Shown here: piece after piece, positions 1 through 64,000 of the stretch | Numbering within the stretch: the stretch's first letter is position 1 | Layout of the letters: every line of letters starts with the position of its first letter | DNA from: an uncultured Ignavibacteria bacterium | GTDB taxonomy: Bacteria; Zixibacteria; MSB-5A5; WJJR01 | NCBI GenBank assembly: GCA_964440935.1 | Contig: CAYTTY010000001.1 | Coordinates: forward strand, 148,867 to 212,866 | DNA length: 64,000 bases | Direction of reading: 5' to 3' | The notes under the pieces: generated by a model | Databases searched by the model: none | What the model was told of the DNA's origin: nothing | Seen by the model: only the letters and a program-made list of their open reading frames with translations | Translations under genes and position numbers: made by a program

Positions 1-1
1 G

Positions 2-481
2 ATCTACATCGGAGACCGGAACAGCCAGCGTCCCCGCCGCCTCACCTTCTCCCCGGGGATCGACACCTCGCCGACGTTTTCTCCCGATGGCAAGCGGATC
101 ATTTTTACGTCAGATCGGGCAGGGACGCCCCAGCTGTATATTATGGATGATGACGGGGCCAACGTTCGGCGGATCACCTACGAGGGCAACTATAATGAAT
201 CGCCGAACTGGTCGCCGACCATGGACTTGATCGTCTACGTGACCCGGATCGACGGTTTATTTCAGATTATGACGGCCCGTCCCGACGGGTCCGAAGCTCG
301 TCAATTGACCGAAGTGGGCTCAAATGAAAACCCGCACTGGTCTCCGGATGGGCTGCATATCGTCTTTTCATCGAATCGCTCCGGGACGTACGAGATCTAC
401 ACCATGAACTATGACAAATCGGGGGTGTTGCGCCGGGTGACCACCACAGGCAACAACACCAACTCGAGTTGGTCGCCCTGA
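2..481 (+). CDS. tolB: Tol-Pal beta-propeller protein TolB (3' part, truncated by window edge)
   Basis: Open frame from base 2 with repeated PD40 motifs (SPTFSPDG, SPNWSP, NPHWSPDG, SSWSP); directly upstream of pal. Confidence 0.9.
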   Translation: MYIGDRNSQRPRRLTFSPGIDTSPTFSPDGKRIIFTSDRAGTPQLYIMDDDGANVRRITYEGNYNESPNWSPTMDLIVYVTRIDGLFQIMTARPDGSEARQLTEVGSNENPHWSPDGLHIVFSSNRSGTYEIYTMNYDKSGVLRRVTTTGNNTNSSWSP

Positions 482-518
482 GGGCTGGCAAGAGGATCGG
501 CAGTTTGCGGGAATTCTA

Positions 519-547
519 TTGACGAACTCACCGGGCCAATCTATATC
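519..547 (+). promoter_or_regulatory. possible sigma70-type promoter for pal
   Basis: TTGACG-17 bp-TATATC; the -10 element is imperfect. Confidence 0.35.
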
Positions 548-605
548 AGGACGTCGTCTACGTTGGGGACAACTGTACGGGTTTACATTCAAGGAGGGCG
601 GAGTG

Positions 606-1124
606 TTGAAACGGTACTTACTATCAGGTCTCATTCTTGCGGTCATGTTCGCAGGATGCGGCGGGGGGCAAGACGGTGCACAACGGGATGTGACCGAACG
701 GCCTGGTGGAGCGGATACGGGCGAAGAAACTACGCCGGGTGGTGAGGCAGAGCGTCCGCCGGAGCGCGATGTCACCACCATCGATGAAGCGATCAGCAAC
801 ATGCGGACGATTTACTTTGCCTTTGATAAGTACAACCTCCGTGATGATGCCAAGCGCAACCTCGAGCACAATGCCGAGATTCTTAAAGAGAACCCCGGTA
901 TCGACATCGTGATCGGGGGCCATTGTGACGAACGCGGCACCAACGAGTACAACTTGGCGCTCGGGGAGCGTAGGGCGAAAGCCGCACGCGACTACCTCGT
1001 TAGGCTGGGGGTGTCGGAGGATCGATTGGCGGTTCGGTCGTACGGAGAAGAGCGGCCGGTCGCAATGGGTCACAATGAAGAGGCGTGGGCGAAGAATCGT
1101 CGGGCCGAGTTCTCGCGTCGGTAA
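606..1124 (+). CDS. pal: peptidoglycan-associated lipoprotein Pal
   Basis: TTG start after AAGGAGG; lipobox FAGC; OmpA-like motifs IYFAFD, GHCDERGTNEYNLALGERRA, NRRAEF. Confidence 0.93.
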   Translation: MKRYLLSGLILAVMFAGCGGGQDGAQRDVTERPGGADTGEETTPGGEAERPPERDVTTIDEAISNMRTIYFAFDKYNLRDDAKRNLEHNAEILKENPGIDIVIGGHCDERGTNEYNLALGERRAKAARDYLVRLGVSEDRLAVRSYGEERPVAMGHNEEAWAKNRRAEFSRR

Positions 1125-1232
1125 GCGGCGACCTTTATAGTGATGTAATTTGGGGGTGGGATACGACAGGATCGTTTCCCGCCCCGTTTTTTCCCCGGGG
1201 CAGTATCGATCGACTGACAGTCAGGGGGATCG

Positions 1233-2015
1233 ATGATGAATCTGAAACGAGCCAAGACAATTAGACCGATGATGCGGAATGGCGTCATTCTTATTGTAGG
1301 GTTGCTGATTTCCGCCGGCTGTGCATCGCGAGCCGAAATCAGCAAGATGTCCACCCAATTGGACTACCTGGAAGCATCGCAAAAGCGAATGGAGCGTGAT
1401 CTCATTCGGATCGACTCCCTGGTGACGGAGAACACGGAGGCGGCCAACCGGACGCGCGCCGATGTGGGAGCCTCGCTCGACGAGTTCCGTCGTGATGCAC
1501 TCACCATGCGTGAGGCCATCGACGAATTGCGCCGGCAGATCGAACGCCGGCCTCCCCAAGTGATCTATCAGCCTGTACCCGGTGGTACTGACACTTCGTC
1601 CACCGACACCGGAGTAACGACGGCCGACGTGATCCCTGATATCGATCCATCGCAACTGTACGAGAATGCCTTCCTCGACGTCCGCAAGGGGAACTACGAG
1701 TTGGCGATACAGCAATTTCGGGATGTGCTCGAGTTCTTTGGTAGCACCGATTATGCGCCCAATGCCCGTTACTGGATCGGGGAATGCTATTATTCGCTGG
1801 AACAGTATGATTCGGCGATCGTTGAGTTCGATGCGCTTTTGGAGAACCACCCGATGTCGGAGCGTATTCCGACGGCCCTGTACAAAATGGGGCGCTGTTA
1901 CGAAGAATTGGGTCGGCCAACACGAGCACGTACGTATTATGAGCGAGTGATCAATGAGTATCCGAACTCACTTGAGGCAAAACCGTCGCAGAGTCGACTG
2001 GCGCAGATCCGTTAA
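1233..2015 (+). CDS. cpoB: Tol-Pal system protein CpoB/YbgF (lipoprotein, coiled coil + TPR)
   Basis: Lipobox SAGC, coiled coil, TPR motifs (NARYWIGECYY, ALYKMG); downstream of pal. Confidence 0.88.
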   Translation: MMNLKRAKTIRPMMRNGVILIVGLLISAGCASRAEISKMSTQLDYLEASQKRMERDLIRIDSLVTENTEAANRTRADVGASLDEFRRDALTMREAIDELRRQIERRPPQVIYQPVPGGTDTSSTDTGVTTADVIPDIDPSQLYENAFLDVRKGNYELAIQQFRDVLEFFGSTDYAPNARYWIGECYYSLEQYDSAIVEFDALLENHPMSERIPTALYKMGRCYEELGRPTRARTYYERVINEYPNSLEAKPSQSRLAQIR

Positions 2016-2051
2016 TCGAGGAATCGCTGTGGCAACACCGATGGATGTGTC

Positions 2052-2711
2052 ATGATTGTTAGGGCTAACCAACTAAATACAAACGATTTGAGCAGTAGTC
2101 CAACAATGGTGGAGGTGCCATTTCAGGGTACCCGTTCACGACTCCGCGTCCAGATCGAGCCGCTGACACAGCGATATTACGGCAAGGTGTTCAATGACTT
2201 ACATGCGGAAACCGTGGGTTACCACTTGGTTCCGCATCAGCCCTACCATTCTTATATTGAGTCCGAGTGTTTTCGCCTCGAAGCCGACCGAGCGGGGCGA
2301 CCAGTCTATGTCGCTGTGTCGCAATGGCCTGGGAATGTCGATATCAGGCCCCTGACGCCGCCGCCGAATTTCGATCTAGCGGAACTCCGCTTTTTAGATC
2401 TGCGGATTCATTGTGGCCGCCCTCTGATCCAGTATGACCCTGATAATGCGTTGATGGGTATTGTCTTCAAGGACTCTTCAGATTGTCAACATCTAGCGCT
2501 TGAGCCGCACGCCATTTGGTCGATTGATACTGACAGGAATCTGGTTGCCCTCTGGTTACGCGATATTGTGCTGGACCCGACGGGGCGGCGATTCCTGAAG
2601 TGGCGTCGACGGGCGTGGTCGCGCGTCAGACGGGACTTCACAGCGGGCCGGCTGGCGTACCCGCAAATCCCCACGCCATTGAGTGCGCCGGAGAAAACAA
2701 ATCGATCCTGA
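2052..2711 (+). CDS. hypothetical protein (possible tandem DUF2283-like modules)
   Basis: 219-aa ORF fills the cpoB-tRNA gap on the same strand; start uncertain. Confidence 0.6.
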   Translation: MIVRANQLNTNDLSSSPTMVEVPFQGTRSRLRVQIEPLTQRYYGKVFNDLHAETVGYHLVPHQPYHSYIESECFRLEADRAGRPVYVAVSQWPGNVDIRPLTPPPNFDLAELRFLDLRIHCGRPLIQYDPDNALMGIVFKDSSDCQHLALEPHAIWSIDTDRNLVALWLRDIVLDPTGRRFLKWRRRAWSRVRRDFTAGRLAYPQIPTPLSAPEKTNRS

Positions 2712-2718
2712 TTAATGC

Positions 2719-2746
2719 TTGACTCTTTTTGCGCCTAACGTATATT
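2719..2746 (+). promoter_or_regulatory. sigma70-type promoter for the tRNA-Thr/tuf operon
   Basis: TTGACT-16 bp-TATATT, about 85 bp before the tRNA. Confidence 0.6.
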
Positions 2747-2829
2747 CGCGGATTACCATTTTGGGCGAGCGCGCCCATTTTGATAAGTGGTTTTGCGCGT
2801 TGGCTCTTGGTAAAGACAGTGAATGGAAT

Positions 2830-2902
2830 GCCCATGTAGCTCAGGAGGTAGAGCACATCCTTGGTAAGGATGAGGTCACCGGTTCAAATCCGGTCGTGGG
2901 CT
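2830..2902 (+). tRNA. tRNA-Thr(GGT), CCA not encoded
   Basis: Cloverleaf: acceptor GCCCATG/CGTGGGC, anticodon arm CATCC-TTGGTAA-GGATG, T-loop TTCAAAT. Confidence 0.97.
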
Positions 2903-3047
2903 TTGTACTGTAAATCAGATGTGGATCGCGCCTGCCTGCAATCGTGTTGGCAGGATACCACGGAGGCGCTTTGGATCCCTCGTCAACTGTGGGAGAGGGT
3001 GAGAGAGCGTTGTTTAGTCTTTTTCGCAGGAGGGAGACCTTCCAATT

Positions 3048-4250
3048 ATGGCGAAGGCGAAGTTTGAACGCACCAAGCCCCACGTGAATGTCGGCACGAT
3101 TGGGCACGTCGACCACGGTAAAACCACGTTGACCGCGGCGATGACGATGCTGTTGAGCACGAAGGGACTGTCCGACATCCGGACCTTCGACTCGATTGAT
3201 AACGCTCCCGAGGAACGCGAGCGCGGTATTACCATCGCGACCGCCCATGTGGAGTATCAGAGTGAGAAGCGCCATTACGCGCACGTTGATTGTCCCGGTC
3301 ACGCGGACTACGTCAAGAATATGATCACGGGCGCCGCGCAGATGGACGGTGCGATTTTGGTGGTGTCGGCCGCCGATGGTCCGATGCCGCAGACCCGTGA
3401 GCACATCCTGCTTGCCCGTCAGGTCGGTGTTCCGTACATCGTTGTCTTCATGAACAAAGTGGACATGGTCGACGATCCGGAACTTCTCGATCTGGTGGAG
3501 TTGGAAGTGCGCGATTTGTTGACGTCATACGAATTCCCGGGCGATGATCTCCCCGTGATCCGCGGCTCCGCCCTCAAGGCGATGCAGCACGCGCAGGAAG
3601 GTGTTGCCGACGACCCGTCGTATCAGACCATCTACGATTTGATCAATGCACTCGATGATTACATTCCGATCCCCGAGCGTGAGACCGACAAGCCGTTTCT
3701 GATGCCGGTCGAAGACGTGTTTTCGATCACCGGTCGTGGCACGGTTGGCACCGGACGCGTCGAGCGCGGTGTCGTCAAAGTCGGTGATCAGCTCGAACGC
3801 GTCGGCATTAGGGAGACCAAGAAGACGGTCTGCACCGGTGTCGAAATGTTCCGCAAGCTTCTCGATGAAGCCCAGGCTGGTGACAACGTTGGTCTGCTCC
3901 TGCGCGGGATTGAAAAGACCGATTTGGAGCGTGGCATGGTGCTGGCCAAACCGGGATCGATCACACCGCACACGAAGTTTAAAGGCGAAGTCTATATTTT
4001 GACGAAGGAAGAGGGCGGTCGCCACACGCCGTTCTTCAGCGGCTATCGTCCGCAGTTCTACTTCCGTACCACGGACGTTACCGGTGTGGCAACGCTGCCG
4101 GAAGGCACCGAAATGGTGATGCCCGGCGACCGTGTGACGATTGAAGCCGAGTTGATCACACCGATCGCCATGGAGCAGGGCCTGCGATTCGCGATCCGTG
4201 AAGGTGGCCGGACCGTCGGCGCCGGCGTGATTGCCGAAGTGGTCGAATAA
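3048..4250 (+). CDS. tuf: elongation factor Tu
   Basis: [29 protein letters not shown] motifs. Confidence 0.99.
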
Positions 4251-4304
4251 CTGCGCAGTCCCGCATTGTTGATGTGGGGTGACGCTTAGGAAAGGACCGG
4301 GACT

Positions 4305-4457
4305 GTGCCTCGGGATATCATTACGCTGGCGTGTGAGGACTGTAAAAACCGGAATTACACGGACACAAAGAACCGTCGTAAGCACCCGGATCGGGTCACA
4401 TTCCGGAAGTATTGTCCGTTTTGCCGCAAGCACACGGCACACAAGGAAACCCGGTAG
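4305..4457 (+). CDS. rpmG: 50S ribosomal protein L33 (Zn-ribbon form; not in ORF track)
   Basis: Manual translation from GTG: [50 protein letters not shown]. Confidence 0.97.
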
Positions 4458-4514
4458 CATCTGGCAACGGACGCGTTGCGCGGTGCTGCGGCATCGTCAA
4501 TGCGTTTTGGCGAC

Positions 4515-4591
4515 AGGCCTGTAGCTCAATTGGCTAGAGCACCGGTCTCCAAAACCGGGGGCTGGGGGTTCGAGTCCCTCCAGGCCTGCCA
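4515..4591 (+). tRNA. tRNA-Trp(CCA) with encoded CCA end
   Basis: Acceptor AGGCCTG/CAGGCCT, anticodon arm CCGGT-CTCCAAA-ACCGG, T-loop TTCGAGT; canonical position between rpmG and secE. Confidence 0.97.
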
Positions 4592-4615
4592 TTCGATAGT
4601 CTGAGTAGGTTGGTT

Positions 4616-4807
4616 ATGGTCAGCGGGATTAAGACGTACTACAACGAAACGGTCACCGAGCTGGAAAAGGTGACGTGGCCGTCGAGAGATGAACTCGTCG
4701 GATCGACCATTGTCGTGGTCGTGGTCTCCTTGATTCTCGGGTTCTTCACTTTCGGCGTGGACCTGATCCTGGCGCAGGCCGTGTCCGCCGTGTTGGGTAT
4801 CTCGTGA
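4616..4807 (+). CDS. secE: preprotein translocase SecE
   Basis: [13 protein letters not shown] motif plus one TM helix; before nusG. Confidence 0.95.
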
Positions 4808-5340
4808 GCGTGGATCTCAAATGGTATGTGGCCCACACGTATTCGGGCCACGAAAAGAAGGCGCAACGGTATCTCGAAAGCACCTTCGCGAATGCGGGGT
4901 TGGACGACCATCTTGGTCGTGTCGTGGTGCCGACGCAGGAAGTTGTAGAAATGCGGCAGGGGAAGCGCTCGTCGTCAATGAAGAAGTTTCTCCCAGGCTA
5001 CATCCTGATCGAGTTGCACTTGACGAAGCAGACGCAGCATTTGGTGACCAACACGCCCGGCATCACGAATTTCGTCGGATCGGGCGGGAAACCGGTTCCG
5101 CTCCAGCCAGATGAAGTCGAGCGTGTACTCGGCCAGATGGACACCAGCCGCGAACAGGAAGTCACCGAGATTCCGTATCGTGTCGGTGATCAAGTGAAAG
5201 TCATCGACGGTCCGTTTTCGGATTTTGCCGGGTTTATATCGGAAGTGAACATGGAACGCAGGAAGTTGAAGGTCATGGTTTCGATCTTCGGCCGGCCGAC
5301 GCCGGTCGAGTTGGATTTCTTGCAGGTACAGTCAGGGTAG
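4804..5340 (+). CDS. nusG: transcription factor NusG
   Basis: [20 protein letters not shown] motif, [10 protein letters not shown]. Confidence 0.98.
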
Positions 5341-5357
5341 CCGTAGGGGAGTGAGTC

Positions 5358-5783
5358 GTGGCAACCAAACCAATTACCGGATATATCAAGCTGCAGATTC
5401 CCGCGGGGAGCGCCAATCCGGCGCCACCGGTGGGTCCCGCGCTCGGCCAGCACGGGGTCAATATCATGGAGTTCTGCAAGGCGTTTAACGCTAAGACACA
5501 GCAGGATGCCGGGCTGATTATTCCGGTTGTGATTACGGTCTATAAGGACAAGTCCTTTACCTTTATCACCAAGACGCCGCCCGCGTCGGTGCTCCTGACC
5601 AAGGCCGCCAAACTGCAGAAGGGGTCGCCCGAGCCGAATCGCAATAAGGTCGGCCGTGTAACCAAAAAGCAAGTGCAGGAGATCGCCGAGACCAAAATGG
5701 TCGACCTCAATGCCGCGTCGGTCGAATCGGCGATGCGGATGATCGCGGGCACGGCTCGCAGCATGGGAATTGAGGTCGTTTAA
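5358..5783 (+). CDS. rplK: 50S ribosomal protein L11
   Basis: [22 protein letters not shown]. Confidence 0.99.
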
Positions 5784-5828
5784 CGTCTCCGGAACGACAC
5801 GGTGTCATCACCGTTCATCGATAGTTGT

Positions 5829-5892
5829 GAATTCACCCGGCGACTGGACCACTCGACAACGACGTAATTGCGGGTGGGAGCTAAGGGGGTTC
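5829..5892 (+). promoter_or_regulatory. candidate L1-binding autoregulatory RNA overlapping the rplA RBS
   Basis: GGC-GACTGGA-CCACTCG pairs with CGGGTGG-GA-GCT, giving the asymmetric internal loop of L1 sites; an outer stem can pair with the SD. Confidence 0.55.
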
Positions 5893-5893
5893 A

Positions 5894-6604
5894 ATGAAGG
5901 TTGGTAAGAAGCATCGCGACGCCAAGGCCAAAATCGACCGTACCGATTTGCAGCCGCTGAGCCAGGCCATTGATACGGCCCTGGAAGTGCGACATGCCAA
6001 GTTTGACGAATCGGTTGATGTGGCGATGCGTCTGGGTGTGAATCCGAAACATGCGGATCAGATCGTCCGTGGCACTGTCATCTTGCCTCACGGAACCGGC
6101 AAATCGATCCGCGTGCTCGCCCTGACCAAGGGCGAAAAAGAAGCCGAAGCACGTGAAGCAGGTGCTGACTATGTTGGCGCCGATGAATTCGTGCAGAAGA
6201 TTCAGGATGGCTGGCTCGAGTTTGATGCCGTTGTGGCCACTCCGGATGTGATGGGCCAGGTGGGGCGACTCGGTAAGGTGTTGGGGCCGCGCGGCTTAAT
6301 GCCGTCGCCCAAGACCGGCGGTGTTACCATGGACATCGGCAAAGCCGTCGCTGACCTGAAAGCCGGTAAGGTCGAATACCGCGTCGATCGCGGTGGCAAT
6401 GTCCACAGTCTCGTTGGCAAAACGTCGTTCGGCCGCGAAAAGTTGTTCGAGAATGCCCGTGCATTTATCGATGCGGTTATTCGCGCCAAGCCGGTGGCCG
6501 CCAAAGGACAATACATTCGTCACGTCTCCGTATCCACCACGATGGGCCCGGGGATACCAGTCGATCACAGCGGTCTTCTGGCGGAGATAAAAATAAAGAA
6601 GTAG
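5894..6604 (+). CDS. rplA: 50S ribosomal protein L1
   Basis: [29 protein letters not shown]. Confidence 0.99.
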
Positions 6605-6628
6605 TCCGCGTTACCACGGAGAAGAATC

Positions 6629-7156
6629 ATGCCGCGTCCGGAAAAAGTACAAGCAGTTGATCACCTGACCGAAGAAATCAGCCAGGCGGGGTCGATCTTT
6701 ATTACCGACTATCAGGGGTTGACGGTGGCCGATATGACCGACTTGCGTGCGCAGTTGCGCCAAGCCGGGATCCGCTATCGTGTCGCCAAGAACACGCTCT
6801 TGCGGCTGGCGGCCCGGAACGCCGATATGCCCGAGCTGCTGGACCACCTGCAAGGACCCACCGCCATCGCGTTTGCCAGCGATGATCCGGTAGCGCCGGC
6901 CAAGGTTTTTCATGATTTCTACTCACGTCTCGAAAAACCACGCGTACGGATGTTTGTCACCGAACGTAAGGTGTACACGCAGGACGATCTGAAGGCGGTC
7001 GCTGCGTTGCCGCCGCGTGAAGAGATGCTGGCACAGGTGATTGCTTCCATTGAGTCGCCGCTCACCAACTTTGTCGGTACCCTGGATGCCATCATCCGCG
7101 ATTTCGTGGGCACCATTGATGCCCTGGCTCAGAAGCGAACCGACGAAGGCGGTTGA
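6629..7156 (+). CDS. rplJ: 50S ribosomal protein L10
   Basis: DYQGLTV, VAKNTLLRLA, GPTAIAF. Confidence 0.98.
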   Translation: MPRPEKVQAVDHLTEEISQAGSIFITDYQGLTVADMTDLRAQLRQAGIRYRVAKNTLLRLAARNADMPELLDHLQGPTAIAFASDDPVAPAKVFHDFYSRLEKPRVRMFVTERKVYTQDDLKAVAALPPREEMLAQVIASIESPLTNFVGTLDAIIRDFVGTIDALAQKRTDEGG

Positions 7157-7232
7157 TGCGCGGCCGGGTTTAATCATATCGGAAACAATTGCGTAAGACA
7201 CATCGGTATCTTGTAAGGAAAGGATCAGCGTC

Positions 7233-7619
7233 GTGGCAGAATCTACTACCATCGATCAGGTGGTCGACATCATCGAGAAGATGACGGTCATGGAGCTGTC
7301 GGAGCTCTCGAAGACCCTTCAGGACAAGTTCGGCGTCAGTGCGGCCGCCCCCGTGATGATGGGGGGACCCGCTGCTGGCGGTGGCGGCGAAGCAGCCGTC
7401 GAGGAAAAGACCGAATTCACTCCGTTTATGACGGCGGTGGGTGATAAGAAGATCCAAGTGATCAAGGTGATTCGTGAAATCACCGGTCTGGGACTGAAAG
7501 AAGCCAAGGAATTGGTGGACAAAGCTCCCGGAGCAGTCAAAGAGGACGTTTCGAAAGAGGAAGCTGAGTCAATTCAGTCCAAGCTGCAAGAGGTTGGCGC
7601 TGTCGTTGAAATCCGCTAA
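7233..7619 (+). CDS. rplL: 50S ribosomal protein L7/L12
   Basis: [26 protein letters not shown]. Confidence 0.99.
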
Positions 7620-7725
7620 CTCGGACCGCGCCCGATAGTCTGCCTGCAGACACCCGGCAGCCGCCCTCGCCCACGGCAAGAGCGGCCCGTGGTGCTGTAT
7701 GGCCATTTTCCCTAGGGGGTTACCC

Positions 7726-11529
<3,804 letters not shown>

Positions 11530-11608
11530 GGTTCGACAACCCATGAGTGTGCCAGACCAACGAAATCGGAGCGGTACTGGACAGAGACCCTGAGGCAGGG
11601 AGGAACTA

Positions 11609-14600
11609 GTGGCTTTTCCAGCTCGCAATCAAAAACGGCCTTCCGACTTTTCGGCCATTCGCATTCAGTTGGCCTCACCGGACACGATCCGTTCGTGGTC
11701 GTACGGTGAAGTGACGAAGCCGGAAACGATCAATTACCGATCGTTTAAGCCCGAGCGCGATGGCCTGTTCTGTGAACGTATTTTCGGTCCGGTTAAGGAC
11801 TGGGAATGCAATTGCGGGAAGTATAAGCGTATCCGCTTCCGCGGTATTGTCTGCGATCGTTGCGGTGTCGAGGTGACCCAATCCAAGGTGCGTCGCGAAC
11901 GCATGGGGCACATCGAGCTGGCCGTGCCCGTGACGCACATCTGGTTCGTCAAGTCGTCGCCGTCACGGATCGGGTATCTGCTCGATATGTCGATCCGGGA
12001 CCTCGAGCGCGTGATCTACTATGAGCGCTACGTGATGATCGATCCGGGTGAGACCGAGTACAAGCAAGCCGATCTCCTCGAAGAGGATGAATACCTGGAT
12101 CTCGTGGAGCAGGGTAAGGAGTTCCGCGCTGGGATGGGTGCTCCCGCGATTGCGGAGATCCTCAATCACATCGACATCGAAGAGCTGTCGCTGTCACTGC
12201 GTGCGCAGGTGAAAGTTGAGACCTCCGCCCAGCGCAAGCAGGACAGCTTGAAGCGTCTCCGCGTGATCGAATCGTTCCGCCAGTCGCCGAACAGCCCGGA
12301 ATGGATGATCATGAAAGTCCTTCCGGTGATCCCCCCCGACCTGCGGCCGTTGGTGCCGTTGGAAGGCGGACGGTTTGCCACGTCCGATCTAAACGACCTG
12401 TATCGTCGCGTGATCAACCGCAACAACCGTCTGAAAAAGCTGATCGATATCAAGGCGCCGGACGTCATTCTGCGCAATGAGAAGCGCATGTTGCAGGAGG
12501 CGGTGGACGCGCTCCTCGACAATGGACGCCGCACGCAGGCGGTCCGCGGCGACTCGCGTCGCCCGCTTAAGTCCCTGTCCGATTTGCTCAAGGGCAAGCA
12601 GGGACGGTTCCGGCAGAATCTGCTTGGTAAGCGTGTCGACTATTCCGGCCGTTCCGTGATCGTTGTCGGTCCCGAGTTGAAATTGCATCAATGCGGTTTG
12701 CCAAAGAATATGGCTCTCGAACTCTTCAAGCCGTTCATCATTATGAAGCTCGAAGAGAAGGGGTATGTCCAGACAGTCAAGTCGGCGAAGCGGCTCGTCG
12801 AGCGCGAGCGCCCGGAGGTCTGGGACATCCTTGAAGAGATCATTAACGAGCATCCGGTGATGCTCAACCGCGCTCCGACGCTGCACCGTCTGGGTATACA
12901 GGCGTTCTACCCCGTGCTGGTGGAAGGCAAGGCGATCCGTCTGCATCCGCTCGTTTGCGCAGCATTCAATGCCGACTTCGATGGCGACCAGATGGCGGTG
13001 CACGTTCCGCTGTCATTTGAGGCGCAACTCGAAGCGCGACTGTTGATGTTCTCGACGAACAACATTCTGTCGCCCTCGTCGGGCCGCCCGATTGCCACTC
13101 CGTCGCAGGATATCGTGTTGGGATGCTACTACCTGACGAAGGACCGTCCCGGCGGCAAGGGTGAAGGGATGCGATTCACCTCGACCGACGAAGCACTCAT
13201 GGCGGAGAATTTCGGCGAGATCGATTTGCACTCGGTGATCAAAATCCGCATCGGTGATGAATTGGTTGACACGACCTGCGGTCGCGTGATTTTCAACGAA
13301 ATTCTACCTCCCGAAGTCGAGTTCTTCAATGAAGTCGCATCTAAAGGTAAGTTGGAAGGACTTGTGTTGAATACCTTCCGGGCGGTCGGACCGCACCGCG
13401 CGGCGGAGTTTCTCGACAAATTGAAGAATCTTGGATTCTTGTACGCGACTCGTGCCGGCGCCACCGTCGGGATCGATGATATACTCATTCCACCGGAGAA
13501 GCAGCAGTTGATCGAAGCCACGCAAAAGGAAGTGGCGCGGGTGCAGAAGCAATATGAACGCGGTGTGATCACCAACGGTGAACGCTACAACAAGGTCATC
13601 GATTTGTGGACACACACCACGAGCGAAATCTCCGAAGTGTTGTTTCAGCGTCTGCGCGATGACAAGCAGGGTTTCAATCCGGTCTTTATGATGGCCGACT
13701 CCGGCGCGCGAGGCTCGAAAGAGCAGATTCGCCAACTGGCCGGCATGCGTGGCTTGATGGCCAAACCGCAGAAGAAGATCACCGGTCAGATCGGTGAAAT
13801 CATCGAATCGCCGATTCTTTCGAACTTCCGCGAGGGACTGTCGGTGATGGAATACTTTATCTCGACACACGGCGCCCGCAAGGGTCTCGCCGACACGGCT
13901 CTCAAGACCGCCGATGCCGGTTACCTCACACGGCGTCTCGTCGACGTGGCGCAGGATGTCATCATCAACGAGTTCGACTGCGGAACCATCTTGGGACTGA
14001 ATACCTCGGCATTGAAGGAAGGCGAAGAGATCATCGAGTCGTTGTCTGACCGTATTCTGGGTCGTGTGTCTCTCGAAGACGTTGTCGATCCGATATCCGG
14101 TGACACACTCGTTGAGGCCGGCGAGCAAATCAGCGAAGCCCAGGCGACGGCGATCGATGACTCCGGGCTTGATTTGGTTCGTATCCGCTCGGTGTTGACG
14201 TGCGAGTCGCGCCAGGGTGTTTGTGCGAAGTGCTACGGCCGTAATCTCGCGACCATGAACATGGTCGAAATGGGCGAATCGGTCGGTGTGATCGCCGCCC
14301 AGTCGATCGGCGAGCCGGGCACGCAGTTGACGTTGCGTACGTTCCATATCGGTGGTACCGCGGCCCGCATTGCCGAGCAGTCGCAGGTGCTGTCCAAGTC
14401 GGCCGGTACTGTTGTGTTCAAGGGTGTGAAATCGGTCGTTGGTCCGACGGGCAATCTCGTTGTGACCAATCGCGACGGTGAATTGCAGATCGTCGATGAT
14501 CAGAAACGTGTTCGCGCACGCTTCAATGTGCCGTACGCCTCAGAGATGATGGTGAAAGAGGGAGACAAGGTCGAACGGAACAATGTGCTGTTCGAGTGGG

Positions 14601-15700
14601 ACCCGTACACCGCGACCATTCTCTCCGAAAAGCCGGGTGTCGTGCATTTTGAAGACATTATCGAGGGTGTAACGTTGCGCGAGGAGCTCGATGAAACGAC
14701 CGGTCTCCGCCAGCGTGTGATTGTCGAGCCGCGGGAACGCCGTGATCGTACTCCTCTGCCACACCTGAAGATTTACGAGACCAAGAATCGCAACAAGCTG
14801 GCGGCGTCGATTTCCATTCCGACCGGTGCACACTTGGCGGTCCATGATGGTGAAACGGTTCAGGCGGGTTCGGTTCTCGTGAAGATCCCGCGTGAAATCT
14901 CCAAGACGCGCGACATCACGGGTGGTCTGCCGCGTGTGGCCGAACTCTTTGAGGCGCGCAAGCCGCGTGATCCGGCGGTGGTGACGGAAATCGACGGCAT
15001 CACCGAATTTGGCAAGATCGTGCGTGGCAACCAGCAGGTCATCGTGCACGGCGAGAACGAAGAATCGAAGGAATATCTAATTCCGCACGGTAAGCACATG
15101 ATGATCCACAACGGCGATCGCGTGCGCGCCGGCGACCGTCTCTGTGAAGGCGCCGTCGATCCGCACGATATCCTGCGCATTAAGGGCGCCAACGCCGTGC
15201 AGGAATACCTGGTGAATGAAATCCAGGAGGTGTATCGCCTTCAGGGTGTGAAGATCAACGATAAGCACATCGAGACCATTGTGCGCCAGATGCTCCAGAA
15301 GGTGCGTGTGGACACGGTGGGCGATACGAACTTCCTCGAAGGCGAGGTGGTCGACAAGAACACCTTCCGCGACGAGAACGAATCGGTGTTGATGGAGGGC
15401 GGTGCACCGGCGACCTTCCAGCCGTTGCTGCTCGGTATCACCAAGGCGTCACTGACCACCGAATCGTTTTTCTCAGCGGCATCATTCCAGGAGACCACCA
15501 AGGTGCTGACCGAGGCGGCCGTCTCCGGCAAGATCGACAACCTGAAAGGGCTGAAGGAAAACGTGATTATTGGACACCTGATTCCCGCCGGTACCGGTCT
15601 CGAGAGCTATCGTTCCATCGAGATTCCGGCTGAAGAGATGCCGTCCGAGGAGATCCAGGAGGAGGAGCCCGAAATCGGGATCTTCCAGGAGAACGTCTAA
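11609..15700 (+). CDS. rpoC: RNA polymerase beta' subunit
   Basis: NADFDGD catalytic motif, N-terminal Zn finger, TQLTLRTFH. Confidence 0.99.
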
Positions 15701-15806
15701 CCGTGGCCGGTGGGCCGGAGCGAGGGACTTGATTTTCCTCCCGTCGCCATATAAACTTGGCCACTTCTGATGGATGTATCAGTCAGTCATGTGAAGCGAG
15801 GTATCG

Positions 15807-16184
15807 TTGCCGACAATCAATCAGCTCATACGTAAGGGGCGCAAGCGGATCCTGGCAAAGTCCGGCACGCCCGCACTGAAGGGCTCGCCGCAGAAACGGG
15901 GTGTCTGCACCCGTGTGTACACCTCTACGCCGAAGAAGCCGAATTCGGCGCTTCGGAAAGTTGCCCGTGTACGCCTCACCAACCGGATGGACGTCACCGC
16001 GTATATTCCCGGTGAGGGCCACAACTTGCAGGAGCACTCCATTGTGCTCATCCGTGGTGGCCGAGTGAAAGATCTGCCGGGGGTCCGGTATCATATCGTA
16101 CGCGGGTCGCTGGACACCGCGGGCGTATCTGATCGTCGGCAATCGCGATCCAAGTATGGCACCAAGCGGCCTAAGACCGCTTAG
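15807..16184 (+). CDS. rpsL: 30S ribosomal protein S12
   Basis: [27 protein letters not shown]. Confidence 0.99.
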
Positions 16185-16240
16185 AGAGACCGGCGCTCTT
16201 AACACGAAGCGTCGATGGACGATATAGAGTAGGAGGGCGG

Positions 16241-16711
16241 ATGCCCAGGCGGAAATCGGTAGCCAAGCGGGAGATTCTTCCCGATCCGAAGTACAACGAA
16301 GTTGTGGTCACCCAGTTCATCAATGGACTGATGACCCGGGGGAAGAAATCCGTGGCGGAGCACATCCTTTATGATGCGCTCGATATTCTCGAGAAGGACG
16401 CGCAGCGGCCGGGACTGGAAACGTTCAAAAAGGCGTTGGATAATGTGCGTCCGATTCTCGAGGTGAAATCGCGCCGCGTCGGTGGCGCCACCTATCAGGT
16501 GCCGGTGGAAGTCCGCCATGATCGCCGGACCGCATTGGCGATTCGCTGGCTCATCTCCTACGCGCGCGCACGTAAAGAACATTCCATGGCCGAGAAACTG
16601 GCGGCGGAGTTGAACGCGGCTTCCAAAAAGGAAGGCGCCTCAGTCAAGAAGCGGGAGGACACACATCGGATGGCTGAAGCCAACAAGGCCTTCGCCCATT
16701 TCCGGTGGTAA
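16241..16711 (+). CDS. rpsG: 30S ribosomal protein S7
   Basis: [24 protein letters not shown]. Confidence 0.99.
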
Positions 16712-16866
16712 GAGATCATGAGGGCCGGGCTCCGGCCTGGCCGGAAGCGAGGACGAAACATCGTTTGATTGTCCGCACGGTGCGGACGTCTGCTCACGCT
16801 TAAGACTGACGTCATCACAAATCGTCGTCTGGCGCCAACGAATCGGCATGCAAGCAGTCACTAATC

Positions 16867-16956
16867 GCGCCCCATAGCTGAAGGAATCCGACCCGCCGGA
16901 GGACGGCGGTTGCGGTTCCCCGCTTGGGCGCACAATCAACCCAGCGGGGGTTTTTT
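16867..16956 (+). promoter_or_regulatory. candidate attenuator/structured leader before fusA
   Basis: Hairpin CCCCGCTTGGG/CCCAGCGGGG + TTTTTT abutting the GTG; competes with an upstream stem GCGCCC...GGGCGC. Confidence 0.5.
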
Positions 16957-19056
16957 GTGGCCAAAGAAGTCGACATAAGAAAGATTCGGAATATCGGGAT
17001 TGCCGCCCACATCGACGCCGGCAAGACCACGACCACCGAGCGCATCCTCTACTACACGGGGAAGACGCATCGAATGGGCGAGGTCCATGATGGCGGCGCC
17101 ACGATGGACTGGATGGAGCAGGAGAAGGAGCGCGGCATCACGATTACGTCAGCGGCGACGACCTGCGACTGGCATGGCCACCAGATTAATATCATCGATA
17201 CTCCCGGACATGTCGATTTCACCGTCGAAGTCGAACGCTCGCTGCGCGTTCTCGATGGTGTGGTGGCGTTGTTCTGCGCGGTCGGTGGTGTGGAACCCCA
17301 GTCAGAAACCGTCTGGCGTCAGGCCGATAAGTACCGCGTCCCGCGCATCGCCTACGTGAACAAGATGGACCGTGTCGGCGCGGATTTCCTCGAAGCGGTT
17401 CGGATGATGCGCAAGCGGCTGGCGGCCAACGCGATCCCCATCCAATTGCCGGCCGGCAGCGAAGAGCTGTTCACGGGCATCATCGATCTCGTCAACATGA
17501 CGATGCGTATCTATCACGACGAGACGTTGGGCGCAACATTCGAAGATGTAGAAATTCCGGCATCGCTGCTGCCCGAAGCCAACAAGCACCGCGAGGCCAT
17601 GCTGGAAGCACTGTCCGACTACGACGACCATCTGCTGGATAAGTTCATTCACGAGGAACCCATCGAACCGGAGCACATCAAGGCGGCCGTCCGTAAGGCG
17701 ACGATCGACACCAAGATCATGCCGGTTCTCTGTGGGTCGTCGTTTAAGAACAAGGGCGTGCAGAAGCTGCTCGATTCGGTGATCGATTTCCTGCCGTCAC
17801 CATTCGATCTGCCGCCGGTTGAAGGGCGTTCCATCGATGACATCAATAAAGTAATGATTCGCAAACCCGACGTTAACGAGCCGTTCTCAGCGCTGGCATT
17901 CAAGATCATGACGGATCCGTACGTCGGGCGTCTGACGTACTTCCGAGTCTATTCGGGAAAAGTCAATGTCGGTGATAGCGTGTTGAATGTCGCCACCGGC
18001 AAACGGGAGCGGGTTGGGCGGATCCTGGAGATGCACGCGAATAAGCGCGAAGAACTGAAGGAAGCAAAGGTCGGTCAGATTCTCGCGGCGGTTGGCCTTA
18101 GGAATACGTCGACCGGACATACGCTGTGTGATCAGAACGACCCGATTCAACTCGAAATCATGCAGTTCCCGGAGCCAGTGATTTCGGTCGCGATCGAACC
18201 GAAGACCAAGGCCGACCAGGACAAGCTGACATCGGCGCTGTCGAAGCTGGCGGAAGAAGACCCGACATTCCAGGTGCGGGTGGATGACGAGACCGGTCAG
18301 ACCATCATCTCAGGGATGGGAGAACTCCACTTGGACATTCTCACCGACCGAATGATGCGCGAATTTAATGTCGTGGCGAATGTTGGCCGTCCGCAGGTCT
18401 CCTATAAGGAGACGATTCGTCAGAAGGCCGAATCCAAAATCCGCTTCGTCCGCCAGACAGGCGGCCGGGGGCAGTTTGCGCATGTCGAGACCACGGTGGA
18501 GCCGTCGGAGCCGGGAGCTGGCTTCGTCTTCGAGAATAAAATTGTGGGGGGCAATATCCCGAGGGAGTTCGTTCCGGCGGTGGAGAAGGGCGCCCGTAAC
18601 GCCATGGACAACGGTATCTTAGCGGGATACCCACTGGTCGATATCAAGATGACGCTCCTCGATGGCTCGTATCACGAGGTTGACTCATCGGATATGTCGT
18701 TTCAGATTGCCGGCTCGATGGCGCTCCAAGATGGGGCCAAGAAGGCCAAGCCGGTCTTGCTTGAGCCGCATATGGATGTGGAAGTTGTTTTGCCGGATGA
18801 GTATCTCGGCGACGTCATCGGGGACCTGAATTCCCGCCGTGCTCGAATTCATGGCATCGGCGAGCGCTCCTCGGCGCGGCTGGTATCGTCCTCAGTGCCG
18901 CTCTCGGAAATGTTTGGTTATGCCACCAACCTGCGGTCGCTGACCCAGGGCCGGGCGACTTATACGATGCAGTTTGCCCGATATGAACCGTTGCCCGAGA
19001 AGATGGCAGAGGAACTGGTTGCCGGGGGCAGAGTGGGGTCGAAGCGTGGCTCGTAA
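16957..19056 (+). CDS. fusA: elongation factor G
   Basis: [28 protein letters not shown]; GTG start. Confidence 0.99.
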
Positions 19057-19093
19057 TGGTATGGCGAAAATGGAGCTAACGTCGAAAAATCTC

Positions 19094-19121
19094 TTGCGGG
19101 CGAGAAGTTTGACGATATATT
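19094..19121 (+). promoter_or_regulatory. probable S10 operon promoter
   Basis: TTGCGG-16 bp-TATATT preceded by an A-tract; same -10 and spacing as the tuf promoter. Confidence 0.5.
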
Positions 19122-19133
19122 GGGAACTCTTTT

Positions 19134-19170
19134 CGATTTTCGCGCCCTCAGGGGCGGGAAGTCGTTTTTT
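19134..19170 (+). terminator. intrinsic-terminator-like hairpin in the rpsJ leader
   Basis: CGATTTTCGCGCCC-TCAG-GGGCGGGAAGTCG followed by TTTTTT. Confidence 0.55.
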
Positions 19171-19196
19171 GTGTGAAAGATAAGGGGAGTTGGACC

Positions 19197-19508
19197 GTGG
19201 AGATCGGTCAGAAAATTCGTATTCGACTAAAGGCTTACGACCATCGGGCGCTGGACAAATCGACCCAGGAAATCGCTCGAACGGCTATGCGTACCGGTGC
19301 CCGCATTGTCGGCCCGATTCCCTTGCCGACCAAGCGGACCGTTTACACGGTGCTGCGGTCACCGCACGTGGACAAGAAATCCCGTGAGCAGTTTGAGACG
19401 CGGATTCACAAGCGCCTGATTGATATCATGGAGTCAGGCCCACAGACCGTCGACGCGCTGATGAAGTTGGAGCTTCCGGCGGGCGTGGATGTGGAGATTA
19501 AGGTTTGA
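19197..19508 (+). CDS. rpsJ: 30S ribosomal protein S10
   Basis: [25 protein letters not shown]; GTG start after GGGGAG. Confidence 0.99.
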
Positions 19509-19512
19509 TCTG

Positions 19513-20136
19513 ATGCGCCAGTTATTCGGCTATAAGAAGGGCATGACTCGTCTTTTTCTCGACGACGGTACGGCATTGGCTGTGACCGCGATCGAAGTGA
19601 AGCCCTGTACGGTCGTTCAGGTGAAAACGTCGGAGACGGATGGTTATGACGCAGTCCAGTTGGGTTTCGGCGAAAAGCGTAAAAACCTGTTCAAGAAGCC
19701 GCAGCTTGGGCATTTCGGCGACTTGGAGCCGATGCGCTGTCTGCGCGAAGTGCGGCTCACTGAGCCGTCCGAGCTTAAGCGCGGCGATCAGTTGACGGTT
19801 GAGATATTTAAGCCGGGTGAGCGTGTTGATGCGTCCGGTGTGAGCAAGGGACTGGGGTTTCAGGGTGGCGTTCGCCGTCATAAGTTTGGCGGCGGCTCCA
19901 AGACGCACGGCCAATCGGACCGCTGGCGTGCCCCGGGTTCTGTGGGACAGAGTTCGTATCCGTCGCGTGTCTTCAAGGGTCTGCGCATGGCGGGTCGGAT
20001 GGGTAACGAGAAGGTGACCGTTCGCAACCTCCGCATTGTCGGTGTTCGACCGGAAGATAACCTCCTCTTTGTTGAGGGTGCGGTGCCGGGTAAGAACAAC
20101 ACCGTCATTTCCATCCGAGAGTCAAACAAGAGGTAA
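19513..20136 (+). CDS. rplC: 50S ribosomal protein L3
   Basis: KKGMT, DGYDAVQLG, SKGLGFQG, GAVPG. Confidence 0.98.
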   Translation: MRQLFGYKKGMTRLFLDDGTALAVTAIEVKPCTVVQVKTSETDGYDAVQLGFGEKRKNLFKKPQLGHFGDLEPMRCLREVRLTEPSELKRGDQLTVEIFKPGERVDASGVSKGLGFQGGVRRHKFGGGSKTHGQSDRWRAPGSVGQSSYPSRVFKGLRMAGRMGNEKVTVRNLRIVGVRPEDNLLFVEGAVPGKNNTVISIRESNKR

Positions 20137-20189
20137 GTGGGTGAACAGGGTGCTGCCGGCCACAGCCGGGCCCCGTCTGTGATTGTCTT

Positions 20190-20819
20190 ATGTCATTAAA
20201 CGTACCGCAATACAACGCCCAGGGGGCCATGGCCGGATCGGTGGACTTGCCGGAGACATTATTCGGCGGTGAACCGCATTCCGCGGCCCTGCACGCGTAC
20301 GTGAAAATGTACCTGACCAACAAACGTCAGGGGACCGCCAAAACGAAGACGCGCGCGGAGGTCACCGGTGGCGGCGCCAAGCCGTGGCGTCAGAAGGGGA
20401 CCGGACGGGCTCGCGCCGGGTCGAATACCTCGCCGGTTTGGGTTGGCGGTGGCCGCTCGTTTGGGCCACGTCCGCGCAATCATCGTGAGAAATTGCCGAA
20501 GAAGGTGAAGTCGTTGGCGTTGCGGTCGGCGCTCGCGGTGAAGATGCAAAACGGCGCCGTGCGGGTCTGGCAACGAGCCGAGTTGGATCAGCCGAAAACG
20601 AAATCGGTCACCCAGGTCCTTGAGCAAATGGGTGTCGCTAAGCGCCGCGTGTTGTTCCTCGACGAGGGTTTGCTTCCCAATCTGGCTAAATCATGTCGCA
20701 ACATCGCTTGGTTCACGCGCGAACGTGCGGATCTGGCGAATGCGTACGAAATAATGCGCGCCGATGAGCTGATTGTCTCCCCGGAAGGGTTGGCGCGGAT
20801 GACGGAGGTCTGGTCCTGA
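20190..20819 (+). CDS. rplD: 50S ribosomal protein L4
   Basis: KPWRQKGTGRARAG. Confidence 0.98.
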   Translation: MSLNVPQYNAQGAMAGSVDLPETLFGGEPHSAALHAYVKMYLTNKRQGTAKTKTRAEVTGGGAKPWRQKGTGRARAGSNTSPVWVGGGRSFGPRPRNHREKLPKKVKSLALRSALAVKMQNGAVRVWQRAELDQPKTKSVTQVLEQMGVAKRRVLFLDEGLLPNLAKSCRNIAWFTRERADLANAYEIMRADELIVSPEGLARMTEVWS

Positions 20820-21112
20820 TGCAGTACGACCCCCGACGAATCTTGTTGAACGCGTTGACGACGGAAAAGAGTCTCAACTTGCGCGAGCGTGATAATTGTG
20901 TCGCCTTTCGCGTGGCCCTCGAGGCTGACAAGCTGCAGGTGCAGCGCGCGGTCGAGGAGATGTTCAATGTCAAGGTGGCTGCTGTCCGGACGATGGTCGT
21001 GCGCGGTAAGAAGAAGCGACTCGGTCGCTTCGAAGGGCGCCGTCCGTTTTGGAAGAAGGCTCTGGTGACCCTCCGTAAGGACGATCACATCGAACTGTTT
21101 GAGAAGGTATAG
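20819..21112 (+). CDS. rplW: 50S ribosomal protein L23
   Basis: [12 protein letters not shown]; operon position. Confidence 0.97.
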
Positions 21113-21117
21113 TTCCA

Positions 21118-21948
21118 ATGGGTATGCGATCATTCAAACCGACCAGCGCGGGTATCCGTCATCGGATGATTCCGACATTTGATGAGATCACGTCGGATAA
21201 GCCGGAAAAGTCGTTGTTGACGCCGCTTCGCAAGTCGGGTGGCCGCAATAACAAGGGACGTGTGACGACCCGTCATCGTGGCGGTGGTCATAAGCGTCAT
21301 TACCGCTTGATTGACTTCAAGCGCGACAAGCGTGAAGTGCCCGCCCTGGTGGCCAGCATCGAATACGATCCCAACCGCAGTGCTCGCATTGCCCTATTGC
21401 ATTACAAAGATGGCGAGAAGCGCTACATCCTTGCGCCGAATGGGTTGACTGTTGGCCAGACGGTTGTCGCCAGTGACAGCGCCGACATCCGTGTGGGCAA
21501 TGCCCTGCCATTAGCCAAGATGCCGCTCGGTATCGCCGTGCATAATGTCGAGTTGCGGAAGGGCAAGGGCGGTCAGATGGCGCGCAGCGCCGGGTCGCAG
21601 GTGGTGATTGCCGCCAAAGAAGGCAGTATGGCGCATTTGCGCCTGCCGTCGGGTGAGGTTCGCCTCGTGCGGCAGGAGTGTTTCGCAACCATCGGCCAAG
21701 TCGGCAATTTGGAACATGAGAAAGTGTCGTTGGGGAAGGCCGGTGCGTCGCGCTGGCTCGGCCGCCGTCCGAAAGTGCGCGGCGTTGCCATGAACCCCGT
21801 CGATCATCCGATGGGTGGCGGTGAAGGGCGTTCCTCCGGCGGACGGCATCCGTGTTCCCCGTGGGGGCAGAAGGCCAAGGGATTGAAAACGCGGAAGTCG
21901 CGCAAGACGTCGAGTCGGTGGATCGTCAAGCGGCGCGGCAAGAAATAA
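21118..21948 (+). CDS. rplB: 50S ribosomal protein L2
   Basis: [29 protein letters not shown]. Confidence 0.99.
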
Positions 21949-22002
21949 GGTTCGAACGGCCCGGTTCAGTTGACGCAACGGCCGGGGATGAGGTGATTGC
22001 TT

Positions 22003-22296
22003 GTGGCACGAAGTCTGAAAAAAGGTCCGTTTATTGACGCGAGTCTGCAGAAGCAGATCGAGATGTTGAACAGTTCGGGCGACAAACGCGTGGTGAAAAC
22101 GTGGGCACGGCGCTCGACCATTCCACCGGACTTTGTCGGCCACACAATCGCCATTCATAACGGCAACAAGTTTATCCCCGTCTATGTGACGGAAAACATG
22201 GTCGGGCACAAGTTGGGTGAGTTCGCGCCGACCCGGACGTTCCGGGGGCACTCGGGACGCAAGACCGAAAAGGCGTCGGGTCCGCAACATAAGTAG
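22003..22296 (+). CDS. rpsS: 30S ribosomal protein S19
   Basis: [20 protein letters not shown]. Confidence 0.99.
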
Positions 22297-22307
22297 GTGA
22301 GTCAACG

Positions 22308-22739
22308 ATGGAAGCCGTAGCACGAGCACGATACTTGCGCGGGTCCGCACGAAAGATGCGGCAGGTCGCGGGACTGGTGAAGGGGATGCCGGTGCGTACC
22401 GCCGAGCAGTACCTGCGCCACATGCCCAAGGCGGCCGCGGCGCCGCTGGCGAAAGTGATCAAGTCGGCCACGGCCAATGCGCTGGCGGTCGGCGGAACCG
22501 GTCATCACAAGGCCGATGAGTTGGTGGTGGCGGATGTGCGGGTCGATGGCGGTCCGATTGCCCGTCGGTTCCGCGCCGTCGGTATGGGTCGCGCGTATCG
22601 CATTCGCAAGCGCTACTGCCATGTGCACGTGACCGTGTCCGATGGGGTCCCGGTGGCAAAGACGAAGAAGGGCGCCGTTAAAGGTGACCCGACAGCCAGG
22701 CCGGAACCGTCGCCCGAAGAGGGTGCCGCCGAAGAGTAG
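22308..22739 (+). CDS. rplV: 50S ribosomal protein L22 (with C-terminal extension)
   Basis: KVIKSATANA, GRAYRIRKR; operon position. Confidence 0.96.
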   Translation: MEAVARARYLRGSARKMRQVAGLVKGMPVRTAEQYLRHMPKAAAAPLAKVIKSATANALAVGGTGHHKADELVVADVRVDGGPIARRFRAVGMGRAYRIRKRYCHVHVTVSDGVPVAKTKKGAVKGDPTARPEPSPEEGAAEE

Positions 22740-22776
22740 TTGATGGAGTGCACGCCCAGGCGTGCAGGAGGTTTCG

Positions 22777-23580
22777 TTGGGTCAGAAGACAAATCCAGTT
22801 GGTTTTCGTGTGGGCGTCATTCGTGGGTGGTCCTCGAAGTGGTTTGCCGAGCGGAATTACAGCGATCTGCTCTTTGAGGATCTGTCCATCAAGCGCTATA
22901 TCAATCGCCGTCTGCAGAATGCCGGCATCGCCAAGCTGGAGATCATTCGTGCGCCGAAGCGTGTCACGGTCGATGTTCACACGTCGCGTCCGGGTATTGT
23001 AATCGGACGCAAGGGCGCGGAAGTCGACAAATTGCGCGAGGAATTGCAGCTTCTGACCAAAAAAGATATCACGATTAATATCATCGAAGTGAAGCAACCT
23101 GAAGTGCAGGCGCGCCTGGTAGCCGAATCGATTGCGCGCCAGTTGGAAGGTCGAATCTCGTTTCGTCGCGCCATGAAGAAGGCGCTGGGCTCGGCGATGA
23201 AGCTGGGCGCCCAGGGGATTCGGATCGAGTGCGGGGGGCGTTTAGGGGGCGCGGAAATCGCGCGCACTGAAAAATACATGGAAGGGCGCGTGCCGTTGCA
23301 TACGCTGCGTGCCGATATCGACTTTGCACGTGCCACGGCACGGACGACATATGGCACGATCGGCGTGAAGGTGTGGATTTGTAAAGGCGAAGTGCTTGGT
23401 CCGCAGGCAGAGGGTAGTGAAGAATCCGAATCACCGCTCTTCGGCGGTCGTGAACGCGGCAAGCGCGGCGGCAAGCGGCGCCAGGGTCCGCGGTCGCGAC
23501 GGAAGCGTCCGACCTCGGAGCAGGGCGAGAGTGCAACGGAGAGCAGTGGTGACTCCGATAGCGGTTCGGGGAGCGAATAA
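22777..23580 (+). CDS. rpsC: 30S ribosomal protein S3 (long C-terminal tail)
   Basis: [23 protein letters not shown]; TTG start after AGGAGG. Confidence 0.99.
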
Positions 23581-23631
23581 CCAGGCGTGCGACGGTTCCA
23601 CGTGGTCGTTGTCGCCAAGTGAGTGATCAAT

Positions 23632-24045
23632 ATGCTGTCACCGAAACGAGTCAAGCATCGTAAGCAGCAGCGCGGCAATCGCAATGGCAAAGCCTATCGG
23701 GGGAGTTCCATTTCCTTCGGGCAGTATGGACTCAAGGCTCTGGAGCCCGGCTGGATCAACAACCGGCAGATCGAGGCCGCACGCGTGGCGTTGACACGCA
23801 AGATCAAGCGCGGCGGCAAGGTCTGGATTCGTATCTTTCCGGACAAGTCGATCACCGTCAAGCCGGCCGAAACCCGTATGGGGAAGGGTAAGGGCAGCCC
23901 GGAGCATTGGGTAGCGGTCGTTAAGCCCGGACGCATTCTGTTCGAGCTGGATGGCGTCGCCGATGAATTGGCACAGTCCGCGCTCCGGTTGGCGGCGGCG
24001 AAGCTGCCGATTAAGACGAAATTTGTGCAGTCGCACTCCTCGTAA
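23632..24045 (+). CDS. rplP: 50S ribosomal protein L16
   Basis: [16 protein letters not shown]. Confidence 0.99.
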
Positions 24046-24068
24046 GAGTCTGACTGCTGGGGTCGAAT

Positions 24069-24287
24069 ATGGGAATGATGAAATCCGAACGGTTGCGTGA
24101 ATTGACGGACGAAGAGCTGCGCCATCAAAAGCGCGAGCTCGAAGACGAGTTGTTCAATTTGCGCATTCGCAAATCGCTGCAGCCGCCGGATAACCCGCTG
24201 CAGTTGCGCAACCTGCGCCGTCAGGTGGCGCGTGTTGAAACGGTCATTAATGAGCGCAAGAAGCAGGAGCGTTCGGAAACGGCCTGA
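24069..24287 (+). CDS. rpmC: 50S ribosomal protein L29
   Basis: ELFNLR, RRQVARVETV; operon position. Confidence 0.95.
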   Translation: MGMMKSERLRELTDEELRHQKRELEDELFNLRIRKSLQPPDNPLQLRNLRRQVARVETVINERKKQERSETA

Positions 24288-24309
24288 GGCGGCCGCTGGT
24301 ACGGAGTGA

Positions 24310-24579
24310 ATGTCGATGACGGAGACGCAGCGAGGACGGCGCAAGACGCGTGTAGGGATTGTCTCGTCGGATAAGATGTTTAAGACCATCACGGTCGAAT
24401 TCGACCGCGTGATGGAGCACCCGCTGTACAAGCGCGTGATTCGTCGGACGATGAGGATCAAGGCGCACGACGAGAACGGCGAGGCGCGCGTCGGTGATCG
24501 CGTCCGGTTGATGGAAACACGCCCGTTGTCGAAAACCAAACGCTGGCGTCTGGTCGAAATATTGGAGAAAGCGAAGTAG
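24310..24579 (+). CDS. rpsQ: 30S ribosomal protein S17
   Basis: [17 protein letters not shown]. Confidence 0.98.
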
Positions 24580-24619
24580 TTGCGTCCGTAACGGACCCGT
24601 TTCGTGGAGTGGTGCTGCG

Positions 24620-24988
24620 ATGATACAAGAAGAAAGCCGGCTGACTGTGGCCGACAATTCAGGCGCCAAGGAAGTGTTGTGCTTCCGGGTTCTGGGTGGG
24701 ACGCGACGCCGCTACGCGCGTGTGGGCGACCAGATCGTCTGTTCGGTGAAGGACGCCGTGCCGGGCGGGACGGTGAAGAAGAAAGAAAAGTGCCGGGCCG
24801 TCATCGTGCGGACGACCAAGGCGACGCGCCGTCGTGACGGGTCGTATATCCGGTTTTCCGACAATGCCGCCGTGATTATCAACGATCAGGGCGAGCCGCG
24901 TGGGACGCGTATTTTCGGACCGGTCGCACGCGAGTTGCGCGAGAAGAACTATATGAAGATCGTCTCACTGGCACCTGAGGTGCTGTGA
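24620..24988 (+). CDS. rplN: 50S ribosomal protein L14
   Basis: [27 protein letters not shown]. Confidence 0.99.
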
Positions 24989-25016
24989 ACGTCGGATTTT
25001 ATTAGTCGGTGATGAT

Positions 25017-25241
25017 ATGAGCCAGGTTATCAAAAAAGGTGATACCGTACGGGTGCTGTCGGGACAGTACCGTGGCAAGACCGGGCGTGTGCTGCGCGTG
25101 ATTCCGAAGAAGTCGCGTGTGGTGGTTGAGGGGGTGAATATGATTCATCGCCATACCCGACCCACACAGCGCAACCCCAAGGGCGGTATCATCGAGAAAG
25201 AAGCGCCGATTCACATGTCGAATGTCCGGCTGGAAGTCTAG
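25017..25241 (+). CDS. rplX: 50S ribosomal protein L24 (short form, 74 aa)
   Basis: KKGDTV KOW motif, [14 protein letters not shown]. Confidence 0.96.
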
Positions 25242-25262
25242 CCGGTATCGGGACGAAACGTT

Positions 25263-25805
25263 ATGACTCGCTTGCAGGAACGATATCGCACAGAAGTGGC
25301 GCCCAAACTCAAAGAACAGTTTGGGTTCAAAAGCATCATGCGGGCGCCGCGTCTGGAAAAGATCGTCATCAACCAGGGGTTGGGCGAGGCGATCGCCAAT
25401 CCCAAGGTTCTGGAAACGTCGATGGCTGAAATCGGGGCGATCACCGGACAGCGTCCGGCGATTCGTCGCGCACGCAAATCGATTTCCAGCTTCAAGTTGC
25501 GCGAGGGGATGCCGATCGGCTGCGCAGTGACGTTGCGCGGGCGGCGCATGTATGAATTTTTCGAACGCCTGACCAATATCGCGCTGCCGCGTGTGCGTGA
25601 CTTCCGCGGCGTGCCGACCAAGTCGTTCGACGGCAAGGGGAACTACACACTGGGCGTGCGTGAGCAGATCATTTTCCCGGAAATCCATTATGATAGAATC
25701 GATAAGATCCGGGGTATGAACATCACGATTTGCACCACCGCCGAGACTGACGAAGAAGGATTGGAATTGTTGCGGTTGTTGGGCATGCCGTTCCGCCGCA
25801 ACTAG
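25263..25805 (+). CDS. rplE: 50S ribosomal protein L5
   Basis: [17 protein letters not shown]. Confidence 0.99.
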
Positions 25806-25833
25806 ATGGTTGTATTCAGGGGAGTGTTAACTC

Positions 25834-26019
25834 GTGGCGAAGAAGTGTCTGATTGAGAAACAGAAGCGTAAACCGAAATTCGCGGTGCGTGCCTACAACC
25901 GGTGCCGGCTGTGCGGACGACCGCGCGGGTACCTTCGCAAGTTCGGCGTGTGCCGCATCTGTTTCCGATTGCTCGCCCTCGATGGAGAAATTCCCGGAGT
26001 GACCAAGGCCAGTTGGTAG
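25834..26019 (+). CDS. rpsZ: 30S ribosomal protein S14, type Z (61 aa, Zn-binding)
   Basis: [10 protein letters not shown]...CRICFR. Confidence 0.98.
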
Positions 26020-26055
26020 CAGCGGGCCGGACTCGTCTGCCAACGGAGAGAGATT

Positions 26056-26454
26056 ATGTCGGTTACTGATCCGATTGCTGATTTCCTGACGCGCGTTCGC
26101 AATGCCATGCGGGCGGGACATAAGCGTGTCACCGTACCGTCGACGCGCATGCGCAAAGAGATTGCCCGCGTGCTGGCGGAGAATCACTACATTCGCGGTT
26201 TTGCCGAAGTGCAGGCGTCGCCGCAAAACCAGTTGGTGATTCGCCTGCGCTATACCCCGCAGCAGGAGCCGGTGATTACTAACATTCAGCGGGAGTCGCG
26301 ACCGGGGCTGCGGAAGTACCGCGACGCGACCGGTGTGCGGGACTTGGGGCGGCGTCTGGGAACGACGGTAATGTCCACCTCGCGCGGCGTTATGACCGAC
26401 CGCGAAGCCAAAGAACTCGGCATCGGTGGAGAACTGCTGTTTCGAGTGTGGTAG
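26056..26454 (+). CDS. rpsH: 30S ribosomal protein S8
   Basis: DPIADFLTRVRNA, SRPGLR, STSRGVMTD. Confidence 0.98.
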   Translation: MSVTDPIADFLTRVRNAMRAGHKRVTVPSTRMRKEIARVLAENHYIRGFAEVQASPQNQLVIRLRYTPQQEPVITNIQRESRPGLRKYRDATGVRDLGRRLGTTVMSTSRGVMTDREAKELGIGGELLFRVW

Positions 26455-26463
26455 GAGTTTGAC

Positions 26464-27000
26464 ATGTCACGCATAGGAAAACTACCCATTCCCATACCCG
26501 ACGCTGTTACGGTGGATATTAACGATTCCACCGTCACCGTGACCGGTCCAAAGGGCGAATTGACACAGTCGTTCAGTCCCGATATGGAGATCGCCATGGA
26601 GGACGGCACGGTTGTGGTGCGCCGGCCGAGCGATCAACAGCGTCACCGTGCCCTGCATGGGCTCACACGCGCGTTGATAGCGAACATGGTCACCGGGGTC
26701 TCGGCCGGTTACAAAAGGGTCCTGGAGATTGTCGGCGTCGGATATCGTGCGGAACTGATGGGGAATCGGTTGAACTTGATTGTGGGGTTTTCGCACCCCA
26801 TCCTGGTCACGCCTCCGCCGGGCATTACGTTCACCGTCGAGAGTCCGACCCGGTTTTCCATTGAAGGTATTAACAAGCAGTTGGTGGGAGAGATAGCGTC
26901 TCAGGTTCGCGCCGTGCGGCCGCCCGAACCGTACAAGGGCAAAGGCATTCGGTTTGAGGGTGAATACGTACGCCGCAAGGCCGGCAAGACGGCGGCATAG
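26464..27000 (+). CDS. rplF: 50S ribosomal protein L6
   Basis: [16 protein letters not shown]. Confidence 0.99.
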
Positions 27001-27052
27001 TACAGTATCACGGATCGCCGCGTGATGCAGCGACGGAGTGAGAAACGGAATC

Positions 27053-27421
27053 ATGGCTGATCGATACATCGACAAGGCAAAGCGCGAATTGCGGCGCCGC
27101 CGGCATGTGCGCAACCGCATTCACGGTACGGCGGAACGTCCGCGCCTGACCGTCAGCAAGTCGAACAAGGCGACCGTGGCACAGATCGTCGACGACATCA
27201 ATGGCGTGACGATCGCGCAGTTGACAACGTTGACGCTCAGCCCGGCGTCCGACAGGCCGTCCAATAAGCAGGCGATGGCCAAAGAACTCGGGAAAGCCAT
27301 CGCGGCAGCGGCCAAAGAGAAGGGCGTGAGTGCCGTTGTGTTCGATCGCAACAGATATGTCTACCACGGACGCGTCCGTGCCGTAGCCGAAGGCGCGCGT
27401 GAGGGTGGATTGGCGTTTTAA
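27053..27421 (+). CDS. rplR: 50S ribosomal protein L18
   Basis: RPRLTV, VVFDRNRYVYHGRV. Confidence 0.98.
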   Translation: MADRYIDKAKRELRRRRHVRNRIHGTAERPRLTVSKSNKATVAQIVDDINGVTIAQLTTLTLSPASDRPSNKQAMAKELGKAIAAAAKEKGVSAVVFDRNRYVYHGRVRAVAEGAREGGLAF

Positions 27422-27485
27422 ATTATCCGGCGCTCTCCGGTGGGAGGCGCTGTAGACGTGTGTTGTAAAGGAGAGGTTACCCGAT

Positions 27486-28091
27486 TTGTGGCAAGGTGCA
27501 GCCGATAGTGGCGAATTCGTCGAAAAGGTGATCTACGTCAACCGTGTCGCCAAAGTGGTGAAAGGTGGACGCCGATTTTCGTTCACCGCACTCGTCGCGG
27601 CGGGTGACCGCAAGGGCAACGTCGGAATTGGGCTCGGCAAGGCGGGGGAAGTCGCCGAAGCGATTCGCAAGGGCGTTGAAGCGGCCAAGAAAGAAATGGA
27701 GCCGGTGGTCATTCGCAACGGCACCATCCCACATATGGTGACGGGGCGTGCCGGCGCGGCTCGTGTGTTGTTGCGTCCTGCTACCCCCGGTACCGGTGTG
27801 ATTGCCGGTGGTCCTGTCCGCGCCGTGCTCGAGTCGGCGGGGATCCAGGACATCTTGACCAAGTCGCTCGGGTCGCCGAATCCGCACAACGTGGTGAAAG
27901 CGACGATGGACGGTCTGCTGCAGTTGCGCCACGTCGAGACCATCGGCCAGTACCGTCATCATCTGGCGGCCGAGGCGGCCGGTGCGGACTCCTCGAACGG
28001 AGGCAAGCAACCGGCTGCGGACGAGAGCGCTCCGGAGGACACAGCACCGGACACCGGCGAAGAACCGCAGAATGACGAGAATGAGTCTTAA
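27486..28091 (+). CDS. rpsE: 30S ribosomal protein S5 (acidic C-terminal tail)
   Basis: [23 protein letters not shown]; start uncertain. Confidence 0.98.
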
Positions 28092-28094
28092 GTG

Positions 28095-28277
28095 ATGGCA
28101 AAGATTAAGATTACATACAGGCGGTCCACGATCCGCTCGATCGAAAAGCACAAACGGACCATCCGCGCACTCGGTTTCCGCCGTCTGTACCAGACGGTTG
28201 TGCGGGAAGACACACCGAGTATCCGCGGCATGGTGAAATCGGTGGAGCATCTCGTGACCGTGGAACCGGCGGAGTAA
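28095..28277 (+). CDS. rpmD: 50S ribosomal protein L30
   Basis: KIKIT, TIRALG, IRGMV; operon position. Confidence 0.96.
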   Translation: MAKIKITYRRSTIRSIEKHKRTIRALGFRRLYQTVVREDTPSIRGMVKSVEHLVTVEPAE

Positions 28278-28320
28278 TCAGGCACCGGATCGGTGCTGCT
28301 GAACTTAGAGTGGTGTATTG

Positions 28321-28872
28321 ATGAACTTATCGGAACTGAAGCCGCCCGCGGGCGCACACAAGAAGGGCCGCCGCGTCGGACGTGGTCCGGGCTCGGGACG
28401 AGGCAAGACCTCGGGACGTGGTCATAAGGGACAAATGGCCCGGTCGGGTGCGAAACATCGCGCCTCGATGGAGGGCGGGCAGATGCGCATCTATCGCCGT
28501 CTCCCCAAGCGCGGATTCTACAATCCGGCACACGTTCAGTATCAGGTGGTCAATCTGTCCGATCTGGCGGAGTCGAATGCGAGTGATCGTGTCGACATTG
28601 ACGGTCTGCACGCACTGCGGCTGGTGCGCACCAAGTCGAATCCGGTGAAGATACTGGGCAACGGCACTCTCGATCGTCCATTGCACATTGTGGCCCACGC
28701 ATTTTCAAAGTCCGCCGAAGAAAAGATTACGGCCGCGGGGGGCAAGTGCGAACGCATTGCTCCACCAAAGGTAGCGGCTACGTCACCGGCCAAAGCCAAG
28801 GCGGACGCTGCTCCGGCCGAACCAGCGGAAAGCGACGACGAAAAACCCGAGTCCGAGGACACACAATCATAA
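28321..28872 (+). CDS. rplO: 50S ribosomal protein L15 (C-terminal extension)
   Basis: RVGRGPGSGRGKTSGRGHKGQ, RRLPKRGF. Confidence 0.98.
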   Translation: MNLSELKPPAGAHKKGRRVGRGPGSGRGKTSGRGHKGQMARSGAKHRASMEGGQMRIYRRLPKRGFYNPAHVQYQVVNLSDLAESNASDRVDIDGLHALRLVRTKSNPVKILGNGTLDRPLHIVAHAFSKSAEEKITAAGGKCERIAPPKVAATSPAKAKADAAPAEPAESDDEKPESEDTQS

Positions 28873-28910
28873 GGGCCGTGGGCTTGCGTAGCCACGGTGA
28901 CTGACCCAAT

Positions 28911-30224
<1,314 letters not shown>

Positions 30225-30249
30225 TTTGAACGCGGAGTGTAGATACGCC

Positions 30250-30813
30250 ATGCGGTGGATTCTATTGGGACCGCCGGGATCAGGGAAGGGGACACAGGCA
30301 AAGAAGCTCGCTTCGGCCCATGATCTCACGCACCTGTCCACAGGAGATGTACTGCGGAATGAGATTGCGAAGGACAGCGAATTGGGGAAAGAAGCCAAGG
30401 CCTACATGGAGCGCGGCGATCTGGTTCCCGACGAGTTGATCCTGAAGATGATTCGTGAATGCCTGCCGTCTGAGTCCGATGGCAACGGCTTTTTGCTCGA
30501 CGGGTTTCCGCGCACGGAACAGCAAGCGCAGGCGCTCGACGTGATGTTGAAGAAGGAAGGACGCTCCATCGACCGGGCTGTCCTGGTCGATGTCAGCGAT
30601 GAGGAGATCAAAAGGCGTCTGGAAGGACGCGCCAAGGCGGAAGGGCGAACAGACGACACGGCCGACGTGATTGAACAGCGGTTGAACGTTTATCGCCAGC
30701 AGACCGTGCCGGTCGCCAATCATTACGAGCACCAGGGTCTCCTGACCAAAGTGAATGGCGAACAGTCGATTGATGACGTTTACAACGATTTGGAAAAGCT
30801 GCTGACTGCATGA
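30250..30813 (+). CDS. adk: adenylate kinase, short-LID type
   Basis: GPPGSGKGT, LDGFPR; LID reduced to GRAKAEGRTDD. Confidence 0.97.
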   Translation: MRWILLGPPGSGKGTQAKKLASAHDLTHLSTGDVLRNEIAKDSELGKEAKAYMERGDLVPDELILKMIRECLPSESDGNGFLLDGFPRTEQQAQALDVMLKKEGRSIDRAVLVDVSDEEIKRRLEGRAKAEGRTDDTADVIEQRLNVYRQQTVPVANHYEHQGLLTKVNGEQSIDDVYNDLEKLLTA

Positions 30814-31568
30814 TCGCGATCAAGACCAGAGACGAAGTAGAGTTGATGCGCAAGGCGGGACGCCTCGTGGCGGAGACGCTGGATCTGGTCTGTGGTGCGG
30901 CGCATCCCGGCATCGCGACAAGCGAACTCGACACGATGGCGGAGGATTATATCCGTTCCCATGGCGCCGAGCCAGCGTTCAAGGGGTATATGGACTACCC
31001 GGCGACGCTCTGTGTCTCGATCAATGATGAAGTTGTTCACGGGATCCCCGGGGATCGCAAGCTGGAAGAGGGACAGATCGTCTCGATTGATGTGGGCGTG
31101 AAAATCAACGGCTGGTTTGGTGATTCGGCCCGCACGATCCGATTGGGGGCGATCACCGACGATGCCGATCGCCTGCTGAAGGCGACCGAAGAGGCCCTGA
31201 AACGGGGTGTCGATCAGGCCCGCGCCGGTAACCGCTTAGGAGATATCTCGTCGGCAGTGCAAACATATATCGAACAAGAAGGGTATTCCATAGTCCGGGA
31301 CTTGGTCGGCCATGGCATCGGTCGTAAGATGCACGAAGAGCCGCAGGTACCGAATTTCGGTGAGCCGAGCACCGGTGTGCGCCTCTCCGAAGGTATGGTG
31401 CTGGCGATTGAACCGATGGTCAACATCGGTGGGCCATCCATTACATTTGATCCGGACAAGTGGACCGTGCGTACGGCGGACGGTTCGCTGTCGGCCCATT
31501 TTGAGCATACGGTCGCGATCACAACCAATGGTCCCGACATCCTGACCATCGCAACGAAGAAGGGGTAA
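30810..31568 (+). CDS. map: type I methionine aminopeptidase
   Basis: VVHGIP, GHGIG, HEEP, SAHFEHT. Confidence 0.98.
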
Positions 31569-31569
31569 T

Positions 31570-31788
31570 TTGGCCAAGGAACAAGCAATTACAGTGGAGG
31601 GTCGTGTGGTGGAGTCTCTGCCCAATGCGACGTTTCAGGTGGAATTGGAAAATGGCCATAAGGTATTGGCGCACGTGTCAGGCAAGATGAGAATGCATTT
31701 TATCAAGATTCTGCCCGGCGACAAGGTGACGCTCGAACTGTCACCGTATGACCTGTCGCGTGGCCGGATCGTATATCGATACAAGTGA
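31570..31788 (+). CDS. infA: translation initiation factor IF-1
   Basis: [21 protein letters not shown]. Confidence 0.99.
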
Positions 31789-31834
31789 TTGTGCCGCCCG
31801 CAAATAGGCCGGCCTTACGGTAAGGCGGAGAGCC

Positions 31835-31948
31835 ATGAAAGTACGGTCATCGATCAAGAAGCGCTGCGAGAAGTGCAAGCTCATCAGACGCCGTGGGGTC
31901 ATGCGCATCATCTGTGAGAACCCACGCCACAAGCAGCGGCAGGGATAA
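31835..31948 (+). CDS. rpmJ: 50S ribosomal protein L36 (not in ORF track)
   Basis: Manual translation [37 protein letters not shown]. Confidence 0.98.
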
Positions 31949-32004
31949 TCTGGAGTATCGGCTGTGGGTGATTGTAATATCCCCAGCCAATCGTTGGAGG
32001 CGCC

Positions 32005-32370
32005 TTGGCACGAATTGCCGGAGTAGATTTGCCAAAGGAAAAGCGGGTCGAAATCGGCCTGCGATACATTTTCGGAATCGGTTCATCGACCGCCCGGAAG
32101 ATTCTTGAGGCCACCGGGGTGAATCCGGATACGCGCGTGAATAAGCTGAGCGACGATGACGTGGTGAAACTGCGTAACGAAATCGAAGCGAATCACCGCG
32201 TCGAAGGGTCCCTGCGTGGTGAAGTGCAGATGAATATCAAGCGGTTGATTGACATCGGTTGTTACCGTGGTCTGCGGCATCGTCGCGGATTGCCGGTACG
32301 CGGACAGCGGACGAAAACCAATGCTCGGACGCGCAAAGGGCCGGCGAAGTCGATCGGACGGAAACGATAG
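32005..32370 (+). CDS. rpsM: 30S ribosomal protein S13
   Basis: [27 protein letters not shown]. Confidence 0.99.
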
Positions 32371-32388
32371 AATTGAGTGGAGTGACTT

Positions 32389-32781
32389 GTGGCAGAAGGT
32401 AAACGTAAAAAAACACGTCGCAAACGGTCACGCGTCGAGCCGAATGGACGCGCGTTCATCCAGGCGACCTTCAACAACACGATTATCACCGTGACTGATT
32501 TACGCGGCGAGGTGATTTCATGGTCCTCGGCCGGACGTCAGGGGTTTAAGGGCTCGAAAAAGAGTACGCCGTTTGCCGCGCAGCAGGCGGCAAGTACGGC
32601 GGCTCGCGAAGCCATGGATTTGGGACTGCGCAAAGTCGACGTAAAGGTCAAAGGGCCGGGATCCGGCCGTGAAGCGGCGATTCGTTCGCTGTCGGCGGCG
32701 GGGCTGGAGGTCACGGCGATCAAAGATGTCACCCCTTTGCCACACAACGGATGCCGTCCACCGAAGCGGCGGCGGGTCTAA
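32389..32781 (+). CDS. rpsK: 30S ribosomal protein S11
   Basis: [21 protein letters not shown]. Confidence 0.99.
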
Positions 32782-32805
32782 GCACAGGAGTAGCGGGAGT
32801 ACTAC

Positions 32806-33435
32806 ATGGCGCGTTATCGTGATGCCAATTGCAAGTTGTGCCGGCGCGAGGGCGAAAAGCTCTTCTTGAAGGGCGCCCGGTGCCTGTCAGACAAATGTCC
32901 CATTGCCAAGGGTGCACCCCCGCCCGGACAGCACGGCGCAAACATGCGCCGCAAGGTGTCCGAGTATGGGTTGCAATTGCGGGAAAAGCAGAAGGTGCGC
33001 CGCATCTATGGCATTCTGGAACGCCAGTTCCACAACTACTACGTTAAGGCATCGAAGATGCGTGGGATCACCGGTGAAAACCTGATGGTCCTCCTCGAGC
33101 AGCGGCTCGATAACGTCGTGTACCGTCTCGGTTTTGCACCGTCCCGGAAGTCGGCGCGTCAGTTGGTGCGCCATCGACACTTTACCGTGAATGATCGCAT
33201 TGTCGACATTCCGTCGTATCAGGTGAAACCTGGCGACGTGGTAAAAGTGTGCGAGAAATCAAAACGAATGGATATCATCCATATGGCTCTGAAGGAAGTC
33301 GGACGCGCGGCGGAGTTGCCGTGGTTCCGACTCGATAAGGCCCGGCTGGAAGGGGAAATGCTCAACATTCCGACGCGTTTGGAAATCCCGACGCCGGCTC
33401 AGGAGCAATTGATCGTAGAACTCTACTCCAAGTAA
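32806..33435 (+). CDS. rpsD: 30S ribosomal protein S4 (Zn-binding form)
   Basis: CKLCRREG...C...C, LREKQK, VELYSK. Confidence 0.99.
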
Positions 33436-33464
33436 GGTGTGGATTCGCGGGAGGCACAGATACA

Positions 33465-34475
33465 ATGAAATGGAAAGCGATGACCATGCCCAAGGAATTC
33501 GTGGTGGACGAACAATCGCGTACGCCGACGTATGCGCGGTTCTACATCGAGCCGTTGGAACGCGGGTTTGGACACACGATTGGGAATGCGTTGCGGCGGA
33601 CGTTGATCTCCTCGTTGCAGGGGGCGGCGGTCACGGCGGTGCGTCTCGAAGGTGTGTTGCACGAGTTCTCGACGATTCCTGGCGTCTTGGAGGATGTGAC
33701 CGACATCGTGTTGAACATCAAACGGATTCGTCCGCAGATGCTCGGCGACGAGGGTGCCACGCTGGTGCTCGACGTCGAGGAAGTAGGACGGTATGGCGCC
33801 GGTCACATCGAAGAGAATCCGAATATCAAGATCCACAATCCTGACCAGCACATCCTGGAATTGACCAAGGCGGCGCGTGTTCGCATCGAAATGGATATCA
33901 ACTCGGGACGCGGCTATGTGGTGGCTGAACAGAACAAGCGGCCCGACCAGCCGGCCGGGACGATTCCGGTCGATGCGCTCTTTTCGCCGGTCATCAAGAC
34001 GCGCTACGAAGTGGAAAACACGCGTGTCGGGCAGCGCACCGACTATGACCGCTTGATCCTCGACATCTGGACCGATGGCACGATTACGCCGGAAGACTCG
34101 ATGTCGTATGCGGCGAAGATCCTTAAAGACCACATGCAGGTCTTCATTACGTTTGAAGAGGAGTTTGTTGAAGAGCGTGCCGAGGAAGTCGACGAGGAAA
34201 CGTTGCGCATTCGTCAGTTGCTGAAGATGCGTGTCGACGAGTTGGAATTGTCGGTGCGCTCGTCGAACTGCCTGCGTGCGGCGAATATCGTGACGCTCGA
34301 GGACTTGGTACGACGCACGGAATCGGAAATGCTCAAGTACCGCAACTTCGGTCGTAAGTCGCTGACCGAGCTGAACGGCATTCTGTCCGAACTCGGACTG
34401 TCGTTCGGTATGGACGTTGACAAGTACAAAGATCCCAACGAAAAGTCGGCCGAGCCGGCGGAAATGATGATGTAA
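33465..34475 (+). CDS. rpoA: RNA polymerase alpha subunit
   Basis: EPLERGFGHTIGNALRR, LSVRSSNCL, NFGRKSL. Confidence 0.99.
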   Translation: MKWKAMTMPKEFVVDEQSRTPTYARFYIEPLERGFGHTIGNALRRTLISSLQGAAVTAVRLEGVLHEFSTIPGVLEDVTDIVLNIKRIRPQMLGDEGATLVLDVEEVGRYGAGHIEENPNIKIHNPDQHILELTKAARVRIEMDINSGRGYVVAEQNKRPDQPAGTIPVDALFSPVIKTRYEVENTRVGQRTDYDRLILDIWTDGTITPEDSMSYAAKILKDHMQVFITFEEEFVEERAEEVDEETLRIRQLLKMRVDELELSVRSSNCLRAANIVTLEDLVRRTESEMLKYRNFGRKSLTELNGILSELGLSFGMDVDKYKDPNEKSAEPAEMMM

Positions 34476-34497
34476 GCAGGGCGGAGGAGTTGTTGCA

Positions 34498-34986
34498 ATG
34501 CGGCACATGAAAGTCGGCAAGAAGCTGGGACGGACACCTGCGCACCGTCGGGCCATGATTGGCAACATGGCGACGTCGCTCTTTCGCCAATATGCCGTGG
34601 TGACCACGACGCCCAAGGCGCGCGCCGTGCGTTCGGCCGCGGAGAAACTGATTACCCTTGGCAAGCGTGGCGATCTGCATGCGCGCCGCCTCGCCTCGCG
34701 CCAGGTGAATGATCGCGGTGTGCTGCAGAAGCTTTTCGATGAAATCGCGCCGCAGTTCGCCACGCGGCCGGGCGGGTATACGCGCATCGTCAAGATGGGG
34801 CAGCGTCGCGGTGACGGCGCCGAGTTGGCGCGGCTCGAACTGGTGATTCCCAAAGCAGCGCCCAAGCGTTCGGAAGAGAAAGGCAAGGGCAAAGGACGGA
34901 AGCGCGCCCGTCAGACGCCGGCGGGATCGGCCAAGTCGCAGATTAAGACCCAGAAGAAAGAGGAATCGAGCGAGGACAAAGAGTGA
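34498..34986 (+). CDS. rplQ: 50S ribosomal protein L17 (charged C-terminal tail)
   Basis: MRH...LGR, RPGGYTRI, RRGDGA. Confidence 0.98.
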   Translation: MRHMKVGKKLGRTPAHRRAMIGNMATSLFRQYAVVTTTPKARAVRSAAEKLITLGKRGDLHARRLASRQVNDRGVLQKLFDEIAPQFATRPGGYTRIVKMGQRRGDGAELARLELVIPKAAPKRSEEKGKGKGRKRARQTPAGSAKSQIKTQKKEESSEDKE

Positions 34987-35006
34987 GCTGGGCAACACGT
35001 TGACTC

Positions 35007-35033
35007 AGGCAACCCCTCCGGGTTGCCTTTTTT
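35007..35033 (+). terminator. intrinsic terminator of the alpha operon
   Basis: AGGCAACCC-CTCC-GGGTTGCCT followed by a T-run. Confidence 0.9.
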
Positions 35034-35076
35034 GTTTGTGCTCGCACCGGTATGGGCGATACTTCCCTGAACGCCT

Positions 35077-35535
35077 ATGTCCCCAAACACCAACAATTCG
35101 CGATGGCGTGGCTTGCTGCTGGGCATACTGATCATCGTGTTGATCATCGCGGGTTCGATTTCACTGGTGCGGTTCCGCAATCGTGATCGTGGAACCACTC
35201 GAGCGGTCTTGTGGGCACTGGATGATTTGGCGGCTGCATCGCCGGAGCTGACGGCAGACGTCTTTGCACCCCAGCGGTACCCTATTGCCTTGCAACGGTT
35301 CCGCACACAGGTCGAATCGCATGAGCTGCCGGTCGACTCGGTACGCGCATTCTATCACGAATATGCATTGCATGCCCGTGACGGCGAATTGGATGCCGAC
35401 GATCTGCGTGTTCTTGGTCCGTTTCTCGGTCTTACACCTGCTCCAGCACCGCCGGATACGACAGTATCGACGACTGTATCCCGTAACGACACAATACGCA
35501 CAACACCTTCCGATACCGGGAGGGGATCGCGATAG
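35077..35535 (+). CDS. hypothetical membrane-anchored protein
   Basis: N-terminal hydrophobic helix, Pro/Thr-rich tail; stop abuts the deoB ATG. Confidence 0.65.
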   Translation: MSPNTNNSRWRGLLLGILIIVLIIAGSISLVRFRNRDRGTTRAVLWALDDLAAASPELTADVFAPQRYPIALQRFRTQVESHELPVDSVRAFYHEYALHARDGELDADDLRVLGPFLGLTPAPAPPDTTVSTTVSRNDTIRTTPSDTGRGSR

Positions 35536-36702
35536 ATGAACCGGTCCATTGTCATCGTCCTGGATGCCTGTGGGATTGGCGATGCTCCCGATAGCATCGA
35601 CTTCGGTGACCAAGGCTCAAACACGATCGTGCACACCGCAAAGGCTGTCGGTGGACTCGACTGCCCGACGTTGGGTGCGCTGGGCCTTGGGTGCATCATC
35701 GATGTCCCCGGCGTTCCCGCCAAGCCACATTCAATCGGTTCATACGGGACAATGCAGCCGCAATCCCCCGGAAAAGATTCCACATCGGGACATTGGGAGC
35801 TGCTCGGTCTGATCCTCGACAAGCCATTTCCTACCTATCCGGATGGATTCGGCGAACACATCATTAAGCCGTTCGCCGAGCAGACCGGTCGCGACGTGTT
35901 GGGCAACAAGGCGGCGTCCGGGACCGAGATCATTCAGGAGTTGGGCGATGAGCGCTTGGCAACGGGAAGCCTGATCGTCTACACGTCGGCCGATTCCGTA
36001 TTTCAGGTTGCCGCGCATGAGGATATGGTGCCGGTCGAGGAGTTGTACCGGTATTGTGAAATTGCCAGGCAGATTCTCAGTGGTGACGATGCCGTTGGGC
36101 GTGTGATCGCTCGACCGTTTGTCGGCGAGTCGGGATCGTATCAAAGAACGGAGCGGCGTCGGGATTTCTCGATGACGCCGCCGCGACCGACAGTTCTTGA
36201 TTTGGCGAAGCAAGCCGGTCTCCCGACAATCGGAATCGGCAAGATTGATGATCTGTTCGCCGGACAGGGGCTCACCGATACGTGCCATACAACCGCCAAT
36301 GACGACGGGATGAAGGCCACGTGCGATGCGTTGCGTGAGCATGAACGCGGACTGATTGTCACCAACCTGGTCGAGACCGATATGCTGTGGGGACATCGTA
36401 ATGATCCGGTGGGATTTGCACGGGCTTTGGCGCGCGTTGATGAGCAACTCGATGAGGTGCTGGGGCTGATGTTGCCCGATGATATCCTGCTTATCTCCGC
36501 TGACCACGGGTGTGATCCGACCACGCCGTCGACCGATCACTCGCGTGAGATCGTGCCGCTATTGGTTTACGGTGCCTCACTTCGCTCTGGAATTGACCTT
36601 GGGCGACGTACCACATTTGCAGATCTGGGTGCGACCGTTGCCGAGGCGTTGCAGTTGCCCGGCGATGTCGTTGGAACGAGTGTTCTCAGTCAACTATCAT
36701 GA
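35536..36702 (+). CDS. deoB: phosphopentomutase
   Basis: IVLDACGIG, GKDSTSGHWE, YTSADSVFQ, GRVIARPF, GHRND, ADHGCDP, DHSRE. Confidence 0.97.
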   Translation: MNRSIVIVLDACGIGDAPDSIDFGDQGSNTIVHTAKAVGGLDCPTLGALGLGCIIDVPGVPAKPHSIGSYGTMQPQSPGKDSTSGHWELLGLILDKPFPTYPDGFGEHIIKPFAEQTGRDVLGNKAASGTEIIQELGDERLATGSLIVYTSADSVFQVAAHEDMVPVEELYRYCEIARQILSGDDAVGRVIARPFVGESGSYQRTERRRDFSMTPPRPTVLDLAKQAGLPTIGIGKIDDLFAGQGLTDTCHTTANDDGMKATCDALREHERGLIVTNLVETDMLWGHRNDPVGFARALARVDEQLDEVLGLMLPDDILLISADHGCDPTTPSTDHSREIVPLLVYGASLRSGIDLGRRTTFADLGATVAEALQLPGDVVGTSVLSQLS

Positions 36703-37100
36703 CCAGTTTGAAACCGCCAGAACATGATGCTGTGATCGCTGCGAAGGCCGCACGTGAGCATGCATACGCGCCGTATTCAGGCCGCCATGTTGGCGCCGCG
36801 ATTATCACCTGCGACGGCCGGATCTTCTCGGCGTGCAATCTGGAAAACAAATCGGATACGTTATGGGTGTGCGCCGAGCGTAGCGCGATTGCGACCTCGG
36901 TCGCGCACGGACACCGGGACTTCCATACGGTCGTGGTGGCCGCGCCTGACGGTCGGTTCTGGCCGCCGTGCGAGAAATGCCGTCAGGTGATCAGCGAATT
37001 CGCCCCTGACGCCGAGATCATCATGTGCACCGACAACGGCGACGTACTGCGCAAAAAACTGAGCGATCTTCCGTCGCGACCGTTTGAGGCGGACGCATGA
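36699..37100 (+). CDS. cdd: cytidine deaminase (tetrameric type)
   Basis: AYAPYS, VGAA, CAER, PPCEKCRQVISEF. Confidence 0.92.
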   Translation: MTSLKPPEHDAVIAAKAAREHAYAPYSGRHVGAAIITCDGRIFSACNLENKSDTLWVCAERSAIATSVAHGHRDFHTVVVAAPDGRFWPPCEKCRQVISEFAPDAEIIMCTDNGDVLRKKLSDLPSRPFEADA

Positions 37101-37366
37101 GACTTGGATACGTCACCGGCCCCCTCTGGAACGGACGCCAGCATCCCGACCTGGATGGCGCCAAGCTATTAATTGTGCAGTTCGTCAATGGGGGATTGGA
37201 GCCGATTGATGACTACGCCGTCTGCATCGACAGTGTCGGTGCCGGTCGTGGGGAATGGGTGATCACAGTAGCCGGGTCGTCGGCGCGTCTCACTGAGACG
37301 ACCGAGAAACGTGCCACCGATCACGCCATTGTCGGCATTGTCGACACGATTGACCGGACGAGGTGA
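37097..37366 (+). CDS. bacterial microcompartment vertex pentamer, EutN/CcmL family (BMC-P)
   Basis: M.LG.VTG, L.GAKLLIVQ, DSVGAGRGEWV, GSSAR, D.AIVGIVD match the EutN/CcmL pattern; ATGA overlap with cdd. Confidence 0.93.
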   Translation: MRLGYVTGPLWNGRQHPDLDGAKLLIVQFVNGGLEPIDDYAVCIDSVGAGRGEWVITVAGSSARLTETTEKRATDHAIVGIVDTIDRTR

Positions 37367-37370
37367 GAGT

Positions 37371-38240
37371 TTGCCCAAACGGCGCAAAAGGCCAGTTGTC
37401 ACGGCCGCCCAGATCGACGGTTCACAGAAGACCATCACCGTTGAACCGGACGCTATCATAACACCGTCGGCCTATGACCGCGCCGCCAGTCTGGGTGTCT
37501 CTCTATTCAAACAATCTCAGCCGTCCGCGCCCGGTAGTCTGTCCACTACGTCCACCGAGTTCACCTCACCCAACATCGAACACCTTGTCCGCCGCATCGA
37601 ACACACCAATCTCTCCCCAACAGCCACCCGACAGCACATCAGTCGCCTCTGCGATGAGGCCCGCACGCTCGGCTGTGCCGCGGTCTGTGTGAATCCGATT
37701 CATGTTCCATTGGCCGTCGAGTTGTGCACCGCGACACAGACGCGGGTCTGCACAGTCATTGGTTTCCCCACCGGTGCGCATCACACCAAGGTGAAGATGG
37801 AAGAGGCATCGCGCGTGGTTGGCGACGGCGCACACGAGGTCGACATGGTGGCCAATCACGCATTGCTGTTGCAGGATGAACTGTCCGCTTATGCCGCTGA
37901 TATTCGCTGTGTGCGTCAGGCGATCGGCGATCGTGTAACACTCAAGGTCATTATCGAGGCATCACAGTTGTGCGAAGAGGACATCGTCCGTGCGGCGTTG
38001 GCGGCCGAGCAATCGGGCGCCAACTACGTGAAGACGTCGACCGGAGTGTACGGGCAGGCGCGCATCGAGGATGTCCAGTTGCTGCGCCACGTGCTCCAAC
38101 CGGCAACACAGATCAAAGCGGCTGGCGGGATCAACGATGCGGCGTTTGCATTACAGCTGATCGATGCCGGAGCCGATCGCTTGGGGATGTCGAAGACGTT
38201 GGATGTGATTGGTGGTATTCGCTCTCAACGCCGCACGTAG
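37371..38240 (+). CDS. deoC: deoxyribose-phosphate aldolase with N-terminal extension
   Basis: IEHTNL, AVCVNP, VIGFPTG, EVDMV, LKVIIE, VKTSTG, IKAAGGI; TTG start after GAGGTG. Confidence 0.93.
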   Translation: MPKRRKRPVVTAAQIDGSQKTITVEPDAIITPSAYDRAASLGVSLFKQSQPSAPGSLSTTSTEFTSPNIEHLVRRIEHTNLSPTATRQHISRLCDEARTLGCAAVCVNPIHVPLAVELCTATQTRVCTVIGFPTGAHHTKVKMEEASRVVGDGAHEVDMVANHALLLQDELSAYAADIRCVRQAIGDRVTLKVIIEASQLCEEDIVRAALAAEQSGANYVKTSTGVYGQARIEDVQLLRHVLQPATQIKAAGGINDAAFALQLIDAGADRLGMSKTLDVIGGIRSQRRT

Positions 38241-38274
38241 AGCGATCGTCAGAAGAACTGTCCGATTCCACCGT

Positions 38275-38300
38275 GCCGTCATGCGCCCTCGCATGACGGC
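38275..38300. repeat. perfect 11-bp hairpin
   Basis: GCCGTCATGCG-CCCT-CGCATGACGGC. Confidence 0.85.
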
Positions 38301-38329
38301 TAACTCCGATTTCGACGAGATCATCATCC

Positions 38330-38401
38330 GTAGGGGCGTATTGCATACGCCCTTCGGTACAACGTCCTGCGACGGTTCGGGCGTATGCAATACGCCCCTA
38401 C
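38330..38401. repeat. GTAG-class REP doublet (REPIN-like)
   Basis: GTAGGGGCGTATTGCATACGCCC (38330-38352) and its perfect reverse complement (38379-38401). Confidence 0.9.
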
Positions 38402-38529
38402 GAAAACACGCTTACTACGTAGCACACCTTTTTCAACACGCTCCCTCAAGGCCGGTGGCTCCCCCATGTAATCACCAAACCCACCGGGCTTCACTTCATC
38501 GCAATCGGAAGTGTAATCTGACAATCGCT

Positions 38530-40710
38530 CTATAACCGCCGTCGCCGTGACTTGCGATCTTTCCCATGAATCGGACACTCGGTCTCGGCGTCTTCTTTAC
38601 GCAGAACAACTTCTTCGTGAGTGCCGGGACAATCCTCAGTGGCTTTGAAGAAACTCTCGTCGCACGCAGTGTAGGTGAACACACTTGGTGGCTGTACGAA
38701 GTCAATCGGCGGAAGTGAATCACAGGCGACTTTCATGTACTCCGTCCAGATCGGCAATGCCGTTGCCGCGCCGGTGCCGGTGTGGTACCCCCCGATTGGT
38801 GTCTTCATATCATAACCAACCCACACGACGGTCGTAATCTGCGGCGTGAAACCGGCATACCAGTTGTCCATGTACTCGTTGGATGTTCCGGTTTTGCCCG
38901 CTGCCGGACGCGTAAAGCCGCGACGTCGCGCGCCCGCACCGGTACCGTTGCCACGCATCACTGATTCGAGCACATGCAGCACGACATACGAGTTCTGAGC
39001 CGACAATACTTCTTCGCGCACCGGTGTGGTATTGTCTTCAATCACTCCACCGAAGCGGTCAGTGATCTTCTTGATCAATGTTGGCTGTGTGCGAATGCCG
39101 CCATTGGGGAAGACCGAGTACGCGCCGGCCAGATCGATGGGAATGACTTCGGAACTGCCAATCGCCAATGACGGTACCGGAGTGAGGGGGGTGGTGATGC
39201 CCATCCGCTTCGCGTAGAAGGCCACTTGGCGCGGATCGAGGTTCAGCAACAGCTTGATTGACACAAGGTTACGCGACTCCTGGAAGCCCTGCCGGATACT
39301 GATCGGCCCCTTGAATTTCTGGTCGAAGTTGTTCGGGCTCCACTCGCCGAAACCCGGAATGTTCAGAACAATCGGGGAATCATAAATCGTATCGCGCGGC
39401 AGGAAGCCCTCTTCAACGGCTGTGGTCAATATGAACGGTTTAAACGCGGATCCGGGTTGACGCAACGCCCGAGTCGCGCGGTTGAATTCACTCTCGCTGA
39501 AATCATACCCGCCGACCATGGCCAGCACACCGCCGGTCGCGTTGTCAATCGATACCAATGCTGCCTGCAGCTTTTTGTGCACACGAACTGTTTCGCCGAG
39601 CGTAGTATCGAACACCGGGATCGTGTATTTGGGATCGTCCGGAGCGTGACGCTTCTGAGCCGCCGCACGCAGCGAATCGAGATGGTCGCGGATAATCTCT
39701 TCGGCTTGACGTTGCAGCGACGTGTCAATCGTGGTGTAGATGCGCAATCCTTCGCTGTAGAGAGTGTCCTCGCCGTACTTCTTGCCGATGTATTGGCGAA
39801 CTTCCTCGGCGAAATAGTCACCGACTTTGCGCTCGCTCTGACCGGCATTCAATTGAATCGGCTGCGCAGCGAGCGAATCGTACGTGGCTTTGTCCAGGTC
39901 ACCGACAGCGACCATGCCACGCAAGACAACATTTCGACGCTGCCGCGATAATTCCTCATTGTTGCGCGGTGAGTACCGTGACGGAGCCGGCAGAAGTCCA
40001 ATCAAAACGGCCGACTCTTCGACTTTCAGATCGTCGACATTCTTTCCGAAATACCCCTGCGCGGCAGCCTGAACACCATAGGCGCCGGCCCCATAGTAGT
40101 TCTGGTTGAGATACATCTCGATGATTTCATCTTTTGCATACTGCCGCTCGAGACGTACCGCCGTCATCCATTCTTTGACCTTGCGCGAGATGGTCCGCTC
40201 CCGCGTGAGGAACAACTGGCGCGCCAACTGCTGGGTGATGGTCGATCCGCCCTGGGGACGTTGCCCGCGCAACGGCTGGATGATGACACCGCGCACAATT
40301 GCTGTCCATTCGACGCCCCAGTGATCGTTAAACCCACGATCTTCGGAGGCTAACAGGGCTTGGATCATGTTCTCCGGAATCTTCTCAAACGGCGTCCAGA
40401 CACGTCTCTCAGTGAAGTACTCATAGAACTGTTCACCGTTGCGGTCATACAGCCGCGTCAACAGCCGCGGCTTGATGTTGTACACGCGTTCAATCGAGGG
40501 CAGGTCCTTGCTGTAGACAATCAGTGTGGTGACGATCCACGCCATCACCATCGCGGCGAGCACAGTACCACCGACCAGGAGAATAGAGCGGCGCGATTGC
40601 GGCAGCTTTATGCGGAACCGTGGCCGTTTCTTATAGCTCCAGGACTTCTTCGGAGAAACGGTTTCGGTGACGCCGGTGAGATCGATGTCGTTCTTATGCT
40701 GTGTCATCAC
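38530..40710 (-). CDS. class A penicillin-binding protein 1A family
   Basis: TM anchor, GT51 motifs (SEDRGF, GGSTITQQL, RKVKE), transpeptidase SAFK, SRN, KTG. Confidence 0.95.
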   Translation of the reverse strand: MMTQHKNDIDLTGVTETVSPKKSWSYKKRPRFRIKLPQSRRSILLVGGTVLAAMVMAWIVTTLIVYSKDLPSIERVYNIKPRLLTRLYDRNGEQFYEYFTERRVWTPFEKIPENMIQALLASEDRGFNDHWGVEWTAIVRGVIIQPLRGQRPQGGSTITQQLARQLFLTRERTISRKVKEWMTAVRLERQYAKDEIIEMYLNQNYYGAGAYGVQAAAQGYFGKNVDDLKVEESAVLIGLLPAPSRYSPRNNEELSRQRRNVVLRGMVAVGDLDKATYDSLAAQPIQLNAGQSERKVGDYFAEEVRQYIGKKYGEDTLYSEGLRIYTTIDTSLQRQAEEIIRDHLDSLRAAAQKRHAPDDPKYTIPVFDTTLGETVRVHKKLQAALVSIDNATGGVLAMVGGYDFSESEFNRATRALRQPGSAFKPFILTTAVEEGFLPRDTIYDSPIVLNIPGFGEWSPNNFDQKFKGPISIRQGFQESRNLVSIKLLLNLDPRQVAFYAKRMGITTPLTPVPSLAIGSSEVIPIDLAGAYSVFPNGGIRTQPTLIKKITDRFGGVIEDNTTPVREEVLSAQNSYVVLHVLESVMRGNGTGAGARRRGFTRPAAGKTGTSNEYMDNWYAGFTPQITTVVWVGYDMKTPIGGYHTGTGAATALPIWTEYMKVACDSLPPIDFVQPPSVFTYTACDESFFKATEDCPGTHEEVVLRKEDAETECPIHGKDRKSRRRRL

Positions 40711-40863
40711 TTACTTGTACACTCTGTGGGTCCAAGGTTCACAATCGTCCATGGAACGTTCATCCGAGCCCCGGAATCGTCAAGCAAAAAGCCCTTGCCC
40801 CCATGGGGTTAACCCGTCTATCATGCGCGAACCCTTTCGCGCCGTGAGGGTTGGAGATTACGC

Positions 40864-42084
40864 ATGAAGCCGCTCGACGAACAGCTTAGAATTATCCGTT
40901 CCGGCACAGTCGAGATTCTTCCCGAGGGAGACCTCGAGAAGAAGTTGGAACAGTGCCTCAAGGAAGATCGCCCCCTCCGCGTGAAACAGGGTTTCGATCC
41001 GACCGCCCCCGACATCCATCTCGGGCATACGGTCGGGCTTCGTAAGCTAAAGCAATTTCAAGACTTAGGCCACCAGATTGTGTTGATTGTCGGCGATTAT
41101 ACCGGCATGGTTGGCGATCCGTCGGGACGCTCAGCCACCCGGCCACAGCTTACCAACGATGAGGTCATGCGCAACGCCGAGACCTATCAGATGCAGTTCT
41201 TCAAAGTGCTCGATCGATCCAAAACCGAAGTCCGCTACAACGGCGAATGGTTTGCCAAGATGAGTTTCGCCGAATTAATCGCTCTCGCCTCGAAAGTGAC
41301 CGTGGCGCGGATTCTGGAACGCGATGATTTCGAAAAGCGCTATCGGGCCAACGAACCGATTTCGGTGCACGAGATGTTCTATCCGTTGATGCAGGCGTAC
41401 GATTCGGTGGCCATCGAGGCCGATTTGGAAATTGGCGGCACCGACCAGAAATTCAATCTGTTGACCGGACGGCAAATTCAAGAGTGCTACGGTGTCAAGC
41501 CGCAGTCGATTCTCACGCTGCCGATCTTACCGGGTACCGACGGTGTCATGCGCATGAGTAAGTCGACCGGGAACTACATCGGTATCGATGAACCGCCCGA
41601 CCAAATGTTCGGCAAGACGATGTCGATTCCTGACGATTTGATCCTGCCGTACTTCGAACTGGTGGCCGATGTTACGGTCGAACGATTGGACCAAATCCGA
41701 GCGGCATTAACAGATCCCAAGACCAACCCCCGCGACCTCAAACTCGAGTTGGGGGAGACCCTCGTGGGCATGTATCACGGGGCCGATGCGGGGAAAGCGG
41801 CGCGTGAGGGATTCATCCGTCAGTTCTCAAAGAAGCAGACTCCGGATGAGATGGAAACGACAGTGATCAAGACGTCGGACGATGAAATTCGGTTGGTTGA
41901 GATTGTCGTCGAGGCGTCGTGTGCCGGGAGCCTTAGCGAAGCCAAACGGAAAATCCAGCAAGGCGGTGTGCGCATTGATGATATCAAGCAGGATGACCCA
42001 CAAGCGCTCATCACAACCGACAAGCCGTTCGTATTGAAAGTCGGCAAGCGCCACTACCGGCGCATTGAATTTGAGAAGTCTTAG
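40864..42084 (+). CDS. tyrS: tyrosine--tRNA ligase
   Basis: [32 protein letters not shown]-terminal S4-like domain. Confidence 0.98.
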
Positions 42085-42097
42085 CGAAGGGATCGAT

Positions 42098-43217
42098 ATG
42101 GAATCGCTGGAAACCATCGAGAGGAAACTGGAGCGGTTACGGAGGTATCTTTGACATCGACGGCTTGGCAGGGAAAGTGGCCGAGCTGGAGAAGCAGACG
42201 ACCGCCGATGATTTCTGGAACGATCCCGACACCGCCCGCAAGACCTTAAAAGACATCGCCTCCGCCAAGAGTTGGGTGGATGGTGTTACCGCACTCGAAG
42301 CACGCCTCAGCGATACCAAGACACTGTGGCAATTGGCCGATGAAGAATCCGACGATGCCGCCATGAAGGAAGCGACGGCGGAAGCGGACAAACTGGCCCA
42401 TGATGTCGATTCCTTCGAGTTCCGCTCACTGCTGTCCGGCGAAGACGATCCCAACAACGCAATTCTGACGATCCACGCCGGCGCCGGCGGTACGGAATCA
42501 TGCGACTGGGCCGAAATGCTCTTGCGCATGTACACGCGCTGGATCGAACGCCACGGGTGGGCGTCGGACACGCTCGACTACGCCACCGGCGATGCGGCGG
42601 GAATCAAATCGGCGACACTCGAAGTGAAGGGTGAATACGTATATGGCTATCTGAAAGCGGAACAGGGGGTACATCGTCTGGTGCGCATTTCGCCGTTTGA
42701 CGCCAACAAGCGGCGGCATACGTCGTTCGCATCGGTCTCGGTACTGCCGGAAGTCGAGTCAGACGTTGACATCGAGATCCGCGACGAGGACATCCGTGTC
42801 GACACCTACCGCGCGTCCGGAGCCGGCGGACAGCATGTCAACAAGACCTCCTCCGCGGTGCGCCTCACGCATGAGCCGTCCGGCATTGTCGTGCAATGCC
42901 AGACCGAACGCTCACAGCACAAGAATCGTGAGTCCGCCATAAAGGTGTTGCGTGCCCGTCTCTATCAACTCAAGCGAGAAGAGGAACAGGCCAAGATGGC
43001 GGAATATTCCAAAGACAAGAAGAAGATCGAGTGGGGATCACAGATCCGTTCGTACGTGTTCCAACCGTATCAAATGGTTAAAGATCACCGGACCAGTGTG
43101 GAAACGTCGAATGTGCAGGCGGTCATGGACGGTGACATCGACCAGTTTATTGAAGGTTACTTGAGTCACGGAACCGCCGACCACGTTGTGACAACCAAGG
43201 CGAATGGATCGGATTAG
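42098..43217 (+). CDS. prfB: peptide chain release factor 2, via +1 programmed frameshift
   Basis: ORF0 MESLETIERKLERLRRYL ends at CTT-TGA-C; the +1 frame has SPF and GGQ motifs. Confidence 0.97.
42141..42155 (+). promoter_or_regulatory. prfB +1 frameshift signal
   Basis: Internal SD GGAGG, TAT, then CTTTGAC. Confidence 0.95.
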
Positions 43218-43257
43218 ATTAGGGCAGGTAGTGTTCACAATGGGGGACCCAGAAACC

Positions 43258-44262
43258 ATGAATCCATTGATGCGAATCCGGGAACGGGCGCGCCGCGCGC
43301 GAGCACACATCGTGTTGGCCGAAGGCACCGAGCCGCGTGTGCTGCAAGCGGCACGCAGTATTCTCTCTGAGGAAATGGCGCAACTGACACTGCTCGGCGA
43401 TCAGAAGCAGGTCGAGACGGCCGCCAAAGAGGTCAACCTCCCGCTGAATCGGGTGTCGATCATTGATCCTCTGGCATCCTCCGATTTCGCATTGTTCGTG
43501 GATGCGTTGCGTAATCACGATTCCCAACGCTTCCCTGATGATGAGACCGCCCGCAGGCAGATGTCACAGGTGCTCTGGTTTGGTGCGATGATGGTGCGCC
43601 AGGGCAAAGCCGACGGGATGGTGGCCGGGTCGGTGCATACGACCGCCGACGTTTTGCGTAGTGCCATTCGAGTGGTGGGACTGGCACCGGGTATGAAATC
43701 GGTGTCGAGTTATTTCTTCATGGTCGTTCCAAAGTATCGGGATACATTGGACAAGGTGTTCATCTACACCGACGCCGGTGTGATTCCCCATCCGAATGCC
43801 GAGCAGTTGGCCGATATTGCTATTGCATCGGCGGGGGCGTACGAAATGCTCACCGGCGAGACACCCAAAGTGGCATTGCTTTCGTTTTCCACCAAAGGCT
43901 CAGCCAAGCATGAAATGCTGGACAAGATACCGGAGGCCCTCGCCTTGATTCGACGGCGGGAGCCGAACCTGATCTGTGATGGTGAACTGCAGGCCGATGC
44001 CGCGATCGTGCCCGAGGTGGCCGCATCGAAAGATCCCGGTGGCGTCATTGCGGGTGACGCCAATGTGCTTGTGTTCCCCGATCTCAATTCCGGCAACATC
44101 GCCTACAAATTGACCGAACGTCTCGCCAACGCCAAGGCCATTGGTCCGCTCCTGTCGGGCCTTGACAAGCCGGTCAACGATCTCTCCCGAGGCTGCCGCC
44201 CCGATGATATCGTCAATGCGGTTGCCGTGGCGGCCGTTACGTCACGCCCCAGTCGCACTTAG
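43258..44262 (+). CDS. pta: phosphate acetyltransferase (short PTA_PTB/EutD-like form)
   Basis: ALLSFSTKGS, DGELQADAA, FPDLNSGNIAYK, NDLSRGC. Confidence 0.94.
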   Translation: MNPLMRIRERARRARAHIVLAEGTEPRVLQAARSILSEEMAQLTLLGDQKQVETAAKEVNLPLNRVSIIDPLASSDFALFVDALRNHDSQRFPDDETARRQMSQVLWFGAMMVRQGKADGMVAGSVHTTADVLRSAIRVVGLAPGMKSVSSYFFMVVPKYRDTLDKVFIYTDAGVIPHPNAEQLADIAIASAGAYEMLTGETPKVALLSFSTKGSAKHEMLDKIPEALALIRRREPNLICDGELQADAAIVPEVAASKDPGGVIAGDANVLVFPDLNSGNIAYKLTERLANAKAIGPLLSGLDKPVNDLSRGCRPDDIVNAVAVAAVTSRPSRT

Positions 44263-44349
44263 AGTTCGATAAGTTGTTTTCCTGCAACAGATAACACGCC
44301 TCAGGTGTCGGCGTTGAGGCTCTGAGAGTCTCATCGTACAGCTCGTCGA

Positions 44350-44400
44350 TTAACATATAATTGACGTCCAGTTAATTAATAGTTAACATACTTTTACAAT
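44350..44400 (+). promoter_or_regulatory. Pho-box-like tandem repeats plus -10 element
   Basis: TTAACAT/TTGACGT/TTAATTA/TTAACAT at exact 11-bp period (44350, 44361, 44372, 44383), then TACAAT at 44395. Confidence 0.7.
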
Positions 44401-44533
44401 GGCCGCCGTCGTCTCGGCGGCTTTTGAGCTTAGGATGGGGCTGCCGGCAGCATGACCATGAGCGTGTGATCTCGCTGCCTGGGCGTCGTCGTGTACGTGC
44501 ACACTCGAACTTATGTTTTGGAGGACAACGCAC

Positions 44534-45610
44534 ATGATGTTCATCACCCGCAGTGTGATGATCACAACTCTGCTTCTCGCGACTTACTCAATTGTATGGG
44601 CCGACGACAGTGTGGACTTGGAAAAGGGCGAATTCAATATCGGCGGCTATCTGCAGGTGAAGTATGAAGACCACGAGGACTCACGTAATCCGATCCTCAA
44701 CGAGGATCGGACTCTGATCAAGCGGAACATGAACCACATCTACATCCGACGTGGTCGACTCAAGGTGGAATACCAGGTCACGGAGGCCAGCAAGTTCCGG
44801 ATCTACTTCGATGGTGCCAAGGACAAACTAAATCTCCTGGAAGCATGGATAGAGTTGAAGCACGCGTTTGGCCCGGTCGAAACGAAACTGCGTGTCGGCC
44901 AGCAAAACATTCCATTTGGCTTCGAAAACTGGTACTCGTCTGCCAGACGCGACCTTCCTGAGCGATCCTTGGCGCAGAATTCCTTTTTCGCGGGTGAACG
45001 AGAACGGCTTGTCAACCTGACAGTGACGCCCATCCACCAGCTTGCTGTCAATGTGGCTGTGCTGAATGGTCCCGGTTTGAAGGATGATGATTTCCCTTAC
45101 GAGTCCCCATTTGAGGATACCAAAGACATTCTGGCGCGAATTCGCACTGAGAATGAACTCGACGATCTCACCATCTCCGGTGGTGTGTCGGGATATTTGG
45201 GCAAGCAATTCGATGAATCCGATTCGGTCGATTTCAGGACTGATAAGAATCGGTACGGCGCTGATGCGCAGGTCGAATTCAATGTTGTCCCCGAATTGGG
45301 CGAATCGGCTGTCCGTGGCGAGGTGATGATCGGCGAGGAGTTCGGCCTGCGAAAGATCGGCTACTATGTGTGGCTCTCCCAGCGGCTGGGCCAACATTTC
45401 GGAGCCGCCGCGCGGTACGACGTCTTTGATCGGAATGCCCGCGCCGAAGATGGAACCCGGACGGATCGGGTGTCGCTGGCGGGCAACTACTACTACGATG
45501 CCCATGTTCGTTTCACGCTGTCCTACGACATGGTCAAGACGGAGGAAGTCGGCGAGAGGACCGATGTCGCCGATAATGTGCTGACATTGATGCTGCAATA
45601 CGCGATTTAG
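44534..45610 (+). CDS. outer-membrane porin, phosphate-selective OprO/OprP-like
   Basis: Signal peptide, GGYLQ, RRGRLKV, GQ..IPFG.E...S...ERS pattern, amphipathic beta strands; linked to Pho box and phoU. Confidence 0.75.
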   Translation: MMFITRSVMITTLLLATYSIVWADDSVDLEKGEFNIGGYLQVKYEDHEDSRNPILNEDRTLIKRNMNHIYIRRGRLKVEYQVTEASKFRIYFDGAKDKLNLLEAWIELKHAFGPVETKLRVGQQNIPFGFENWYSSARRDLPERSLAQNSFFAGERERLVNLTVTPIHQLAVNVAVLNGPGLKDDDFPYESPFEDTKDILARIRTENELDDLTISGGVSGYLGKQFDESDSVDFRTDKNRYGADAQVEFNVVPELGESAVRGEVMIGEEFGLRKIGYYVWLSQRLGQHFGAAARYDVFDRNARAEDGTRTDRVSLAGNYYYDAHVRFTLSYDMVKTEEVGERTDVADNVLTLMLQYAI

Positions 45611-45740
45611 AGCGGTTGTCAGAATTCCGTTCCGATTGAGAAGAGGCGAGACCCCGCTTCATTGACACTCACTTTCGGGTGCCACGGGCCTTTAGCCCCG
45701 TGAACTGGGATCGTCCGAATGTGGAACCACGGGCCTGAAG

Positions 45741-45890
45741 GCCCGTGTTGAAAAACCCCCGAGAATCAGAGCCTTCGGGAGGGCGAGCCTCCCGGCGAGC
45801 CGCAACGGCATGTTCCACGCGGCGGCTCGGCGGGAGCCTCGCCCTCCCCAGTCTGAGGTGATGATAGTCAGCAGGTTTTTCAACACACCC
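45741..45890. mobile_element. MITE family A (150 bp) with target duplication
   Basis: Perfect 13-bp IR GTGTTGAAAAACC/GGTTTTTCAACAC; flanking direct repeat CTGAAG at 45735-45740 and 45891-45896. Confidence 0.85.
45777..45848. repeat. GGAG-class REP doublet inside MITE A
   Basis: GGGAGGGCGAGCCTCCCGGCGAGCCGC and inverted copy at 45822-45848 (25/27). Confidence 0.85.
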
Positions 45891-46092
45891 CTGAAGGACC
45901 GTGGCACCCCAATGGAAACGGAAAATACTTCTGACAATTGCTCTAAACGTGCTGATTGGGGACATTCGACCGGACCCCGCCGCGGATTTTTGTTTGGCCT
46001 TCGTGCTGACCGCCGTACACTGTTTCCGAGACAGAGGCTGTGTTGGCGATTGGGTCAGGGAGTCGTCACTCGATACCGACAAGGATAGCGTA

Positions 46093-46752
46093 ATGGTGCA
46101 ACGACACTTCGATGAGGAATTGGCGGAACTGCGTAGGCAGTTGGCGGTGATGGGCTCGTTGGCCGAGTCGATGATCCGGCAGGGCGCGTTGATGCTGATG
46201 TCGCCCAATGACGAAACCGCCGAGCAGCTTCTTAAAGACGAAGACGAGGTCAACCGGCTGCACATGGCGATCGATGAGTCCTGCATGCGTCTTCTGGTCT
46301 TGCGGCAGCCGGTCGCCGTCGACATGCGCTTCCTGGCGTCCACCTTGCGCATGAGCGGCGAATTGGAACGCATCGGCGATCAGTCCATCAACCTGATGCG
46401 ACGCGCCCGCAAGCTCGAACGCGGCGCCCCGCTACCCCTGCCCATCGACCTGCAGCCGATGATCGACATCGTCGTCCGCATGGTCAACGACAGCCTTGAT
46501 GCCTTCACGCGCAAAGACGTCAAGCTCGCCAAGCGCGTGCTGGAACTCGAACAGAACGCCGACGATCTGCGTCATCTTTACGAAGACGAACTCGCGACAG
46601 CGGGCGAGAAGCGCGGACGCGATATCATCTTCTACATCCAGCTTACGATGATTGTCTACCACCTCGAACGCATCGCCGACCACGCCACCAACATCGCCGA
46701 AGACGTGATCTTCCTTGTCGAAGGCGAGGATATTCGGCATCAGCATTTATAG
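46093..46752 (+). CDS. phoU: phosphate signalling protein PhoU
   Basis: QPVAVDMR, ELERIGD, LERIADHATNIAEDVIFLVEG; ATG after AAGGA. Confidence 0.96.
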   Translation: MVQRHFDEELAELRRQLAVMGSLAESMIRQGALMLMSPNDETAEQLLKDEDEVNRLHMAIDESCMRLLVLRQPVAVDMRFLASTLRMSGELERIGDQSINLMRRARKLERGAPLPLPIDLQPMIDIVVRMVNDSLDAFTRKDVKLAKRVLELEQNADDLRHLYEDELATAGEKRGRDIIFYIQLTMIVYHLERIADHATNIAEDVIFLVEGEDIRHQHL

Positions 46753-46867
46753 TGTCGTTCCTCAGTCGTCACGCGATTGTCGAGATAAGTAGTTGATTAC
46801 CGGTTGTCCCTGACGGCGAAGACCAGATCCGACCGATTCACCGATGCCAGCCGATCACGAGCCCATA

Positions 46868-47041
46868 GGGAGTGTTGAAATAGTCCAAGAACTGATCGAT
46901 CATGTCACGCACCGAGAAAATGTTCATCCGTAGGGGCGTACTGAGTACGCCCGGCCTCGTAGCGGTTACGCGCGGAGGGCGTATTCAATACGCCCCTACA
47001 AAAGCACGTCTTCTGCAAGGCACGCGTTTTTCAACACGCCC
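46868..47041. mobile_element. MITE family A (174 bp)
   Basis: ATAGGGAGTGTTGAAA vs reverse complement of TTTCAACACGCCCTAT, 15/16; imperfect flanking repeat CCATAG/CTATAG. Confidence 0.75.
46930..46999. repeat. GTAG-class REP doublet (same family as 38330)
   Basis: GTAGGGGCGTACTGAGTACGCCC ... GGGCGTATTCAATACGCCCCTAC; shares flanks TCATCC and TTTTTCAACACGC with the 38.3-kb copy. Confidence 0.88.
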
Positions 47042-47112
47042 TATAGCCACGGGGCACGCAGACCCAAACGAAATGTGACTATGACAATCAGTTTCATCGC
47101 TTGGGTTCAGCC

Positions 47113-47478
47113 TCACGCCCGTCTGCGTGATCGACTGCGCGCCGGCCGACGCGACTTGCTGGACGTCCGGTTCGTTTGCACCAGTCGAAGGAAGCGGGCG
47201 ACCTCTTGTTTGCCGTAGATCGGCTGCCCGTACTGGAGTTCTTTCTTGAACGGGCGGCCCGGACGGAATCCCGCCTGCTCCAGCAGTTTGCGAATGAGAT
47301 GAAGTTCCTCATCGGACTTCGCGATCAACCGCACCTCGTCACCCTTCTTGTAGCGTCCCGGCTCTGTCGCCAATCGGCTCTTGTTTTGGGTTCGCACATA
47401 CCCGTTGCGGGTAAAAAAGCGCGCAAGCTGACGCGCGACAGCTTTAGTGACGTGAGTTTCGGGATGGCTGGTCTTCAT
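47113..47478 (-). CDS. small basic protein with a LAGLIDADG-like domain lacking catalytic acids
   Basis: LARFFTRNG...EVRLIAKSDEELHLIRKLLEQAGF...IYGKQEVARFLRLV follows the LAGLIDADG pattern; starts 13 nt after the attC-like site. Confidence 0.6.
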   Translation of the reverse strand: MKTSHPETHVTKAVARQLARFFTRNGYVRTQNKSRLATEPGRYKKGDEVRLIAKSDEELHLIRKLLEQAGFRPGRPFKKELQYGQPIYGKQEVARFLRLVQTNRTSSKSRRPARSRSRRRA

Positions 47479-47491
47479 GGCCTAATCGTCC

Positions 47492-47563
47492 GTATAACGC
47501 TCCGCATAACCGGCTGGCAATGGAGCGCACCGGAATAGCGGTCAGGTTTACAAGTTGTCAGGC
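47492..47563 (-). mobile_element. integron attC-like recombination site (partly degenerate)
   Basis: Minus strand GCCTGAC-AACTT-GTAAAC-[35 nt]-GTTATGC-GGAGC-GTTATAC; R'' box contains the helicase stop codon. Confidence 0.7.
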
Positions 47564-50500
47564 CGTTTCGTCAGAGACAAGTCTAATCCTCCGATTCTTT
47601 GCTTTGTAGGTTTCGATCCGGCCATTCTCCTCAAGGATGCTGACACACCGTTTTGTGCGCCTTTCAAATATCTTGCGGGGCCTGCCACGCGTCAATACCC
47701 CTACTTCCTTGAGTACACGGGATGTCAGAGAATTCAGCGTACATGACTGATTCGGACACTTCGACAAAGCCGCAAGGATGGCGTCCTGAATCTCCGCCGT
47801 GGTTATTTCTCGCGCTCCGCGGCCTGATGGACCGAAGCCAGTATCCGAATCGCCGGATGAGTAGTCTTCATCGTCACAGCCGCTATCATCTTCCTCGACA
47901 GTATCGCCGTCGAACTCGTTAAAATCGTCTTCCTCCAAGTCGTCTTCGGGAGGCTTGTTCCCGTATGGTGAACCTGCAAAGATGCCTCGATCCTCCAGCG
48001 CCCGCCAGAGTCCGGCGAGCGCGTTCTCCTTGTTTGAGTAGAAGGCCGACTCTCTAACCCGAAAGAATTCCCAACCGCATCGCTCCAATTGGCGTTGGCG
48101 CTGCATATCGGCTTCGTAACGGTCGAGACCGTGCCAAATATCCCCGTCGCATTCGACCGCCAGCCTCGCTTGTCCGCCCTCAACCACGAGGTCAATGTAA
48201 TATCCTGCAATTTCAAATTGGGAAACCACTTCGAATCCTCTTCGGGCAATCTCCAGAGCCACGTCAACTTCGAACCAACTATCGAATGGTTGTGGCGGCT
48301 TTTCGACGCTTCGATTGTGTTGGATCGCCTGCCGCTCCAATTCATCCCGGTCGATACCTGCAATCTGTTGTGGCTTCGTGTTTTCAAAGAAATCGAGCAA
48401 CCGTCGCCTAAGACAGGATGGGCTGAGATCGTTACAAGTAACAGAATGGAAAAGAATCATCATGTCACGGGCACGACTGGCAGCCACGTTAAAGCGCCGT
48501 TCGTCCGCGGGCTTTGTAAAGGGACCGATTCTCTTGTTTCTGGCTGCGACAAGCGACAAGAACATAATGTCCCGTTCGTCACCCTGAAAACTGTAGGGAT
48601 TGCCGCAGACTAAACGGCGTCGTTCCATTTCTTCGGCCCCCAGGCGTTCGAGCAATTGATTCTCGATCAAAGCCGCTTGCGCTTCGCCTTGAAGCACCAC
48701 AACGCCCATCGACTTGTCATCGTACCGGCTGTCGCCGCACATGTCGGCGATTCTTTCAACAATGGTTTCGGCTTCCGGCCGGTTGATTGCACGGTTGTTC
48801 GAGCCTTCTCGATAACCGCCGCTCACAAGAACATGTTCCAGTGGCGACAGTCGATCCGGACCATACTGCCTCAAGGGAATCAGCGGCGTATCCGAATAGC
48901 AGAGATCGTTGCTGAATCGGATGATCTCCGGCATGCAGCGGAAGTGCTCCTGCAGCGTGATCCGCCGGGTTCCATACCGGAGTTTCCCGTGATCGAACAG
49001 GCTGCTCTCAATATCAAACGATGATTTGAACTGGAAATCATGAAGAAACTCTTCCATCAAGCGATGCACCGAGTCACGCGGCAAACCCACGGCATCCGGG
49101 CTGATCTGTTTGTCATCGCCAACAATCAAAATCTTCTTTCCAAGATAGAACAAGGGAAGCGCCTCGACACCGCATTGTGATGCCTCGTCAACGACAATTA
49201 CATCGAACATGCCGGGTGCGGGATGCACCGTGTCCCAAACGCGATGGAGCGGCATGACCCATGCTGGAACTGCTTCTCGGCATTCATTGAGATGCCCTTG
49301 AGCCTCGCGCCGATGTCGCGAGGCGTGCTTTCCCGTTCCTTTGCCAAGCCGCCGCATGGACTGCTGCCAAGCCTCCATGTGGCGGCGATGATTTTCCTTG
49401 AGCCGCGAGAAACAGAACGACCAGGCCTGAATAGAGGCGAGCTCAGCAATGATGCCATTGATCTCGTCTTCCAGTTGTTTCGCGCGCTTTGCAAGCGCGG
49501 GAAGATCTTCCTGACGGATGTATTCCTCGATCCAGTACCGCGCCTGCTCCCAATGCCAGGCGTCGCGAATCCGCTGGATTCGTTGCTCCCAATATGGCTC
49601 GTTGCAGTTTTGTTCCATGGATTCCGTTAGCTGCGGAAGCAAGCCACGCAGTTTTGAGAGATTTTCATCCACCCTCTGGAGGCGGTGTCGCTGGTCGTCC
49701 AATGCCAGAATCGTGTTCGCGCCCAGAGTAAACTTATCTATGTCGCGGCTGTGAATTGCGTTCCGTAAATCGTTTGTCACCGGGTGTGCGTCGCTCTTGG
49801 CGGCCATGCGAGAAATTGGAGCCACAACGTCTTGGATTTCTTCGCTGGCAAGCCGTTTGCGGATACGGGCCAATGCAAGGCGGCATGAGCATATAATCCT
49901 ATCAATTTGAGATTCATCGGCCCACACAGGCTCGCCCATTCCCGGGCATTGGCTTATCGCTTCCCGGCACTTGGCAATGAGTTCTTCGAGCGCTAAGGCG
50001 CTTTCGAGTGCATCACGCCTTAACTTCAATTCGGTCAGTTGGAGAGCATACGGCCCATTGACCTTTTCACTCCGCCCCTTCCAGAAACTCCATGCTTTTT
50101 CGCATTCAATACGGACGTGGAGGGAATCGGCAAGCTTTGAGAAGTGCGCGACGGTGGAGCATGAACGTCCGCCAATCTTGACGGCTTGAACAACGTACAA
50201 CCGCTCCTTTACAGGTTTTGGGCGAAATACCCACCAGCCCAGTTTTCCACCGTTCTCCATGTGCTCTTTCAGTTTGCGGGCGTCGTCATGCAGTGTTCTG
50301 ATGTCGGTGGTATCTGGGAATTCGATTCTGGACTCGTCGGCGATCGAAACGACCTGTTCGACTGATGCAATAGCGTCACTCGTTACACGCAGAAGTTCAT
50401 GCCAAAGAGCAGAATTGCTGCCCAGAATATCACGCAAAGCATCACTTATCCATGGATGTGGTGTCGAGAGCAGTCTCCTGCGGGTGTCCAGAAATGTTGA

Positions 50501-52546
50501 CAAAGCGTCTCGAATTGCCTCGATGACCGGAGGATTGTTTCTTGCTAACAGATCGACAAACGGTTCATCGGCCCCGCGTGACGCACTTTGCTCATCTTCC
50601 ATTGCGCTTGCCTCTTTCTTCAGGAGAGTGGCAAATCGCTCAGGAGATGGTAACGTATCGGGCCATCTGAGGTTTAATTCCCGGCGCTTCACTGGCGTGA
50701 ATTCGCGTAAAGCCTGAAGGATACTTCTCAAATCGTCTGTGCCGATCTGACAAGTCTTGTCCAACGGTACGGAATCTGTGAACCATTCGTAGTCGGCTCG
50801 ATCCCGGTTCACGCTTTCGGCGATTCTGGCCGCTGTGCCTCGATAAGATCCCTCCGCGATGGACTGCGTGTGCGTTTCGGATTCACGGATGTCGCGGAGC
50901 CGCCCGTTGACACTGGCCCTCTCTTCACGAAGTTCGCGTAACTTTTTCTCTAATCTGTCGCGTTCCTGGATCGCAGCATCTTCATTCCAATCTTCAAATC
51001 GTCTAAGAATGCCATTTACACTGTGCTCCAATGACTTTTTTTCTTCAGATCCGCTGCCTAACAGACTGATGCATAGTGGCGTGATCTCATCAGGTATCAG
51101 TCCGATGCTCTTCTTGTCGCGGGGCTTTGTATCCCTGGTCTTGTCGCTTTCGTTCTTGCGGCTTTCACCCAAGAGCACTTGCAGTGCCCTTGGCGTTTTC
51201 GCAGTAACCAATATGCGATTCCCAGTTGCAAGCAGATGGCAAATGAGATTGGCGATGGTGTGGGATTTTCCGGTACCGGGCGGTCCTTGCACAAGCACGC
51301 CGCTTGCGGCTCGAATTTTATCCACAATACGGCGTTGCTCATCATTCGATGGCTTGGGAAAGAAGATTTCACCATCGAATGCGGCGTTGACTTCTTCGGG
51401 TTCGTTGCTCAGTTCGCCATCGTAGTCCGGACGGATTTCCGCAATATCCGCGAATTCGCCGGGGATGACTCCACCGCTCTCGATTTGCTCCTTGATCTCT
51501 TTCAGCGCTTCGGTAAGACCCTTAGCGGAACGCTTACGCAGGATCAAAGCGGGAGCATATTCTACGATGGGCTTCGGACGGGGAGGATCGCCCTGCTTCT
51601 CCAATCTATCAAAGTATTCCCCATGAACCGGATTGCCGCTTGAGTCCCTGGATGAAGAGGAATGTGCGAGAGCTTCCAAGACACCCTCGATAATCGATAC
51701 GTCCCAAGGATCCTCAAGTGCTATAGCTTCACGCTGCGCAGCTGGATCTCCTTGCTCACGCGGAACAACTAAGCCTTCTTTTGCACGTTGCTCAGCGCCC
51801 TGCGGTTGCTCGGTCGCATCCAGCATATCCAATTCAGGGCGAAGCTTTGATCCTTCAGGATGAGGTTTGACGGTGAATCTCTGATGTTGAGCTTCAAACT
51901 CAAGTATGGCATCCGCGACAAGCAAATGGCGCCGGACGCGCTGCCCGGTGGATGTCTGCCATGTCAGCAGCCCCAGACCCAACACGAGTTCGTATTCCTC
52001 ACCAAACCGAAGCTGTTCCTGATGGATGGCAAAGAGCGCGGAATAAACTTTGTGGACTTTCTCCCACGCATTGTGTTCTTCCGTCCACGGCAACCATTTG
52101 TCTTCGACATAGCGATCCCATGCCCGTTGAACCTCGGGATGATCCTCAAGGCGTTCGGTGTGCTGGATGGTTTCTGGCTGGTCCGATTCCTCGGCCCAAT
52201 CGGGATTCGGGATTTGCCGGGTAATCTCAGGGAGGAGTTCGGGCAGATCATTCTTGTTTCTAAGCGATGGAGGGGTCACCCAGTCCTTGCACTGAGCGGG
52301 AACGGTGGGCAGTTCCGGTTCCCGCCGATTCTGCACTTCGAGCCATTCGTCCGGCTCGCGTTCCTCATCACGTCCCCATGCCTGTGTGAAGCAACCCCTA
52401 TCGTGCGGAACATTCGCGAGCCAAAGCACCTTCTCGTAATCGGAAATATCGCGGATCAGCTTTGTGCGCAGGGACGCTAATCGAAGGAGATACTCAACCA
52501 GTCTGATTGCGCTATCGCGCGTGTCCGTTTCAACTATCGAGTGCAT
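47558..52546 (-). CDS. SF1 (Upf1/DNA2-like) helicase fused to a Vsr/DUF559-like nuclease; putative defence protein
   Basis: QGPPGTGKS, VDEASQ, GDDKQ, EHFRC, FQGDE, RFNVAASRAR; C-terminal SWFE..QFEIAGYYIDLVV..AVECDG..WH..RQ..LER.GW. Confidence 0.9.
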   Translation of the reverse strand: MHSIVETDTRDSAIRLVEYLLRLASLRTKLIRDISDYEKVLWLANVPHDRGCFTQAWGRDEEREPDEWLEVQNRREPELPTVPAQCKDWVTPPSLRNKNDLPELLPEITRQIPNPDWAEESDQPETIQHTERLEDHPEVQRAWDRYVEDKWLPWTEEHNAWEKVHKVYSALFAIHQEQLRFGEEYELVLGLGLLTWQTSTGQRVRRHLLVADAILEFEAQHQRFTVKPHPEGSKLRPELDMLDATEQPQGAEQRAKEGLVVPREQGDPAAQREAIALEDPWDVSIIEGVLEALAHSSSSRDSSGNPVHGEYFDRLEKQGDPPRPKPIVEYAPALILRKRSAKGLTEALKEIKEQIESGGVIPGEFADIAEIRPDYDGELSNEPEEVNAAFDGEIFFPKPSNDEQRRIVDKIRAASGVLVQGPPGTGKSHTIANLICHLLATGNRILVTAKTPRALQVLLGESRKNESDKTRDTKPRDKKSIGLIPDEITPLCISLLGSGSEEKKSLEHSVNGILRRFEDWNEDAAIQERDRLEKKLRELREERASVNGRLRDIRESETHTQSIAEGSYRGTAARIAESVNRDRADYEWFTDSVPLDKTCQIGTDDLRSILQALREFTPVKRRELNLRWPDTLPSPERFATLLKKEASAMEDEQSASRGADEPFVDLLARNNPPVIEAIRDALSTFLDTRRRLLSTPHPWISDALRDILGSNSALWHELLRVTSDAIASVEQVVSIADESRIEFPDTTDIRTLHDDARKLKEHMENGGKLGWWVFRPKPVKERLYVVQAVKIGGRSCSTVAHFSKLADSLHVRIECEKAWSFWKGRSEKVNGPYALQLTELKLRRDALESALALEELIAKCREAISQCPGMGEPVWADESQIDRIICSCRLALARIRKRLASEEIQDVVAPISRMAAKSDAHPVTNDLRNAIHSRDIDKFTLGANTILALDDQRHRLQRVDENLSKLRGLLPQLTESMEQNCNEPYWEQRIQRIRDAWHWEQARYWIEEYIRQEDLPALAKRAKQLEDEINGIIAELASIQAWSFCFSRLKENHRRHMEAWQQSMRRLGKGTGKHASRHRREAQGHLNECREAVPAWVMPLHRVWDTVHPAPGMFDVIVVDEASQCGVEALPLFYLGKKILIVGDDKQISPDAVGLPRDSVHRLMEEFLHDFQFKSSFDIESSLFDHGKLRYGTRRITLQEHFRCMPEIIRFSNDLCYSDTPLIPLRQYGPDRLSPLEHVLVSGGYREGSNNRAINRPEAETIVERIADMCGDSRYDDKSMGVVVLQGEAQAALIENQLLERLGAEEMERRRLVCGNPYSFQGDERDIMFLSLVAARNKRIGPFTKPADERRFNVAASRARDMMILFHSVTCNDLSPSCLRRRLLDFFENTKPQQIAGIDRDELERQAIQHNRSVEKPPQPFDSWFEVDVALEIARRGFEVVSQFEIAGYYIDLVVEGGQARLAVECDGDIWHGLDRYEADMQRQRQLERCGWEFFRVRESAFYSNKENALAGLWRALEDRGIFAGSPYGNKPPEDDLEEDDFNEFDGDTVEEDDSGCDDEDYSSGDSDTGFGPSGRGAREITTAEIQDAILAALSKCPNQSCTLNSLTSRVLKEVGVLTRGRPRKIFERRTKRCVSILEENGRIETYKAKNRRIRLVSDETA

Positions 52547-52700
52547 TGCCGTTCTGAGTGTATCAGCGGTCAGAGTTTTACTGTCAGCGTTGACGGCTGC
52601 ATATTCAATCTATGTGATAATCTACCCAAACGGCGGTTCTCCGTCAATCTCTAGTAAGAGACGGAACCCGTCTCGAAGGGTATAGCCCCACGGGGCTCCC

Positions 52701-52729
52701 GACCTCTCCCAGTTGAGAGGTCTTTTTTT
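52701..52729 (+). terminator. plus-strand intrinsic terminator with no adjacent plus-strand CDS
   Basis: GACCTCTC-CCAGTT-GAGAGGTC-TTTTTTT. Confidence 0.8.
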
Positions 52730-52746
52730 GGGCTTCGGGTCAGACT

Positions 52747-52770
52747 CACGGGCGGGGACGCCTGTGGTAC
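52747..52770 (-). repeat. single REP-like palindrome just after the rlmN stop
   Basis: Minus strand GTAC-CACAGGCG-TCCC-CGCCCGTG. Confidence 0.5.
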
Positions 52771-52772
52771 GT

Positions 52773-53843
52773 CTATGGGCGGTTCCGCCCCGCTAGCTGC
52801 CCACAGGCGGCGTCAATGTCCACGCCGAACGATTTGCGGATCATCACCGCCGGTGCGCGGGGGTAGAGATAATCGCGGAAGGCGAGCATTCGCTCTTCCG
52901 ACGGGTGGCGGAATTCGGAACCGTCGTGCGGATGGAATCGGATCAGATTGATCTTGCAGGGAATGCCGTGGATGAACGAAACCAGTTTCCGGGCATCGTC
53001 AATAGAATCGTTAATACCATCCATCAGGATGTACTCAAAGGTGACGCGATGTTTGGTGGCTTCTGTCACGGCGATGGCGGCGTCTTTGAGTTCCGCCAAC
53101 GGATAGCGACGGTTGATCGGCATCAGTTCGGAACGCAGTTTGTCATCGGCGGTAATCAGCGAGATCGCCAAGTGCGCTTTGATGCGATCCTGCGCCCAGC
53201 GGTGAATCTGCGGCACCAGGCCGACCGTTGAGACCGTTGTCTTGCGAATCGAGACCTCGAGTCCCGATGTCGAAGCAATCACATCCAAGACAGTTTTGAC
53301 CGCATCGTAATTCTGCAGCGGCTCACCCATTCCCATAAAGACGACATTGGTCACTCGTTCATCTTCGGGCAGTAACTCCCCCGCGCGGATGATTTGGCCG
53401 ACAATCTCTGCTGGTGTCAGATTGCGTTGAAAGCCCATTTGGGCGGTCGCGCAGAAGCGGCAGCCCAGCCCGCAGCCCGACTGGGTGGAAACGCAGACTG
53501 TACGCCGTTCGCCATCGCGCATGAGCACGCTTTCCCAAACATCGGTATCATCACCGAAGAGGAGTTTCTGGGTTCCGTCGGGGGAGTCTTGGATCGCCTT
53601 CGGCTTGGGCGTGTCGAGTGAAAACCGATCGGACAGTCTGTCACGCAGGCCGCCATTGAGATTGGTCATGTCATGGAAGTCGAACACGCCGTGGCGGTAG
53701 ACCCAATTTCCGATCTGCTGGCCGCGATACGATGGCTCTCCAAATTCGTCAGTCAATCGCTGGCCAATTTGTCCGGCCGTCAGTCCCAGCAGGTTTTCTT
53801 TGGTGGTAGTGGCACCGGCTGTGATTTCATCATTGGTCCTCAT
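52773..53843 (-). CDS. rlmN: dual-specificity RNA methyltransferase RlmN
   Basis: CVSTQSGCGLGCRFCAT, VFMGMGEP, DIDAACGQL. Confidence 0.96.
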   Translation of the reverse strand: MRTNDEITAGATTTKENLLGLTAGQIGQRLTDEFGEPSYRGQQIGNWVYRHGVFDFHDMTNLNGGLRDRLSDRFSLDTPKPKAIQDSPDGTQKLLFGDDTDVWESVLMRDGERRTVCVSTQSGCGLGCRFCATAQMGFQRNLTPAEIVGQIIRAGELLPEDERVTNVVFMGMGEPLQNYDAVKTVLDVIASTSGLEVSIRKTTVSTVGLVPQIHRWAQDRIKAHLAISLITADDKLRSELMPINRRYPLAELKDAAIAVTEATKHRVTFEYILMDGINDSIDDARKLVSFIHGIPCKINLIRFHPHDGSEFRHPSEERMLAFRDYLYPRAPAVMIRKSFGVDIDAACGQLAGRNRP

Positions 53844-54000
53844 AGGGTTACATACGCGCTAAACGACTCGTTTGCAGAGGCACTCGTGCGGCAAAAGCCG
53901 TTCTCAACGGACTCCCTATTGTGCCGGGGCTGGTTAAGGTTTATCGCGAACCCACCGACAATAGAGGTGAGAGGAGTCGGGCACTCAGCCCGGAGGCCAA

Positions 54001-54387
54001 ATGTTCTCAGAAGACGCCCGCATTCTCGTCATTGACGACGAAAAAGAGATCACCGAAATCGTCGATGCCTTCCTCACGACGGCCGGATACGATGTTGCGA
54101 TCGAAAATACTGCCCAAGGCGGTATCGAGCGGGCTCAGTCGTTTAAGCCACACCTGATTCTCCTGGATATCATGATGCCGAGCATGGACGGTTACGAGGT
54201 CTGTAATCAGTTGAAGCAAAGCACCGTAACTGCTGATATACCAGTGGTTTTCCTTACCGGCAAGGATGCCCGCGATGACCAGGGGCGTAGCTTTCGGGCA
54301 GGGTGTGACCTTTTCGTGAAGAAGCCGTTTTCCTGCGAACGTCTCCTCGATATCGTCAGGATCGTCCTGCTTTCAGTCAGCAAATAG
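54001..54387 (+). CDS. single-domain response regulator (receiver only)
   Basis: ILVIDD, LLDIMMP.MDG, FLTG, KPF. Confidence 0.93.
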   Translation: MFSEDARILVIDDEKEITEIVDAFLTTAGYDVAIENTAQGGIERAQSFKPHLILLDIMMPSMDGYEVCNQLKQSTVTADIPVVFLTGKDARDDQGRSFRAGCDLFVKKPFSCERLLDIVRIVLLSVSK

Positions 54388-54471
54388 GCTCGACCTCTTT
54401 TTTTGCCCCGCTTTTTGTGCAACGCACAATGAATCGAAATCGTAGTACAGGTGAAAGTTACGAGCGTTTTT

Positions 54472-55140
54472 ATGACTGAACCGAGGATAATCAAGCGGTA
54501 TCGGAATCGTCGCCTGTATGACACCCAAACCAAGGAACAGATTACCCTGCAACGGGTTCGCGAGCTTGTTAAGGCCGGGGTCGACTTCCGGGTTCGCGAA
54601 AGCCACACAGATCGCGACCTGACGGTGCTGGTCCTCAGCCAGGTTTTGGGCGAGGAAATCCGCAACTGGCATGACCGAGATGATGCGAACGAGGTCTTAC
54701 GAGAGTTAATCAAACGAGGAGGGGATGCGAGTATGACCATTTTATCGAAGACCGTGCTGGCCGCGATCGGTGCGTTGTCGCTGACAAAGGAGAACGCCGA
54801 GCGGATCGTGGACGAATTGATCAAGCGCGGTGAGCTCGACAAGAGCAAGCGGGCCGAAGCGATCAAGGAAGCGGCTGACAAGGCAGAACAACGCGCTCGT
54901 GGTACCTACGACCGTATGCGTGACAGTGTCAAAACCTCCGGGGCCAAACAGCGCATGGACAAGATCATCGAAGGTGTCACGGCACGCGTGAAAGACATCC
55001 AGGAACATGCCAACCGGCTGCGACCGGCCAGCAGTGAAGAAATCGATTCACTGAAGCAGACCATTGTCGACTTGGAACAGAAGGTCGAGGAGCTTAAGCA
55101 GCACTCGGAAGAACAGTCAGACGAAACTAAAGAGGTATAA
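54472..55140 (+). CDS. PHA-regulator DNA-binding domain (PhaR-like) fused to a phasin-like domain
   Basis: IIKRYRNRRLYDT...ITL; then LAAIGALSLTKENAERIVDELIKRGEL and a C-terminal coiled coil. Confidence 0.8.
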   Translation: MTEPRIIKRYRNRRLYDTQTKEQITLQRVRELVKAGVDFRVRESHTDRDLTVLVLSQVLGEEIRNWHDRDDANEVLRELIKRGGDASMTILSKTVLAAIGALSLTKENAERIVDELIKRGELDKSKRAEAIKEAADKAEQRARGTYDRMRDSVKTSGAKQRMDKIIEGVTARVKDIQEHANRLRPASSEEIDSLKQTIVDLEQKVEELKQHSEEQSDETKEV

Positions 55141-55307
55141 TCTGATTCTCGGCTGACAGTTGAACAACCATTGTCATTTTGATTTAATACTCACCCGACA
55201 AGCGGTCGTCCGACCGCTTGTCTATTTCTTGTTATTGGGGACCGACAAGGTCTTGCTATTGGCCGAGTGCTTCATGTATTCTCCGCCCACGTTTGAGGAG
55301 TGACAGG

Positions 55308-56030
55308 ATGCTGAAGATCTTTGTGTTTTTACTAGTGGCGGCACTGGCCAATGTGGCGGGCGGGGCGATGTATGTACTCCGCCGGCAGTGGGAGCAGGAA
55401 TCACTGCGCCTCCTCATCGGGGCTGGTGCCGGTTTTATGCTCGCGGTGGCGCTGGCGGAGATCCTACCGGAGGCAACGGCGCGCACTTCAGACGTTGCGC
55501 TTTGGATTCTGGGCGGATTTCTCTTCGTTCACATCTTCGAGCATATCCTTACTCCGCATTTCCACTACGGCCACGAGCGTCATGAGGGCTTATCGCCTCG
55601 CGTCGGAGTGGCGGCCACGGGTGGCCTGCTGATGCATTCGGTGACCGATGGCGTCGCAATTGTGGCATCATCGGATGTCGATGCAGCGCTTGGGTTACTG
55701 GTTCTTGCCGCAGTGGTCTGGCACAAGATTCCCGCCGGGTTTACGGCTGCGTCGATTGTGGGGGCGACGGGTGGAGGACGCTCGACGTCGCTCGCCGCAT
55801 CTGCCATTGTCGGAGTCGGCACGCTGATCGGCGGGGTGATTTACATGATGCTGCCCGCCGATCAGTGGTTGGGACCGGCTCTCGGAGTGTCTGTTGGCTC
55901 CCTGTTGTACGTATCAGCAACCGATCTGCTGCCCGAGATCAACCGGCAGCGGAGTGCGTGGGCTCCACTGGGCATTATCCTTGGTGTCGGGGTTTTCTAC
56001 CTGACACATCTGTTTATGCATCAACATTGA
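55308..56030 (+). CDS. ZIP-family metal transporter
   Basis: GAGFMLA, His-rich loop HFHYGHERH, HSVTDG, HKIPAG, LYVSATDLLPE. Confidence 0.92.
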   Translation: MLKIFVFLLVAALANVAGGAMYVLRRQWEQESLRLLIGAGAGFMLAVALAEILPEATARTSDVALWILGGFLFVHIFEHILTPHFHYGHERHEGLSPRVGVAATGGLLMHSVTDGVAIVASSDVDAALGLLVLAAVVWHKIPAGFTAASIVGATGGGRSTSLAASAIVGVGTLIGGVIYMMLPADQWLGPALGVSVGSLLYVSATDLLPEINRQRSAWAPLGIILGVGVFYLTHLFMHQH

Positions 56031-56193
56031 GACTGCGACGTTGCGCGGTGGCGACGGACGCATATCTTGTCACACGTCGCGCCGTCGGTAATGGCGTCAG
56101 CGGCGTGTCCCTGCGCGGAAACCCGGCGGGGGAGCCCGACGTACAATAGCCGTGTTCACACGTCATAGTCCGACTGCGACGATGGAGGGTATT

Positions 56194-56883
56194 GTGAAAA
56201 AAGCAAGATTGCTTTCGATCATTGGCGGCAGTCTGTTAATCGTGATGGCGCTAAGCGTGAGCCAGTCACACGCGCAGTTCTTCGGCCAGGTCTCTACAGC
56301 CCGCACGCTGGTGCGCGGCGCCAACGATGTCGGGGGATATATCGGGATATTCGATGGTTTCACCACGTTGTTTGGCCAATATCGCCGTGGGTTGTCCCCC
56401 AGCATGGACTTTGGTTTGCAGGCAGGATTGATCGATCCGGATGCGCGCGGCGCCGATGCCGGCCTCATTGTGGGCGGTGATCTGAAATGGAACGTCATGT
56501 CCGCCGGGTACGATCCGTTTGATATGGCCCTGGGCGCGCGTGGTTCATTTTACGATATTAGCAGTGTCTCGGTATTTGCTCTGGGCGCATCGGTGATCAT
56601 TTCACGCGATTATGCGATCGAGGGGGGTGGCATCCTGGCGCCGTATGGGTCGGTTAACGTCAGGCTGGAGCACGCGTCGTATGACGCGGTCAGTTCTTTT
56701 GACCCACCGCGATCCAGAAGCACTGCATATGCGGACAACGAGTTCGATGATGACGACACCAATCTCGAAATCGGTGGTACCGCCGGTGTGAAATGGGAGT
56801 TGTCCGATTTTGTCGATGCCCTCGGTGAAGTTGTCCTCGAGGAAGATTGGGGTCTTGTACTGGGGCTGAACTTCAAACTCTAG
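56194..56883 (+). CDS. exported protein, probable small outer-membrane beta-barrel
   Basis: Signal peptide ending SHA-Q, Gly/aromatic alternating strands, C-terminal GLNFKL. Confidence 0.65.
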   Translation: MKKARLLSIIGGSLLIVMALSVSQSHAQFFGQVSTARTLVRGANDVGGYIGIFDGFTTLFGQYRRGLSPSMDFGLQAGLIDPDARGADAGLIVGGDLKWNVMSAGYDPFDMALGARGSFYDISSVSVFALGASVIISRDYAIEGGGILAPYGSVNVRLEHASYDAVSSFDPPRSRSTAYADNEFDDDDTNLEIGGTAGVKWELSDFVDALGEVVLEEDWGLVLGLNFKL

Positions 56884-56903
56884 ACCGTCACCACACACTC
56901 TGA

Positions 56904-57689
56904 ATGGGAATCCTCGAAGCCATCCTCCTTGGAGTGATCCAGGGACTGACTGAATTTCTTCCCATCTCCAGTTCCGGCCATCTCGTGCTGGCCCAGCGGC
57001 TCCTGGCATTGGAACCGGGTGATCTCTCGTTCGAGGTCGCCGTTCACGGTGGAACACTCTTGGCCGTCGTGGTTTACTTCTGGCCCCGTATTCGATCCAT
57101 AATCCGCTCGGTTGTTGGTATGGCCGAAGACCGCGCCCAGCGACTCAATGACCTCAGGTTGGTGATCTTTATCGTGGTGGGAATGATTCCGGCGGTGGTG
57201 ATTGGGCTCGCGTTTAAGGGTCATGTGGAACGGCTCTTTGCGGCGCCCATCGCCGCTGCGATTGCGTTGATCGTGACTGGCATCTGGCTTCTGCTGATGC
57301 GACTGGTCAGATCATCGCACCGCGAGCTAACAAAAGGACGCGCATTTATCATCGGGCTGTCACAAGCCGCCGCCATCGTTCCCGGCATTTCCCGGTCCGG
57401 TGCGACGATTGCGACCGGTTCGATGCTCGGTATACCGGCCACCAAGGCGGCCGAGTTTTCGTTTCTGCTTTCTGCTCCGGCAATCTTCGGGGCCATTCTG
57501 TTGACCGTTCCCGAGGCGATGACCTTTGGCAGCTTCGGTATGATGCACATCATCGGGGCCGTTGCTGCGGCGATTGTTGGGTACATCTCGATTCGCTGGG
57601 TGTTCGCCGCAATACGGCATGGGAATTTCGTCTGGTTCGGCGTCTACTGTCTTGTCGTCGGCGGTCTTTCCACGATCCTGCTGATGTAG
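56904..57689 (+). CDS. uppP: undecaprenyl-diphosphate phosphatase
   Basis: QGLTEFLPISSSGH, PGISRSGATI, AAEFSFLL. Confidence 0.97.
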   Translation: MGILEAILLGVIQGLTEFLPISSSGHLVLAQRLLALEPGDLSFEVAVHGGTLLAVVVYFWPRIRSIIRSVVGMAEDRAQRLNDLRLVIFIVVGMIPAVVIGLAFKGHVERLFAAPIAAAIALIVTGIWLLLMRLVRSSHRELTKGRAFIIGLSQAAAIVPGISRSGATIATGSMLGIPATKAAEFSFLLSAPAIFGAILLTVPEAMTFGSFGMMHIIGAVAAAIVGYISIRWVFAAIRHGNFVWFGVYCLVVGGLSTILLM

Positions 57690-57703
57690 TACCTTTACCG
57701 CGG

Positions 57704-58723
57704 ATGCAGGTACTGCTCATTCGATATTCGTCGTTGGGTGATGTCGTGCTCACCAGCGCCGTTCCGTCCGCGATTCGTCGCGTTGTGCCCGACGCTGCCA
57801 TCACCGTTCTCACCAAGCGGTCGCTTGTTCCCATCGCCGAGCATTTCGATACGGATGTGACCGTGATCGGTGTCCGTGATAATCGCGCGCTGGGGGAATC
57901 GATTCGACAGTTGCGTTCGCAGCGATTCGATGTCGTAATCGATTTACACGCGTCGATCCGGTCGATGATTGTCTCGCACGCCCTCTACGCCACACAACGA
58001 GCGCGGGTTGAAAAGGAAACACGCCGCCGCCGACGGATGGTGAAGGATAAGCATGGCTTGGATTCTCCGCTGTCCGTGGTATCAAACTTCTGCCATGCGG
58101 CGCACAGCCTGTTCCCGGATCTAACAGAGTGTGATCCAAAGCTGCGTTTGACCGCAGGAGAGCATGCGACGGCGAAGCGGTTACGCGAACAACTCCCACA
58201 CGCCCTGGGCATCGGCTGGGGTGCACGCTGGCCAACCAAAACGGTACCGACTTCGCTGTGGGAAGCCGTGTTGACAGAACTCCGTCAGGGTAGTATCACA
58301 TCCGTGCGGCTCTTTGGTCTGGCCGGCCATCAGCAAGACATGCAAATATTCGCGAGTGAGGTCGCAACGCAGCGTTCCGATATTCGCGTCGAGATACACG
58401 CCGGCTTGCCCTATGCGGATCTTCTGGTCTATCTGTATTCTTGTGCCGCTTACCTTGGATCCGACTCCGGAGTGATGCACATGGCGGCGGCACTGGGAGT
58501 CCCGACGGTGGCCGTGTTCGGGCCGACTCATCCGTCACTCGGATTTGCCCCGGTCGGTGAGCACACGCGAACGATCCATTCCGGCATTTGGTGCTCCCCT
58601 TGCCACAAACATGGGTCAGCGCCGTGCTTTCGCGAGCGACGCTTCTGCTTCGAGGAACTCGATCCAAAAACCGTCGCCACTGCCATCCATGATATGGCGT
58701 CGTTGAACCGTAACACGACATGA
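57704..58723 (+). CDS. GT9 ADP-heptose:LPS heptosyltransferase
   Basis: IRYSSLGDVV, DSGVMHMAAALGVPTVAVFGPT, CSPC. Confidence 0.9.
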   Translation: MQVLLIRYSSLGDVVLTSAVPSAIRRVVPDAAITVLTKRSLVPIAEHFDTDVTVIGVRDNRALGESIRQLRSQRFDVVIDLHASIRSMIVSHALYATQRARVEKETRRRRRMVKDKHGLDSPLSVVSNFCHAAHSLFPDLTECDPKLRLTAGEHATAKRLREQLPHALGIGWGARWPTKTVPTSLWEAVLTELRQGSITSVRLFGLAGHQQDMQIFASEVATQRSDIRVEIHAGLPYADLLVYLYSCAAYLGSDSGVMHMAAALGVPTVAVFGPTHPSLGFAPVGEHTRTIHSGIWCSPCHKHGSAPCFRERRFCFEELDPKTVATAIHDMASLNRNTT

Positions 58724-59322
58724 CCCCGGAGCCGGCCATTTCTCGACCCGCGGCGTTTTTGGATCGTGACGGCACGATCATCATGGAACGCGATTACCTG
58801 GCAGATCCCGACGGTGTCGAGCTTATTCCCGGCGCCATCAATGCGATCCAACTACTCAACCGGTGGGGGTATTGGGTCTTTGGCGTCTCGAATCAATCGG
58901 GCGTGGGGCGAGGCTATTTTGACCGTGATGCTGTCGACGCCGTAAACGATCGCATTATTGAGCTGTTCGCCGGTGAGAAAGCCTTCATCAATCGGATATA
59001 CTACTGTCCCCACCACCCCGGCACTGACGACACCGGACCGGCTTGTGATTGCCGTAAGCCGTCTCCGGGGTTGATCCACCAGGCGATGCACGATTATCCC
59101 GTCGATTTGTCACGCTCGTTTGTTGCGGGCGACCGTCAGTCCGATATCGACTTAGGACGAGGTGTCGGGATTCCCACGGCATTGGTATTGACGGGATATG
59201 GTCGTGAGCAGCGGCGTCAATTGCAGGAGTCGGATGGTCCTGATCTTGTGGGCGGCGATCTTCTCGAGGTGGTGCAGCAAGTCGGAGAGATGTTTGGCCT
59301 GTCGGGGGCATCGAATATCTGA
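58720..59322 (+). CDS. gmhB: D-glycero-D-manno-heptose-1,7-bisphosphate phosphatase
   Basis: FLDRDGT, SNQSG, CPHHP...CDCRKP, GDRQSD. Confidence 0.92.
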   Translation: MTPEPAISRPAAFLDRDGTIIMERDYLADPDGVELIPGAINAIQLLNRWGYWVFGVSNQSGVGRGYFDRDAVDAVNDRIIELFAGEKAFINRIYYCPHHPGTDDTGPACDCRKPSPGLIHQAMHDYPVDLSRSFVAGDRQSDIDLGRGVGIPTALVLTGYGREQRRQLQESDGPDLVGGDLLEVVQQVGEMFGLSGASNI

Positions 59323-59343
59323 CATTATCGTCCTCGGGAGTAA

Positions 59344-59372
59344 TTGACCCCGATAGAGGCCGATGTTACACT
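59344..59372 (+). promoter_or_regulatory. sigma70-type promoter
   Basis: TTGACC-17 bp-TACACT with extended -10 TG. Confidence 0.55.
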
Positions 59373-59405
59373 GAAGGATACGCGTATCCGGAACGATCCC
59401 GGAGG

Positions 59406-60662
59406 ATGACGATTATGAGTATTTCAACACCGCCCAAAGAAGGCACCGCAACCACGCCGGCCATTTCGGGTCGTGCTCAATCAGTGCCACCGTCTCCGAT
59501 TCGCAAACTCGCCGACTTGGCGACTGCGGCGAAGGAGCGCGGTGTCAAGGTCTATCATCTGAACATCGGCCAACCCGATGTGGCTACACCGCCGGTGTTC
59601 TTTGAAGCCATTCGTGAGTTTTCCGATGAAGTGGTCGAATACGGCCACTCCAAAGGGTTAAAGGTCCTGCTCGATGCCTGGGCGCGGTACTACGCCCAAA
59701 AGGGGTTGGATGTTGAGCCCCATCAGGTTCAAGTGACCACCGGCGGCTCGGAGGCGGTAGCGTTTTCGTTTATGCTGACCTGTGATACCGGTGATAACGT
59801 GGTTGTGAGCGAACCTTTCTACACGAACTACGGATCCATTGCCAAAGCGCTCGACATCAAGTTGAAACCGGTGCAAGCCAATCCCGAATTGGGTTACTGT
59901 CTCCCGGCGCGTGAGGAAATCGAGGACGCGATCGATGATCGCACGCGCGCATTGATGATTTGTTCGCCCAACAACCCCACCGGTACGGTGCTTCGGCGTG
60001 ATGAAGTCGCGACGATCGTGCAGATTGCCGATGAGCGGAAGCTGTTTGTGATCTCCGATGAAGTGTATCGGGAATTCTGCTACGAAGGTGATCACACGTC
60101 GATCTGGCAGTTCGCTCAGATTGGTGACCGGGCGATTCTGCTCGACTCGATTTCGAAACGCTTCTCCGCCTGTGGCGCCCGAATCGGTGCGCTTGTTTGC
60201 CGCAACACGCAAGTCATGGATGCCGCACTCCGTTTGGGGCAGGCACGCTTGTCGACACCCACGGTCGAACAGGTGGCCGCTGCGCGAATGATGGACTTGG
60301 GCGAAGAGTACTATGCGCAACTCGCCCAAGAGTACAAGAGCCGGCGTGATCTCATGTTCGAGCGTCTCGACAAGATGCCCGGTGTCTTCTGCCGCAAACC
60401 ATCCGGTGCCTTCTACATGATGGCGACGCTGCCAGTCGATGACACCGAGATCTTTTGCCGCTGGATGCTGACCGACTTTTCCCATGAGGGGCAAACCGTG
60501 ATGATGGCCCCTGGGGCCGGGTTTTACAGCACTCCAGGGAGTGGAACGCAGGAAGCCCGTCTGGCCTATGTGCTCAAGACCGATGAACTCAGCAAGGCCA
60601 TGGACACCCTCGAAGCGGGTCTCCAAGCGTATCCAGGGCGGCAAGATACGGGCAAACCGTAG
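59406..60662 (+). CDS. class I/II PLP-dependent aminotransferase
   Basis: LNIGQPD, SPNNPTG, SDEVY, SISKRFSACGARIG. Confidence 0.95.
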   Translation: MTIMSISTPPKEGTATTPAISGRAQSVPPSPIRKLADLATAAKERGVKVYHLNIGQPDVATPPVFFEAIREFSDEVVEYGHSKGLKVLLDAWARYYAQKGLDVEPHQVQVTTGGSEAVAFSFMLTCDTGDNVVVSEPFYTNYGSIAKALDIKLKPVQANPELGYCLPAREEIEDAIDDRTRALMICSPNNPTGTVLRRDEVATIVQIADERKLFVISDEVYREFCYEGDHTSIWQFAQIGDRAILLDSISKRFSACGARIGALVCRNTQVMDAALRLGQARLSTPTVEQVAAARMMDLGEEYYAQLAQEYKSRRDLMFERLDKMPGVFCRKPSGAFYMMATLPVDDTEIFCRWMLTDFSHEGQTVMMAPGAGFYSTPGSGTQEARLAYVLKTDELSKAMDTLEAGLQAYPGRQDTGKP

Positions 60663-60758
60663 CTCGTCACTTGGCACTGGCGAAACTCACGGCGTCATTC
60701 TACGTTTATGCAGTTTGGGGAGGCTCGGAGTGTACAATCACTCTGACGGGAATGTCCT

Positions 60759-63671
60759 ATGATTGGTGAACGTATCAAACATTACGAGATTATCTCGCAA
60801 CTGGGTGCTGGCGGCATGGGCGAGGTCTATCTCGCCAAGGACACGCGTCTTGATCGCCAAGTGGCGTTGAAATTCCTCCCGCGGGAGATCGCCGGCGATG
60901 CCGACCGGCAAAAGCGCTTGGAGCTCGAGGCACGGACCGCGTCATCGCTCGATCACCCGAATATCCTCACGATCTATGAAATCGACGACCATGAAGGCCG
61001 TCCATTTATCGCGATGGCCTATGTCGAAGGAGGCAGTCTCAAAGAACGCCTGGAGCAAGGGGCCATCGACGTCGAAGACGCGGCACGTTACGGTGTCCAA
61101 GTCGCCTCCGGGCTCGGTGCGGCGCATGCACGTGGTATTGTCCATCGCGATATTAAACCCGACAATGTCCTCATCGATGAAAACAACCGCGCGCGCCTGA
61201 CCGACTTTGGATTGGCCAAACTGAAGGAATCCTCCGGACTGACCGGCCGTGGCACGGCCGTTGGAACGGTCGGCTACATGTCGCCGGAGCAGGCGCAGGG
61301 TTTAGAAGTCGATGCACGCTCCGATGTGTTCTCGCTCGGTGTTTTGCTCTATGAATTGTTTACCGGCAAGAAGCCGTTCGTGGCCGAACATGCTGCGGCG
61401 GCCCTGTATGCCATTGTCCACGAGACGCCGACACCGGTGCGCGAGATTAACCCTGACATACCGGAACCGTTGGCCGCCGTCGTTAACCGGGCACTGGCCA
61501 AGGACCCGTCCGATCGGTATCCCGATGCCCGTGCGGTCGAAAGCGAGCTGCGTACCACCGCACGCGATTTAGAGTACTCACGTGTGTCCTCGTCGGGATC
61601 CTACGCGGTTCAGGCGCAACCGCCCAAGACGAAGCGAATTGCCTGGGCGGCGGCCGGCGTGCTGATCATCTTCGTGGGATTGGTGCTGACGTTCTCGCCG
61701 GGCCTGTTCAGTTCCGAAGAGCCCGAAGTGCAAGCGACCGAGAATTCAGTGGCGGTTATGTACTTCGAAAACCTGAGCGATCCGGACGATGAGGAACGGC
61801 TGGGCGACATCATTACCGAGTTGTTGACGACCGATCTGTCGGGTTCAGACTATCTGAAGGTCATTTCCACCCAGCGACTGCACGATTTGTTGTCGCAGGA
61901 AGGGTATTCCGACCGAAAGCGAATCGACCGCGACGTCGCTACCCAAATCGCCTCGAAGGCGGGCGCCTCGCGCATGCTCATGGGGACGTTGTCTAAGCTC
62001 GGGGGACGCACGATCATTACGGCACAGCTCGTTGATGTCTCCAGCGGCGAAGTCGTCGGATCGCAACGCGTCGATGGAACCGACGTGTTCGCCGTCGTCG
62101 ATGAACTGTCGACCCACATCAAGCAGGAAATCGGCTTGAGCGGATCCGAGGTGTACGCGGGGGATGTGCCGGTATCGGAAGCGACGACGTCATCGGCCGA
62201 AGCGTATCGTGAATACCTGAGAGGTATGGAATATTACCACTCGCTGGAGTGGGAGGAAGCGCACGAACACTTTGACCGTGCCATCGAATTGGATTCAACC
62301 TTCGCGCTCGCCTACCTGCGCAAGGGCGTGGCCTATTCGTCGGATGGGCAAACGGAACGTGGCATTGGCATGCTGCGTCAGGCGGGTGAGTACCTTGATC
62401 GTACCACCGGATGTGACCGGCTGTTGTTGGAGGCCTTCTCGGTTCACCTGGCACAAAACTGGGACCAGGAGGCGGCGCTGGAGACCTTGAAGAAGGCCAC
62501 CACGCAATACCCGACGCACAAGGAACCGTTCTTCTGGGTGGCGAATCTGCTCACCAACAAGAGTGGGAAGGATGATTCAGTTCAGTACTACGCCGAGCGG
62601 GCGCTGGAGCTCGATCCCAACTATCCGTTCGCACTTTTGATGCTCGCCAACATGCATATCAAGAATGATGAGTATCAGAAGGCGCGACCCATTGTCGAGC
62701 GGTATATGACAGTCCGGCCGCGTGATATGCTGCCCTATGATCTATTGACGAATATACTAATCCACACCGGCCGTTTGGACTCAGCACTCACCGTGGCTCG
62801 TGAAGCCGTCGAAAATACACCGGATAATCGCCTGCCAATGACCGACATCGTTAGTGTCTACGTCATGCATGGCAAGCCCGATTCGGCGATCGCGTGGGCA
62901 CAGCGAATTCGACAACTCAAGTCCAGCCCCACTGATGACGTGATCGGGTTACGGTTGATCGCGACTGTACATAGAACGTGGGGTCAGTTCGACAAGAGCG
63001 TGGAGTACCTTGAACAGATGACAGACGTGGCGATAGAGGCCGAATTGTTGTCCCAGGCCGGAGCTGCACAAAAGTTGATCGGCGTTCTCTACCGCGACCT
63101 TGAAATGTACGAACAAGCACTGCCGTTCTTTCGCAAGTCGATGGAGTACGATACACTCAATCCGTACGCAGACCTCCTCGTTAAGACTCTGGCAGAATTG
63201 GGACGTGGGGAGGAAGCACGGCAGGAAATCGCGAAGGTCCGTGACGAATGGGGCGATGTCATCGACCCTATCAAGCTACGAAGAGGATTCCTTGAAATCG
63301 AGGGACTCCTGGCCCTCTCGCGCAATGAACCCCAGGTTGCGATCGACAGTTTTCTCGCAGTTCGTAGACTGGTGGAGGACTCGAGCGTTCTCCGCTACGA
63401 ACTCGCTCGCGCGTATTTTGCCGCCCGTGATTATGAGAGGGCTATCAACGAACTAACTCGCTACCATGCCGAAGGAGTGGGAGACTGGCCATGGGGCCGG
63501 TATATTGCTTCACATTTGAATCTGGCTCAGGTCTATGTGGCTGTTGGAGAGCAGGAGAAGGCGCGTGAGGCACTGGAGTATCTACTTTCGTACTGGGGCA
63601 ACGCCGACTGGGACGTGCCTCTGATTGCCGAGGCCAAGCGGATGCACGAGCGTCTGTCTGCCACGTCGTAA
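60759..63671 (+). CDS. Hanks-type Ser/Thr kinase with TM, TolB-N/FlgO-like domain and TPR repeats
   Basis: LGAGGMGEVY, VALK, HRDIKPDN, DFG, YMSPEQ; TM helix; SVAVMYFENLS; TPR array. Confidence 0.93.
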   Translation: MIGERIKHYEIISQLGAGGMGEVYLAKDTRLDRQVALKFLPREIAGDADRQKRLELEARTASSLDHPNILTIYEIDDHEGRPFIAMAYVEGGSLKERLEQGAIDVEDAARYGVQVASGLGAAHARGIVHRDIKPDNVLIDENNRARLTDFGLAKLKESSGLTGRGTAVGTVGYMSPEQAQGLEVDARSDVFSLGVLLYELFTGKKPFVAEHAAAALYAIVHETPTPVREINPDIPEPLAAVVNRALAKDPSDRYPDARAVESELRTTARDLEYSRVSSSGSYAVQAQPPKTKRIAWAAAGVLIIFVGLVLTFSPGLFSSEEPEVQATENSVAVMYFENLSDPDDEERLGDIITELLTTDLSGSDYLKVISTQRLHDLLSQEGYSDRKRIDRDVATQIASKAGASRMLMGTLSKLGGRTIITAQLVDVSSGEVVGSQRVDGTDVFAVVDELSTHIKQEIGLSGSEVYAGDVPVSEATTSSAEAYREYLRGMEYYHSLEWEEAHEHFDRAIELDSTFALAYLRKGVAYSSDGQTERGIGMLRQAGEYLDRTTGCDRLLLEAFSVHLAQNWDQEAALETLKKATTQYPTHKEPFFWVANLLTNKSGKDDSVQYYAERALELDPNYPFALLMLANMHIKNDEYQKARPIVERYMTVRPRDMLPYDLLTNILIHTGRLDSALTVAREAVENTPDNRLPMTDIVSVYVMHGKPDSAIAWAQRIRQLKSSPTDDVIGLRLIATVHRTWGQFDKSVEYLEQMTDVAIEAELLSQAGAAQKLIGVLYRDLEMYEQALPFFRKSMEYDTLNPYADLLVKTLAELGRGEEARQEIAKVRDEWGDVIDPIKLRRGFLEIEGLLALSRNEPQVAIDSFLAVRRLVEDSSVLRYELARAYFAARDYERAINELTRYHAEGVGDWPWGRYIASHLNLAQVYVAVGEQEKAREALEYLLSYWGNADWDVPLIAEAKRMHERLSATS

Positions 63672-63773
63672 GCGGCAATCCCTGACAAGCAGTGCGGGGA
63701 GAACTGCGTAGTCATTATGGTTGGCCGCCGGAGGCCGATAAACGCAGTGGATGAGCAAACTGAAGGGGCAAAC

Positions 63774-64000
63774 ATGACTGAGAATATCAAGATCACCGGT
63801 GAACCCATGACGGCGGAGACTTGCCGATTCATCATCAGCCAGCCGGTCTACCCGGGCAATTCAGCGTACTTTTCCAATGCCGAATCGGCCAAAGGGTCAC
63901 CGTTGGCGGAACGGCTGTTCGAGATCGATAATGTTGACTCGGTGCTGATTGCCGACAACCGCGTGACCGTGACCAAGCAGGGATTTGAAGAATGGCGTGA
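63774..64000 (+). CDS. Nfu/NifU N-terminal domain protein (truncated by window edge; not in ORF track)
   Basis: Manual translation ...AESAKGSPLAERLFEIDNVDSVLIADNRVTVTK...W; RBS AAGGGG. Confidence 0.8.
   Translation, partial: MTENIKITGEPMTAETCRFIISQPVYPGNSAYFSNAESAKGSPLAERLFEIDNVDSVLIADNRVTVTKQGFEEWR

Follow-up and report, generated by a model that had tools for sequence, protein, structure and literature searches.

The repeat RUP, together with IS630-Spn1, is one case of a MITE of the IS630 family. Another is Nezha of cyanobacteria, as described in PMC3733652. The IS1182 family is known to target stem-loops, and IS1272 targets inverted repeats of unrelated sequence (PMC5678879). As far as that account goes, IS1272 replaces the stem-loop with no duplication, and the model given there has a branch in which the loop only is duplicated. 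PMC1525189 treats a set of insertion sequences that go to REP palindromes, namely IS1397, ISKpn1, IS621, ISPpu9/10, ISRm22 and ISRm5. In what one REP paper presents, REP dimers lie regularly within longer palindromic sequences, and one REP family is inserted in small GC-rich palindromes, which themselves have hundreds of free copies.

Here we analyse a 338-bp element at 45608-45945 of a window of 64,000 nucleotides, the window being the whole stretch of DNA under analysis. The draft genome comprises 89 contigs and reaches 99.8% completeness on marker genes. An initial annotation of the window had proposed four nested layers for the element: an outer MITE, a doublet of REP-like palindromes (X), a second MITE (A) and an inner REP doublet. 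All four are present, each at the position proposed. We suggest, with a probability of about 80%, that the composite is an IS630-family MITE, placed in the TA of a porin stop codon, with an interior built by earlier and separate events.

The outer shell and its copies

The composite lies between the gene of a phosphate-selective porin (Porin_O_P, 44513-45610, plus strand), with whose stop codon TAG (45608-45610) the MITE begins, and phoU (46093-46752, plus strand). The outer inverted repeat, 45606-45637 against 45916-45947, is 32 nt long and 78% complementary; outer repeats had been annotated correctly, and over the first 19 nt our recount gives 16 matches in place of 17. The first TA of the left terminal repeat (45608-45637, plus strand) is the presumed target dinucleotide, and the right terminal repeat (45916-45945, minus strand) has TA at its end. 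About 30 nt of this terminus are found in two intact 1117-bp elements of the same genome (C12:48391-49507 and C59:17853-18969), the proteins of which match DDE_3 of Pfam (E 8.5e-37) and the IS630 model of NCBIfam (234 bits, cut-off 100). The composite is thus small (338 bp), non-coding and multi-copy, and has its termini in common with full-length IS630-family elements, as expected for an IS630-type MITE.

The outer terminus has 642 fuzzy matches in the genome versus 74 in the reversed sequence, and pairs of termini define 164 elements of 50-1000 bp, which group in 49 clusters. TA stands at both ends of the outer-type copies listed, and at 11 places two such copies abut with one TA in common. 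The left junction of the composite falls on a TA which in the sister species (G001) belongs to the stop codon of the orthologue: the porin gene there ends in the identical TAG, and the MITE is absent. About 45 nt beside the MITE position also differ in that spacer, so it does not present a clean empty site. Outer-type elements are found within X loops too, again at TA.

The locus is one of five near-identical copies of the composite in the genome. Four (C1:194474, C11:7432, C14:61997 and C77:6852) are at 98% identity, and the fifth (C2:187862) is at 94% and 347 bp. Their flanks differ. The five composites descend from one nested ancestor, which was later mobile as a single unit. Descent of the nested copies from a single duplication, named in the initial annotation as an outcome that would speak against its hierarchy of elements, is therefore what is seen for these five.

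Element A and the palindromes it enters

The second layer consists of two X palindromes, at 45682-45702 and 45727-45747, with the heads of both units pointing outward. The first half of this inverted doublet, with the GGGTGCC head on its left, spans 45677-45702 (plus strand). The left part of the second palindrome (45727-45747, plus strand) is here a complete hairpin with the loop TGAA; its right half, with the reverse head GGCACCC, follows at 45896-45910 (plus strand), and the uninterrupted form is found in the sister species. Intact X palindromes occur at 71 loci, compared with 0 in the control, and a further 111 halves are joined to an end of A.

Element A, a MITE with ends of the IS1182-family type, occupies 45742-45889, that is, 148 bp when the duplication is read as 8 nt. 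Its core (45745-45886) has perfect 13-nt inverted ends, GTGTTGAAAAACC at 45745-45757 and the complement at 45874-45886, and 60 of 109 matches cover at least 80% of this core. On both sides stands the direct repeat CCTGAAGG (45734-45741 and 45890-45897, both on the plus strand), which consists of the loop TGAA plus CC/GG and includes the CTGAAG noted initially. An element of ~150 bp with perfect 13-bp repeats, interrupting the second X arm and duplicating CTGAAG, had thus been described accurately. The A terminus has 332 matches in the genome versus 43 in the reversed sequence. Many A cores are 96-99% identical to each other, and the subfamilies have a terminus of only ~13-18 nt in common, their interiors being entirely different; the proposal of an "exchangeable cargo" is not supported.

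A behaves as a discrete unit, which some copies have and others lack. The 182-bp paralogues C14:55081-55262 and C26:50-231 are without it, with exactly 156 bp missing. At least seven copies in the sister species align only to positions 1-140 and 283-338 of the composite used as query; the two that were read have an unbroken hairpin with the loop TGAA, and again exactly 156 bp are missing. No A core of that species is among the matches listed. A public contig also skips 45733 to 45890 (156 nt, 8 letters being ambiguous), for which a paralogue may be the source; the public contigs come from a single study with the label microbial mat metagenome, whose four runs hold only DNA contigs, and none spans the whole stretch. 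The right arm of the 182-bp paralogues is imperfect, and a deletion between the repeats could also yield the 182-bp form, so the direction of gain or loss within the genome rests mainly on the sister species.

CC-TNNA-GG is found on both sides of 40 of the 73 paired A copies. Of these loop pairs 31 are direct, 3 inverted, 5 neither and 1 palindromic, whereas shuffling gives direct matches with a mean of 6.9 and a maximum of 15 (5000 shuffles). Counted per context group, 15 of 19 are direct, and with the copies oriented by the A core at least six different loops are matched. About ten A copies read in palindromes with a CWWG centre gave 6 direct and 4 inverted pairs and speak for neither side. 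The flanking loop repeat, direct and variable between independent copies, is the signature of target duplication.

A also has a clear preference for its targets. The flanks pair at 7 or more of 8 positions in 51 of 72 A copies versus 2.1% of 3000 random sites, which tells against the second outcome named in the initial annotation, an A with no preference for the loops of X. The targets are palindromes or stem-loops, and one and the same A subfamily occurs also in palindromes with other stems. The proposal that the elements target each other's hairpins therefore stands for A, which enters palindrome centres, and falls for the outer shell, which is of the IS630 type, uses TA and has its transposase encoded in the same genome. 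A strict hierarchy of nesting is likewise contradicted by the outer-type copies in X loops.

Elements of 1.40-1.56 kb bounded by the A terminus are found at 3 of 69 metagenome loci and once in each of the relatives G005, G010, G008 and G015, and each of the seven holds one open frame of 444-467 aa. The three metagenome proteins have DUF772 and DDE_Tnp_1_6; the two A-ended-element proteins that were scanned reach 366 and 356 bits with the IS1182 model of NCBIfam (cut-off 270), and the proteins of the four relatives are 66-100% identical to one of these two (L082). In six of the seven elements both flanks are readable, and all six lie, as judged by eye, between complementary arms. A and these full-length IS1182-type elements have the terminus in common, and only its 13-18 nt. 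Judged from sequence, A belongs with the DDE transposases of the IS1182 family and not with a RAYT.

In the 89-contig draft no IS1182-family transposase was found by profile and protein searches; the protein search gave only a 192-aa fragment, 30% identical. All 13 A termini at contig ends lead into MITE-type interiors. PF00665 (rve), PF01610 (ISL3), PF01548 (IS110) and PF03050 (IS66) have no match in this genome, and comparison of the genome with itself for repeats of at least 450 bp returned no further multi-copy mobile element. A 3.2-kb repeat from the same comparison contains a subtilase gene. The transposase-free state of the window reported initially holds for the families searched, all matches lying outside it. 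Of the insertion sequences expected to have such ends, the IS630 parents are present in the genome and the IS1182 types are found only in related genera and metagenomes.

Several candidates for the partner of A were rejected. The PF01609 match in the genome is a single IS5-like element with unrelated ends. The A termini resemble what we take to be termini of the IS6 family, and this likeness and the 8-nt duplication had prompted the idea of an IS6 origin; across 15 genomes of the bacterial family PF13610 (IS6) gave nothing above the cut-off, with one sub-threshold match in G001, and the idea is not supported. An IS256-like element (L040:1426-2802, PF00872) has a 9-nt duplication and a right end with only 8 terminal letters like those of A, and was dropped once the IS1182 elements were found. 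A pair of A-type ends 1.36 kb apart in G001 (L037:1245-2602) encloses a 198-aa open frame that is not a transposase.

In a rival reading A spreads with no transposase at all, by recombination, gene conversion or template switching via the palindrome arms, so that the nested copies are rearrangements. The missing partner and the 8 of 40 copies with mismatched loop pairs fit it, as do chimeras such as C54:5780, where the first X loop is joined to the second, and the copy at 38.3 kb of the window. However, conversion of the arms would bring donor loops and not six different direct duplications, arms of 9-14 nt offer little length for homologous exchange, and full-length elements that encode a transposase have the same ends and sit in the same kind of site. 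We thus regard such a spread as improbable.

The inner doublet and the neighbouring composites

A carries a different REP doublet of the GGAG class (45777-45848), as had been seen initially. Its two 27-nt arms, 45777-45803 and 45822-45848, are 93% complementary and separated by an 18-nt spacer. The genome has 134 GGAG arms (46 doublets), compared with 2 in the control, and 43 of the 46 doublets lie within A-type ends. An A shell free of a REP doublet was looked for, and only deletion derivatives were found. In this genome the GGAG doublets probably travel as passengers. In each of the other 14 genomes of the bacterial family only query positions 168-241 are matched, that is, the inner doublet alone, and those lone copies that were examined have unique flanks.

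Both X and the GGAG repeat have the form of REPs and REPINs: they are short, abundant and GC-rich palindromes that stand in inverted doublets. The genome has nine IS200-like Y1 genes (Y1_Tnp matches), with no X or GGAG repeat within 700 bp of any of the nine. Five of these genes were examined and are flanked by other palindromes of their own, three of which have a similar GGGTGCC-type head; two of the proteins were scanned and reach 86.9 and 91 bits with REP_Tyr_transpos of NCBIfam (cut-off 80). A cognate RAYT gene with the repeat at its flanks, which the initial annotation proposed to look for with each REP, is thus found neither for X nor for the GGAG repeat. The link that it drew between DDE-type MITEs and RAYT-type REPs has support on the DDE side, where a DDE family is tied to each MITE terminus, and none on the RAYT side.

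This element lacks, in X and in the GGAG repeat alike, the GTAG tag of the REP superfamily in PMC3733652, a tag that two other doublets of the window carry, 38330-38401 and 46930-46999. The first lies in a second composite (38238-38532, singleton cluster 20), which has both outer ends but only one A terminus and one X half and suggests a chimera that involves another shell family. The second belongs to an A-type element (46872-47037) with no recognisable outer shell; with 3 mismatches of 17 allowed, the outer terminus is not matched in the flanks. The same order of layers had been proposed to recur at both places; both do have a GTAG doublet, and the complete layering is missing from both.

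Folded as single-stranded DNA, the 338 nt reach -101.6 kcal/mol, versus -54.1 ± 4.1 kcal/mol for shuffles (z -11.6). Such a stable stack, directly after a stop codon in an intergenic spacer, could owe its retention to a signalling role in RNA or DNA, be it as terminator, as protein-binding site or as stabiliser of mRNA, with mobility being secondary, and roles of this sort are among those proposed for REPs and MITEs in PMC3733652. We consider this very unlikely, since the Rfam scan gave no family at threshold, the sister species lacks such an element in the orthologous spacer, and the same composite stands in five unrelated contexts. The only sub-threshold Rfam matches were look-alikes of microRNA hairpins, located on the GTAG doublets. 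Chance is ruled out for the repeats by the counts of termini, palindromes and arms against controls and by the fold against shuffles.

There is hardly any room, finally, for the already disfavoured reading in which A and the adjoining palindrome halves are one element with ~36-nt terminal repeats that lands anywhere with no targeting of X: nearly every A copy does have matching flanking halves, and here they form a 38-nt imperfect inverted repeat (45720-45757 and 45874-45911), but the X palindromes are intact at their 71 loci, the insertion site is unbroken in the paralogues and the sister species, the central loop letters are direct and not inverted in six matched kinds, and one A subfamily sits on different stems.

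Proposed history and comparison with known systems

Hence, we return to the IS630-family MITE with an interior of separate origin, and suggest the following history, in the order that we infer for its first three steps. In step 1 an ancestral 182-bp MITE, a form found in both species, would already have contained the inverted X doublet. In step 2 the ~150-bp element A would have entered the centre of the second X palindrome in this lineage, duplicating its loop. With step 3 comes the REP doublet that A encloses and that is dispersed independently throughout the bacterial family; it may have entered between the ends of A as a separate event. In step 4 the finished composite would have been copied whole to five TA sites, presumably by an IS630 transposase encoded in the genome. 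Insertion at the TA of the porin stop codon would then have followed the split from the sister species. Several observations count against this history: no IS1182 transposase was found in the genome, yet many A cores are highly alike; A has only its short terminus in common with the full-length elements; 8 of the 40 loop pairs are not direct; the right arm of the 182-bp paralogues is imperfect; and the spacer of the sister species is not a clean empty site.

We also suggest, as a tentative and rather doubtful extension, that A reads DNA structure and not sequence, joining where the loop of an extruded palindrome meets its stem. With such joining the duplicated segment would follow the loop; the maximal direct repeats are 4 to 8 nt on different targets, with no fixed stagger. 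If this is true, the A copies would provide natural and many-fold evidence for the loop-only branch of the model proposed for IS1272, and the spread of REP doublets inside MITE shells with no cognate RAYT would be explained.

Traces of three different transposition systems are combined in one 338-bp element in which the steps can still be read, namely IS630 (TA), IS1182 (stem-loops) and RAYT-type REP doublets. The A copies form a natural series of insertions in hairpins with different loops, and this is relevant to the way in which IS1182-family enzymes select and cut a structured target, a mechanism hitherto argued from few IS1272 insertions. MITEs can carry REP doublets along and so multiply them, which matters when REPINs are counted or RAYT activity is inferred. 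These repeats also break the assembly, many contigs ending in them, and one of them gives a gene its stop codon.

The outer shell is similar to described IS630-family MITEs: it is short, non-coding and multi-copy, with TA at both ends and the ends of its parent in the same genome. However, unlike in those MITEs, the interior consists of REP doublets and a second MITE and not of the remnant of a deleted parent, and dozens of unrelated interiors (the 49 clusters) occur between the same ends. For A the closest system is IS1272/IS1182, as PMC5678879 describes it, since the full-length elements with A ends encode IS1182 transposases and the targets are palindromes with unrelated stems. In contrast to IS1272 as presented there, A is non-autonomous, keeps the stem of its target and duplicates the loop, with a partner not found in the genome. 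Specific insertion of a mobile element in REP-type palindromes makes A similar to the REP-targeting insertion sequences of PMC1525189. Those are, in that description, autonomous and of the IS3, IS110, IS4, IS256 and IS5 families, whereas A is an IS1182-family MITE with a REP doublet of its own inside it. X and the GGAG repeat resemble the REPINs of RAYT systems, as portrayed in PMC3116915, PMC3337134 and PMC3733652, in being GC-rich palindromes in inverted doublets, and differ from them in that no Y1 gene is flanked by either repeat. The REP dimers within longer palindromes come from other organisms, and the transposase family, the target duplication and the empty sites are not worked out in what that paper presents. 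The 338-bp gene-less element is thus a well-resolved case of known kinds of mobile DNA and not a new kind of system.

Layers of the composite and presence or absence of A

The 338-bp composite at 45608-45945 lies in a 3.9-Mb draft genome of 89 contigs (57% G+C, 99.8% complete by marker genes). It stands between a Porin_O_P gene and phoU, and its first three bases are the TAG stop codon of the porin gene. The four nested layers described in the initial annotation are all found in the window sequence. The composite is bounded by an outer inverted repeat of 32 nt (78% complementary), inside which two copies of palindrome X are placed. The second copy is interrupted by the A segment, which has perfect inverted ends of 13 nt, GTGTTGAAAAACC, and the direct repeat CCTGAAGG on both flanks. 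The inner GGAG doublet, with arms of 27 nt (93% complementary), is located within A. Folded as single-stranded DNA, the 338 nt form a single nested stem of -101.6 kcal/mol, compared with -54.1 +/- 4.1 kcal/mol for shuffles. Rfam has no family at threshold for the element sequence.

Comparison of copies indicates that A is a discrete insertion within the composite. Two 182-bp paralogues (contigs C14:55081-55262 and C26:50-231) have the shell and X doublet as in the composite, without 156 bp. The genome of the sister species, G001 (88% complete, same genus), has at least seven copies that align to the composite only at 1-140 and 283-338. In the two copies read, the second hairpin is unbroken with the loop TGAA, exactly the predicted target of A, and the A core has no match among the G001 matches listed. 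A public contig, which may be a paralogue, jumps from 45733 to 45890 (156 nt; 8 letters fit either side). The orthologous porin-phoU spacer of G001 lacks the MITE and keeps the same TAG; since about 45 nt next to the junction differ as well, it does not qualify as a clean empty site.

Summed contig depth in the public run that matches best is 5,000-9,000 across the A core (45748-45875) versus about 31 in the flanks, and no contig of the run spans the element. Such depth is consistent with many copies in the community.

The composite belongs to a cluster of five copies that stand in unlike flanks; identity is 98% for four of them and 94% for the fifth (347 bp), and each has all four layers. The five descend from one nesting event, after which the composite moved in one piece. 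A related outer-type element at 38238-38532 appears to be a chimera: its left part has the palindrome typical of a 161-bp shell family, and its right part combines half of an X with a single A terminus and a GTAG doublet.

Palindrome targeting by A and its IS1182-family relatives

The A terminus has 332 matches in the genome (up to 2 mismatches) versus 43 in the control. Termini within 400 bp form 73 pairs, of which 32 are inside paired outer shells. The proposal that A targets hairpins is borne out, as in 51 of 72 copies at least 7 of the 8 flanking positions are complementary, against 2.1% of 3000 random sites. The initial annotation set against it the descent of nested copies from one duplication; such descent applies to the five composites, and the hairpin preference holds nonetheless.

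The motif CC-TNNA-GG is present on both sides in 40 of the 73 pairs, with loops that are direct in 31, inverted in 3, palindromic in 1 and neither in 5. When right-hand loops were shuffled 5000 times, direct matches averaged 6.9 and never exceeded 15. Because amplification inside shells makes copies non-independent, we grouped them by outer flanks; this gave 19 groups, with direct loops in 15, inverted loops in 2, and a palindromic and a neither case in 1 each. The matched loops, in A core orientation, are TTGA (14), TGAA (7), TAAA (4), TCAA (3), TTTA (2) and TTAA (1). If A and its flanking halves had been inherited together as a single long inverted repeat, the loops would be complementary; however, identical ones are seen, and such inheritance would not yield six kinds. 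The simplest reading of these sequences is repeated insertion of A with duplication of the loop. The maximal direct repeats are 4-8 nt, varying by target, and the duplication length is ambiguous because CC and GG match A's own end as well. About ten copies in CWWG-centred palindromes were read as 6 direct and 4 inverted, a split that speaks for neither reading.

No candidate transposase partner of A was found in the 89-contig draft. The only protein match there is a 192-aa fragment, 30% identical, from another element, and all 13 A termini near contig ends lead into MITE interiors. Scanning of metagenome contigs with the 18-nt A terminus gave 69 loci, and at three of these the termini are inverted, spaced 1.40-1.56 kb, and enclose an ORF of 443-455 aa. 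All three ORFs carry DUF772 and DDE_Tnp_1_6 domains, and the two scanned against the NCBIfam IS1182 model score 366 and 356 bits (cut-off 270). A fourth terminus pair, spaced 2455 bp, encloses an ORF that is not a transposase. A gene of G005, a genome from the same bacterial family, is 100% identical to one metagenome transposase, and G010, G008 and G015 have intact relatives of it at 66-75% identity; each of these four genes lies between A termini about 1.4 kb apart. G001 has an IS1182-type protein only as fragments with stop codons. Matches to the terminus pattern number 102 in the genome under study and 27 in G001, and 9 of 14 other family genomes have it too; reversed, it has no match in any family genome and one across the 31 genomes searched. 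By eye, the six full-length copies whose two flanks can be read are bordered by complementary arms; of these, one sits in a GTAG-tagged palindrome, and direct repeats of 5-6 nt occur at two. Since its terminus bounds full-length IS1182-family elements, A is best read as a MITE of such an element, with only the terminus common to the parents found.

Two other elements were seen. Contig C5:114772-116148 (1426-2802 of extracted locus L040) is a lone IS256-family element, which has a 9-nt duplication and 25-nt ends that match imperfectly. A transposon-like layout in G001 (contig C408; L037:1245-2602) has two A-type ends with a GTAG-tagged REP doublet on each and a 1.2-kb interior with a 198-aa ORF, not a transposase.

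The outer shell, the REP layers and the order of nesting

The outer terminus has 642 matches (up to 3 mismatches) versus 74 in the reversed sequence. Paired outer-type elements of 50-1000 bp number 164, in 49 clusters with quite unlike interiors, and many contig breaks sit 30-50 nt inside an outer terminus. Two pairs spaced 1117 bp each surround an intact gene, and the encoded protein combines helix-turn-helix domains with DDE_3 (E 8.5e-37) and scores 234 bits against the NCBIfam IS630 model (cut-off 100). The copies listed have TA at both ends, and in 11 places abutting copies have one common TA. The terminus common to the 1117-bp elements thus identifies the shell as an IS630-family MITE with its parent present in the genome. 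The initial annotation, which took the outer element as part of a set targeting each other's hairpins, was wrong or unproven here, the termini belonging to a TA-using family. The parent is invisible from the window alone. Related transposases that reach 77% identity are encoded by MAGs with the labels Desulfobacterales, Omnitrophota and Herpetosiphon.

The outer-terminus TAG doubles as a gene stop codon at 45608-45610 and 38238-38240. Of 273 termini starting with TAG, 15 end an upstream open frame of at least 200 codons, versus 3 and 2 in the other two frames. The same habit is reported for GTAG REPs in PMC3733652.

The head of X is GGGTGCC, and the two copies are oriented outward, REPIN-like. 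Intact X palindromes occur at 71 loci (36 within paired shells), and in 111 further cases a half is connected to an A end. Nine IS200-like Y1 matches are present in the genome, and two scanned genes reach the NCBIfam REP-associated tyrosine transposase model. The suggested RAYT link is wrong or unproven, as none of the nine has an X or GGAG repeat within 700 bp. Five Y1 genes examined for inverted repeats (L002, L003, L005, L007 and L008, on contigs C13, C1, C17 and C2) each have their own flanking palindromes, with an X-like head in three. The palindrome flanking C1:42143-42829 is close to the CWWG-centred A targets, and those of C17:27758-28330 fill two of the largest shell families.

The 14 other family genomes all align to the composite only at 168-241, the GGAG doublet; nine of ten other-genus loci read have it complete and solitary in unique flanks. 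In the genome under study A-type termini lie within 75 nt on both sides of 43 of 46 GGAG doublets and 21 of 39 GTAG doublets (on one side in 12 more), versus 8 of 3000 random sites for both sides. It is probable that these doublets are carried as passengers. The exchangeable cargo of the initial annotation, taken as a swap within one backbone, finds no support, because A subfamilies with different doublets have only the terminus in common. Two further modules of 22-24 nt (18 and 43 copies versus 0 in controls; no duplication evident) lie within loops of GTAG-type and other-class palindromes (for example at C64:9030-9182 and C2:156327-156502). One shell family owes its series of sizes, 128/153/176 bp, to them.

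Nesting is real, but the proposed hierarchy has no fixed order, since outer-type elements also sit at TA of X loops, adjoining A copies (C3:153264-153405, C78:7205-7346, C39:4734, C20:34085). The elements often land in each other, in both orders. Elsewhere, a 3.2-kb segment with a subtilase gene and an ORF without Pfam match is duplicated at 96% identity (C4:7576-10784, C25:51-3261).

Comparison with known systems

Each component of the composite belongs to a known kind. Wan et al. (PMC5678879) describe that IS1272 (IS1182 family) inserts at inverted repeats that are unrelated in sequence, refer to Siguier et al. for palindrome-targeting IS1182 members, and propose structure-dependent transposition, in which IS1272 replaces the stem-loop without duplication and one branch of the model duplicates the loop only. 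REP-targeting elements of the IS3, IS110, IS4, IS256 and IS5 families are listed by Tobes and Pareja (PMC1525189), and REP dimers inside larger palindromes are noted in other phyla by Di Nocera et al. (PMC3733652). The present analysis adds the resolved four-layer history, the identification of both DDE families and a large set of naturally occurring cases in which an IS1182-type MITE duplicated the loop. A differs from IS1272 in that the stem is kept and the loop duplicated, whereas IS1272 replaces the stem-loop; unlike IS1272 and the listed REP-targeting elements, A is non-autonomous and carries a REP doublet.
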